From a candidate division WOR-3 bacterium (GTDB lineage: Bacteria; Hydrothermota; Hydrothermia; JBDRYB01): a DNA stretch of 49,656 bases. The notes below the pieces were generated by a model, which made no database searches, was not told the origin of the DNA, and saw only the letters and a program-made list of their open reading frames with translations. Positions within the stretch are counted from its first letter, which is position 1, and every line of letters begins with the position of its first letter. The position numbers and the translations under genes were made by a program. Of the stretch, positions 1 to 49,656 are shown one piece after another. The stretch lies in the NCBI GenBank assembly GCA_049969615.1, contig JBMFOM010000002.1, positions 1 to 49,656 of the forward strand, written 5' to 3'.

Positions 1-170
1 CTGACCCATCCGGGCTTTCTCAAACCAGGGGGGTATGCTGAGAATCAAAAATGAGCACATCCGGGGAAAGGATCACGAGGATCACAAAAGTTGCAGGAGT
101 TTGACCAGGAGCTTTATACTATGCCCATGAAAGAAAAAAGGGATCCAAAAGGGACTTTATCAGAGGTCTC
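1..170 (-). repeat. Diverged copy (H) of the intergenic repeat family, cut by the window edge
   Basis: ACTTTATCAGAGGTCTC at 154-170 is the reverse complement of motif GAGACCCCTGATAAAGT. Upstream, CCTGGTTTGAGAAAGCCC (reverse-complement view) resembles the TGGTTTGAGC module of copies B and D. Confidence 0.4.
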
Positions 171-178
171 AAAAATGT

Positions 179-1546
179 TTAATCCTGCACATCCCCCCTC
201 TCGGCCGCCCTTGCCCTTATCCCCCTCTCGGCCAGCTTGACGATCAGTTCATCCTGCGCCCCTGGTTCCCCGTGAACCAGTATGATTTCCTCCGGCTCCG
301 CGGCAGAGCACCAGTCCATGAGGCCCTTCTGATCAGCGTGTGCGGAGAACCCGTCAAGCATGTGAACCTGAGCCCTGACAGCAATGCGCTCCCAGTATAT
401 CTCAACCTCTTTCGCACCTTCGGCTATGTCCCTGCCTAGGGTTCCCTTTGCCTGATAACCAGTGAAGACTATGGAGTTTTCCTCCCTCCAGAGGTGGTGT
501 TTCAGGTGATGCTTTATACGGCCGCCAACGCACATTCCTCCGGATGCTATTATTACTGCCTTTTCCCTCAGTGAATTCAGTGATTTTGATTCCTCGGGCG
601 TCCTGGTAAAACGAAGGCCAGGAAAAACGAAAAGGTCCCTTCTTTCCAGAAAAAGATCCCTTGCCTCCTGGTCATAGGACTCAGGGTGAGCGCGAAATAC
701 ATTCATCGCGTCTATGGCCAGGGGGCTGTCCAAGAAATATCTTCCATCGGGAAGTTTTCCGGCCTCGTAGAGTTCCCTGAGATAATAAATGATGTCCTGC
801 GCGCGCTCCAGGGCGAAAGAGGGAACGATCACATTTCCCCCGCGCTCAAATGTCTCAGCGATTATCCTGCCGAGCTGTTCAACCGTCTCATTTATTGATC
901 CGTGTAGCCTGTCGCCGTATGTTGATTCCATGACAAGCAGGTTCGCCTTCCTCGGAGTTGATGGGTCGCGGATCACCGGCTTGCCAGTGTTGCCAACATC
1001 TCCGGAGAAGATCACCCTCTTTCCTCTGTAGTCTATCTCAACGAACGCCGAACCAAGTATGTGTCCCGCGTCGTGAAGGGTGAGGCTCAGCCCACGGCCC
1101 AGTTCAATCTCATCCCCGTAGTTTATCCCGTGCCTGAAGAGCCTCATCGCTTTCCTGAGGTCGTTTTCATCGTATAGGGGTCTGAGTTCCGGCAGGCCCC
1201 GTCGCAATCTCCTGCGGTTCTCCGTCGCGAGGTCTTCTTTTTGAACCTGAACCGAGTCCTCAAGCATGAGACCAGCCAGATCGAGGGTTGCCCTGTGGGT
1301 TATGACCTGGCCTCTGAAGCCCTCCCTCACCAGCCTCGGCAGGAGTCCGATGTGATCTATGTGCGCGTGGGTCAGGATTACATGGTCTATGCTGGCGGGA
1401 TCAAAAGCGAGATCCTCCCAGTTGAGTTCCTCGTTCTCACCCTGGAACATGCCTGCGTCCACGAGGAACCTGATCCCGTCAGCCTCAACGAGATGCATGG
1501 ACCCTGTCACTGTCCTGCAGGCCCCAAGAAATGTTATCCTCATCAC
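179..1546 (-). CDS. MBL-fold beta-CASP family metallo-hydrolase (RNA-metabolising type)
   Basis: 455 aa. HxHxDH motif (LTHAHIDHIG) near the N-terminus, with later D/H motifs typical of beta-CASP. Its start overlaps the argS stop by 4 nt. Confidence 0.85.
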   Translation of the reverse strand: MMRITFLGACRTVTGSMHLVEADGIRFLVDAGMFQGENEELNWEDLAFDPASIDHVILTHAHIDHIGLLPRLVREGFRGQVITHRATLDLAGLMLEDSVQVQKEDLATENRRRLRRGLPELRPLYDENDLRKAMRLFRHGINYGDEIELGRGLSLTLHDAGHILGSAFVEIDYRGKRVIFSGDVGNTGKPVIRDPSTPRKANLLVMESTYGDRLHGSINETVEQLGRIIAETFERGGNVIVPSFALERAQDIIYYLRELYEAGKLPDGRYFLDSPLAIDAMNVFRAHPESYDQEARDLFLERRDLFVFPGLRFTRTPEESKSLNSLREKAVIIASGGMCVGGRIKHHLKHHLWREENSIVFTGYQAKGTLGRDIAEGAKEVEIYWERIAVRAQVHMLDGFSAHADQKGLMDWCSAAEPEEIILVHGEPGAQDELIVKLAERGIRARAAERGDVQD

Positions 1547-3117
1547 ATCCTCTCCGGCGCGGACACCCCCATTAGCGAAAGACCCTCCCTTATGCAGGCC
1601 TTCACCGCTACTGCCAGCGCCAGTCGTGCGGCCGAAAGCTCCCTATCGTCCGTGATTATCCTGTGACGCTGGTAATACCCGTGGAACAACCCGGCCAGGG
1701 ATAGGAGATAATGTGAGAGCAGGTGTGGCTCCTCTGTCTTACACGCGCCCTCAATGATGTCCGGCAGATATAGGAGTTTCCTAAGAATGTTTCTTTCCTC
1801 CGGTTCGTTTAACAGTCGGAATTTCTGCGGATCAGGCGCGATTCCCCGTTCCCTACCAAAATCCTCCAGCGAACAGCACCTGGCGTGGAGATACTGGACA
1901 TAATAGACCGGATTCTCCGAGGCGAGGGTCTTTGCCAGGTCCAGATCAAACTCAAGGGGTTGTGATGTCGAGCGCATAAGCAGGAAAAACCTTGCCGCGT
2001 CTGTCCCCACTTCTTCCATTAGGTCCTCCATGCTGTAGAACTCCCCCTTTCTTTTTGACATCTTTATCTTCTGGCCTCCTCGGATCAGGTGAACTTGCTG
2101 GATTATTTTTACCCGTATGTTCTTAATCCCGATCAGGCTTAACCCCGCTATGAGAACCGCGGCCTCTGTTTGGTGATCCGGGCCGAGGAGGTTCACCATC
2201 TCGTCATAACCCCTCGCGTTTTTGTGCAGGTGATATGCCATGTCCCAGAACAGGTAGGTCGGCTCACCACTGCGCCTGATCAGGACCCTGTCCTTCTCGC
2301 CCCCTGTCTGCTCACCGGGCAGAAAAACCGCTTCCTCCTTTTTGATGGTCATTCCCTCCAGGAGCCGGAGGAGCTCGTCTCTGTAATGTGATATTCTTAT
2401 TTCGCTCTCGCGGGTTATCCTGTCAAACCTCACCCCAAACCGGGCCAGGGTGTCCATGTTTCTTTTGAGGAAAACCATGGCGGCTTCCTTGCCGTAATCC
2501 GCAGGCGGTATTCCGCGTTTCTGCAGTTCTTCTGCAACCGGAATCAGGTATTCGCCAAGGTATCCATCAGGCGGCGCCTCGGCCCTTTCGCCAAGCCTCC
2601 ACGCGACGCTTTCGCCGAGGGCTTTTATTTGTCCACCAGCATCATTAGCGTAAAACTCGGCCTCTGGCTGGAAACCACACCTCCTTGCCAGCTTAACCAG
2701 GCAATCACCCACTGCCGCGGCCCTCGCTGAGACCACATTCAGGGGTCCGGTTGGGTTCGCGGAGACAAACTCATAAAGTATTCTTTTGCCACGTCCGAGC
2801 CCGGATGAGGTGTATTTGACCGGATCCGCGATTGCCTCCCTAGCGGCACGGAAAAATGCCTCATCTCTCAGCCAAATGTTGACAAAACCCTTTGCCACTT
2901 CGCACCTGGCAACATCGGGATGTCCCTCAAGAAACAGCGCGATCTCCTCCGCCTTCTCGTCCGGACTGCGACGTTCGGTTTTGGCGAGGCGAAAAGCCAG
3001 GTTCGTAGTGTAGTCTCCGAATTCCTCGGCTCTCGGTTCCTCAAGACGCACCGCTTCCTGGCCGAAGCGCTCAGAGAGCAATTTTTCCAGCTCAGCCCTC
3101 GTTCCCATATCTCTCAA
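1543..3117 (-). CDS. argS: Arginine--tRNA ligase
   Basis: 524 aa. HIGH-region variant (SANPTGPLNVVSAR), KMSK motif (KMSKRKGEF) and a DALR-like anticodon-binding C-terminus. Confidence 0.95.
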   Translation of the reverse strand: MRDMGTRAELEKLLSERFGQEAVRLEEPRAEEFGDYTTNLAFRLAKTERRSPDEKAEEIALFLEGHPDVARCEVAKGFVNIWLRDEAFFRAAREAIADPVKYTSSGLGRGKRILYEFVSANPTGPLNVVSARAAAVGDCLVKLARRCGFQPEAEFYANDAGGQIKALGESVAWRLGERAEAPPDGYLGEYLIPVAEELQKRGIPPADYGKEAAMVFLKRNMDTLARFGVRFDRITRESEIRISHYRDELLRLLEGMTIKKEEAVFLPGEQTGGEKDRVLIRRSGEPTYLFWDMAYHLHKNARGYDEMVNLLGPDHQTEAAVLIAGLSLIGIKNIRVKIIQQVHLIRGGQKIKMSKRKGEFYSMEDLMEEVGTDAARFFLLMRSTSQPLEFDLDLAKTLASENPVYYVQYLHARCCSLEDFGRERGIAPDPQKFRLLNEPEERNILRKLLYLPDIIEGACKTEEPHLLSHYLLSLAGLFHGYYQRHRIITDDRELSAARLALAVAVKACIREGLSLMGVSAPERM

Positions 3118-3475
3118 TTCTAACGTCCCCCCACAGGGATTCTATGGCATAGAACTCCCTCGCGTCGCGAGTCATTATGTGGATGACAACCTCGTCCGCG
3201 TCCACGAGTATCCACCTCGCTTTTGAGTATCCCTCGGTATGGTGAGGCGTTCGTTCATTTTTGATCAATGTTTCCTCTGTCGTATCCGCCAGGGACCTCG
3301 CGTGGTCGCGGGTCAACGCTGTCGCCAGGACAAAGAAATCCGCTATGAACGGTGCTACTTCCGTCAGGTCCATTACCATTACATCCGTTGCCTTTTTGTC
3401 AGCAAGCGCAATGGCTATTTCTCTCGCTAGCTCTCGTGGTTCCTTCAGGGGAGAAATTATAACCCGCTTTCCCAC
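3092..3475 (-). CDS. rsfS: Ribosome silencing factor RsfS (iojap family)
   Basis: 127 aa. RsfS-like core (FFVLATALTRDHARSLAD ... WILVDADEVVIHIM ... REFYAIESLWGD). Confidence 0.85.
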   Translation of the reverse strand: MGKRVIISPLKEPRELAREIAIALADKKATDVMVMDLTEVAPFIADFFVLATALTRDHARSLADTTEETLIKNERTPHHTEGYSKARWILVDADEVVIHIMTRDAREFYAIESLWGDVRIERYGNEG

Positions 3476-3572
3476 GCAGGATCATGTATTAGGGTATTCG
3501 GGAAGACCGAACGGATCCGAACTCGGGTCAAAAGCGCAAATCGCACCGGATAACGATTCTGGAGATTGGCCC

Positions 3573-3601
3573 TTGACAGTCCACGCGAAAACCGTTATTA
3601 A
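3573..3601 (+). promoter_or_regulatory. Putative sigma70-type promoter of grpE-dnaK-dnaJ
   Basis: TTGACA (3573-3578), 17-nt spacer, TATTAA (3596-3601). The TTG start at 3614 lies 12 nt downstream. No CIRCE element seen. Confidence 0.4.
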
Positions 3602-3613
3602 TATAAGCTGATT

Positions 3614-4126
3614 TTGGGCAAAGGGTTTGGTGAGAGATTGTCCGAATTTTTCCGCGGCCTTACCGAAGAGAGAAATCGCTACAGGGACGCCTGTGCAAGG
3701 GCAATGGCCGATTTGGAAAACCTTCGGGCCGAGGCCCGGCGTCAGGCCGAGGAAGCGGAGCGACGGGGCGCGGAAAGGGTAGTTTTCGCTCTGTTGCCGG
3801 CCCTGGACAGCATGGAAAGGGCCATAGAATATGCTAGGGACAACCCGGATCCAGATGCCCTCCTATCCGGAATAAACATGATAAGGGATGAGATAAATCA
3901 TTCTTTGGAATCCATAGGCGCTCGTAGGATAGAGATTGCCAAGGGACAGGAGTTCAATCCCGGCCTCATGGAAGCGGTTGAAACCATGGGCGAGGGCAAT
4001 ACCTGCCTCGTGGCAGATATGCTTGCCCCTGGCTATGAGTTCAGGGGCCGGATCCTGAGACCAGCGAGGGTGGTGGTGGAACTGCGCCATGGGGAAGCAA
4101 AGGAAACGGAGGATAAGGAGAGATGA
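3614..4126 (+). CDS. grpE: Nucleotide exchange factor GrpE
   Basis: 170 aa with a TTG start. Coiled-coil N-terminus followed by a GrpE-like core (FALLPALDSMERA ... RPARVVV). ATGA overlap with dnaK. Confidence 0.85.
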   Translation: MGKGFGERLSEFFRGLTEERNRYRDACARAMADLENLRAEARRQAEEAERRGAERVVFALLPALDSMERAIEYARDNPDPDALLSGINMIRDEINHSLESIGARRIEIAKGQEFNPGLMEAVETMGEGNTCLVADMLAPGYEFRGRILRPARVVVELRHGEAKETEDKER

Positions 4127-6018
4127 GCGAGAGGATAATCGGAATAGACCTGGGGACCACGAATTCAGCGGTAGCGATAACTATGGGCGGCGAGCCGGTT
4201 ATTATCCCTAACCCGGAGGGCGAACGGATAACCCCATCAGTGGTTTCCTTTGACGGAAAGGAGACCCTTGTCGGCTCGCTGGCAAAGCGATCCGCAGTCA
4301 TGAACATAGCCAACACCGTCTATTCGGTGAAACGTCTCATGGGAAAGAGGTTCTCGGAGGCAAGGGAGGATGTCACCAGGCTGTCATACAAGGTGGTTGA
4401 GGGCAAGGAGGGACGCGCTGAGATATTTATCCCGGCCGAAGGCAGGAATTACTCCCCGGAGGAAATATCGGCACGCATACTGAAGTATCTCAAAGAGGCC
4501 GCGGAGAGCTATCTCGGTCAGAAGATAAACAAGGCCGTCATAACGGTTCCGGCCTACTTCAACGACGCCCAACGCCAGGCTACGAAGGACGCTGGGACCA
4601 TTGCTGGGCTTGAGGTAATGCGCATACTCCCGGAGCCGACAGCGGCCGCTCTGGCCTATGGCCTTGACAAGACCGAAAAGAGCCTCCGCGTCGCGGTATA
4701 TGACCTGGGTGGTGGCACCTTTGACATATCCATACTGGAGCTCGCGGAGGGGGTCTTTGAGGTCAAGAGTACATCCGGTGACACTCACCTCGGCGGCGAC
4801 GACATTGACATACGCATAACAGACTGGCTACTTGAGACCTTCAAGGCCCAATCCGGCGTTGACCTCCGAGGCAACCCGCAAGCCCTCCAGCAGATAAGGG
4901 AAGCCGCCGAGAAGGCAAAGAAGGAGCTTTCCTTCAAGATGGAGACCCCAATAAAGATACCCTTCCTCTACGAGAAACACCACCTTGATGTCTCCCTGAC
5001 CCGGTCCAGGCTTGAGGCCATGGTCCAGGACCTGATTGACAAGACAATAACCATATGCAGGCAGGCGCTTGAGGATTCTGGGCTCTCGCCCTCTGAGATA
5101 GATGAGGTCATTCTGGTCGGAGGTCAGACCAGGATGCCGGCTGTCCAGGAGGCAGTGAGGAACTTCTTTGGCAAGACCCCGCACAAGGGCATAAACCCGG
5201 ACGAGGTTGTGGCGGTTGGCGCGGCAATCCAGGCGGGCATAATCGCTGGCGAATACGCTGACAGGGACATAGTTCTTCTTGATGTGACCCCGCTTTCGCT
5301 TGGAGTTGAGGTCCTCTACGGCGGTTTTGATGTGGTAATACCCAGAAACACCACCATACCCACCAAAAAGACCAAGATATACACGACAGCGGAGAACAAC
5401 CAGCCCTCGGTTCTCATCAAGGTTTATCAGGGCGAACGCCCCATAGCCGGCGAGAACCGATTGCTCGGCCAGTTTGAGCTAACCGGGATTCCCCCGGCGC
5501 CCCGCGGCGTCCCCCAGATAGAGGTGACCTTTGACATAGACACCAACGGAATCCTGCATGTCCACGCTAAAGAAAAGGCCACCGGCAAGGAATCTCAGAT
5601 AAAGATTCACGCCAGGAGCGGCCTCACGGATGATGAGGTCCAGAGGCTTGTTGAGGAGGCAGAACGCCACGCTGAAGAGGATAAACGCAGGAAGGAGCTG
5701 GTTGACCTGAAGAACCAGGCGGACGGATACCTCTTCTCCGTTGAGAGATCAATGAAGGATTTCGGGGACAAGATGACCAAGGAAGAACGGGATGAGATAA
5801 CCAGGCTCTCCGGGGAGCTCAGGGACAGGATGAGCGGGGATGACGCGGGGGCCATACGGACAGCATACGAGAACCTTCAGGAGGCCTGGAACAGGATAGC
5901 GACCAAGATATACCAATCCCAGGGACCACAGGGCGGAGAATCACCCTCCGGACCAGAGAACACTGGCGAAGGAGGCGATGAAGGTCCCCATGATACGGAT
6001 TACAAGGTGGTGGGATAG
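4123..6018 (+). CDS. dnaK: Molecular chaperone DnaK (Hsp70)
   Basis: 631 aa. Signatures [18 protein letters not shown] and [11 protein letters not shown]. Confidence 0.98.
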
Positions 6019-6021
6019 TTA

Positions 6022-7164
6022 ATGCCGACCAAGGATTACTACGGGATTCTGGGCGTTGATAAGAACGCCACACCAGATGAGATCAAGAAGGCCTACAGGC
6101 GACTGGCCTTGAAGTATCATCCGGATAGAGTGCCGCCGGAGGCTAAGGCCGAGGCCGAGGAACGGTTCAAGGAGATCTCAGAGGCATACGAGGTCCTCAT
6201 GGATCCGGACAAAAGGAAGGCCTATGATACCTATGGGGATGTCTCGTTTGCCACCGGCGGGCCGAACTTCACCTGGCAGGACTTCTCCCACTACGATGAT
6301 CTCCGTGACATATTTGGGGATTTCTTTGGCGACCTTCTGGGCAGTTTCTTCGGTTTTCAAGCACAGCCGAGGGCGCGGCGCTCTGGACCGAAACCAGGGG
6401 AAGACCTCCGGATAACTGTTCCTCTGAGCCTTGAGGAGATGTCCCGTGATACCATAAAACGCATAAGGTTGACCAGATTTGAGTCATGCGAGGCCTGCAA
6501 GGGCACAGGTTCCTCCACCGGCAGAACGAGATCATGCCCGACCTGCGGTGGTCTCGGGGTAGTCCGGAGGGCACACCGAACCTTTCTTGGTCAGATATAT
6601 CAAACAACGACATGCCCGGATTGCAGGGGCGCCGGCGAAACCATTGAATCTCCCTGCCAGGCCTGCTCCGGAAAGGGAAGGGTCAAAAGGGAGGTTGAGA
6701 TTGAGATCAGGTTCCCCGCTGGCATCCGGAGGGGAGAGACGCTGATCATCAGGGGCCAGGGAGGCTCAGGCCTCAGGGGAGGTCGGAGGGGAGACCTGCA
6801 GGTTCTGATTGATGAAAAACCTCACCGAGTATTCAGGCGGGAGGGAGACGACCTCCACCGAGACATTCCGGTTTCCCTGGCGCAGTTGGCGCTCGGCGAC
6901 AGGGTAAAGTTTTCCGGACTCGGCGGGACAGAGCACGAGATCAAAATTCCCCCAGGAACCCAGACCCACACCGTTTTCAGAATAAAAGGCGCTGGAATGC
7001 CCAACCTCAAGGGCGGAAAAGGTGCCCTCTTTGTCAGGGTCATAGCGAGGACGCCGGAGAGGCTCGGAAAGACAGAGAGGGAACTATACAAAAAGCTCAT
7101 GGATGAGGAGAGACATAACGGTTTCTTTGAGAAGATTCGCGAGGAGGCGGAGAGGGCAGAATGA
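6022..7164 (+). CDS. dnaJ: Molecular chaperone DnaJ
   Basis: 380 aa. J domain with HPD (KYHPDR), a G/F-rich linker and four CxxCxGxG repeats ([32 protein letters not shown]). Confidence 0.97.
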
Positions 7165-7246
7165 GAAAGGCCACCAGTTATTCGGTCGGGTCTGGTTTCC
7201 TGGCCAGAAGGGACTGGCCTGATAGCCCATCAAACAGGAGGATGAA

Positions 7247-7570
7247 ATGAACTGCATCTTCTGTAAGATAATCAACGGAGAGGTACCCGCGGATGTCGTC
7301 TGTGAGACCGAGAATGTTCTCGTGTTCCGTGACATAAACCCCCAGGCCCCGGTCCACCTCCTCGCTATTCCAAAACGCCACGCTGAGAGCCTATCGGAAA
7401 TAACCGACATATCTGGGGAGATGCTCACGGCAATCTCGGAATCTGCGGCACGCATGGCTCTCACAGACTACAGGATAGTCTTGAACAAAGGCCCGCAGGC
7501 TGGGCAGGAGGTTCCCCACCTGCATTTCCACATACTCGGTGGCAGACAGATGGCATGGCCGCCAGGCTGA
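7247..7570 (+). CDS. HIT (histidine triad) family protein
   Basis: 107 aa. Histidine triad HLHFHILGG. AGGAGG Shine-Dalgarno 5 nt upstream of the ATG. Confidence 0.9.
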   Translation: MNCIFCKIINGEVPADVVCETENVLVFRDINPQAPVHLLAIPKRHAESLSEITDISGEMLTAISESAARMALTDYRIVLNKGPQAGQEVPHLHFHILGGRQMAWPPG

Positions 7571-7752
7571 GAACATGACAAAAACACCATTTCATTTCCC
7601 ATCCCCGGAGCGGATTTCCCGACCCGTCCTCAGGCAGGCACATAATTTCGTTGTCGCTGAGCGCGCGCTGTTTATCTCAGCTTTTCAGGCCGCTCTAGCG
7701 GGCACACATGGGAAAGAAGGGTTAAAGATGACGAAAAGGAGGTGATAAAAAC

Positions 7753-7944
7753 ATGTCAGGCGTAATGCTCAAAGACGGCGAGTCCTTTGATTCGCTCGTG
7801 AAGCGCTTCCGCAAGATAGTGTCCAGAGACGGCCTCTTGCAGGATGTCAAGAAGTTCCAGTATTACGAGAAGCCTTCCGAGCGAAAGAAGAAAAAGGCGA
7901 TCGCGTCTCGCAGAAGGACTACCAGAAGAACAAGGGAGCTGTGA
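7753..7944 (+). CDS. rpsU: 30S ribosomal protein bS21
   Basis: 63 aa, basic. bS21 pattern (ESFDSLVKRFRK ... YYEKPSERKKKK). AAGGAGGTGA at 7736-7745. Confidence 0.92.
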   Translation: MSGVMLKDGESFDSLVKRFRKIVSRDGLLQDVKKFQYYEKPSERKKKKAIASRRRTTRRTREL

Positions 7945-7978
7945 GGCACCCGCGGTGCTAACGTCAGGGAAATCTGAT

Positions 7979-9928
7979 ATGAACGAAAAGGCCCTCGCGC
8001 GCCTGGAGTTCCAGAGGTTCCTGGATGTAATAGGGGAGTTCCTGTCGTCCCCTCCGGGGCGTATAGCCATTGAAAATGTGCGCCCCATGGCCCCTCCGGA
8101 CGCGATCTGCGAACACGAGCTGACCCGTAGGGCGCGGGCACTGCTAGCGGAGGAGGTTTCTCCTCCGTTCCACGATGTTCCGGACGCGGGGAAGGCGCTT
8201 GAAAAGCTCGGCATAGGCTCCGCCTTGACCGGAAAAGAGCTCCTTGAGCTATCCCACCTAATTATGGTTGGCGCGAGGATATTTGACGCGACGGAAGGCC
8301 TCGGCATCCTCCCGGATCCCTATTATCTCGTGCCCTTGGCCAGGGATATCCAATCAACCTTTGACCCGGACGGCGGGGTTCTTGACGACGCGACTCCTAC
8401 CCTCAGAAAGCTTAGGGAATCAAAACGCAGACAGCGCCAAAGGGTTGTCTCCATGATGGAACGGGTCGCGGAGAAATACCGTGACTCCCTCCGGGATGAA
8501 GTTATCACGGTCCGGGGCGGCAGGTTCGTTCTGGCATTCTCATCATCGGTCAAAACGGATGGCATAGTCCACGGCTACTCGCGGACAACGGAGACCCAGT
8601 ATGTTGAACCCCTTGAGTGCGTTGAGGAACAGAACCGCCTCGTCCGGCTGGAGGATGAGGAACGAGAGGAGGTCTCGCGGATAATCTCAGAACTCACGGA
8701 GAGAGCCAGGGCGAACGCGGGTTTTCTCCGGGACCTATACGAATCCATAGGTAAGGCTGACCTGGTCTGGGCAAAGGCCCGCTACGCCGACGCGGTGGGC
8801 GCGTGCGTGCCGGAAATAATCAGGGAGAAGGGTCTGGTCCTCAAGGGAGTAAGGCACCCAATCCTGCTTTCGGTAAAGGGCAGGGACGAAACCGTTCCAC
8901 TGGACCTCAGGATAGGCCCCTATGTGAAGGCCCTGATATTCACTGGGCCGAACGCTGGCGGCAAAACCGTGGCCATGAAGACCGTGGCCCTGGCTTTCCT
9001 CGCGGGCGCGGCTGGTCTGCCGTATCCGGGCGATGAGGTGCGGGTCTGGCTCCCGGATGAGGTCTTCGCGCTGGGTTTTGAGGAGGGCCAGAGCATAGAG
9101 AGGGGGACATCCTCTTTCACCGGACTCCTTGAGGAGGTGAGCCGTGTAATAGAGGGATCCGGCCCCGGAACCGTTGCCTTCTTTGATGAGGTCCTCTCAT
9201 CTACCGATCCGACAGAGGGCGGAGCGCTGGCCTTTGCTATCCTGAAGAAGCTCATGGACAAGGGAACCGTGACCTTCTCCACTACCCACCTCTCGGTCCT
9301 GAAGAACCTGGCCTCTGGGCAAGATGGTTTTCTCACGGCGGCCACGGAGCTCGGCCCTGACGGAAACCCAACCTACTCATTCAGGCTGGGCGAGGTGGCC
9401 GGCAGTTATGCCATAGAATCAGCCAGGAGGGCGGGTTTTCCGGAAGATGTGATATTCCTAGCAGAAGCCGCTATGGAGGGATACGGCGAGGAGATGGCGA
9501 TGGCCGCCAGACGTGTCGCGCAGTTGGAGGCCGAGCTCAAGGCAAGGATTGCCGAGCAAAAAACCCTCCTGGCAGACGCATCTGCAGAGAGGGAACGCAT
9601 ACTCGCATCCGCGAGGGCAGAGGCTAGGAGGATAATCTCCGCGGCCAGGAAGGATGTGGAGGAATTGGTGAAAAAACTGCGGGAAGAGGCGAAAGCAGAG
9701 CGCAGGCTTGCCTCTGCCAGGAAAGCGAGAACGGAACTCAGGAAGGCCGAGGCATCAATGGACAGAACGTTCTCCGTGAGGGCAGAGAACCCGGAGCCGG
9801 GAAGGGAATACAGGGTCTCCCCGATGGGATTCGTGGGCGAACTCATAGAGCTCCGTGGCGGAAAGGCCCTTCTCCTCGTGGGGAACGCGACTGTTGAGGT
9901 TGACAGCTCGGCTTTGTATGAGGTATGA
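7979..9928 (+). CDS. mutS2: MutS2-family ATPase (endonuclease MutS2 homolog) lacking the C-terminal Smr domain
   Basis: The frame is open from 7844, but that start overlaps rpsU. ATG 7979 (MNEKALARLEF) fits the MutS2 N-terminus. Walker A GPNAGGKT, MutS ATPase motifs (SSTDPTEG, STTH), a long coiled coil and a KOW-like end (VGELIELRGGKALLLVGNATVEV). The protein stops before any Smr domain. Confidence 0.85.
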   Translation: MNEKALARLEFQRFLDVIGEFLSSPPGRIAIENVRPMAPPDAICEHELTRRARALLAEEVSPPFHDVPDAGKALEKLGIGSALTGKELLELSHLIMVGARIFDATEGLGILPDPYYLVPLARDIQSTFDPDGGVLDDATPTLRKLRESKRRQRQRVVSMMERVAEKYRDSLRDEVITVRGGRFVLAFSSSVKTDGIVHGYSRTTETQYVEPLECVEEQNRLVRLEDEEREEVSRIISELTERARANAGFLRDLYESIGKADLVWAKARYADAVGACVPEIIREKGLVLKGVRHPILLSVKGRDETVPLDLRIGPYVKALIFTGPNAGGKTVAMKTVALAFLAGAAGLPYPGDEVRVWLPDEVFALGFEEGQSIERGTSSFTGLLEEVSRVIEGSGPGTVAFFDEVLSSTDPTEGGALAFAILKKLMDKGTVTFSTTHLSVLKNLASGQDGFLTAATELGPDGNPTYSFRLGEVAGSYAIESARRAGFPEDVIFLAEAAMEGYGEEMAMAARRVAQLEAELKARIAEQKTLLADASAERERILASARAEARRIISAARKDVEELVKKLREEAKAERRLASARKARTELRKAEASMDRTFSVRAENPEPGREYRVSPMGFVGELIELRGGKALLLVGNATVEVDSSALYEV

Positions 9929-10037
9929 GCGTGGATAGAGGCGATCGTTTCCCCGGCTCAGGATTCAGCCTGGTGCTTGGGTCTAAACCCAACCGAATAA
10001 AATTCGGGGCATCGCTTCCGAACAGGAGCCTGACCTG

Positions 10038-11942
10038 ATGGACAGGGATTTCGTAGACAAGGTGCGCGAGGCAACTGACATCACCCAGCTGATGGCCGAA
10101 AGGGGCATAAAGCTTGTCCGCTCAGGCAGGCGCCTCAAGGGACTCTGCCCATTCCACAGGGAAAAATCCCCATCGTTCTATGTTGAGCCTGATCTGGGCC
10201 TGTATCACTGCTTCGGGTGCGGTGCTTCCGGGGACGCGATAAAGTTCGTCATGGAAACCGAGGGAATGTCGTTTCCGGAGGCACTTGATTACCTGGCGGA
10301 AAGGTTCGGCGTCCCGAAGCCCACGGCCACCAGGCCGCAGGAAAAACCCAGGTCAACATCCGCGCTTGAATTCGCGGTGAAGTTCTACCACGAGAGGCTA
10401 CTTTCGGAAGAAGGGGAACAGGCCCTCGCGTATCTGAAATCGCGCGGGATAACCGGGGATAGCGTGAATGATTTCGTCATAGGCTATGCCCCGGGCAACA
10501 ACGCGCTCCTCCGTGCCGCTCACGAGGAGGGCCTGGGAATTGACGAGCTCGCGGCCGGCGGGTTGATTCACAGGAGCCAGGAGGGCACCTGGTTTGATTT
10601 CTTCAGGCACAGGATAGTCTTTCCGGTGTATTCGCCGTCCGGCAAGAACATCCTCGGGTTCTCCGGAAGGGCGCTTGGTAGCGAGGAGCCAAAATACCTG
10701 AACACTCCAGAAACCTCGTATTTCAAGAAAGGGGAACTGCTATACGGCCTATGGAGGGCGAGGCAGGAGATACGCAAGGCCGATAGGGCCGTTCTGGTTG
10801 AGGGGAACCTTGATGTGGTTCTCTCGCACCAGGCTGGCATCAAAAACACGGTCGCGCCGCTAGGCACCGCGTTCACTCCATCCCAGGCTAGGCTACTTCG
10901 TAAGTATACGCACAGGATAACAATAGCGTTTGATGGTGACGCCGCAGGCTCTACCGCGGCCCGACGGGCCATCCCTCATCTGGTTCAGGAGGGAATGTTG
11001 GTCATGGTCGCGCGCCTCCCTGGGGGCGAGGACCCCGCGAGCATGGTTACGGCGGGGAAAACCGACGAGCTGGCGAGTCTCCTGGACTCTGGGGAAGACT
11101 GGTTGGCCTTTCTCAAGGGCCTTTATCCGGATTCCCTTGAGGGAAAGAAGGGGTTTGAGATGGAGATGATGGGCATACTGAAACCCCTTTCCCCGGATGA
11201 GCGCGAGGCATATCTGTCCCGCGCCAAGGAGCTTCTCGGCTATTCCCAGGACTGGGTCATTGGCGTTAACCGGCGACTCTCCGAGGAAAAGACCTCGCGG
11301 GAGCCGGTGAGGGAATCAAAGGAGAACCAGGGCACCAGAGAGGTCATACTTATATCCCACGCTATAGCCCACCAGGAGACCGAGCCGTTCGCGTCCGGGC
11401 TCTCGCTAATTGAACCTTCTGATCTTTCCAACCCAATTGCCAGGAGACTCCTTGAGCTCCACCGCGATGGGAGGTCTTTCACCGAACTCCTCAGGGAGGA
11501 AGGCTTGGGCGAGAGGATTTCCGCGGCCCTTACTGAAAACAATGCCACCGAGGAGGACATGAGAATGTCTTTCGTCATAATGATCATGGAAGCGAGATAC
11601 AATGGCCTGGGAAGGGCCATAACCGCCGCTGAGGCGGCCGGAGACCGCGGGACCGCGAACGCGGCCCTCGCGCAGAAACGTTTTGTCCTCCGCATAATAG
11701 ATATACTCAGGAAGATAAAAGAGAGGAAGGCTCTCCGTTATCCCGAGAGGCGCAACATCATACTCGGAAAGCTCTGGGAGATCTGGGAGGCGATAACCCG
11801 TGGGGATGACGGAAGGTTAGCCGAGGTTGAACTTGACAGACTGGGCAGGCTTTTGTTCCGGATAAACGAGCCTGTCTGGGATGAGGAACAAACAGAAAAA
11901 AACAAAGAGACAGAGACCCATGGAAGAGAGAAGAAACGATAG
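10038..11942 (+). CDS. dnaG: DNA primase DnaG
   Basis: 634 aa. CHC2 zinc finger ([13 protein letters not shown] ... CFGCGASGD) and TOPRIM motifs (VEGNLDV, FDGDAAG). Confidence 0.95.
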
Positions 11943-13560
11943 CATAGAAGATCTCGTGAAAAAGGCCAAAAAGAAGGGCAAGATAACCTACAAGGAGATA
12001 ATGGCCCTCCTGCCCTCGGTTGGATACTCTCTGGATTCTGTGGATGAGATAGTGGTGGCCTTGATGGAAGCAGGGGTAGAGGTGGAACTAACGGGTACTA
12101 AAACGAAGAAAAGGTCCCTCATCTCCGAGGAAGAATTCATCGGCGCGGGAGGCGATCCGGCGAAGGCTTACCTGAGACAAATATCAAACCTGCGCCTTCT
12201 CAAGAAGGAGGAGGAGGTCATATTCTCAAAGCAGTTGGACGACGCTAGGCGAAACATCATCCGGATCCTCTTTTCCACCAAGTTCGGTCTCAAGAAGTTC
12301 TTTAAGGCCATAGAGCTCACGGAGAAGGACATAATGCAGATAGAGGAGCTGGTTCAGGTTGATTCAAAATACTGGACCAACAGGCAAAAGAACAAGGACG
12401 AGAAGGAACGCGTCGCTGAGGCATTCGCTTTCCTGACCGAGCGCTTTGGGGTAGTCCGGAAGACCTGGTTTGAGGAGGTGAGCGAGGACGAGGCCAAGCA
12501 GGCCAGGCGTTGTCTCTTTGAGATAGTCAACAAGATAGACTCCCTGAAACCAAAGACAAAACAGGTTCTCCGGTGGCTAGATGATTTCATGAACTTGGTC
12601 AGCAGGGCAAAGGAGATGGACGCCCGGATAAGGCGTCTTGAGCACGAGATATTGCTCATGGAGGGATCAAAGGACCCCGATGCCACCGATAGGATAGAAT
12701 CCGCTCGCCAGGAGCTCAGGAGGCTTCGGAACCGGCTCAAGGAGGTCACCAAAACCCTCGGAATGGATGTCCAGGAGGGGGCTGACTACGCGGCTCGCCT
12801 GAACGCCGAATACGAGCTTTTCATGGACGCGAAGGAGCGGATGACCTACGGGAATGTGAGGCTTGTGATAGGCATAGCAAAGCGATTCCTCAACCGCGGC
12901 CTTGATTTTATGGACCTAGTTCAGGAGGGGAATGTCGGCCTTATGAAGGCAATAGAGAAGTTTGACTACCGCAAGGGCTACAAGTTCTCAACCTACGCGA
13001 CCTGGTGGATAAGGCAGTCCATAACAAGGGCAATCGCTGATCAGTCCAGGACCGTACGCATACCCATCCACATGATAGAGACCATAACCAAGATCTCAAA
13101 GGCCTCCCGCACACTCATGCAAGAGTACGGCAGGGAACCCACCGCGAAGGAGGTCGCGGAATACATTGATGTCAGGGTGGAGAAGGTCAAACAAGCGATG
13201 GACGCCGCACGGGAACCAATCTCCATTGACAAACCAATAGGTAAGAACGAGGACACTTACATGGGCGACCTCCTGGTTGACACCTTACAACCGACCCCAT
13301 ACGAGAACGCCAGGGATATTCTCCTCCGCGAGCGGCTTGACGATGTCTTGTCAACATTGACGAAACGAGAGAAAAGGGTCATTGAGCTCAGGTTCGGCCT
13401 GAACAACGAGCCTCCAAAGACCCTTGAGGAGGTAGGATATATATTTGGGGTGACCCGCGAGCGCATCAGGCAGATAGAGGCAAAGGCCCTCCGGAAACTG
13501 CAGAACCCTATAAGGTCTGGCCTCCTGAGGTCTCTCCTGGAGGCGGACAGGAAATACTAA
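11920..13560 (+). CDS. rpoD: RNA polymerase sigma factor RpoD (sigma70)
   Basis: Regions 1.1/1.2 ([10 protein letters not shown]), 2 ([41 protein letters not shown]), 3 and 4 ([27 protein letters not shown]). The frame is open from 11881; ATG 11920 is preferred but the start is uncertain. Confidence 0.93.
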
Positions 13561-13582
13561 GGCTGGTGTCCGAGATCCCTAA

Positions 13583-13710
13583 CCCCTGGAAAATCCCGCC
13601 GCGGAAGCATTTCCTCAGGGTTCTCATCTGCTACGATGAACCTTTCGGATAGGGACAAAGGGCGAACCGGGATTTTTCAGAGTTTCAATAAGGCAATTCC
13701 CCGATCCTGC
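13583..13710 (+). repeat. Intergenic repeat copy E, in the convergent rpoD/folC spacer
   Basis: CCCCTGGAAAATCCCGCCGCGGAAGCATTTCCTCAGGGTTCTC ... CTTTCGGATAGGGACAAAG ... CCGGGATTTTTCAGAGTTTC aligns with copies C and D. It ends with a GATCCTGC promoter-cassette relic (13702-13709). Confidence 0.7.
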
Positions 13711-13714
13711 TAAG

Positions 13715-15016
13715 CTAAGTTCCAGAGCCATCAGCACTTTCGCCGAACTCGTTGATGGAAAAGGACTTAGAATGGATCGAAAGTGGGTCGGGTGAGCCCA
13801 GTGGCTCCAGCGCTTCCCCGACCACATATAGCGAACCCGTTACCAGGATTGCATCTCCCACACCCGCCATTTCACGCGCCCTTTCCAGGGCCTCGGCCAC
13901 TCCCTTTGTTTTGATGGCTTTCAAGCCAATCTCCCTGGCGGCAGGTTCCAGGAGGAATGGCTCCGCGGCCCTCGGGGTTCTCGCCCTGGTAAGGATTACC
14001 AGCCTCGCATCCGTCAGAAGCCTCAACATTGCCCCGACATCCTTTCCCCTGCTCGCGCCGAAGACCACGACAAAGCCCTTGTCTGGAAAAAGCCTTCTCG
14101 TTTCGGATATGACCTCCAAGAGGGCCAGCGGGTTGTGCGCGCCGTCAAGGATAATCGGAATTTCTTCCGGAATCACTTGGAACCTTCCCGGATGGGTAGT
14201 CCCGGAGAAGTCCGGCTCCGCAATCCCAAGCCCTATCAGCCCGGCCGCGGACAGGGCCAGGTTTTCGGCCTGGAATCGGCCAAGCAGGGGGGTGTGATAT
14301 TCTCTTCCAGACATGGCTATCCTGGTTCCTCCGAGGTCAGAGCGGGTGAGCGAATATTCCGTGACAACCAGGTCCGCGCCCCGTTCCTCGCATGTTGCCC
14401 TGATGACCTCCATGGCCTCTGGTTCCTGACGACAGGTTATCACCACCCCCCCTTTTATTACACCGCACTTTTCCCGCGCTATCTCGGCCAGTGTGTTTCC
14501 CAGGATGTTGGTGTGGTCAAGTCCTATACGGGTTATCAGGGTCAGGTCCTGCCGGACAGCGTTGGTCGCGTCAAGTCGCCCCCCCAGTCCCACCTCAAGG
14601 ACCCAGAACTCCGGCGCGCGTTCCCTGAAATAAACGAAAGCGGCCGCTGTCATGGCTTCAAACCAGGTCGCCATTCCCCTTCTGCCAATAATGTGAGGCT
14701 TTATCTCGGAGATGAACCTTGCCAGCTCCTCCTTTCTGATCCGCGAGCCGTTTAGCAATATCCTTTCGGTTGTGTCAATCAGGTGCGGCGAAGTGTATGT
14801 GCCAACCGTTCGGCCCGCGTTCAGGAGGCCCTGTGTCAGGTGCGCCGCAACCGAACCTTTGCCCTTTGTTCCGGCAATTATGATCTTTCTGCCCGGCGCC
14901 TGGTGCGGCCGGCCCAATTTTTCAAGAAGTTCAAGGAAAGGCTCCAGGGATTTCGTGTAGCCGCCGGTCTGCTCATAGTTCAGCAAGGAGTTCAGGAAAG
15001 AGAAAGCATCCATCAT
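13715..15016 (-). CDS. folC: Bifunctional folylpolyglutamate synthase / dihydrofolate synthase
   Basis: 433 aa. Mur-ligase P-loop (IIAGTKGKGS) and FolC-like central and C-terminal domains (DGAHNP). Confidence 0.9.
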   Translation of the reverse strand: MMDAFSFLNSLLNYEQTGGYTKSLEPFLELLEKLGRPHQAPGRKIIIAGTKGKGSVAAHLTQGLLNAGRTVGTYTSPHLIDTTERILLNGSRIRKEELARFISEIKPHIIGRRGMATWFEAMTAAAFVYFRERAPEFWVLEVGLGGRLDATNAVRQDLTLITRIGLDHTNILGNTLAEIAREKCGVIKGGVVITCRQEPEAMEVIRATCEERGADLVVTEYSLTRSDLGGTRIAMSGREYHTPLLGRFQAENLALSAAGLIGLGIAEPDFSGTTHPGRFQVIPEEIPIILDGAHNPLALLEVISETRRLFPDKGFVVVFGASRGKDVGAMLRLLTDARLVILTRARTPRAAEPFLLEPAAREIGLKAIKTKGVAEALERAREMAGVGDAILVTGSLYVVGEALEPLGSPDPLSIHSKSFSINEFGESADGSGT

Positions 15017-15321
15017 TCAAGCCTCACGGCTTTTCTGATCCTGTGCTGGGCCACAGGGCCTATCTCCCAAGACTTGCTCTCGGATATCCCCTCTCTTGCC
15101 CTCTTGTTATACCAGGACGAGAGCCTGCGGACCTCCTTGTCCCAGAAAATGTCAGGTGGATATGACTCGGCGTAAAACCACTCCTCGTGGAAAAAACCCG
15201 CATCACTGGGGAACGAGTTGTCAACGAGAAATTCCCTTTCCGCCACCTTGACAGCGGTTTTCGTGTGTATTTCTGAGTAAAATACGACCCTCCCGGTTAT
15301 CCCGAACCAGCTCAGTATCAT
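15013..15321 (-). CDS. Hypothetical protein
   Basis: 102 aa ORF with 4-nt overlaps to both gmhB and folC, suggesting translational coupling. No motif recognised. Confidence 0.5.
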   Translation of the reverse strand: MILSWFGITGRVVFYSEIHTKTAVKVAEREFLVDNSFPSDAGFFHEEWFYAESYPPDIFWDKEVRRLSSWYNKRAREGISESKSWEIGPVAQHRIRKAVRLE

Positions 15322-15872
15322 GTGAGGTTTTCAACCGCCCACTCCGCGGCCTCAACTATGCTTGGTGTCACCAGGTCAGGCTCAAGCCCGTCCGGCGCTC
15401 GCTCAGCTATGAGCACGGTTCTCGTGCCCATTGCCTTTCCCGCCACTACATCCCGTTGGTTGTCCCCTATGGTCACCGAGCGAGCGAGGTCTATTTCTGG
15501 CCACATGAGGGTTATCCTCTTTATCATGCCAGGCGAGGGTTTTCTGCAACCACAGCGTTCCCCCGGCACATGAGGGCAGAACTCCAGGCCATTGAACCTC
15601 ATGCCCAGCCTCCTTTCCATCTCTCGGTGCGTTGCCAACAGGTTATTTCGGGATATGAATCCCCTGGCCGCGCCGGATTGGTTGGTCACGACGAACAACA
15701 GGAATCCGGCGCCACGGAGGAGCTCAAGGGCCTCCCGCGCTCCGTGAACCGGCCTGACCATTTCCGGAGAGCCGCCGTAGTGCATGTCCTCTATTATTGT
15801 GCCGTCCCTGTCAAGGAACGCGGCGCGGATTCCGCACCCGCGCGCTTTCGGTCGGGTTTCAGAAACCAGCAT
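15318..15872 (-). CDS. gmhB: D-glycero-beta-D-manno-heptose 1,7-bisphosphate 7-phosphatase (HAD-IIIA)
   Basis: 184 aa. HAD motif I FLDRDGTI, Zn-binding loop CPHVPGERCGCRKP and motif GDNQRD. Confidence 0.85.
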   Translation of the reverse strand: MLVSETRPKARGCGIRAAFLDRDGTIIEDMHYGGSPEMVRPVHGAREALELLRGAGFLLFVVTNQSGAARGFISRNNLLATHREMERRLGMRFNGLEFCPHVPGERCGCRKPSPGMIKRITLMWPEIDLARSVTIGDNQRDVVAGKAMGTRTVLIAERAPDGLEPDLVTPSIVEAAEWAVENLT

Positions 15873-16449
15873 TTCTGAGAACCTCTCTGGCCATCCTGAA
15901 GGCCTTTGCCCTGTGGCTCACCGCGTTTTTCACTTCGGGGGGTAGTTCCGCGAATGTCCTTCCCATTGGTGGATAAAGGAACACTGGGTCATATCCGAAT
16001 CCGGCTTCGCCCTGTTCCTGTCCGATTATGAATCCCTCAACCCAACCCTCCAGAAATGTGAGATCTTTTCCGTTTCTGGTCAGACAGACGATTGTCGTGA
16101 ACCTGGCCCTCCTCCTGCTGAAAGGGACGCCCTCCAGCAAGGAGAGAAGCTTTTGCCTGTTGTCGCGATATGTGGCGCCTGGCCCTGCGAACCGCGAGGA
16201 GAACACCCCCGGCATTCCGTGGAGCGCGTCAACGCAAAGCCCGGTGTCCTCTGCGATTGTCGTCATTCCGGATGCACGGAACCCATATTCGGCTTTTAGT
16301 CGGGCGTTTTCCATTAGGGTAAGGCCGGTCTCCTCAGGCCCCTCTATCCCCAGGTCCGCGAGGGAGATGATCTCGTGACCAGCCAAAGCAAGTATATCGT
16401 TAATTTCACGAAATTTGTCTGGATTTCCAGTCGCTACGAGGATTCGCAA
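15859..16449 (-). CDS. rdgB: Non-canonical purine NTP pyrophosphatase (RdgB/HAM1 family)
   Basis: 196 aa. ATGNPDKFREI N-terminus, FGYDPVF and SHRAKA motifs. Confidence 0.92.
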   Translation of the reverse strand: MRILVATGNPDKFREINDILALAGHEIISLADLGIEGPEETGLTLMENARLKAEYGFRASGMTTIAEDTGLCVDALHGMPGVFSSRFAGPGATYRDNRQKLLSLLEGVPFSRRRARFTTIVCLTRNGKDLTFLEGWVEGFIIGQEQGEAGFGYDPVFLYPPMGRTFAELPPEVKNAVSHRAKAFRMAREVLRNAGF

Positions 16450-16452
16450 TGC

Positions 16453-16881
16453 TTATCGTCCGCCCCCGGTCCCCCCTTCTTCCTTGACGAATACAACTGT
16501 CTCGGCCACGAACGCGTCAGCATAGCCCAGCGATTTCTGTACCGTGGTCAGGAACTGCTCCGCTTCTTCTCTTTTCTGAAAATCGCCTATGCGTATCTTG
16601 TAAAACGGGGGTATTTCCTCAACATATACAGGGTAGGTTACTTTCTCCTGAACCTCATCCCTTATCTTTTCGGCCTTGTCCTTGTATATGGTAGCAAAGA
16701 CCTGAACCCGGTAGCCATAGACCCTTTTCGTGCCGGGCGGGGTAACGCCACCGTATGTCCACTGACCAGATGAACCCTTCTTTAGGGTATCTGTGGAAGT
16801 TGTTGCCTGGGCAAGGAGAGGCACAGGGGAGGTTTCTTCAACCGGCTCCTGCGAGAGGAGGGCTATAAAGATGAGTTCCAT
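16453..16881 (-). CDS. SPOR domain-containing protein
   Basis: 142 aa. C-terminal SPOR-like repeat (YRVQVFATIYKDKAEKIRDEV ... YKIRIGDFQKREEAEQF). Confidence 0.7.
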   Translation of the reverse strand: MELIFIALLSQEPVEETSPVPLLAQATTSTDTLKKGSSGQWTYGGVTPPGTKRVYGYRVQVFATIYKDKAEKIRDEVQEKVTYPVYVEEIPPFYKIRIGDFQKREEAEQFLTTVQKSLGYADAFVAETVVFVKEEGGTGGGR

Positions 16882-16892
16882 TTCAAACCCCC

Positions 16893-17099
16893 TTATTTTA
16901 TTCCATACTTCTCTTTGAAGCGCCTAACCCTTCCACCCGCGTCAACCGTTGATTTTAATGTTCCTGTGTAGAAGGGATGGCAAGCCGAACAGATCTCCAC
17001 CTTCATCTTCTTTTTGGTGGACCCGATTTTTACCGTGTTGCCACACGCGCAAACTATCTCCGCGTCCCGAAAATACTCTGGATGTAAACCCTTTTTCAT
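16893..17099 (-). CDS. rpmE: 50S ribosomal protein bL31
   Basis: 68 aa. MKKGLHPEY start, with Zn-ribbon cysteines CxC ... CSxCHPFYTG. Confidence 0.95.
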   Translation of the reverse strand: MKKGLHPEYFRDAEIVCACGNTVKIGSTKKKMKVEICSACHPFYTGTLKSTVDAGGRVRRFKEKYGIK

Positions 17100-17112
17100 A
17101 CCTGCTCCGTTA

Positions 17113-17481
17113 TCACGCCAGGAAACCCAGCCTATCTACCTCCTTGAGGAGCGCGGTTATGTCTCTCATGGCGTTTTGTCTGGATATGCCGTAGCGTTTG
17201 CTCATCGTGAGTGCCATGCGGGACACATCCTTTCCGGCCATGACCATCTCCATGATCTCCCCCCCTGTTGAGTTCAGGCGCAATACCAGGGGGCCCCTTC
17301 TCAGCACAAATTCGTTCCCCTCCCAGCTACCCCGCGTTCCCTTCTTGAACCGTGGGACCCAGCTGGCCGGGAGAGGAACTTTCCTCAAAGCCGCGTATAA
17401 TAGGAGGCTCCCAGTGCCCAAGAGGGCACTTTTCAAAAAACTCCTCCTTGTCATAGGCCTATATTCTAAGGTTTTTGCCAT
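17113..17481 (-). CDS. PqqD-family (RRE-like) protein with an N-terminal twin-arginine signal or anchor
   Basis: 122 aa. TRRSFLKSALLGTGSLLLYAAL (Tat-like RR plus hydrophobic stretch), then a PqqD-like winged-helix segment (LRLNSTGGEIMEMVMAGKDVSRMALTMSKRYGISRQNAMRDITALLKEVDRLGFL). Confidence 0.6.
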   Translation of the reverse strand: MAKTLEYRPMTRRSFLKSALLGTGSLLLYAALRKVPLPASWVPRFKKGTRGSWEGNEFVLRRGPLVLRLNSTGGEIMEMVMAGKDVSRMALTMSKRYGISRQNAMRDITALLKEVDRLGFLA

Positions 17482-17497
17482 GGCCTGTCAAGTCCTA

Positions 17498-17570
<73 letters not shown>

Positions 17571-17628
17571 CTTTTGTTTAGTCCCGATCCAAGGCGAGAA
17601 CCAATGGTCCCGCGAGCGACCTATCATA

Positions 17629-17700
17629 AGCGGGAGACGGGATTTGAACCCGCGACCTCCTGCATGGCAAGCAGAAGCTCTACCACTGAGCTACTCCCGC
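17629..17700 (-). tRNA. tRNA-Gly (anticodon GCC)
   Basis: Reverse complement GCGGGAGTAGCTCAGTGGTAGAGCTTCTGCTTGCCATGCAGGAGGTCGCGGGTTCAAATCCCGTCTCCCGCT folds as a cloverleaf with anticodon loop TTGCCAT. CCA is not encoded. Confidence 0.93.
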
Positions 17701-17709
17701 AGGCCCATA

Positions 17710-17739
17710 ATTGTAAAACCTGACGCGGTGGCCAGTCAA
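17710..17739 (-). promoter_or_regulatory. Putative promoter of the tRNA-Gly/tRNA-Thr transcription unit
   Basis: On the minus strand: TTGACT, 18-nt spacer, TACAAT, ending 9 nt before the mature 5' G of tRNA-Gly. Confidence 0.45.
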
Positions 17740-17827
17740 GCGCGATGGGACCGCTCACATCCCTTGATTTCTCGCCAGTCATTATATTCTGCGGTTTTAA
17801 GGCACATGGCTTTGCGGCCGCAGTCGT

Positions 17828-19399
17828 TCAGTAAAGCCCCTGCACCTGCTTGTCCTTTGGCCAATCAACCGAGAAGCTTATCTTTGCTTCCCACTTGTCC
17901 AGGGCCTTCATCTTGAGCGTCCAGGAATAGAGCTTCTTGTCCTTGTCCTCATTGTCAGGTTTGGGTTCTATTTTGACGCCTGAGACGTTTATATCCTTTG
18001 TCCTCGGGAGGGGAACAGCCTCATAAAGGACCAGGGTTATCCCTTTCTTCAGGTAGTTCTCAACCGTGAGCTTGTAGCCCAGATCAATCTTCTTCTTGTT
18101 CCCGAATATCCCGGCCTTGGACTTGAGCTCCTTCATGGGTTCCCTGGTTATCTTTATCCTTTCGTCAGCGCCAAAGGAAACCGTGTCCGATTGACCAGGA
18201 GCGAAGTCAGGCAGGTATGTCTTTCCGGTATACTCTTCCCCGACATAAAGGAGGCACTCGCCCGGAAGATAATGGAAATCAGAGCTGTTCTCAAAAGCCC
18301 CCGTAAGGTATGCTGTTGGGTCAAGCCTCGGATATGCATAAAACTCAAACTGAGCCGGGAACTCATCCGAGGTGACCAGTATCTTCCTGGGTTCCTCCCC
18401 TGTCCTTATCGTGAGCCTCTCCCTTAAGGGATAAAGCAAGGAGATGCCTGTCTCAACAGGGGGAGGCGGGGCCTCTGCCTCTTCTCTGAGATAATCGCCT
18501 GATGTCTCCATGGCCTTTGATGGCGCCGTAGTCTTTGCTCCGTATGCACCTCCACCATACCCGTAATACGGCTCGTATATGTCCACATACCAAGGGTCAA
18601 GGGGAGGAGCCTGCCTTACACTCGGCCTGGTGGTTGAGAGCACGGTCTTGACATTCTTCCAATCCTCGCCGGTCTTCTGCCATATGAGCCCGTTGAACAC
18701 TATCTCAACCTTCTCGTTCTCCGGGAGGGCTATGAGCTCATAGCTCGGCGCCCATCCAGCCCCATAAGGGACTATGTAGCTTATGCCGAACCTGTAGGTG
18801 CCTCCCTTGGTTGGTCTCACGGCCACCTCCACGCTCTTCCGGGTCTTTATGAACTCATTCTCGGCGTTCAGCTTCTGCTGATAAGCGGAAAGGGTGTCGT
18901 TCAGCGCGGGGAGCAATTTGTTTATCTCCCTCCTGCGAGCCTTTATCTTTGCCATCTCTGAACCAAGGAAGTCAAGGCCGGCCTGCCAGCTCTTGGCGTC
19001 AACCTTGCCGGATATAAGCTCCTGGGATGCTATCTTGGGGCCACCGACCTCTATAGAGGCCAGGTACTTCTCCTTTGCCGCAAGGACATCATTCTCGTCC
19101 CCTATTGCTTTTATCTTGTCCTGATATAGCTTTATCGTGTCCTCAAGGGCCTTTATCCTCGGGGATGGTTCCCTCAGGTATCCCTGCACAACCTTGACTT
19201 CGCTTATCTTCACCCCTGAGGGGCTTTCTATCCTTACAGAGGACTCGTCCAGTCCCCCGGGAAGGTCATCAAACTTTATGACCGTGTCCCCGGAGAGGTT
19301 CACTGTTGCGGTCCTGTGTATGTATGCTCCTGATGGATACACGACCACCGAATCCGGAGCAGAACTCACTGCTATGAGTATGGCTGTTGCTATAAACAT
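17828..19399 (-). CDS. DUF4140/DUF4139-type protein (mucoidy-inhibitor MuiA-like)
   Basis: 523 aa. Signal-like N-terminus, N-terminal module (VVVYPSGAYIHRTATVNLSGDTVIKFDDLPGGLDESSVRIES), central coiled coil and a large C-terminal beta-rich domain. Confidence 0.6.
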   Translation of the reverse strand: MFIATAILIAVSSAPDSVVVYPSGAYIHRTATVNLSGDTVIKFDDLPGGLDESSVRIESPSGVKISEVKVVQGYLREPSPRIKALEDTIKLYQDKIKAIGDENDVLAAKEKYLASIEVGGPKIASQELISGKVDAKSWQAGLDFLGSEMAKIKARRREINKLLPALNDTLSAYQQKLNAENEFIKTRKSVEVAVRPTKGGTYRFGISYIVPYGAGWAPSYELIALPENEKVEIVFNGLIWQKTGEDWKNVKTVLSTTRPSVRQAPPLDPWYVDIYEPYYGYGGGAYGAKTTAPSKAMETSGDYLREEAEAPPPPVETGISLLYPLRERLTIRTGEEPRKILVTSDEFPAQFEFYAYPRLDPTAYLTGAFENSSDFHYLPGECLLYVGEEYTGKTYLPDFAPGQSDTVSFGADERIKITREPMKELKSKAGIFGNKKKIDLGYKLTVENYLKKGITLVLYEAVPLPRTKDINVSGVKIEPKPDNEDKDKKLYSWTLKMKALDKWEAKISFSVDWPKDKQVQGLY

Positions 19400-19476
19400 C
19401 TCGTTCTCCTCGTGTGTTTTTAAAGCTTAAGGTCAAACGGCCCGCCGGGTCAAAATGAAAGCGCCCACGCCGAGAG

Positions 19477-19818
19477 TTATCCCTGATATTCCGCGCCCTG
19501 ACGATCACTCTCCCAAACCACAACCTTTATAAGGCCAGGATAAAACGGAAGGAGTTTCTCGTAGATATATTTGGCTATGTTCTCCGCCGAGGGCTTCTCC
19601 ATGAGGTCGTTCAGGAGCCTGTGATCGGGCATTACCTCCTTCAACCTCGCCCTTATTTCGGCGAAATCGTAAGCCATTCCGCCCTTGCCCAGGGTTTCCG
19701 CGCCCACGAAAACCTCCACCGCGTAATTGTGCCCGTGTAGCACCTCGCACTTTCCGTCATAGTCCGGCAGGTAGTGCGCGGCTGAGAACTCCTCCTTAAC
19801 TCTCAGAATCCAGGGCAT
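19477..19818 (-). CDS. queD: 6-carboxy-5,6,7,8-tetrahydropterin synthase
   Basis: 113 aa. FSAAHYL and CEVLHGHNY motifs of the PTPS/QueD fold. Confidence 0.88.
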   Translation of the reverse strand: MPWILRVKEEFSAAHYLPDYDGKCEVLHGHNYAVEVFVGAETLGKGGMAYDFAEIRARLKEVMPDHRLLNDLMEKPSAENIAKYIYEKLLPFYPGLIKVVVWESDRQGAEYQG

Positions 19819-19892
19819 TATACTGGTTGCTGGTTTTTTGTTCCCGGTTGAAACTCCGGTTCCGGCGACCGGAAGCCCAAGTCCATATGTTT

Positions 19893-20561
19893 TTATTCAG
19901 ACAAATGGTAATCCCAGAGCTCAGCCGTGGGCGAGGACACCGAATCCCCGTTCTCATCCCTCGCTACGATGCCGTTTCCCGGGCAAACCCAGGAGTAGGT
20001 CGTTATGGTCGTTATCAGGGTATCCCTGCTGTTCTTGAAGATGCTGTCCTCGTAATGGATGAGGAACGAGGGATTGAAATCCCCCGCGGGTAGCGAGAGC
20101 ATTACCGAATCCTCGGTCCGGCCCCATATGCTCAGGATGATCACATCCGTGGTGTCAAAGAACGGAGGAAAATCAATGCCGGAGACGCTGTCCTCGCCGA
20201 CCTTCCAGTGCTGTCCCGTGGTCAGGAATTCTGGCATGAGTATGCCCTCAATGGTCATGTATATGGGATCAATGGCAAAGTTGTATGCCATGTTCAGATT
20301 GCTGTCCGCGTAATAGACAATCGTTGTATCCTTGGTCCCCATGAGGTAGCCGAGGATCTTGTAGGCGTTGTGCCCATTGTATATGGTATCATCCAGGACG
20401 GTCGTGGTGTCAAACTTCGTCGTGTCAGCCACATCCCTGTATATCCACCAGCTTCCCACCGATAGGGGAATTGACTGCTGGGGCTCCGGTGGTTCTGGCG
20501 AAGGCTCCCTGTGGCACGAGGCCAGAAAGACCAAAACACATATGAGCGTGATGTTTCTCAT
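19893..20561 (-). CDS. Hypothetical lipoprotein
   Basis: 222 aa. Lipobox VFLASC. No recognisable domain. Confidence 0.6.
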   Translation of the reverse strand: MRNITLICVLVFLASCHREPSPEPPEPQQSIPLSVGSWWIYRDVADTTKFDTTTVLDDTIYNGHNAYKILGYLMGTKDTTIVYYADSNLNMAYNFAIDPIYMTIEGILMPEFLTTGQHWKVGEDSVSGIDFPPFFDTTDVIILSIWGRTEDSVMLSLPAGDFNPSFLIHYEDSIFKNSRDTLITTITTYSWVCPGNGIVARDENGDSVSSPTAELWDYHLSE

Positions 20562-20583
20562 ATCCCCTGTTCTTCAGGCCCCT

Positions 20584-21132
20584 TCACGGGACCGTTGTTC
20601 CGGACATAAAGGCCCTGGTCAGGTCATCATAATGTTTCCTGACTATCTCCATGTTGTGATCCGAAACAGGGTATTCAACCTTTGCCTTGGCTTCCATTGC
20701 CGCTATCTCTTTTTCCATGTTGGCCTTTATGTCAGGCGTCATTCCCGGAAGGCTCTTTTCCATCTCGGCCTTCATCTCCGCAACGGCCTTCTCCATCGCA
20801 CAGGCCGCGTAGGTCGCGGTTATCGCTCCAACAACGCGCAGGAACTCCGCGGTGGATCTGAATCCGGCCTCCTTTATGGCCTTCTTCTGATCCGGGGTGA
20901 ACTGGATAGACGCGAAGGTCGTGTATGGGTCCTTGGTCATCTGCTCGCCATCAATACCTTTTTGGACCTCGGCCATTACCTTGTCTATCTGGTTGAAGCT
21001 CTTGATGTAAAGGGCTATGTCGTCTTCTGTCAGCTGGTATGACCTTATGTCGTCTGCCGTTACCTTCTCTTCCCGGGCACAGCCGGAAAGCAATACAATC
21101 CCAATAACCGCTAGATATGCTGTTTTAAGCAT
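20584..21132 (-). CDS. Hypothetical helical lipoprotein (paralog of 21186..21809)
   Basis: 182 aa. Lipobox LLSGC. Shares blocks with its neighbour: DDIRSYQLTEDD / EEIKSYQLIEAD, DPYTTFASIQF / DPFGSMAKIKF, AEFLRV / ARFLNV, VSDHNMEIVRKHYDDL / VSQANLELLRKFFFDL. Confidence 0.65.
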   Translation of the reverse strand: MLKTAYLAVIGIVLLSGCAREEKVTADDIRSYQLTEDDIALYIKSFNQIDKVMAEVQKGIDGEQMTKDPYTTFASIQFTPDQKKAIKEAGFRSTAEFLRVVGAITATYAACAMEKAVAEMKAEMEKSLPGMTPDIKANMEKEIAAMEAKAKVEYPVSDHNMEIVRKHYDDLTRAFMSGTTVP

Positions 21133-21185
21133 TTCTCATCTCCTTTTGGCCAATAAGGCCTGATATTCCTTCTTCGTTTTACCCC

Positions 21186-21809
21186 TCAATCAAATGTCTC
21201 GTAATCCCCCGCCTGGATGAGGACTGGCGAGAGGTCAAAGAAGAACTTCCTCAGGAGCTCAAGATTGGCCTGTGAGACCTCTATCTGGGTGTATGGCTTG
21301 ATCGCCGCTATCTGGCCCTCGGCCGCCTGCTTCTGAGCTGTAAATTGCTCCTTCAGGGCCTGCGCGTCCTCTGGTTTTATCTTCTTCTCCCGGAGGCTTT
21401 TGTCAACAGAGGCCATCGCGTCGTCAAACCCCTTGATCTGAGCGTTGAGCTCCTTGACCTTGTCCTCGGCAAGTATCCTTATGATACCCAGCTTAACATT
21501 GGCATAGACATTCAAGAACCTGGCCAGATCGCCCTGGAAGTCAGTGTTCTTGAGGGCGTTGCCGGTTTCCCTGGGGAACTTTATCTTTGCCATTGAACCA
21601 AAGGGGTCCTCGCCTATCTGTCTCATGGTGGGTATCAGGTTCTTGAAGGTTGGGTTCACATCGCCATAGCACTTGGCGAACGCTCTCAGGTCAGCCTCTA
21701 TGAGCTGGTAGGATTTTATTTCCTCAGCGGAGGGTGTTTTTGTTCCACACCCTGCCAGGACAACGGCCAACACCGACAACAGACCTACAACAGCTTTTTT
21801 CAACAACAT
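21186..21809 (-). CDS. Hypothetical helical lipoprotein (paralog of 20584..21132)
   Basis: 207 aa. Lipobox VLAGC. Conserved blocks shared with the adjacent ORF. Confidence 0.65.
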   Translation of the reverse strand: MLLKKAVVGLLSVLAVVLAGCGTKTPSAEEIKSYQLIEADLRAFAKCYGDVNPTFKNLIPTMRQIGEDPFGSMAKIKFPRETGNALKNTDFQGDLARFLNVYANVKLGIIRILAEDKVKELNAQIKGFDDAMASVDKSLREKKIKPEDAQALKEQFTAQKQAAEGQIAAIKPYTQIEVSQANLELLRKFFFDLSPVLIQAGDYETFD

Positions 21810-21921
21810 TTCAAACCTCCTCTGTTTTCGCGCGAGGAATTATCAAGTAAGCCGCGGCGCCGGATCAAGTTTTAACCCTCAGTTCCAGGGGTCTCTATTT
21901 TTTGGATTCGTGCTGTTGAGT

Positions 21922-21950
21922 TTGAACCGGTTTTCGCGCCCGGTTTAAAC
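21922..21950 (+). promoter_or_regulatory. Putative promoter of the GT28-type glycosyltransferase gene
   Basis: TTGAAC (21922-21927), 17-nt spacer, TTAAAC (21945-21950). The TTG start lies 7 nt downstream. Confidence 0.35.
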
Positions 21951-21957
21951 TTTCGCC

Positions 21958-23046
21958 TTGCGCCTCATAGTCTCCTCAATGGCCTATGGCTCCGGCCACA
22001 CCATGGCCGCGATGGCACTAGCCGAGGCCTTTTCGGCCATCTCGCCGGATAGCGAGGTGATTCAGTTTGACACTATATTGAATTCCAGTTGTCCCCTGGA
22101 ACGTTTTCCTCCTTCGTTTTACATCTTCACCAACAAACACGCGCACTGGCTCTGGCGAGCGCTATACTATTGGCCACCATTCAGAAGCAGGCTTTCCGAG
22201 AGCATGATGGACGCGCTGTTTTGCAGTTCCAACATCCCGAAGCTCAAGGCACTTTTGCCTGATGCCGTTGTATCAACCCATATTTGTGTGACCAGGGCTT
22301 CCGTAAGGCTCGGCGCACCTACATTCGCTGTGGTTACCGATTATGTCTATCATCCCTTCCTCTTTTCGGATAAGGCTTGCGCCTATTTCGTCGCCTCGGA
22401 GGAGATACGCGACGCCATTGTAGCAAGGGGTTTTTCGAGGGAGAGGATACACCTCACGGGGATCCCAATACGAAAGATGTTCTGGGAGCCTCCACCTTGT
22501 CCTGATTCCAGGGCAAAGCTCGGCCTGCCTATGGACGAGAAGATTGTTCTCCTCATGTCCGGTAACCAGGGCGTTACACCTGTTGGTAGGATAGCCCGCG
22601 TGCTACAGGGTTCCGGTGCTTTCCTGCTGGTGGTCACCGGAAAGAATGAGCGCATGAGAAGGCGCATGGAGAAACTCTTTCAGAGGCAGGGCATAAACGG
22701 AAAGGTCTTCGGCGTGTTCCTGGACATGGCAGAGCTGTTGTGCGCCTGCGATATCATCGTTACAAAGGGCGGCGGTATAATAAGCTCGGAGTGCCTGGCC
22801 TCGGGCCTACCCATGGTCTTCTACGATTCCATACCCGGCCAGGAGGAAGGAAATGCCCGCATAATCTCTGATTGGGGGGCCGGCGTCAGGGCGAGGAGCG
22901 CCCGCGAGGCCGCGGAGCTTGTGGTAGAGATAATCTCTGACCAGACCAGGCTGGACCGGATGAAAAGTGTCGCCAGGGAACACGGCAGGCCAAGGGCCGC
23001 GCTGGACATAGCGGAGAGGGTTCTCGGATACCTTCAGAAATCCTAA
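21958..23046 (+). CDS. Glycosyltransferase, MGDG-synthase/UgtP-like (GT28-type)
   Basis: 362 aa. N-terminal G-rich loop (SSMAYGSGHTMAAMALAEAF) and C-terminal nucleotide-sugar binding region (VTKGGGIISSECLASGLPMV ... IPGQEEGNA). Confidence 0.75.
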   Translation: MRLIVSSMAYGSGHTMAAMALAEAFSAISPDSEVIQFDTILNSSCPLERFPPSFYIFTNKHAHWLWRALYYWPPFRSRLSESMMDALFCSSNIPKLKALLPDAVVSTHICVTRASVRLGAPTFAVVTDYVYHPFLFSDKACAYFVASEEIRDAIVARGFSRERIHLTGIPIRKMFWEPPPCPDSRAKLGLPMDEKIVLLMSGNQGVTPVGRIARVLQGSGAFLLVVTGKNERMRRRMEKLFQRQGINGKVFGVFLDMAELLCACDIIVTKGGGIISSECLASGLPMVFYDSIPGQEEGNARIISDWGAGVRARSAREAAELVVEIISDQTRLDRMKSVAREHGRPRAALDIAERVLGYLQKS

Positions 23047-23127
23047 ACGGGTAAAAAGAGACGGTCGTTCAGGATTGCGCTGACTCGTGGTTTCCCATTA
23101 TCCTTACGGACTAACGGAGGATAAGAG

Positions 23128-24192
23128 ATGTTGAGAAAACTTTTCACTATAGCCGCGCTGGTCTCTGCCGCGGGAGCCACATACACCAGGGTCCTCACCC
23201 TGGGTGGTTTCGGCGACTACCTCGTGGACGACGGCAATACCGAGATATATCCCACCCAGGCCTATTTCTTCCCCAATACGGTCGTTGGCGAGCTAGGAAC
23301 CGGAGATTTCAAGAAGGGGCTTTTCCGGCTCAACCTTGAGGTAGGGGACGAGGCGAGGTTCGGCATGTTCTTTCTGGCTCCGAACAAGTCCCCCGGTGGC
23401 CCCTTATCCTGGCGCCTCCCTTCCCGTTATGCCCCTGACCCCGGCGCGGAGGCCGGCTACTTCAAGAACCTGGGAAACCTCCTTTTGGGAATTCACGCGG
23501 GCTACATGGGCATGTATGTCTCGGATCCGGATGATGATGTCCTCAAGAGGAGCGACCTGATCTACGGCAGGTTCGGGATAGGTTGGCTTGTTGAGGGTCT
23601 GCCAACCGAGGTCTCGTTCTCGTATGCCTCAATAACCGGCAGGAACGACTCCGCGAGCGCGGTCATGGACGCTGGCAACGCCATAGAGTTTCACGCCAGG
23701 AGCCTCTGGCCCATATCGGATCAGACCGCTATGGTCATATCCCTCTACTACTACGACGACGACCTCTCGGACAACCTTCATACCTCCAACACCTACACCG
23801 AGTTCGGCGCGAGCTATGGCTTCAACACCACCCCGGTTTCCGGCTACACCATACTCGCTGGCCTGAACTACTGGGGATACGACGAATCCGCGACCGGGAC
23901 GACCTTTGAGGGCATTTCCGGGAGCGTGGGCCTTGAGGCTATGCTGACCAGGTTCCTCGTCTTCAGGATGGGCGCGAACAAATACCTCTGGGGCGCTGAG
24001 GAATCCGGTGAATCAAGGAAATCCGTGGTCCCCTTCTTCTACAACTTCGGCCTCGGTGTAAAGGTGGAAGAGCTCCTGATAGACGGCTACATAAACAAGG
24101 AGATACTCTTTGAGGGCCCGTATTTCATAGGCGGCGAGGCTACCGGGCTCTTCGGCTCCGTTTCGGTCAAGTATCACTTCAAGACCTTTTAG
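23128..24192 (+). CDS. Putative outer-membrane beta-barrel protein
   Basis: 354 aa. Signal peptide (MLRKLFTIAALVSAAGA), alternating aromatic/Gly beta-strand pattern and a C-terminal ...KYHFKTF with terminal Phe. SD GGAGG upstream. Confidence 0.6.
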   Translation: MLRKLFTIAALVSAAGATYTRVLTLGGFGDYLVDDGNTEIYPTQAYFFPNTVVGELGTGDFKKGLFRLNLEVGDEARFGMFFLAPNKSPGGPLSWRLPSRYAPDPGAEAGYFKNLGNLLLGIHAGYMGMYVSDPDDDVLKRSDLIYGRFGIGWLVEGLPTEVSFSYASITGRNDSASAVMDAGNAIEFHARSLWPISDQTAMVISLYYYDDDLSDNLHTSNTYTEFGASYGFNTTPVSGYTILAGLNYWGYDESATGTTFEGISGSVGLEAMLTRFLVFRMGANKYLWGAEESGESRKSVVPFFYNFGLGVKVEELLIDGYINKEILFEGPYFIGGEATGLFGSVSVKYHFKTF

Positions 24193-24207
24193 GGGACCCC
24201 TCGCGTC

Positions 24208-25650
24208 ATGCCGGGTTGGATATTCTCGGAGATTGACGCGCTCCTTATCTCCAGAGAGATAGCCGCGGCCTTCGCCGGCTCGTTCGTCTCGGATGTCCTG
24301 GGCATGGGCGATGAGCTCACCGTCTCGTTCAAAGGCAGGTCCATCTACATAAAGGCCAGGCCGCCGGGAGCGAGGGTCCACGGGATATGGCGTGAGCCTG
24401 ATCTCCCTCGCCACTACTGGAGGAGATTCCTCCGGGGCGCGAGATTCCTCATAGCTGAGAGCAGGGAAGGGGAGAGGATAGTTGACCTTGAGTTTGAGAG
24501 GAGGGATCCGCTGGGGCAGGTCAGTAGGATGATTCTCGTCGCGGAGCTGACCGGGAGATACGGGAACGCAGTTCTGGTTGACGGGAAAGGCACAGTTGTT
24601 GATGCTTTGATTAGGGTAATGCCTGGCCAATCAAGGGCTAGAGTCGTCTTGCCCGGCAGGCCCTATATTCCTCCGCCGCCAAAGCAAAGGAATGCCCTCA
24701 GCCTTGAGGGCCAGGAGCTCCTTGATTACCTTGATAAATATGCGCCGCATGTTGCTTGCGAGATAAAGAACAGCAGGCTTTTGCCCCATAAAGCTCTCAT
24801 GGCTTATCTCTCAGGGGCCACATCATCCCCTTCTCCAAAGCTTTATCTGAGGGATGGCGAACCCGTGTTCCCAGCGCCGGTGGAGCACGCCGTGGACGCT
24901 GAGGCCCTTGAGTTTCCCAATTACTCCGAGGCCGTGGACGCGTTCTTCAGGCTCACGGCGCCTGCAAATGCCGGAACCTCCACGGATGACGCCGGGGATA
25001 AAAGGCGCAGAATGCTTGAGAAGAGGCTTGCTGAGGAGGAGGAGAGGGCCGACAGGTTTTACGCTATGGGCCAGGCCATCATGGCCAACCTCCACAGGAT
25101 AACCCACGGCGCCTCGGAGATCGTGGCTGGCGGCATCACGATTCCCCTTAACCCAAAGCTGAGCCCTGGCCAGAACGCTGAACGCTACTTTGAAAGATAC
25201 AAGAGGGCAAAACGCGGGGCCGCTAAACTGAGGAAACTCCTTGCCGAGGGCGTGCCACAGCTTGGGCCTACACCGGCAGAGGGAGCCGAGCCAGAGCCTC
25301 CCGGCCCGCCGTGGCTGGAATTTAAAACCCCATCCGGTTTTACCGTCCTGGTCGGAAAATCAGCCAAGAGCAACTACATAATAACCTTTGAGATAGCCAG
25401 GCCCCACGACCTTTTTTTCCATGTGAAGGATTCCCCCGGAGCGCATGTAATCCTTAGGACACACGGCCGCGATGTCCCGGAGGAGGACATCCTGTTCGCG
25501 GCCCGTCTCGCGCTTGAACACTCCAGGGCCGGGCCTGGCGGAAAGGGTTTCGTCTCCTGTACAGAAAAGCGATATGTGATTAGGCCCAGGGGCGTCAAGG
25601 CCGGCGCGGTGGTTTTGCTCAGGGAAAGGGTTATTGGGGTAAGGGTCTAG
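24208..25650 (+). CDS. rqcH: NFACT-family protein (RqcH / FbpA-like ribosome quality-control factor)
   Basis: 480 aa. NFACT-N block (IVDLEFERRDPLGQ ... LVAELTGRYGNAVLVDGKGTVVDAL), coiled-coil middle and NFACT-R/DUF814 block (FFHVKDSPGAHVILR). Confidence 0.75.
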   Translation: MPGWIFSEIDALLISREIAAAFAGSFVSDVLGMGDELTVSFKGRSIYIKARPPGARVHGIWREPDLPRHYWRRFLRGARFLIAESREGERIVDLEFERRDPLGQVSRMILVAELTGRYGNAVLVDGKGTVVDALIRVMPGQSRARVVLPGRPYIPPPPKQRNALSLEGQELLDYLDKYAPHVACEIKNSRLLPHKALMAYLSGATSSPSPKLYLRDGEPVFPAPVEHAVDAEALEFPNYSEAVDAFFRLTAPANAGTSTDDAGDKRRRMLEKRLAEEEERADRFYAMGQAIMANLHRITHGASEIVAGGITIPLNPKLSPGQNAERYFERYKRAKRGAAKLRKLLAEGVPQLGPTPAEGAEPEPPGPPWLEFKTPSGFTVLVGKSAKSNYIITFEIARPHDLFFHVKDSPGAHVILRTHGRDVPEEDILFAARLALEHSRAGPGGKGFVSCTEKRYVIRPRGVKAGAVVLLRERVIGVRV

Positions 25651-25744
25651 ATGTTACTCCCACAGAGATTCCCCCGCAAGGCACGCCGTTCGCCCAGAAT
25701 AAAAGAGCCGGCCTTCCGACCGGCCCTGTTTTTCGGAGAAATTG

Positions 25745-27535
25745 CTAGTTTCCGCCTTCCTTGGGTTTCTCCTGTCCGGTACCCTCTTTTGGCTTCTCCT
25801 CGGGTTTGCCTTTCTCGGCCTCAACTGGCTGGAGGAGGTATATCTCAACCCTGCGGTTGCCGGAGTCAGAACTGCCCGCCTTCTGGAACTCGGAATACCA
25901 ATCTATCCTTATCCTCTCGTCGGGTATATCATACTTGGAAGCGAGGTAGTCCTTGACGGCCTTGGCTCGCTTCTCGGAGAGGAGCTCGTTGTAGAACACC
26001 GAGCCGTGCTTGTCCGTGTGGCCCGTTATCACTATGATGGACGCGGGGTCATCCTTGAGGATCTTGCCGACCTTGTCCAGCTTGGCCTTGTCGCCTGACG
26101 CCAGGACAGCGCTCGCGGTCGCGAAGTTCACGGTCTCTATGAGCTTGGGCTCACGCACCATGGGCCTGCCGATGACTATCTTCACGAACTTCGGCTCGTA
26201 GAGGGCAACATCCATGTATTTCGTGAAATAGCCTTCCTTGGAGGCGGAGACCCAGTATGCGCCGGGCTTGAGGCTGATCTCAAACTCCGCGGAGCCGGAT
26301 GTCACCTCTTTGCTCTCCGGGCCAGCGAAAGCCACCTTCGCACCCTCAACAACGCCGGAGGTCAGGGAGTCTATGACTATTCCCTTTATGAGCACAGCGG
26401 CCGGATCCATGGCTAGCTCCACCATGTTCTGGGACCTGCGCTTGATGTTGACGAGGGAGTAGGTCTTCCTGTAGCCGTCTTTCTCCGCGACCAGGGTATA
26501 GACGCCCTCTGGCAAGTGCTTTATCCGGACTATTCCGTTGGTGTCGGACTCAAGGGTCATGTTGGCCTCAACGACCTTGACCTGGGCCTTGAGAGGTTCT
26601 TTTGTCCTTGAATCAAACACCTTGCCCATCACGCCGCCGCCTGGCATGAGCTCCTCGGTCTTGAACAGGGGGGTTATGAGGCCCACGCCAGCGACCACAT
26701 CGTAGTTCCACTCATAGTGGTTCTCGGGAATGTAATAGGTGGTGTTCAGGTTGATGCCGCCGAGAAGGGAAAGGCCGATGCCCTCAAATGGCCTGAACCG
26801 GAAAGCGGGAGTTATGAAGGCCTTGTCCTTCATGTCTGTCCCACCGAAATACTTGGCCTCAACGATGTAATCCATGTAGCGGGAAGATAGGACGAAAGCC
26901 ATCCCCATCCTGAGCGGGTCCTCGCGCTCTGGTATGCGGCCCGCGGGCACATAGCCACCGCCAGTGTAGTAGCCGGCGTTCAGGGCTATGCGGAAGGCGG
27001 TCAGGTCGTGGAGCTTGCCGAAGTCAAGCTCGGCCAGGAAAGAACCGCCATATATGAGCTGGCTGTCGGTTATCACATAGGTTCCCAGGCTGTCACCGCC
27101 TATGATGATGGGCGCGGTCTGACGCTCACCCGACGGCAGGGTCACGACACCCATTATGCCGGTTGTGAGCATTCCGGCCTTGAAGAGCCTTATCTTCATG
27201 CCTATGTCCGCGTCCGAGAATCCCCCTATGCTTTCCGAACCGGCTCCTGGCCACCACTCTATTCCCCTGAGTAGTGAGAATATCTCAAACCAGTTGGATG
27301 GGGTATAACATACGCCAACCCTTCCGTAGGCAAAATCCTCAACCTCGGACTCGCCCCAGCGGTTCTCATACTGCCAGAAGGTTCCCTCTATGTATCCCAG
27401 GTAGGCGCCCACCGTCAGGGAAGCTCGGTTCTCAAACCGCTCCATCACGAACGGCGACACCACATCATAGTATCCAGATGGCCCGAATGCCGAAGGATAG
27501 GCCACGGCCACGGTCAGTGCTATGCTACTTAACAT
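25745..27535 (-). CDS. OmpA-family outer-membrane protein: N-terminal barrel, two carboxypeptidase-regulatory-like domains, OmpA_C
   Basis: 596 aa. Signal peptide; two Ig-like modules (GKVFDSRTKEPLKAQVKV ... YTLVAEKDGY and GIVIDSLTSGVVEGAKVAF ... YWVSASKEGY). C-terminal peptidoglycan-binding OmpA motif (ITGHTDKHGSVFYNELLSEKRAKAVKDYL). K/E/P-rich tail. Confidence 0.8.
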   Translation of the reverse strand: MLSSIALTVAVAYPSAFGPSGYYDVVSPFVMERFENRASLTVGAYLGYIEGTFWQYENRWGESEVEDFAYGRVGVCYTPSNWFEIFSLLRGIEWWPGAGSESIGGFSDADIGMKIRLFKAGMLTTGIMGVVTLPSGERQTAPIIIGGDSLGTYVITDSQLIYGGSFLAELDFGKLHDLTAFRIALNAGYYTGGGYVPAGRIPEREDPLRMGMAFVLSSRYMDYIVEAKYFGGTDMKDKAFITPAFRFRPFEGIGLSLLGGINLNTTYYIPENHYEWNYDVVAGVGLITPLFKTEELMPGGGVMGKVFDSRTKEPLKAQVKVVEANMTLESDTNGIVRIKHLPEGVYTLVAEKDGYRKTYSLVNIKRRSQNMVELAMDPAAVLIKGIVIDSLTSGVVEGAKVAFAGPESKEVTSGSAEFEISLKPGAYWVSASKEGYFTKYMDVALYEPKFVKIVIGRPMVREPKLIETVNFATASAVLASGDKAKLDKVGKILKDDPASIIVITGHTDKHGSVFYNELLSEKRAKAVKDYLASKYDIPDERIRIDWYSEFQKAGSSDSGNRRVEIYLLQPVEAEKGKPEEKPKEGTGQEKPKEGGN

Positions 27536-27572
27536 CCTGTTCCTCCTTCATGGTTTTTAGTTTGGCCCAAAG

Positions 27573-27601
27573 TATAAAGTATATACATGGTCAAGGATCA
27601 A
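27573..27601 (-). promoter_or_regulatory. Putative promoter of the OmpA-family gene
   Basis: On the minus strand: TTGATC, 17-nt spacer, TTTATA, followed by a leader carrying an AAGGAGG SD before the ATG. Confidence 0.45.
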
Positions 27602-27669
27602 CCCCTCGCGCGTCCCTGGCTCAATCCATTTTCTCTGTGAATCCGAAACCTTCTCCCTGTGTGGATTGT

Positions 27670-27979
27670 ATGTGTCGGTCTGTCGGGCTAAAGCCCGAGC
27701 TGAGAGACGGGGACGGAGGGAACGGCGCCCCGTCTTATCCCTAGCGCAGGTTTTGGTTTGCGGCCGACCCGAAACCACTGAGATGATCGCTTGAAAGACT
27801 GCGCAGGAGGCGGGTTTCAAAAAACTGCTTCTGGCCATCTTTAACCCTTTTGACCCAGCGATCCGAAGAAATGTTCCCGGCCGGACCGAGGCGCGGGTTC
27901 CCCGGAACCGGACCGTTTCCCTTGGATAAAGTGCTCCTCCCCCAAACCAGTAAGTTATCGCTACTTTATCAGGGGTCCC
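27670..27979 (-). repeat. Intergenic repeat copy A (long form, inverted relative to copies B/C/D)
   Basis: The reverse complement aligns with D over GGGACCCCTGATAAAGTAGCGATAACTTACTGGTTTGGGGGAGGAGCACTTTATCCAAGGGAAAC. The hairpin module TCGGGCTAAAGCCCGA (27683-27698) and its flanks match the reverse complement of copy C 32822-32845. Confidence 0.7.
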
Positions 27980-27994
27980 CAGATACTCAAATAC

Positions 27995-28024
27995 ATGATC
28001 CTGGGCAAGAAATGGGTTTATAAT
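27995..28024 (+). promoter_or_regulatory. Promoter cassette upstream of tdh
   Basis: ATGATC CTGGGCAAGAAATGGGTT TATAAT. The ATG is 10 nt after the -10, and there is no SD. Confidence 0.55.
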
Positions 28025-28034
28025 AATATTCCCT

Positions 28035-29069
28035 ATGAAAGCCATTGTGAAGACAAAGCCCCAGCGAGGGGCAGAACTCCTGGATGTTCCTGTGCCGAAG
28101 CCCGGAGAGGGCCAGGTTCTCATCAAGGTGAAGGCTACCTCAATTTGCGGAACAGACCTCCACATATACCAGTGGAACGACTGGGCGGACAAGCGCCTCA
28201 AGAAATTACTCCCCCAGATAATGGGCCACGAGGTCGCGGGAGAGGTCATTGAGCTCGGACCTGGAGTGAAACACATTAAGGTCGGGGACTTCATATCAGC
28301 GGAGACCCATGTTCCCTGCGGTCATTGTTATGAGTGCCTTACGGGCAACATGCACATATGCTTGAACATGAAGATCTTTGGGGTTGATATGGACGGCGTG
28401 TTCGCTGAATACGCTGTTGTTCCGGAGGTTGACGCTTGGGTTAATCCACCCGATCTTCCCCCCGCCTGGGCCTCCATACAGGAACCCCTCGGCAACGCGA
28501 CGGACACGGTCCTGGCGGAGGACATAGCCGGCAGAACCGTTCTCGTGACCGGCGCTGGCCCCTTGGGACTTTTGACCGTTGCGGTCGCGAGGGCGTCCGG
28601 CGCCACCAAGATCTTCGTGTCCGAGCCGGTTGAGTTCCGAAGGAAAAAGGCCCTGGAGCTCGGCGCGGATGTTGTCATTGACCCTAGGACCGAGGATGTG
28701 GTTGAGGTGGTCAAGAAAGGGACCGGCGGCCTTGGGGTTGAGGTTCTGCTTGAGCTCTCCGGCAACGAGACCGCAATTCATCAGGGATTTGCCTGCCTTG
28801 TTCCGGGCGGAAGAGCCTCGCTCCTCGGCCTGCCCGATGGCCCAGTGACAATGGACCTGAACAACGAGATAATCTTCAAGGGCATCAGGGTCTATGGTAT
28901 AACGGGCAGAAAGATGTTTCCCACCTGGTTCAAGGTCTCTCACTTCCTATCGTCTGGCCGGATTGACCCGTCGCCGGCCATAACCCACGAGTTCAGGCTT
29001 GAGGAGTTTCAGAAGGGCTTTGAGCTCATGGAAAGGGGCGAAACAGGAAAGGTCATTCTCTATCCATAA
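28035..29069 (+). CDS. tdh: L-threonine 3-dehydrogenase (Zn-dependent MDR family)
   Basis: 344 aa. [19 protein letters not shown], structural-Zn cysteines ([15 protein letters not shown]) and Rossmann motif VTGAGPLG. The N-terminus is typical of Tdh. Confidence 0.88.
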
Positions 29070-29087
29070 GGCAGATCATTTTGTCAC

Positions 29088-29143
29088 CCTCTATACTGGT
29101 AAGAAGATCTTAATATATAAGCTAGAAGCTTACCAGTATAGGG
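29088..29143. repeat. Long inverted repeat (13-bp perfect arms) just downstream of tdh
   Basis: CTATACTGGTAAG (29091-29103) pairs with CTTACCAGTATAG (29129-29141), flanked by CCC/GGG. The 25-nt AT-rich loop contains AGATCT. Confidence 0.6.
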
Positions 29144-29229
29144 CATGACACCCTGAGCAACCCGGCCAGGCTTACGCCTCTTGGCCTTAGGGTCCAGGTT
29201 TTGCGGCAGGTTGAAAGCCTTGAATTATT

Positions 29230-29355
29230 GAGACCCCTGATAAATTAGCAATAACTTGCTTGTTTGAGCTAGGAGCACTTTGCCCGAGGGAACAGGGTTC
29301 TAAGAGGCCCCTGAAAAATCCCGCCGCAAGGGCATTCACTCAGGGTTCTCTTTTA
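29230..29355 (+). repeat. Intergenic repeat copy B
   Basis: GAGACCCCTGATAAATTAGCAATAACTTGCTTGTTTGAGCTAGGAGCACTTTGCCCGAGGGAACAGGGTTCTAAGAGGCCCCTGAAAAATCCCGCCGCAAGGGCATTCACTCAGGGTTCTC. The 3' module is replaced by the GT39 promoter. Confidence 0.75.
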
Positions 29356-29365
29356 GCCCAAATGC

Positions 29366-29394
29366 ATGATCCTGCCCAGGAAGTGGGTTATAAT
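29366..29394 (+). promoter_or_regulatory. Promoter cassette upstream of the GT39-type gene
   Basis: ATGATC CTGCCCAGGAAGTGGGT TATAAT (17-nt spacer). ATG 29402 is 7 nt after the -10. Confidence 0.55.
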
Positions 29395-29401
29395 TTTGGA
29401 G

Positions 29402-30799
29402 ATGCTGAGGGATTTCCGGTTCTGGTTGGTTATCATCGTTGCCCTTGGCCTGAGGCTCGTCCCGTGGTTTTTCGGTCTCCCGCACCCGGAGAGATACCTT
29501 TGGGGAGAGGAGGGGACCGATACTTACCAGTATCACTATATTGCCACCAATCTCGCCCAGCACGGGGCATACAGCACCTGGCCCATGGTCTCCTACATAG
29601 TTTGTCCCAATCCCTATGATTGCGCGGAAACGGCCTCGCTCTCTGATCCGGATCCGGATAGAACGCCGGTCTACCCCGGATTCCTAGCGGCCATTTATTG
29701 GCCAACCGGTTGTTCAAAAGCCGCGGCCGCGCTCATCCAGATTCTTCTCTCGGTCGCGACCGTGGCCCTGGTATTTCTCGTGGGAAAAAGGCTCTGGAGC
29801 CAGGAGGGTGGATTCCTAGCAGGCCTTGTCCTCGCTTGCGAGCCCTCGTCCTTTCTCATGGCTTCTGGCATTATGGCCGAGACCCTGTTTGCATTTTTCA
29901 TAGCGTTATCCCTCCTTCTGTTTCTCGCTTGGAAGGCCAGGCCCTCCTTTTCCCTCAGCCTGGCCCTGGGTCTCGTTTCGGCCGCTACCACCCTCACAAA
30001 ACCAACATCCCTCTATCTTTTTCCCCTGTTATTTGTTGGAACGGCTTTATTTTATTTTATTCATAGGGCATGGCGGCCTGGCCTTTCCGCGGTGCTCTCC
30101 CTCGCTATTTATCTGGGAGGGATAGGCCTCTGGTGTCTGAGAAACTACGTTGAGTTCGGGGTCCCGGAGCTCACGAGCATCCAAGGTTACACCCTGATGA
30201 GGTTCCACTACGCGCCAACAAGGGGACGGATTGAGGCCAAGGATTTTCTCACGATGGATTCGGAGGTTGTAAAAGAAATGGGAGCCATATTGGCCGAGGC
30301 GGATTCAAACCCCATGCTCGCGGCCCGGCTCATGGCCAGACGTTCAACAGATTACATTCTCCGGCACCCGGCTGACTATGCTGTTGTTTATCTTAAGGGC
30401 TTGCCCAGAACCCTAATGCCTGCCATAAACACATCATATATACTGACGGGAAAGTGGGTCTACTCTGACATATATGTGAGCCTTGCCGGAGGGGGGTTCG
30501 GGGCCATCAGGCATGAGCTATCAGGCCTCTGGCATGACGCGCGGTGGCCCTTTATCCTATGGATACCCCAGGCCCTCCTTTTGCTGGTGATATACCTTGC
30601 CCTTGCTTTTGGTCTCTGGCGGGCCAGAAAAAATCCCTTGATTCTCATCCCCTTGTTTTATCTGGCCTACCTGATCCTAATCCCCGGCCCTGGTTCAATG
30701 GCCAGGTTTCGCGTTGCTTGGGCGCCACTAGCGGCTTTGGTTGCCGGCGCGGCCCTCTTGAGGGAAAGGGACAAACCGAGATTTTTCAAGGGGTTTTAG
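29402..30799 (+). CDS. Membrane glycosyltransferase, GT-C fold (GT39 / ArnT-PMT-like)
   Basis: About 12 predicted TM helices with an acidic first loop (WGEEGTDTYQYH). The ORF track starts at 29366, but that codon lies inside the promoter, so ATG 29402 (MLRDFRFWLV) is preferred. Confidence 0.7.
   Translation: MLRDFRFWLVIIVALGLRLVPWFFGLPHPERYLWGEEGTDTYQYHYIATNLAQHGAYSTWPMVSYIVCPNPYDCAETASLSDPDPDRTPVYPGFLAAIYWPTGCSKAAAALIQILLSVATVALVFLVGKRLWSQEGGFLAGLVLACEPSSFLMASGIMAETLFAFFIALSLLLFLAWKARPSFSLSLALGLVSAATTLTKPTSLYLFPLLFVGTALFYFIHRAWRPGLSAVLSLAIYLGGIGLWCLRNYVEFGVPELTSIQGYTLMRFHYAPTRGRIEAKDFLTMDSEVVKEMGAILAEADSNPMLAARLMARRSTDYILRHPADYAVVYLKGLPRTLMPAINTSYILTGKWVYSDIYVSLAGGGFGAIRHELSGLWHDARWPFILWIPQALLLLVIYLALAFGLWRARKNPLILIPLFYLAYLILIPGPGSMARFRVAWAPLAALVAGAALLRERDKPRFFKGF
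30768..30796 (+). repeat. Repeat-family 3' module embedded in the last codons of the GT39-type gene (copy G)
   Basis: GGGACAAACCGAGATTTTTCAAGGGGTTTT matches GGGACAAACCGAAATTTTTCATGGGTTTC (copy C) and GGACAAACCAAAATTTTTCTGGGGTTTC (copy D). Confidence 0.65.
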
Positions 30800-30853
30800 G
30801 ACAAGCACGCAACAGATAAGGTTTCCAAGCGATAGCACAAGAGAGACCTGCCC

Positions 30854-32707
30854 CTACTTAGGTAGGCTCTTCTTGAGTTCGTTGACTGCCTCAACATCCT
30901 CCATTCTGCCCAAGTTGCTGTAGATAAGGCTGGCTTCATCCAGGCATTCTGATGCCTTTTCAACATTCCCAATCTGGATATAGGCTATGCCGAGATAATG
31001 GAGGGTTACTGCTTTCTCGCTTATGTCCGATTCCGATAATTTTGAGTCAAGGTCCTCCAACACTTTTATAGCCTCCTTGGGCTGATTTAGCATCACATAG
31101 GATATACCCACCAGCTGGATGGCCTCGGACTGGTGTTCGTTTTCCGGATAAGACTCCACAAACTTTTTCATGGTGCTGGCCGCGTAGGAGTATTTCTTCT
31201 GGTTGAAATATATCTGCCCCGCGTAGAACAGAGCGTCCGGCGCCCTCCTGTGTTTCGGGAACAGGGTGGCCATCTTGTAGAAAAGCGATGCGGCTGTGTC
31301 GTATTCGGCAGGGCTGTTGAGCTTCTCTCCCTCCTCATAGTGTTTTGCTGCCCAGTAATAGTATGCCTCAGCCAGTTCCTGCGAGTTTGGAAACGTCTTC
31401 TCAAACTCAGGCAGGATTCCCTCATCCTCCAGGGCTATGGCGTAATAAGTCTGGGACATCCGGCCCTTCACATCATCCACGAGCCGGTTGTATGGGAACC
31501 GGGCTATAAACTCCTTGAATTTTATGAGAGCGCTTCTGTATTCCTTCATTGAGAAATACATCTCAGCGAGCATGTAGATTGCCCTGTCGTTTTTGGGATA
31601 ATCAGGAAACTGTTTGATGAGCCACTCAAGCATGAGTATAGCGTGCTCGTTGTCGCCTCCAGCCGCATAAGACTCGCCGAGCCTAAACGCGGCCGGTGCG
31701 GCCTTTTCCATGTTGCCGTAGTCCTCTATCACCTTGCGCCACGAGTGCTCTGACTCAGGGAAGTTTCTCATCACCTCGCAGACGAAACCCCTGTGATAGA
31801 GTATCTCCGCGGCCAGATAGGGGTTTTTGGGCTGGGGCATATATATCTCATTGAGCATGGCGTAGGCTTCCCCATATTTGCCCATGTTGAAGATCGCTAT
31901 TGCGACGCCGAGCTCCGCGCACTTCGCCAGGTCAGAACCCTCCGGAGATGAGATGAGCACTATCTCCAGCTGGGTTTTCGCGTCAGCGGGCCTGGCCTCG
32001 TGCAGGTTGCACCAGCCCGCGCCCAGCCGTGAGTAAAGCACCACGATTGAGTCCGTGTTGTGGCTTATGTTCTCCAGAAAATAGCGTTCCGCTACCTCGT
32101 AGTCTCCCTTGAAATAACTGCACATGCCGGTTGCCCAGACTGTCCAGCCGTTCCAGAATCCCCTCTCAACATCCTCCTCGCCCTCCCTCACATAGACAGA
32201 GCCAACCGCCTGGCCCTCAGCGTACTGCCCCCAGTATAGGTATGAGAGGACTGCCAGTGCCCTTGCCTCCCTGCCCAGGGGAAAGCCGCGGTTCTTGTTG
32301 ATGAAGCTCTTGAGGTCCTTCGCTGATAACCAGTATCTCCCGAAAGCGTAGTCCGCCACCGCGGCCAAGAACTCGCCGGCCTTCGCGTAATCACCCTTGA
32401 CCCTTATTGACTGAGCGATCTTCAACGCGCCGGTCGTGTCAAGCGCGCTTACCCATGAGGACAGAGAGGATGCCGCAGAGAGGACCTCCTGCGGAGCACC
32501 CTGTTGAACCAGGGAGGCGTTGACTGCTTCTAAGGCGTTAAATGGTGGGTCAAGGAGGGGCATCTTCATGTCGGTTATCCTGTATTCGCCGGTCTCTATG
32601 ACCTCCTCCTCCATCTCGGTTCCGGCCTGAAAATTGGTTTTATCCCCGGATTCACCAGTCTGCTGTCCTAGTATTCCCAGACAAAACAATCCCCATAACA
32701 TAACCAT
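30854..32707 (-). CDS. Secreted TPR-repeat protein
   Basis: 617 aa. Signal-like N-terminus and many TPR-like A/Y/G-patterned helices. The promoter geometry suggests the third codon (ATG at 32701) is the real start. Confidence 0.75.
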   Translation of the reverse strand: MVMLWGLFCLGILGQQTGESGDKTNFQAGTEMEEEVIETGEYRITDMKMPLLDPPFNALEAVNASLVQQGAPQEVLSAASSLSSWVSALDTTGALKIAQSIRVKGDYAKAGEFLAAVADYAFGRYWLSAKDLKSFINKNRGFPLGREARALAVLSYLYWGQYAEGQAVGSVYVREGEEDVERGFWNGWTVWATGMCSYFKGDYEVAERYFLENISHNTDSIVVLYSRLGAGWCNLHEARPADAKTQLEIVLISSPEGSDLAKCAELGVAIAIFNMGKYGEAYAMLNEIYMPQPKNPYLAAEILYHRGFVCEVMRNFPESEHSWRKVIEDYGNMEKAAPAAFRLGESYAAGGDNEHAILMLEWLIKQFPDYPKNDRAIYMLAEMYFSMKEYRSALIKFKEFIARFPYNRLVDDVKGRMSQTYYAIALEDEGILPEFEKTFPNSQELAEAYYYWAAKHYEEGEKLNSPAEYDTAASLFYKMATLFPKHRRAPDALFYAGQIYFNQKKYSYAASTMKKFVESYPENEHQSEAIQLVGISYVMLNQPKEAIKVLEDLDSKLSESDISEKAVTLHYLGIAYIQIGNVEKASECLDEASLIYSNLGRMEDVEAVNELKKSLPK

Positions 32708-32709
32708 AA

Positions 32710-32738
32710 GATTAAGGCATAAGGGGATGTGAATTCAA
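32710..32738 (-). promoter_or_regulatory. Putative promoter of the TPR gene
   Basis: On the minus strand: TTGAAT, 17-nt spacer, TTAATC. ATG 32701 lies 8 nt after the -10. Repeat motif CTTTATCAAGGGTCTC lies 6 nt upstream of the -35. Confidence 0.4.
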
Positions 32739-32744
32739 GTTGCT

Positions 32745-33072
32745 GAGACCCTTGATAAAGTCGCAGGCTAAAGCCTACGCTGGGAAAACAATACTGAGCT
32801 AGCCCCTAGAATTCCCCGTTCCCGGGTCGGGCTTTAGCCCGACAGGCCAGCTAATACCCAACTTTGACACCTCATTTTTCTCAATTCGTTTACTGATAAG
32901 GGATCCCGGGGATCATGGGACAAAATTTCGGGACTAGGTTACTTGTGCCGGGTCTATGAACGCGAAACACCTGAAAAATCCCGCCGCAAGGGCATTCATT
33001 CAGGATTCTCTTCCAGCTATGATGAGGCTCTCGGATATGACCAGGGACAAACCGAAATTTTTCATGGGTTTC
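32745..33072 (+). repeat. Intergenic repeat copy C (long, mosaic form)
   Basis: GAGACCCTTGATAAAG, then hairpins AGGCTAAAGCCT and GTCGGGCTTTAGCCCGAC (32826-32843), then an internal partial reiteration (CTGATAAGGGATCC ... GGGACAAAATTTCGGG). It ends with CCTGAAAAATCCCGCCGCAAGGGCATTCATTCAGGATTCTC ... GGGACAAACCGAAATTTTTCATGGGTTTC. Confidence 0.75.
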
Positions 33073-33131
33073 CGTTGCTTAATTTGTCGGAGGAGGACCA
33101 CAGGTTTTGAATTTCACGCGGTAACAAGTGT

Positions 33132-33160
33132 TTGATCCTGCGCAGGGAGTGGGTTATAAT
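33132..33160 (+). promoter_or_regulatory. Promoter cassette driving the cobalamin riboswitch / receptor operon
   Basis: TTGATC CTGCGCAGGGAGTGGGT TATAAT (17-nt spacer). It contains the perfect 10-bp palindrome CCTGCGCAGG (33137-33146). Confidence 0.6.
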
Positions 33161-33164
33161 TTTC

Positions 33165-33420
33165 CAGGTCGCGGTTCAAGGGAACCGGGTGAAAATCCCG
33201 GGCTGTCCCCGCAGCCGTAACCGGCAAAGGGCTTCTCATGAGGCCACTGGGAGGATGAAATAATAGGTGAAAGCCGCCCTCCTGGGAAGGCGAGAGGTTC
33301 ACCGCCGGAAGCCGGAAAACCTTGCCCGATAAATCAGGCTTCTGTAAGAAGGGGCCTGCTGGAGCCTCCGGGGAAAGGGGCAAATGCAGATAGGGTTTAT
33401 CTTTCCCTCTGGCTCCCCAT
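33165..33420 (+). promoter_or_regulatory. Cobalamin (B12) riboswitch with expression-platform hairpin
   Basis: Conserved core GGTTCAAGGGAACCGGGTGAAAATCCCGGGCTGTCCCCGCAGCCGTAA ... GCCACTGGGAGG ... CCTGGGAAGGC. B12 box GAAGCCGGAAAACCTTGCC (33308-33326). A long hairpin follows (GGAGCCTCCGGGGAAAG / CTTTCCCTCTGGCTCC) just before the ATG. Confidence 0.9.
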
Positions 33421-33429
33421 AAACAGGTT

Positions 33430-34983
33430 ATGGGGATATTGTTTATAGCCTTGGTTACAGCGGACAGCCTCCCTGATGGGGATTCCCTGCCCGTGTATCA
33501 GGCACCAGAGGTTGTTGCTACGGCCTGTTTCCCTGGTCTCAGGGCCGAGACCCTCGCTCTTGAGGATACCCCCCAGCGCGCCCTTAGGCGCATGGGCTTA
33601 TATGATTATGGAGGCATGATCACTCCTGGTCTCTCAGGCCTTCCATCCCGGCATACCCGCGTCCTCATTCAGGGCATTCAGGTCAATTCTCCGGCCACCG
33701 GCTCGGTTGATCTCTCCTTGATCCCGTTCCATCTTTTGGCTGGCGGCATCGCGACCCTGTCCGGAAGGCCAGAGCTGGCCCTCTGGCTCCCGGATGATTC
33801 GGAGGCTAGGCTTTTTGCCGGAGCATTCGGCCTGGTGGGCGCGGCCGGATTCGCGCGAACGGGGCCGGCCCTATTTGGCCTCTCTTTCAGGCGTGCGGAT
33901 AACTGCTATTCTTACCGGGATGAATTCAGCAGGCCCGCGGTGAGGACGAATGCCGATGAGGCTCAGGTCGCTCTGGCTAGCCTATTCCGCAACAACAGCC
34001 TCTCGGCCCTCTTTGTCGGGAGCCTCACAGAAAGGGGATCCCCTGGCCCCATTGGTTCCCCAACCCCCCTTGCCCGGCTCTCAGATACCCTCATCCTGGC
34101 CGCGTTTTCCGTTGGCCACCTCAACATATCTGGCACCAGAGAAGCTTTGATTTATTCGGATGCCCCGCTGTTCTCCCGGACCGTTTCCACGAGCCTCGGC
34201 CTCTCCTGGTCTGCCGGGCCCCTGATCCTTGAGGCCTCCCGCGCCTCTGCGCTTGGCGCACGCTCCTATTGCGTGAAGGCATTGGTTGCCCTAGCCAGGA
34301 GAGAATGGTTTTGTCGGTTTGGTGCGCTTGTCTGGGATGGGCCGCGCTCATCCCTCGTTTTTCCCATGGCCGAGGTCGGCCTGCATCTTTCCCCGGTCAG
34401 GGCAGTGGCGTTCTACGACGCGGTTCCCCCTGCTGTGAACGACCTGGCGTGGCCGGATGACGGTTTTTCGGTTGGCAATCCCCTCCTTAGTCCAGAGAGG
34501 ATGTTTGGCGGCGAGCTCGGCCTTGATTTCGGCCTCGCGAGGGCCTGGGCGTCCCTACGATTCGTTGATGACTACATAGCCTGGATTCCAGGGGATAGAT
34601 GGACCCCAGCGAACCTTCAGGGTGTTCTTTCCCCAGAACTCGGTGCTTCCTTAAACACGGGCCTCTTTGAGGCTGGCATTTCCTATAACCCGGTCCGTTG
34701 GCAGACCAGGCGCCTGGCAAATGTTCCTGATGTCCGCGGGTGGTTAGCCCTGTTCGTGGGGCCGGCCTGGTTTTCGCTTGATTACACCGGAGCAAGGGTC
34801 TCAACGCCAGGCGGAATAAGGGAACTTCCGGGTTTTCTCATGCTGGATGCGGGGCTTTCCCTTTCCGCGAGGGAATTTGCCACTGAGATTTCTGTTCTTA
34901 ACCTGCTTGATCAGACCCCACAGCAGGTAGCGGGTTATCCCCTTTCGGGGAGGAGCTTCAGGGTTGAAATCTCTCGGAGGTAA
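33430..34983 (+). CDS. btuB: Short TonB-dependent receptor, riboswitch-controlled (BtuB-like)
   Basis: 517 aa. Plug-like region (VVATA ... RVLIQGIQVNSPATGSVDLSLIPFHLLAG) and TBDR-type C-terminal strands (ISVLNLLDQ ... GYPLSGRSFRVEI). Lies directly downstream of the B12 riboswitch. Confidence 0.65.
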   Translation: MGILFIALVTADSLPDGDSLPVYQAPEVVATACFPGLRAETLALEDTPQRALRRMGLYDYGGMITPGLSGLPSRHTRVLIQGIQVNSPATGSVDLSLIPFHLLAGGIATLSGRPELALWLPDDSEARLFAGAFGLVGAAGFARTGPALFGLSFRRADNCYSYRDEFSRPAVRTNADEAQVALASLFRNNSLSALFVGSLTERGSPGPIGSPTPLARLSDTLILAAFSVGHLNISGTREALIYSDAPLFSRTVSTSLGLSWSAGPLILEASRASALGARSYCVKALVALARREWFCRFGALVWDGPRSSLVFPMAEVGLHLSPVRAVAFYDAVPPAVNDLAWPDDGFSVGNPLLSPERMFGGELGLDFGLARAWASLRFVDDYIAWIPGDRWTPANLQGVLSPELGASLNTGLFEAGISYNPVRWQTRRLANVPDVRGWLALFVGPAWFSLDYTGARVSTPGGIRELPGFLMLDAGLSLSAREFATEISVLNLLDQTPQQVAGYPLSGRSFRVEISRR

Positions 34984-34987
34984 AAAC

Positions 34988-36031
34988 ATGAAAAGATTTA
35001 TCAGCGCGAGCGTGGTATGCCTTGCCCTTGCCTGTCATCATGAGTCAGAGGGCATTTCGGCATACTCAATCTACATACTTGAGGACATGGCCGAGGCCAT
35101 AGCGGTTTATCTGCCCCTTTCGGATAGCCTGGTTGGCCCGGTTCCGGCCGGCGCGACCCCAAATCTCCTCTTTTCTGGAGGTGGTCGCCTCTATCTCATC
35201 AACTCAGGCTTTTCCGGCTCCCCTTCGGTGATGGTCTACGAACCCACCGTTCCCCCATCCCTCGTCTCGTCCATACCCATGCCCCCTGGTTCCAATCCCT
35301 ATGCGGGAACGTTTCTGGACGGGAGGCTGTATGTATCCGGTTTTGCCTCGGATATGCTCTACATCCTGGATGGCAATGCCATCGTTGATTCCATTAGGGT
35401 GGGCAAGGCACCTGAGGGTGTCCTTGCCTTTGGCGGCAGGATATATGTGGTCTGCTCCGGCTATGACCTCGCCACCTATAGCTTTGGCCCTGGCTCCCTG
35501 TATCGCTATGATCCCGGTTCTGGCCAGATGGATTCGGTTCCCCTGGGCACAAACCCCCAGTTCTGTGCGACAGACAACCTGGGGAGGCTCCATGTGCTCG
35601 TCACGGGCGATTATCCAGACTACGGCGGCTCAAGCTGGGGAAGCGTGGTTGTCGTTGATCCCTGGAACCTCGCGGCCGTTGATTCAGTGATTCTAACGGG
35701 CCACAGCCCTGGTGCCATTGCGATACTCGGGGATTGGGGATACGCGGTTGGTTGGGATGGCGTTTTACTGACCTACGGCATTCCGAGCATGACCCTCATG
35801 GACAGCCTCGTCCTTGGCCAGGGCATAATGGGCCTTGCCGCGGAACCCAACGGCCTCTGGTTGACACGCTGGTCAAACACTGAAGAGAACTGGTTGTATC
35901 TGGTGCAGGGGCTTTCGGTTTCGGATAGCGTCCCTCTTGGCATGGGCGTCGGCGCGAAGGCAGTCCTGCCTTGGGTTGAATCAGCGGTCTCCTGCTTTGT
36001 TCCGGCCGGCCCCGGATTCCGCAGGTTTTAG
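34988..36031 (+). CDS. Beta-propeller surface lipoprotein (YVTN/YncE-like repeats)
   Basis: ATG 34988 lies 4 nt after the receptor stop. Lipobox LALAC. Repeated G..P.G......GRLYV-type blades (GRLYLINSG, GRLYVSGF, GRIYVVCSG, GRLHVLVTG). Confidence 0.65.
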   Translation: MKRFISASVVCLALACHHESEGISAYSIYILEDMAEAIAVYLPLSDSLVGPVPAGATPNLLFSGGGRLYLINSGFSGSPSVMVYEPTVPPSLVSSIPMPPGSNPYAGTFLDGRLYVSGFASDMLYILDGNAIVDSIRVGKAPEGVLAFGGRIYVVCSGYDLATYSFGPGSLYRYDPGSGQMDSVPLGTNPQFCATDNLGRLHVLVTGDYPDYGGSSWGSVVVVDPWNLAAVDSVILTGHSPGAIAILGDWGYAVGWDGVLLTYGIPSMTLMDSLVLGQGIMGLAAEPNGLWLTRWSNTEENWLYLVQGLSVSDSVPLGMGVGAKAVLPWVESAVSCFVPAGPGFRRF

Positions 36032-37438
36032 CCGATAGAGCGCGATCTCCCTTACGGGTTCAGGGCATCTGGTTTTGGTGTTGATGATGTATCCACTGAA
36101 CGGCATCCGGCAAACGGGATTCCCCTCCGAGGCCAGCTCCCACATCCAGCCAGAGCTATCCCTGTCCGTGAGTATCACGAAACCCGGCGAGAGGGAATCC
36201 AACCGGGCGAGGAACTCGTTCTTGTCTCTCGTCAGGTCGCCAAACAGCGGAACTATCAATCTCTTGTCATATAGGATATACCAAAGGTTTGCCGGGCCTA
36301 TTACTCCGGCGTCATCAGGAATGTGCCCCCTGAGCTCGGTTATGTTTGCGGGCGGCTGAGAACGCGGCAATGCCCTCGCGTTGAGGAGTGCCTTTCCGAG
36401 GCCGGCCAGGCCAACGAGGCCGAATACCACCAGGCCATAGCCGCGCCTCAGCTTTCTGAGGCCAAGGCCGCAGGCTACCGCGGCCGGGACCAAAAGATAG
36501 ACGAAGTAGTAATCTGGTGTCCTTGAAATGCCGAGGCCAATCAGTATTATGCCAAATGCCCCGGAGGCCCAGGCCATTCGCTCCTCCCTGGGAAGTCGGA
36601 ACCTCCTGATTGCCACTGAGATCATAGCAATGGCTATGAGCAGTGTTATGACCGGATCCCTGAAACGGATAAGTTGAAACCAGTAGGTTTTCTTTGCTAT
36701 GGCCTTGAAAAGGAAAAGGGGATTCTGATCGTAGAGCAGGGGCACATAGTAGTCCGTGTATCCCTGGTATGATATGATCCTCGCCCCCCCCAGAAGAGCG
36801 TTTAGCCCCAGTCCGGCCGCAAACGACAGCGCGAAAAACCCCGCGGCCCCGAGCCTGCGCTTCCACCCCCTGGATAGCATGAGCCAGGCAAAGAATGCTC
36901 CGGATGTCCAGAGGCCAACCACTGGCGAGACGAGAAAAGATAGCCCCCCCAGGATGCCCACCGGCACCCACTTATCCGAGATTACCAAGAGCAGATATAC
37001 CATGAGGACCATGATGCCCAATGCCTCGGGCCTAGCGGTGTGCGCGGCGATGAGGAGCGATGGCGAGAATGCGATGGCAATCCAGGCTTGGGTTTCCTCC
37101 ATTCGGTAAGCCAGGATCAGTATGCTTGCCGCCGCGGCCACCGCGGACAGGAACCTCGCCTGAAAAAGCCCGACCCCGGCCAGCTTGAAGATCAGGGCCA
37201 GAGGCGCATAGTAAAACGTTTCAGCCACGAGGCCCAAGCCCTTCTCCAGCGGGGTGAAGGGAAACATGGTGTTCGCGAGCCTGAACCCCCGCGCCAGATT
37301 CCAGGCCACATCCGAGAACCAGGCCTCATCTCCGAAGGCCATCAGGTTAGGCCAGGTCTCTAGGCACAGCATGTTGAGGATTACCCAGAGCACGACCAGA
37401 ATGACGGCCTGCCAGCGCAGGAGATTTTTTGATTTCAT
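35981..37438 (-). CDS. Membrane glycosyltransferase, GT-C fold (ArnT/PMT-like), second copy
   Basis: 485 aa, multi-TM. DE motif in the first periplasmic loop (AFGDEAWFSD) and a soluble C-terminal domain. The 3' end overlaps the convergent lipoprotein gene by 51 nt. Confidence 0.65.
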   Translation of the reverse strand: MKSKNLLRWQAVILVVLWVILNMLCLETWPNLMAFGDEAWFSDVAWNLARGFRLANTMFPFTPLEKGLGLVAETFYYAPLALIFKLAGVGLFQARFLSAVAAAASILILAYRMEETQAWIAIAFSPSLLIAAHTARPEALGIMVLMVYLLLVISDKWVPVGILGGLSFLVSPVVGLWTSGAFFAWLMLSRGWKRRLGAAGFFALSFAAGLGLNALLGGARIISYQGYTDYYVPLLYDQNPLFLFKAIAKKTYWFQLIRFRDPVITLLIAIAMISVAIRRFRLPREERMAWASGAFGIILIGLGISRTPDYYFVYLLVPAAVACGLGLRKLRRGYGLVVFGLVGLAGLGKALLNARALPRSQPPANITELRGHIPDDAGVIGPANLWYILYDKRLIVPLFGDLTRDKNEFLARLDSLSPGFVILTDRDSSGWMWELASEGNPVCRMPFSGYIINTKTRCPEPVREIALYRLKPAESGAGRNKAGDR

Positions 37439-37547
37439 TTACGCGCCCAGATTATCTCCCTTGGCCATGACCCCGTTCAAGCGCGAGCGCGCCCCTTAGC
37501 CTTATTCAATCTGGGCTATAAGACCATTTGAGAAGGATCGCGGCCCC

Positions 37548-37577
37548 TTGAACCAGCCAGAGCCGATGGTTTATAAT
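37548..37577 (+). promoter_or_regulatory. Putative promoter of the 37605-39890 operon
   Basis: TTGAAC, 18-nt spacer, TATAAT. The leader here carries an AGGAGG SD. Confidence 0.5.
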
Positions 37578-37604
37578 TGCGCGCGTATAGGAGGCATGTA
37601 AGAG

Positions 37605-38405
37605 ATGATGATGTCGCTCTTTATTTTCTCCGTCTTGCCCTTCTGGGAAGAAAGCATGGATGTGACCCGTTTCTACTTGTCTGGCTGGGGCAATGGTTCC
37701 TACTGGAGCAGGCAGATCGTCTATTCCAGCCGCGATGAGTTCCACGGAGGCTCCTGGAATCGCTGGAACGCCATGGGCCTGAACTGGGGCGCGCTCGGTG
37801 GCTTCAGGCGGAACGAATGGGGCGCGGAGATAATGTATGAGCAGATTCCCCTCCATAATTGGGCCACCAAGGATGATGTGGTCTATGACCCCTCTACCAA
37901 GACCTCGCTTTACATAATGATCAAGAGGTTCCTCAACCCCCAGACCAACACCTACCTCGGTTTTGACATCAGATACGAGAGATTCAACAGCACCAAGGTC
38001 GGTCTCATACAGAGCTATTTGAATGTGGATAACGAGGTGACCGGAAACTCATTTGGCCTGGAGGGCAAGCTTTTCCTTGAAACCGACAGGTTCAACAGCC
38101 CAAACCGTGGCCTCCTTCCCTGGGTTGGTGGCTACATTGGCTTTTATTCCTGTTCCTATACGGATGCCAACGATGTGGCCTCGGACGCGCTGGTTCCAGA
38201 GATGGAGCTCAACCTAGGCCTCAAGGTCAAGCCTTGGTCCTGGCTGGATTTCTGGGCCATGACTGAGATCAACCTGACAGAAGCCCAGTATGATATAGAC
38301 GAGAACCTCGGACTCGGCTACGACTATGTCAGATACACCAATACCTTGGCCTACATCAGGCTGGGGATGACCCTTACCTACACGAGGGGATACACCCTGG
38401 AGTGA
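37605..38405 (+). CDS. Putative outer-membrane beta-barrel protein
   Basis: 266 aa. Alternating beta-strand pattern rich in Y/G/N/W. No named motif recognised. Confidence 0.5.
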   Translation: MMMSLFIFSVLPFWEESMDVTRFYLSGWGNGSYWSRQIVYSSRDEFHGGSWNRWNAMGLNWGALGGFRRNEWGAEIMYEQIPLHNWATKDDVVYDPSTKTSLYIMIKRFLNPQTNTYLGFDIRYERFNSTKVGLIQSYLNVDNEVTGNSFGLEGKLFLETDRFNSPNRGLLPWVGGYIGFYSCSYTDANDVASDALVPEMELNLGLKVKPWSWLDFWAMTEINLTEAQYDIDENLGLGYDYVRYTNTLAYIRLGMTLTYTRGYTLE

Positions 38406-38408
38406 TTC

Positions 38409-39254
38409 ATGCTACTCCTTTTGCTGGTGGGCGCGGATAGCCTTTTGCCCTTCTCTGACGACATAGCTTTTCTGGCCCCTTGTCCCTCGGGTGATCTCGT
38501 CGCGGCAGTGACGCGCGAGGGCGTGCTATATATACGATCAGGCGATACCAATGTCCAGAGGATAGCGGACAGCGTCCTGGCCTGGGGAGTCTCCTGGTCG
38601 CCGGATGGTTCGGCCCTCGCTTTCGTAAGGAACGATAGGATCACCATCGCGACCAAAGGCACGATAACCTGGTCTAGCCAGCGTTTCGCTCACCCCGGCT
38701 ACCCGGTCTGGCTCGGCGCTGATCTGGTCTTTACCGGCGATGGCTTTCTATTCATTGGTGAAGAGAGGTTCCCCGGCTTCTATTTGGTTGCCACAGTATC
38801 CCCAAACCCACTGACCCGCGAGGTCTCATACACTGACATTGAGGGCAAGTCCCTCCTCAGTTTCAACCCCTCAACCGGCAAGACCGACACCCTTTTCTCT
38901 GACCCGGAGGGACTCGCGCTTTTCGCGCCTCAGTGGTCTCCAGATGGGAACCGTCTCTTGGTTTGCAGGGCTGGGCCGGGTTTCTGGCTGTGGGACGCCG
39001 GATCGGCTGAACCCAGGCTCATCTCGCCAGGGGAGGCTCCTTCCTGGTCTCCTGATGGCCTCCAGATTGTCTATCAGGTCTCAAGGGATGATGGCCACCA
39101 GATCCTCTCCTCGGAAATATACATCCTTGACCTTGCCTCCGGATCGTCGGTCAGGCTTCCCGGCAGACATGACAGGCTGATGCCCAGGTTTGGCGCGCGC
39201 GGGGTCTATTACCTTACCATAAACGGCCATGCTGGCCTTTTCAAGGCCGATTGA
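38409..39254 (+). CDS. PD40 / TolB-like beta-propeller repeat protein
   Basis: 281 aa. Repeated WSPDG motifs (WSPDGSALAFV, WSPDGNRLLV, WSPDGLQIVY). Confidence 0.75.
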   Translation: MLLLLLVGADSLLPFSDDIAFLAPCPSGDLVAAVTREGVLYIRSGDTNVQRIADSVLAWGVSWSPDGSALAFVRNDRITIATKGTITWSSQRFAHPGYPVWLGADLVFTGDGFLFIGEERFPGFYLVATVSPNPLTREVSYTDIEGKSLLSFNPSTGKTDTLFSDPEGLALFAPQWSPDGNRLLVCRAGPGFWLWDAGSAEPRLISPGEAPSWSPDGLQIVYQVSRDDGHQILSSEIYILDLASGSSVRLPGRHDRLMPRFGARGVYYLTINGHAGLFKAD

Positions 39255-39299
39255 TTATGATGAACCGGAGGCCAGTGATCCTCCAGGGACCGAAATGAT

Positions 39300-39890
39300 A
39301 TGGACGAATTTTTCAATTGGTTTTTCACTGAGCGCAGGGAACTAATTGTCCGAATGGCAGAGGGGCGACTGACCCAGAAGGATACCCTGGTCGGTTTCAC
39401 CAGGCATACCCCGGCCATAGTCTCGGCCGGCCCTGGTGGCCTCAACGCCTCCATCAAGGGCGTTGGTGTTGTTCACAGGGAGGAGTTTCTCCCGGAGACC
39501 CTTGAGAAGATAGAGGCTTATCTGAATGAGCACCCCAGGCCTGCTCCCAGGAGCTCATCGGGTTTCCTTCTTTCCGAGATATACGTCCAAGAGCGTATTG
39601 ATCCCATGCGGATTTCAACCATAGAGCTGGCCCGCCGGCACACCTACCAGAACCTGAGGGGAGGCGGCCCAACCACCTTGCTTTTCTATGAGCCTCCTTC
39701 GGTGACCTATGAGCTCAGGTGCAGGGCGGAGTGTTACCATGACGGCCCCTTCTTCAGGTTCGTCAACGGGCTTCACGATGTGTTCCACGGCCTCAGGAAG
39801 GACTGGAGCAAGACCCCTGTCTATATCTTTACCATAGAGGAGATCTACGACAATCATCCGGAAAAAATGGGGGAGAGGATTTACCCGTAG
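39300..39890 (+). CDS. Hypothetical protein
   Basis: 196 aa ORF with coding-like composition. No motif recognised. Confidence 0.5.
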   Translation: MDEFFNWFFTERRELIVRMAEGRLTQKDTLVGFTRHTPAIVSAGPGGLNASIKGVGVVHREEFLPETLEKIEAYLNEHPRPAPRSSSGFLLSEIYVQERIDPMRISTIELARRHTYQNLRGGGPTTLLFYEPPSVTYELRCRAECYHDGPFFRFVNGLHDVFHGLRKDWSKTPVYIFTIEEIYDNHPEKMGERIYP

Positions 39891-39903
39891 AATCTGTTCT
39901 CAT

Positions 39904-40086
39904 GAGACCCCTGATAAAGTAATAATAACTTAATGGTTTGAGCGAGGAGCGCTTTGTCCAAGAGAACAGGGTTCTAATAGGGGGGATCCCCTGAAAAATC
40001 CCACTGTGAGGGAGTTACCTCAGGGTTCTCTTCTAGCTATGATGAGGCTTTCGGATATGGACAAACCAAAATTTTTCTGGGGTTTC
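39904..40086 (+). repeat. Intergenic repeat copy D (cleanest full-length copy)
   Basis: GAGACCCCTGATAAAGT ... TGGTTTGAGCGAGGAGCGCTTTGTCCAAGAGAACAGGGTTCTAA ... CCCCTGAAAAATCCCACTGTGAGGGAGTTACCTCAGGGTTCTCTTCTAGCTATGATGAGGCTTTCGGATATGGACAAACCAAAATTTTTCTGGGGTTTC. Confidence 0.8.
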
Positions 40087-40119
40087 TTCTCAGTTGGAGA
40101 ACCGCGTTTGCTCAACAAG

Positions 40120-40148
40120 TTGAACCCGAAAACCATTGGACATTAAGC
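40120..40148 (+). promoter_or_regulatory. Putative promoter of the 40156 barrel gene
   Basis: TTGAAC, 17-nt spacer, TTAAGC. The GTG start lies 7 nt downstream. Confidence 0.35.
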
Positions 40149-40155
40149 TCTCGCT

Positions 40156-41481
40156 GTGTTCTTGACCCTCCTTTTTGTTCATCTGGAATTTCCCGGACTC
40201 CTCTCGGATTCCCTATGGCAGATTCCCATCTACACCGCTCATCCGGCCGCTGGCCCCGGATTCCTCTTCTATCGTTATCCCCTTGACCTGGACGGGATAC
40301 CTCTTCGTTTTGCCAATGACCCGACCATGTTCCACTCAACGCCGTTCCTGATTGCAGGAAGGGGCCTCTCGCTCAGGTATCCACAGGCTGACAAGCCCAT
40401 GACCACCGCCTACTCGGAGCAGGCGGGCGCGTGGGGTTTCTCACGGTTTGGCGCCTTGTTTGCCAGGGGCCTCGGCCCGACAGGAAGGGTTCTTGGCACA
40501 TTTGACTACAACGAATTCGGTGTCCTGGGCGAGCAGAAGGTCAGCCACCAGGGTCTCCTCGCCGCTTCCGGTTCTATCAAGGGAATGGACCTGGATGGCC
40601 TCGTGCTCTCGGCCAGCCGCGATTCCCTCTCGTATCTGCACATCAGGTCTGGAATTGGCTTTGGCCCAGCCGGATTCGTCGCTTGGAGAAGCTCCTTTGG
40701 CCCATACAGCTCTGGAGGGTTATCCGGTGCCTTTAAAGCGAGGGGGTTTTCGCTCGGCCTCTCCCGCGAGGAGTTGAGATGGCAAGGCCGGTTCGCTGGA
40801 CTCTGGTTACCCCGCTTTTCGTGGAGTTCTGCCGCCTTTTCTGCCTGGGCCGGTTGGCTCCTGGCTGATTCCGGTTCTGGACCTGTTGTCGGCGCGAGGT
40901 TTTCCGGTTCGCTCGCCGCGCTTGAGGCCGGCTACCGGACCGATATTCCTGACCCGGCTTTCATGCCTGGACTTCAGGGGCCCTTATCTGAGATGTATCT
41001 TTCCGGAGAGCTGACCGGCTACGGCCTGGTGGCCAGGGCCGATGCTGGCTGGGGCGATTGGCTTTACGGCTACACCAGCGATTCTGGCGGCATAACCGGC
41101 CTCGGCCGCGGGGCAAGACTGACGGGCGGGTTGTCCGGCTCCTGGGTATTCGGGCCACTGGTGGTTGGCTCGGCTGGCCAGCTAACCTGGTTTTCGGTCC
41201 CAGCGCCGGAGCAGTTCTACTGGCAGGCACGGGGCCTTCTCGGCTTCAGGGTAGCCCTTCTCAACGGAGACCTGGTTGCCACTCCCTCTTTATCCGGACA
41301 TTATTACGGCGAGCCACTCCCTGGTTTATGGAGCGAGGCCCGGCTTGACCTGACCTTTTACAGGGCCGTGAGGGCCTATATCTCTCTGGAGAACCTGACC
41401 GGGGACACCCTTTGTTTCTTTGGGAACAGGTGGCGCGGTAGGGTATGGAGATTCGGGGCCGCGTTGATCTTGTGGGATTGA
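40156..41481 (+). CDS. Putative outer-membrane beta-barrel, TonB-dependent-receptor-like paralog of 33430..34983
   Basis: 441 aa with a GTG start. The C-terminus (ISLENLTGDTLCFFGNRWRGRVWRFG) parallels ISVLNLLDQTPQQVAGYPLSGRSFRVE, and the N-terminal segment DLDGIPL ... STPFLIAGRGLSL parallels LIQGIQV ... LIPFHLLAGGIATL. Confidence 0.5.
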   Translation: MFLTLLFVHLEFPGLLSDSLWQIPIYTAHPAAGPGFLFYRYPLDLDGIPLRFANDPTMFHSTPFLIAGRGLSLRYPQADKPMTTAYSEQAGAWGFSRFGALFARGLGPTGRVLGTFDYNEFGVLGEQKVSHQGLLAASGSIKGMDLDGLVLSASRDSLSYLHIRSGIGFGPAGFVAWRSSFGPYSSGGLSGAFKARGFSLGLSREELRWQGRFAGLWLPRFSWSSAAFSAWAGWLLADSGSGPVVGARFSGSLAALEAGYRTDIPDPAFMPGLQGPLSEMYLSGELTGYGLVARADAGWGDWLYGYTSDSGGITGLGRGARLTGGLSGSWVFGPLVVGSAGQLTWFSVPAPEQFYWQARGLLGFRVALLNGDLVATPSLSGHYYGEPLPGLWSEARLDLTFYRAVRAYISLENLTGDTLCFFGNRWRGRVWRFGAALILWD

Positions 41482-41519
41482 AATTGGAAATTTAAGGAGT
41501 GAGGCGAAGACGCGCGGCC

Positions 41520-41549
41520 TTGCAGTAAAACGCGCCCTTTCGGTATAAT
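41520..41549 (+). promoter_or_regulatory. Putative promoter of the cheY-cheC-TPR-PATAN operon
   Basis: TTGCAG, 18-nt spacer, TATAAT (41544-41549). The ATG is 10 nt downstream with no SD. Confidence 0.45.
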
Positions 41550-41559
41550 ATTTACTCAG

Positions 41560-41928
41560 ATGAGGAATCGTATCCTTTTGGCCGATGACGCTAAGTTTAT
41601 GCGCAAGCTCCTGGCAAAGATACTTGAGGAGGGCGGCTACGAGGTGGTTGGCGAGGCAGAGACAGGCTCAGAGGCCATCTCGCTCTATCAGAAGTTGAAG
41701 CCGGATCTCGTCACGATGGATCTGGTGATGCCAGACATGTCCGGGATTGACGCCATAAGGGGAATAGTCTCCAGCGATCCAAAGGCCAGAATAGTCGTAG
41801 TATCAGCAATGGGCCAGCAAAGCCTCGTCTCCGAGGCAATGAGCGCTGGCGCCAAGGACTTTGTCGTCAAGCCCTTCCACCCTTCGGTTGTCCTTGAGGT
41901 TATAGGAAGGGTGCTGAAGGAGACATAG
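41560..41928 (+). CDS. cheY: CheY-like single-domain response regulator
   Basis: 122 aa. Acidic pocket DD (LLADDA), phospho-acceptor Asp (LVTMDLVMPDMSG), S/T (VVSAMG) and Lys (VVKPF) are all present. Confidence 0.88.
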   Translation: MRNRILLADDAKFMRKLLAKILEEGGYEVVGEAETGSEAISLYQKLKPDLVTMDLVMPDMSGIDAIRGIVSSDPKARIVVVSAMGQQSLVSEAMSAGAKDFVVKPFHPSVVLEVIGRVLKET

Positions 41929-42052
41929 TGAAAACCCCGGAGCTTGCCGAGCTGATCCCGATCAGGTGTAGGATGCAGCCTGATTTAAGGCCGATATTTT
42001 CCATATGTGGTCTTTACACCCGTGAACATGCTAAATCTAAAGGCGGTTCAAC

Positions 42053-42649
42053 ATGATGAGGGATGACCTGTTGGATGGCCTCAGGGAGGTCATAAACATC
42101 GGTGCTGGCCACGGCGCGAGCGCGCTGTCGCTCCTTCTCGGCAAAAAAGTCAGCCTCGCGGTTCCACGTGTCTGGCACGGGGCACTCCAGGAGGCCTTGG
42201 AAGCCTTTGATGGGGACAAGACGCCGGTATTCGGTTTCACATTCAGAATAATGGGCGACATGGAGGGCTGGGTTCTGGTGACGGTTTCCGAGAAGGACGG
42301 TCAGTCCATACTCAGGATGCTCTGGCCCGGCGAAAGCAGCCTTACATCCGAGGAGATGCTGATTTCCGGACTTGGGGAGACTGCCCACATAGTTTCCGGC
42401 GCGTTTCTCTCCGCAATGGCCAACATGATGGACATGGTCGCGTTTCAGTCCATACCAAGGATGAAGAGGGGGCCTCATTCGGATGTTATCGCTGATTTCA
42501 TAGGCCGTATAGGCGAATACGATTCCATTTTCATAGGCATAGAGATTGAGATGACCGTTGAATCCCTCAGCAGGTGGGAGATGATTTTCGTGCCGAAGGC
42601 CGCCTCGGTTGGTCTGGTGGCCGAAAAACTGGAGGACATGCTCAGATGA
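42053..42649 (+). CDS. cheC: CheC-family CheY-P phosphatase
   Basis: 198 aa. First site D-x3-E-x2-N-x22-P is intact (DGLREVIN ... 22 residues ... P). The second site reads S-x3-E-x2-H-x22-P. Confidence 0.8.
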   Translation: MMRDDLLDGLREVINIGAGHGASALSLLLGKKVSLAVPRVWHGALQEALEAFDGDKTPVFGFTFRIMGDMEGWVLVTVSEKDGQSILRMLWPGESSLTSEEMLISGLGETAHIVSGAFLSAMANMMDMVAFQSIPRMKRGPHSDVIADFIGRIGEYDSIFIGIEIEMTVESLSRWEMIFVPKAASVGLVAEKLEDMLR

Positions 42650-44994
42650 GGAACGAACAGGAGTTTCTGCGGGAGCTGGCCATGCGGCTCGATCCACAGG
42701 ATCCCCACTCTCACAATAATATAGCTGTGATAATGTTCAATAAGGGCTACCATGAGGACGCGGTGGAGGAGCTGGAAAAGGCCCTGGCCATAGACCCCAA
42801 CTTTGAATCCGCGAGACGGAACCTTGAGGCTGTTTTGCGCAGGATAGGCCGAAAGGATGATGTCCTGGAGTATTACCTCGGAGGGGCGCAGGAATATCCG
42901 GATGCAGCAGCGAGGCATTTGGCCGCGGCTGAGGCGCTTTCAAACATGGGCAGGGATACCGAGGCCCTTGCGGAGTTCATGGCGGTTCTCAGCACCAGGC
43001 CCGATGATCTGAAAGCTCTCATCGGCGCGGCCCGCATTCTCAGGAAGCGCAGGGATTATCACGGCGCGGAGGGTTTGTTGAAGAGGGCAGTGGAAAAAGC
43101 CCCGGATTCCGCGGAGGCATACAGGTTGTTGGGAGAAGTCCATTACAACACCCAGCAACTTGACCTTGCCCTGCAGGAGCTTGAGAAGGCCAGGGATCTT
43201 GAGCCGGACTCCGCTGAGACCTATTACCTCCTTTCCTTTGTCTATGGCGAAAAAGGAATGCTTGACCAGGCCCTTGAGTGTGTTGAGAAAGCATCCGTCA
43301 TTAACCCGAAGCTGACTGAGGCCGAGGAACTGCTCACCATAGAAACCGAGCCAGATGACGAGACCGAACCGGAGGTCGGGGCAGACCCCTTCCAATCAAG
43401 GCTTGAGCTCGCGCAGGCATATCTTGGCAAGGGGCTTTTTCAGGATGCGGAGAGGGAGATAGGCAAAGCGAAAAAATTCGCTTCCGGCCCACACGAGCAA
43501 CAAAAGGCTTTGATGGCCGAGGCTCTGCTCTATTTCCTTGAAGGCCAGTATGCTACGAGCACCCTCCTTCTGAACAGCATAGCCCATCCCAATACCGAGG
43601 CCTTGGTCCTCAGGGCCCTTAACTCCTATTTCATGGGTCGTTACGAACCGGCCCTGGAGGTGGCCAGCCTGGCTTCCGAGACCGGGGATGAGTTCGCCTG
43701 CCTCAATCACGGTGTCCTGGCATATGTAATAAAGGGTGACTGCGGGCTTGCTCTCGCTTGCCTGGAAAAGGCCCTCGGCCTCCCCGCGGCACTCTATGAC
43801 AGGGCCTACATACTTTTCAAGTCCGGAGACATTCCGGCAGCCGAGAGGGCACTTGAGGAGTTCAGGCAGGTGAGGGGCGAGACCGTCCATTACTACGACC
43901 TCCTCGCGGATATAAAAACCGCCCGTGGAGACGATGATGGTGCGGAGACTGCGCTCCTGAACGCGATCAGGATAGATCCCGGCTACGGCGATGCCCTGAT
44001 TGGGTTGGGTTCTATATTCTTCAGGAAAAAGAACTTCGCCCGGTTCTTTGAATTCATGCGTCAGGCAAGGGCCATACGCCACTACTACAAGCGTGACAAT
44101 CTTTTCCTGGCTTTTCGTGGCTTGTCCTTTGATATACCAATTGAGGTCAAGGAATCGCTCCCTCCAATAGCCGAGATTCTTGAATCCGGCAGGCTTGAGG
44201 AAATCCTTGCCAAGTTGCTTGACAGGGGAAAACACAAGGATGTCCTTGCCATTGTTGACGAGCTTCTCAAGGAAGTCCCGTTTGATCAGAGCCTCCTGAG
44301 GGTGAAGGCGCTCGTGTATTTCAGGTCAGGGCGTTTTAGGGAGGCAAGGGAGTATTTCTCGGCGATAACCAGGCCCACCAGAGAGGACAGGGTTTTCTTG
44401 GCTCTCTCAGAGGAATGGCTTGGCAACTGGCCCATGGCCCTCAAGCATATCCTTCACATGCTCAGGGAAGAGAGGGAGGACCCGGGCCTCTGGGCCTGGG
44501 CAGGGAGGATATTGATCCGGCTCAGGAGACCCAGGGAGGCAGAGATGTTTCTCAAGAAATCCCTTCTCCTGGAAAACGATAACCATGAGGCCCTTTTCTG
44601 GGTTGGCGAACTGCTGATGTCCGCGGGTAAGGGGGACGAGGTTCAAAAGATAGCCAAAAGCCTCTTATCTCTGAGAGACCCCAGGGGTCACCTTTTCATG
44701 GGTGAGATGGCCTTTCTCGGGGAGCGCTACGATGAGGCCGCGGCATGCCTTGATGAGGCCTTGAAAAACGGGGTTGACAGGGCAAGGGTGCTCTATCTCA
44801 TGGGCCTCATGGCCGCCATAAGGGGTCAGTATCAAGCCGCTATAAAGAACTGGAAAGAGGTAGAGAGTCTCGCATACGATCAGGTCCTGGCCTGGAAGGC
44901 CAGACAAAACATTGTCCAGCTGGAAAACCTCAGGACATACCTGAAATCCGAGGTTTCAAGGCAAGGAGGTTCCAGAGATGCCCTTGAGAGGTGA
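42646..44994 (+). CDS. Large TPR-repeat protein
   Basis: ATG 42646 overlaps the cheC stop (ATGA). About 780 aa of TPR-like repeats (NNIAVIMFNKGYHEDAVEELEKALAIDPN and similar). Confidence 0.8.
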   Translation: MRNEQEFLRELAMRLDPQDPHSHNNIAVIMFNKGYHEDAVEELEKALAIDPNFESARRNLEAVLRRIGRKDDVLEYYLGGAQEYPDAAARHLAAAEALSNMGRDTEALAEFMAVLSTRPDDLKALIGAARILRKRRDYHGAEGLLKRAVEKAPDSAEAYRLLGEVHYNTQQLDLALQELEKARDLEPDSAETYYLLSFVYGEKGMLDQALECVEKASVINPKLTEAEELLTIETEPDDETEPEVGADPFQSRLELAQAYLGKGLFQDAEREIGKAKKFASGPHEQQKALMAEALLYFLEGQYATSTLLLNSIAHPNTEALVLRALNSYFMGRYEPALEVASLASETGDEFACLNHGVLAYVIKGDCGLALACLEKALGLPAALYDRAYILFKSGDIPAAERALEEFRQVRGETVHYYDLLADIKTARGDDDGAETALLNAIRIDPGYGDALIGLGSIFFRKKNFARFFEFMRQARAIRHYYKRDNLFLAFRGLSFDIPIEVKESLPPIAEILESGRLEEILAKLLDRGKHKDVLAIVDELLKEVPFDQSLLRVKALVYFRSGRFREAREYFSAITRPTREDRVFLALSEEWLGNWPMALKHILHMLREEREDPGLWAWAGRILIRLRRPREAEMFLKKSLLLENDNHEALFWVGELLMSAGKGDEVQKIAKSLLSLRDPRGHLFMGEMAFLGERYDEAAACLDEALKNGVDRARVLYLMGLMAAIRGQYQAAIKNWKEVESLAYDQVLAWKARQNIVQLENLRTYLKSEVSRQGGSRDALER

Positions 44995-46099
44995 GCTTGC
45001 CGAACTGCCTTTGATGGACCTTCTTCAGATACTCCTCATGAACAAGAAGACCGGCATCCTCATAGTGGAGAGAGGCCATCTTTCAATTGAGGATGAGATA
45101 GGGGACAGGGGGGACCTGTTCATGAGGTCAGGCCAGGTAAAATTCATTTCGTTCAGATACGGGAAGTCCCTCTCGGATGTCCTCTCCCTGATGGGCTATC
45201 AGATTCCAGCGCCGCAGGAGCCTGATGGTTCAGAGCTCAACCTCCTCGTTGAGATACTGGAGTCGGATAACCCCGCTAGAGTTGAGGTCGCTCGGCACGC
45301 GAAACGACTAACAGAGGAGAGGATGGGCGAGTTGCTCCGCTGGCGCAACGGCAAATTCATTTTCAAAGAGATGGAGGTTCCGGAGGCCCTTGACCTGGTG
45401 GAGGTGGATTCCCTTGAGCTCCTCGTCCAGGGCGCGAGGTACATTGACGAGTGGGAGATGGTTTCCTCCAAACTGCCCTCCTTTGAGGTTGTCCCGAAAT
45501 ACCCGGAGACCCTGCCCGATGGTCCCCTCTCATTTTCCCCTTCCGAGTGGCGGGTTCTGGCTTCTGTTGATGGTGTAAGGTCTGTCCGTGAGATAGCGGA
45601 TCAGTTTCCGGAGAGCACCTTTGAGGTCGCCAAGGCCATTGTTTCCCTTCTTGAGAAGGGTGTCCTTGAAGTGGAAGAGCGGGAGACAACCCCAAAGGAT
45701 GTGTTTCCCATGGTTCACAGGCTCCTCCTTTCCGCTTGGGAACGTTTTGACATGGAGGAGTTTGACCAGGCAGAGAACCTTGCGACCCAGGTTTTGGCCC
45801 TTGATCCAACGCTTTCTGCGGCGCACCTCTTTCTCGCGGAGGTCTATTATGCGCAAGGAAAATACAAGGACGCGGCCCGCAGATACATAGAAGCGATGCG
45901 CCGAGACCCCAACCTCTCCCCCAGGGTCAACTACCATCTCGCCTGTTCACTGGTTATGAGCGGGGATTTTGATTTTGCTATGGGTGTTCTTGACGAGGCA
46001 AGCGTTGTCGGAGGCCATCCGAAGGCCGCGGAGCTAAAATCCCTCCTTGAGAAGACCCTCTCCATGCTCATGTCCAAAGAGAGGAGCTTTGAGGAATAG
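44978..46099 (+). CDS. PATAN/DUF4388 domain protein with C-terminal TPRs
   Basis: 373 aa. N-terminal DUF4388 signature (GELAELPLMDLLQILLMNKKTGILIVERG ... RSGQVKFI), a winged-helix-like SPSEWRVLASVDGVRSVREIA segment and TPRs at the C-terminus. 17-nt overlap with the upstream TPR gene. Confidence 0.7.
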   Translation: MPLRGELAELPLMDLLQILLMNKKTGILIVERGHLSIEDEIGDRGDLFMRSGQVKFISFRYGKSLSDVLSLMGYQIPAPQEPDGSELNLLVEILESDNPARVEVARHAKRLTEERMGELLRWRNGKFIFKEMEVPEALDLVEVDSLELLVQGARYIDEWEMVSSKLPSFEVVPKYPETLPDGPLSFSPSEWRVLASVDGVRSVREIADQFPESTFEVAKAIVSLLEKGVLEVEERETTPKDVFPMVHRLLLSAWERFDMEEFDQAENLATQVLALDPTLSAAHLFLAEVYYAQGKYKDAARRYIEAMRRDPNLSPRVNYHLACSLVMSGDFDFAMGVLDEASVVGGHPKAAELKSLLEKTLSMLMSKERSFEE

Positions 46100-46135
46100 T
46101 CGGGGTTCTTCGGTTTTTGAGGGGGAAAATAGGAT

Positions 46136-46167
46136 GAAACCCCTGAAAAATCCCGGTTTGTCCCTGG
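46136..46167 (-). repeat. Partial inverted copy (F) of the repeat 3' module
   Basis: The reverse complement CCAGGGACAAACCGGGATTTTTCAGGGGTTTC matches the copy C/D 3' module. Its TTGTCC supplies the apparent -35 of the osmC promoter. Confidence 0.65.
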
Positions 46168-46187
46168 CCTGACTAATACCCTATAAT
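46158..46187 (+). promoter_or_regulatory. Putative osmC promoter
   Basis: TTGTCC, 18-nt spacer, TATAAT (46182-46187). The GTG start lies 6 nt downstream. Confidence 0.4.
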
Positions 46188-46193
46188 TTCACT

Positions 46194-46604
46194 GTGAAAA
46201 TAAGGCTTTCGCATGAGTCCGGCATGAGGTTTGTCGCGCAGGGCCCCCCTGGCCGCACCTTTAGCTTTGATGCCAGTCCGGATCAGGGGGGGACAGGTCC
46301 CACCCCGATGGAGACCCTCCTGGCGTGCGCTGGCGCGTGCACTGGAATGGACATGGTTTCCCTCCTGGGTAAAATGGGCGTCCGGTTCTCTGACTTCTGG
46401 ATTGAGCTGGATGGCGAGAGGGCAGGGGAGCACCCCAGGGTCTATAAGGCCATAAGGCTTGAATACCACTTCGTCGGCCAGGAATCCGACAGAGAGAAAT
46501 ACGAGCGAGCGGCCTCGTTATCCATGGAAAAATACTGCTCGGTTTCCGCGCACCTGAAGGCCATTGCCAGGATTGATTGGGTTGTGGTGATCCACGAGTC
46601 ATAG
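46194..46604 (+). CDS. OsmC/Ohr-family peroxiredoxin-like protein
   Basis: 136 aa. OsmC pattern (PTPMETLLACAGACTGMDMVSLL ... MEKYCSVSAHL) with both conserved Cys. Confidence 0.85.
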   Translation: MKIRLSHESGMRFVAQGPPGRTFSFDASPDQGGTGPTPMETLLACAGACTGMDMVSLLGKMGVRFSDFWIELDGERAGEHPRVYKAIRLEYHFVGQESDREKYERAASLSMEKYCSVSAHLKAIARIDWVVVIHES

Positions 46605-46888
46605 CCTAAAACCGTCGCTGATCCCTAATTTGCGCGCGTTCTCCTGTGGGCTTTATCATTTGAGGCCGAAGAGGAGGTGAGATTATTTTTCTCACGGATG
46701 GTTTCTGGAAGAGGTTAGAGAGAGGGCCAGCCGAGGCCCGGGACCGGAGGGTCAAAACGGGTACAGAGGGTGGAATAGAGAGGTGGATCGGAACCGGATA
46801 CTCCTCGGCCGAAAAGCCTTTCCTGGCTGGGGTTGAGGCCGCGAGGGAAGCCCAGGAGAAGCTGGGTAATAAACAGCCCGGTTTCGTC

Positions 46889-47998
46889 ATGTGTTTCATA
46901 GCTGGCCAATATGACTACAAATCCGTTCTCACCGGGGTGAAAGAGGTTATGTCCGTGCCCGTGATTGGTGCGGAGGCTCCCGGAGGGCTTTTTAACGAGG
47001 ATATTGTGGCGGGCCGTGGGGTCATGACCGCGGCTTTCTCCCTTGCTGATGCAAGGTTTGCCCTTGGGATGGGAGGAGGCTTTGTCTCGGGAACCGACAG
47101 GGCGCTCGCCTCTGCCCTTGGCGCCATATCCGATGCCGAAACCAGGGCCAGGGCCGACGGATACGAGCACGCTGGGCTTTACATCATAGCGCCCAATTCC
47201 TATCCCCTCGTTGGCGAGGCACTTTTCTCTGAGCTCTCGCGACTCTCGGAGAGCTTTGGCGTTATATCCGCCGGCATCCTCGGCAAGGTCAACGAACCCA
47301 GCTTTGTTTCGGTCTTCTGGGAGGGCGATACCTATTCGGATCACCTCATAGCGCTCGCCATTTTCTCAAAGACCCCCCTTGTGATGGGCACGGGCCATGG
47401 CTTTCACCCAATATGTCCCCTCCGGGTAACCCTAACAAAGGGCAACCTGATAAAGGAACTGGATGACCAGCCCGTTGATTGGTCCCTCAAGGAGATACTC
47501 GGCAAAAGAGGAGTGAAGGTTGAGGAGCTCTACAACACTGCCTACGCTGATGAGGTTCTCCCCCGTTATCAGCTCGCGATTGCCCACCCCGATTTCCCCG
47601 GAAAGTTTCGCGCTTTTCTCCCGCTTTCTCTCGAGAAGGGCGGCCTCCGAACGAATGCCATAGTTGAAGAGGGTTCAACCATCTGGTTCATGGAGGCATC
47701 CGAAGAAGAAATGCTTGAATCCGTTGATCGAGGCGTAAAAGAAGCCATGATAAGAACCAGGGGCGCCAAGGTCGCGGGCGCGATGATCTACGAGAGCCTC
47801 ATCAGGATACACCTCTTGGCGGAAAACTATTTCAAAGAAAACGATCTCCTTCGCAAACACCTTGCCGCGCCGTTCTTTGGGGTCGGCACAGTTGAGGAGG
47901 TTGTCATAGCGGATGGCGTTTATCCAGCGGCCCACTCAGGCTCAATAAGCATTTCGCTATTCACCACCACTCCCACGGTAAAGGGAAAAGGCACATGA
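46889..47998 (+). CDS. FIST-domain sensor protein (annotated from the first ATG; the true start is probably upstream)
   Basis: FIST_N/FIST_C-like sequence. The in-frame upstream residues GTGYSSAEKPFLAGVEAAREAQEKLGNKQPGFV also look like the FIST N-terminus, but they contain no ATG, GTG or TTG codon. Confidence 0.7.
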   Translation: MCFIAGQYDYKSVLTGVKEVMSVPVIGAEAPGGLFNEDIVAGRGVMTAAFSLADARFALGMGGGFVSGTDRALASALGAISDAETRARADGYEHAGLYIIAPNSYPLVGEALFSELSRLSESFGVISAGILGKVNEPSFVSVFWEGDTYSDHLIALAIFSKTPLVMGTGHGFHPICPLRVTLTKGNLIKELDDQPVDWSLKEILGKRGVKVEELYNTAYADEVLPRYQLAIAHPDFPGKFRAFLPLSLEKGGLRTNAIVEEGSTIWFMEASEEEMLESVDRGVKEAMIRTRGAKVAGAMIYESLIRIHLLAENYFKENDLLRKHLAAPFFGVGTVEEVVIADGVYPAAHSGSISISLFTTTPTVKGKGT

Positions 47999-48180
47999 CT
48001 GGGTGCCAAATCACCCCTTGATCCTGCGCAACTCACCAGCTGTAGGCTGTGATCCTTATTAAGGGATTAGCCCACCTAACATTACTCAGTCTACCTTTGG
48101 AACCCGGGCGCGGCTCAATCTGAGGTCAAAGACTTAGAACCATTGCATCATATCTGTCTGGTCTCCCCAAATACAAAAAT

Positions 48181-48209
48181 TTGATCCTGTGCAGGAAGTG
48201 GGTTATAAC
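48181..48209 (+). promoter_or_regulatory. rRNA operon promoter P1 (same cassette as tdh / GT39 / riboswitch)
   Basis: TTGATC CTGTGCAGGAAGTGGGT TATAAC (17-nt spacer). Confidence 0.6.
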
Positions 48210-48311
48210 TTGAGAAGCTCAATTTTTGCTCTGAGATCGCCAAACCCTTGCCCCAACTTGGATAGAGCCAAAGGAGCACAATCGGCTAAGGGAACCCCCT
48301 TGACAGGGGAC

Positions 48312-48340
48312 TTGATCGGCCATGACAAATCGGTTATAAT
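48312..48340 (+). promoter_or_regulatory. rRNA operon promoter P2
   Basis: TTGATC GGCCATGACAAATCGGT TATAAT (17-nt spacer), about 85 nt upstream of the 16S 5' end. Confidence 0.6.
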
Positions 48341-48422
48341 ATTCACCCTAGCAGAGGGATTAGCTCTTTGACAAAAAGATAGTGTGTTTCCGGTGGGACA
48401 GATTACCCTTGCCATGAACTTT

Positions 48423-49656
<1,234 letters not shown>

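Follow-up and report, generated by a model that had tools for sequence, protein, structure and literature searches.

A short repeat dispersed through intergenic DNA of a WOR-3 genome probably represents a MITE-like family: small, non-autonomous, decaying transposable elements that carry no genes and are specific to a few uncultured WOR-3 (Candidatus Hydrothermia) bacteria of hot environments. It would be a new family of a known kind, with a modular mosaic like that of BOX elements and BIMEs. Its copies recur within one contig, have terminal inverted repeats and, where intact, flanking duplications, are absent from congeners and are present in a second species. Repeats of the MITE type are familiar from cultured bacteria. 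To our knowledge (no targeted literature search), none has been described for the WOR-3/Hydrothermia lineage, which is known almost solely through metagenome-assembled genomes (MAGs). The general understanding of mobile DNA is unchanged, this being an ordinary kind of element in a new host.

The window (the whole stretch of DNA analysed here) is a complete 49,656-nt NCBI contig from a MAG. Its gene content is that of an ordinary chromosome (argS, rsfS, grpE, dnaK, dnaJ, dnaG, and rpoD), with two tRNAs, a cobalamin riboswitch, and the first 1.2 kb of a 16S rRNA gene. The window was compared with a second, fragmented MAG of the same species (GCA_049703495.1, labelled Candidatus Hydrothermia bacterium, WOR-3 lineage), whose proteins are 99.6-100% identical to those of the window; with four congeners (L009, L012, L013, and L014; 68-85% nucleotide identity to the window); and with a second species that carries the repeat (assemblies GCA_900174565.1, GCA_900175145.1, GCA_900175155.1, and GCA_900174595.1).

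The repeat is made of two modules, M1 (~75 nt; TGAGACCCCTGATAAAGT...GAACAGGGTTCTAA) and M2 (~100 nt; CCCCTGAAAAATCCC...GGGATTTTTCAGGGGTTTC). A recurring intergenic repeat with these two consensuses had been proposed in a sequence-only reading made before database searches, and the consensuses and most of its coordinates hold in nhmmer, blastn, and shuffled-sequence comparisons. Seven window sites (A, B, C, D, E, F, and G) are statistically solid, and nhmmer profile E-values are about 1e-31 to 8e-5 for all copies except two 18-nt M1 starts (in C and H). The M1 copies of B, D, and A have nhmmer E-values of 6e-24 to 2e-20 and are 84-85% identical over 61-79 nt (blastn); the full M2 copies of E, C, and D have E-values of 8e-31 to 1e-28. 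The similarity far exceeds that of shuffled controls. A 24-base pattern from M2 has four matches in the window versus 0 in 100 shuffles, and the core 12-mer ACCCCTGAWAAA, with at most one mismatch, has 12 matches against 0.51 expected, all inside listed copies. Element lengths are 104-328 nt. Window copies are 75-85% identical to one another, a divergence of 15-25% that gives no sign of recent activity, and the M2 pieces of B and G have their nearest relative in the M2 of C (95% and 90%, respectively).

Table 1. Repeat copies, putative target-site duplications, and promoter-like modules in the window (positions are those of the 49,656-nt contig)
Feature	Position	Strand	Remarks
Copy D, complete composite	39904-40086	+	M1 39904-39977 (nhmmer 4e-23), M2 39986-40086 (1e-28)
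Left putative target-site duplication of D, TTCTCA	39897-39902	.	One T between duplication and element
Right putative target-site duplication of D, TTCTCA	40087-40092	.	
Copy C, long variant	32745-33072	+	M1 start, 18 nt (32745-32761); ~200 nt of other sequence; full M2 (32966-33072)
Small GGCTWWAGCC hairpins in C interior (n=2)	32762-32779, 32826-32843		
GTTGCT flanking C	32739-32744 and 33074-33079		
Copy B	29230-29357	+	M1 29230-29303 (6e-24) and M2 5' half 29306-29357 (M2 positions 3-55, 1e-11)
Fragment G, M2 3' end only	30753-30797	+	M2 positions 66-109; nhmmer 8e-5
Copy A, M1 only	27903-27979	-	nhmmer 2e-20
Hairpin module M3 (GTCGGGCTAAAGCCCGAC region)	27677-27713	-	Common only to C 32813-32848; 86% over 37 nt, E 1e-5
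Copy E, solo M2	13581-13686	+	nhmmer 8e-31; between convergent rpoD and Mur-ligase genes; 13-bp closing stem
Fragment F, terminal 32 nt of M2 3' end	46136-46167	-	nhmmer 1e-6; 91% to C
Fragment H, 18-nt M1 start (TGAGACCTCTGATAAAGT)	154-171	-	Marginal alone (E 0.02-0.7)
Promoter-like module before rsfS	3456-3497	-	
Promoter-like module next to A	27988-28026	+	Alcohol dehydrogenase (ADH) ATG at 28035
Promoter-like module next to B, PMT-like gene	29359-29397	+	ATGATC, 17 nt, TATAAT; in-frame ATG at 29402, 7 nt past -10
Promoter-like module 52 nt after C	33125-33163	+	TTGATC, 17 nt, TATAAT; before cobalamin riboswitch
Promoter-like module before 16S rRNA gene	48174-48212		

The copies lie on both strands and are modular, as the sequence-only reading had described them: B lacks the 3' part of M2 (cut off where a promoter-like module starts), F and G are M2 3' ends, and A and C carry extra hairpins. 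Its count of at least eight copies comes down to seven solid sites, since H, which had been drawn as a copy spanning 1-170, matches only over its 18-nt end fragment, with nothing else of the family in 1-153. A had also been drawn too generously. It is not one 310-nt copy; it consists of M1 plus a separate hairpin module, M3, common to A and C. C contains a full M2, but its M1 is reduced to the first 18 nt and the ~200 nt between the two are other sequence. The M1 of A has the ends GGGACC / GGTTCC instead of GAGACC / GGTTCT. Between M1 and M3 of A, window positions 27843-27880 resemble, by eye, sequence also found in relatives. M3 was considered as a dispersed REP and rejected: apart from the pair in A and C, a single similar hairpin (in C) turned up, and the motif count is at chance level. 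In the second same-species MAG, copy C recurs at the same place in the same arrangement (contig L027, 98.8% identity) and the start of D is also present (contig L026), so the copies are not an assembly artefact.

The full unit is ~185 nt long and consists of M1 followed by M2, as in D and in the copy from the second species (L020). It starts GAGACCCCTGATAAA and ends TTTTTCAGGGGTTTC, the ends of D being GAGACCCCTGATAAA and the reverse complement GAAACCCCAGAAAAA. All three intact composites (D, C, and L020) start GAGACC and end GGTTTC. The terminal inverted repeats are imperfect: GAGACCCCTGATAAA matches the reverse complement GAAACCCCTGAAAAT at 12 of the first 15 nt in L020 and at 10-11 of 15 in C and D, and over a longer stretch the match is 13/22 in each of the three. 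Inverted copies of GARACCCCTGAWAAA bound both the whole unit and M2 alone, with the 3' arm of M1 matching over ~9 nt only. The terminal motif, full or partial, is found four times per unit in alternating orientation, and each sub-unit can close as a hairpin.

Flanking duplications were sought at the copy boundaries, as the sequence-only reading had suggested. A 5-6 bp direct repeat lies within 1 nt of both ends in all three intact composites, with boundaries set from the copy alignment. ATTGC flanks the L020 copy in exact register, and the duplications of D and C are 1 nt out of register. Under random placement in the window, the null expectation is 0.6% (0.006) per element, or ~2e-7 for three of three. 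Neither the solo M2 (E) nor the B...G pair (flanks read by eye) has a flanking duplication, and B...C and B...G were rejected as single transposons because by eye their flanks do not match.

By the published definition (PMC11602168), MITEs measure 50-800 bp, lack a transposase, are mostly genus-limited, have terminal inverted repeats no shorter than 10-15 bp, and are flanked by duplications of 2-10 bp. The WOR-3 repeat agrees in size, terminal inverted repeats, lack of transposase coding capacity, restriction at about genus level, and presence or absence relative to congeners at A, B-C, and D; agreement in target-site duplications comes from a small sample, three of three intact elements with two of them off register by 1 nt, and does not extend to E and B...G. 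No window ORF matches a transposase or integrase (0 matches), as the sequence-only reading had also held, and no parent IS with matching termini lies in the window.

That reading had left the choice between a MITE and a REP/BIME-type element open; the MITE half fits better, and the REP/BIME half fits less well given the flanking duplications and a non-palindromic motif. In a REP/REPIN- or BIME-like system, inverted motif pairs would form hairpins mobilised as single-stranded DNA by a single-copy RAYT (IS200/IS605-type Y1), and could also serve as mRNA-stabilising or protein-binding sites. Several features of the repeat recall such systems. Each sub-unit consists of a pair of inverted motifs on either side of a 45-75 nt spacer, and as in BIMEs and REPINs the orientation alternates across the four motifs; the composition is modular, GGCTWWAGCC hairpins accompany A and C, and in B, C, and D a subterminal CCC-N7-GGG hairpin comes after the M2 5' motif; and placement at gene 3' ends and between convergent genes is typical. 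Y1 transposition, however, makes no flanking duplications, and these are present at 5-6 bp in all three intact composites. REP units are imperfect palindromes of 20-40 nt and often carry a conserved GTAG-like head, whereas the recurring motif here, GARACCCCTGAWAAA(TCCCG), has by eye neither an internal dyad nor a conserved GTAG-like head, and it pairs only between distant inverted copies. A RAYT gene is likewise absent within the window. We regard this alternative as unlikely.

Compared with bacterial MITEs (Correia/NEMIS of Neisseria, RUP of Streptococcus pneumoniae, MITEAba12, and Nezha of cyanobacteria), the WOR-3 repeat is alike in being non-coding and ~105-330 nt long, in its imperfect ~15-nt terminal inverted repeats and short flanking direct repeats, in its intergenic position in either orientation, in its restriction to a lineage, and in having conserved ends, interiors that vary by subfamily, and truncated or decayed copies. 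It differs in that its terminal motif recurs twice inside the unit, like two hairpin modules head to tail, in having duplications of 5-6 bp where Correia and RUP have TA, in showing no sequence similarity to any collection searched, and in its host, an uncultured member of WOR-3/Hydrothermia. With BOX of S. pneumoniae and the BIMEs of enterobacteria it shares modular sub-units that occur together, alone, or in part, alternating motifs, and a potential for long transcript hairpins. In BOX and BIME copies, flanking duplications of a clear kind are lacking. BIMEs, which are tied to RAYTs, consist of REP palindromes to which gyrase and IHF bind; neither REP palindromes of the gyrase/IHF type nor a RAYT link was found for the WOR-3 repeat. 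REPINs are REP doublets that form hairpins and are mobilised by a RAYT (PMC8049555). The likeness there lies in two inverted short motifs around a spacer, a hairpin of ~100 nt, and old, diverged populations; the differences are the flanking duplications, the non-palindromic motif, and the absence of a visible RAYT in the window.

The four congeners align with the window over a syntenic 20 kb (19483-39890) and are without every copy there. Breaks in the alignment coincide exactly with the elements. Between OmpA and ADH (27606-28018) the spacer is 412 nt in the window versus 115 nt in L009; between the ADH stop and the riboswitch (29065-33155) the window has 4,090 nt versus 108 nt in the congener; and synteny ends at 39890, 14 nt before D. 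The copies mark places where the window genome differs from otherwise syntenic congeners, and are usable as lineage-specific markers. The more distant relative L001 retains the two genes on either side of D, separated by an 89-nt spacer that holds no element; ATCTGTT is common to the L001 sequence and to the window just before the insertion point of D, and the reconstructed empty site for D is ATCTGTTCTCAGTTGG. M1 and M2 were not found in the examined loci of the other relatives (L001-L019 and L021-L022), and motif matches in L005-L007, inside coding sequence, were dismissed as chance.

From placement, the sequence-only reading had argued for a dispersed or mobile hairpin-forming repeat over a conserved regulatory site. 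The absence of the copies from orthologous spacers of congeners bears this out and disfavours the regulatory alternative, in which inverted pairs in the spacers of a regulon would be binding sites for a regulator or nucleoid protein, kept by selection. The 12-nt motif does recur 12 times, always in inverted pairs or promoter-proximal spacers, and three copies adjoin a conserved promoter module. Yet congeners with the same genes lack the copies; the neighbouring genes are functionally unrelated (rpoD, Mur ligase, OmpA, alcohol dehydrogenase, chemotaxis-like genes, and OsmC); and several copies occupy the spacers of convergent gene pairs, which have no promoter. Within the genome, moreover, ~80% identity spans the 75-100 nt between motifs, and flanking duplications are present. 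Selected binding sites are a very unlikely account of the family.

Outside the window, a full M1+M2 copy was found in the second species (contig FWPU01001699.1, L020 3840-4025), downstream of an ornithine carbamoyltransferase gene and at an unrelated locus. Two pattern scans across 185,579 species genomes, plus two across JGI metagenomes, gave this copy as their single true match; the family is therefore rare, perhaps low-copy, with the window holding 7-8 sites in one 50-kb contig. An M2 pattern matched by all four window copies (CCTGRAAAATCCC-N17-TCAGGRTTCTC) had zero matches in genome and metagenome contigs. A 21-nt probe from the M2 3' end gave three single matches in genome contigs (Pyrinomonadaceae, Smithellaceae, and Bacteroidetes), which were rejected as coming from unrelated phyla with ~1 expected by chance. 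A search for an already described family, likewise suggested by the sequence-only reading, gave no match to a known RNA family or to plasmid or phage DNA, and viral contigs held none either. There is also a degenerate, internally deleted second copy (L023 2645-2740). L016, a 21-kb stretch of a 64.7-kb contig from the other species, has no clear copy and a weak match to this degenerate one; the L020 copy lies in a different part of the same 64.7-kb contig.

Contigs of three further assemblies of the second species end inside the element, at 9, ~103, and ~138 nt, one of them with variant bases, and contig L026 of the second same-species MAG ends 29 nt into D. Contig breaks of this kind are an effect of multi-copy repeats on short-read assembly, and contig ends inside copies in four independent assemblies suggest a multi-copy repeat. 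The family gives four cases in which such repeats break short-read assemblies.

The sequence-only reading had also allowed for copies confined to the window, as local segmental duplication or rearrangement of one region would leave them with no mobility at all. Five of the eight sites do cluster at 27.6-33.1 kb, C has the M2 most similar to the M2 pieces of B and G, and the 4-kb B-C block is absent from congeners. But copies lie up to 46 kb apart in both orientations and have flanking duplications, and the full copy at an unrelated locus in another species and the breaks at copies in four assemblies take the family beyond the window, which leaves local duplication the most improbable of the explanations weighed here.

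Between species, the first 36 nt of M1 are 81-92% identical, the end motifs of M2 64-81%, and the interiors 17-50%; within the window, copy interiors are ~80% identical. Conservation of the ends and not of the interiors is as expected if the ends are an enzyme's binding sites. The likeliest history is a MITE-like one, of the following kind. The transposing unit would be the ~185-nt M1 + M2, which could fold as two hairpins, and a DDE-type transposase encoded elsewhere would act in trans by binding the terminal motif, with insertion producing a 5-6 bp target-site duplication. Old copies would have decayed into the solo M2 (E), end fragments (F, G, and H), and variants with swapped interiors (C and A), and recombination between copies may have helped to rearrange them. 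The copies might also have some effect on transcripts.

The ends of M2 are self-complementary, as had been noticed from the letters alone. Closing helices of 11-15 bp can be drawn in every full M2 and M1 copy, with G-U pairs tolerated. Both ends of the M1 of A are changed alike (5' end, GAG to GGG; reverse complement of the 3' end, AGAACC to GGAACC) and the helix is kept, a pairing that would suit selection for base pairing as well as origin as a subfamily. These helices, that paired change, and the position of several copies, where they would be transcribed as 3' UTRs, are what might be expected of a structured RNA family (small RNAs, or hairpins acting in cis in 3'/5' UTRs) kept for the transcript fold and used in stabilising mRNA ends, insulation, or target pairing. 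The folds themselves do not bear the signature of such selection. Fold-energy z-scores of -0.4 to -2.0 are not unusual, consensus folds are weak (-11.4 and -8.7 kcal/mol) with covariation terms of about zero, and apparent double changes in M2 are the product of a 1-nt register shift. Against Rfam 15, no copy reaches a gathering score, the best matches being miRNA-precursor hairpins at 14-19 bits versus thresholds of 57-66. Interiors are not conserved from one species to the other, the copies face either way with respect to adjacent genes, and they are absent from the orthologous sites of congeners. A conserved RNA is accordingly improbable, somewhat more so than a REP-like element. Within M1 and M2 there was no consistent prediction of an intrinsic terminator or promoter. 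Two other resemblances were rejected: a hammerhead-like CUGAUGAG in M2, for which the helices do not form and Rfam is empty, and integron attC sites, CRISPR, retrons, and IS200/IS605 end RNAs, given the housekeeping context, the lack of arrays, and the lack of Rfam matches.

Next to the repeat lies a piece that the sequence-only reading had missed, a 39-nt promoter-like module that abuts A and B, stands 52 nt from C, and has a half-copy next to H. It comprises TTGATCC or ATGATCC, 17-18 nt, and TATAAT, with a conserved spacer CTG.GCAGGRAGTGGGT (pattern also written TTGATCC-N-GGGTTATAAT). In the congener L009, the ADH and riboswitch promoters retain TATAAT and not the upstream part.

Fragment G encodes the last ~10 residues of the PMT-like ORF, with the stop codon directly after it, so at this one fragment the gene end and stop codon come from the repeat. 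B and G resemble a single M1-M2 element split around the promoter module and the PMT-like (glycosyltransferase-like) gene. Congeners lack the 4-kb block with B-G, and no homologue of either gene in the block is present in the 317 kb of loci examined. It is conceivable, though we would not expect it, that the elements are part of a modular kit that moves a ready-made strong promoter, at times together with genes, about the genome; in that case they would belong to a natural MITE system for delivering promoters and cargo, rewiring expression in a streamlined thermophile genome.

Reused or mobile promoters have been described in prokaryotes (PMC3575422). The module resembles these, and the outward promoters of IS ends, in that near-identical 39-nt copies stand before five unrelated genes, three of them next to repeat copies; it differs in lying outside the inverted-repeat boundaries of the intact C and D. 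Looser versions are found in a relative (L021) and at a second rRNA promoter, so the module may be the lineage's strong-promoter consensus and not a mobile piece. In two of the modules, the ATG lies 7-10 nt past the -10 element, a short distance that suggests leaderless messages. The module would then offer a first view of a strong promoter in this group (TTGATC, 17 nt, TATAAT, and predicted leaderless starts).

Gene-order differences among congeners fall exactly on spacers that carry the repeat (window 39890 onward versus 10591 onward in L009, a syntenic congener locus free of repeat copies, and 2400-2650 in L021, a relative's locus), which suggests that these spacers are rearrangement points. 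Among the congeners, different neighbors follow the 196-aa gene, and those on the upstream side of OmpA have changed as well.

A 4.09-kb block (window 29066-33154), in which copy B and the long copy C accompany a gene for a PMT-like glycosyltransferase and, on the opposite strand, a TPR gene, is missing in congeners, where 108 nt are found instead; no homologues of its PMT-like and TPR genes were found in 317 kb of fetched loci. Shortly 3′ of the alcohol dehydrogenase stop codon lies a long hairpin (29082-29150; 22-nt arms, 86% complementary, 25-nt gap), with no counterpart seen in the corresponding L009 spacer. Congeners retain the cobalamin riboswitch (33149-33343, 85.5 bits), which lies upstream of a gene whose 517-aa product bears a weak signature of a TonB-dependent receptor.

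In a locus of a distant WOR-3 relative (L005), positions 3202-3891 hold fragments of a DDE_Tnp_1 transposase and of a phage-integrase gene; no repeat-family motif was found near them.

The repeat family adjoins three copies of a 39-nt promoter-like module, which in the window consists of TTGATCC or ATGATCC, 17 to 18 nt with the conserved spacer CTG.GCAGGRAGTGGGT, and TATAAT.

Copies of the promoter-like module in the window and the feature that each precedes
Feature	Position	Strand	Precedes
Module	3456-3497	(-)	rsfS
Module	27988-28026		alcohol dehydrogenase gene
Module	29359-29397		PMT-like gene
Module	33125-33163		cobalamin riboswitch
Module	48174-48212		16S rRNA gene
Half-copy	about 172-195		

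At two genes carrying the module in the window, a congener retains the -10 element alone. TATAAT lies 10 nt ahead of the start codon at 28019-28037 and 7 nt ahead of it at 29389-29404, distances that suggest leaderless or near-leaderless mRNAs from both sites; the same layout is seen in relatives (L009, about 2870-2889; L021, about 13846-13861). Upstream of the 16S rRNA gene (48423-49656, truncated by the end of the contig), two promoter-like sites stand in tandem (48181-48209 and 48312-48340).
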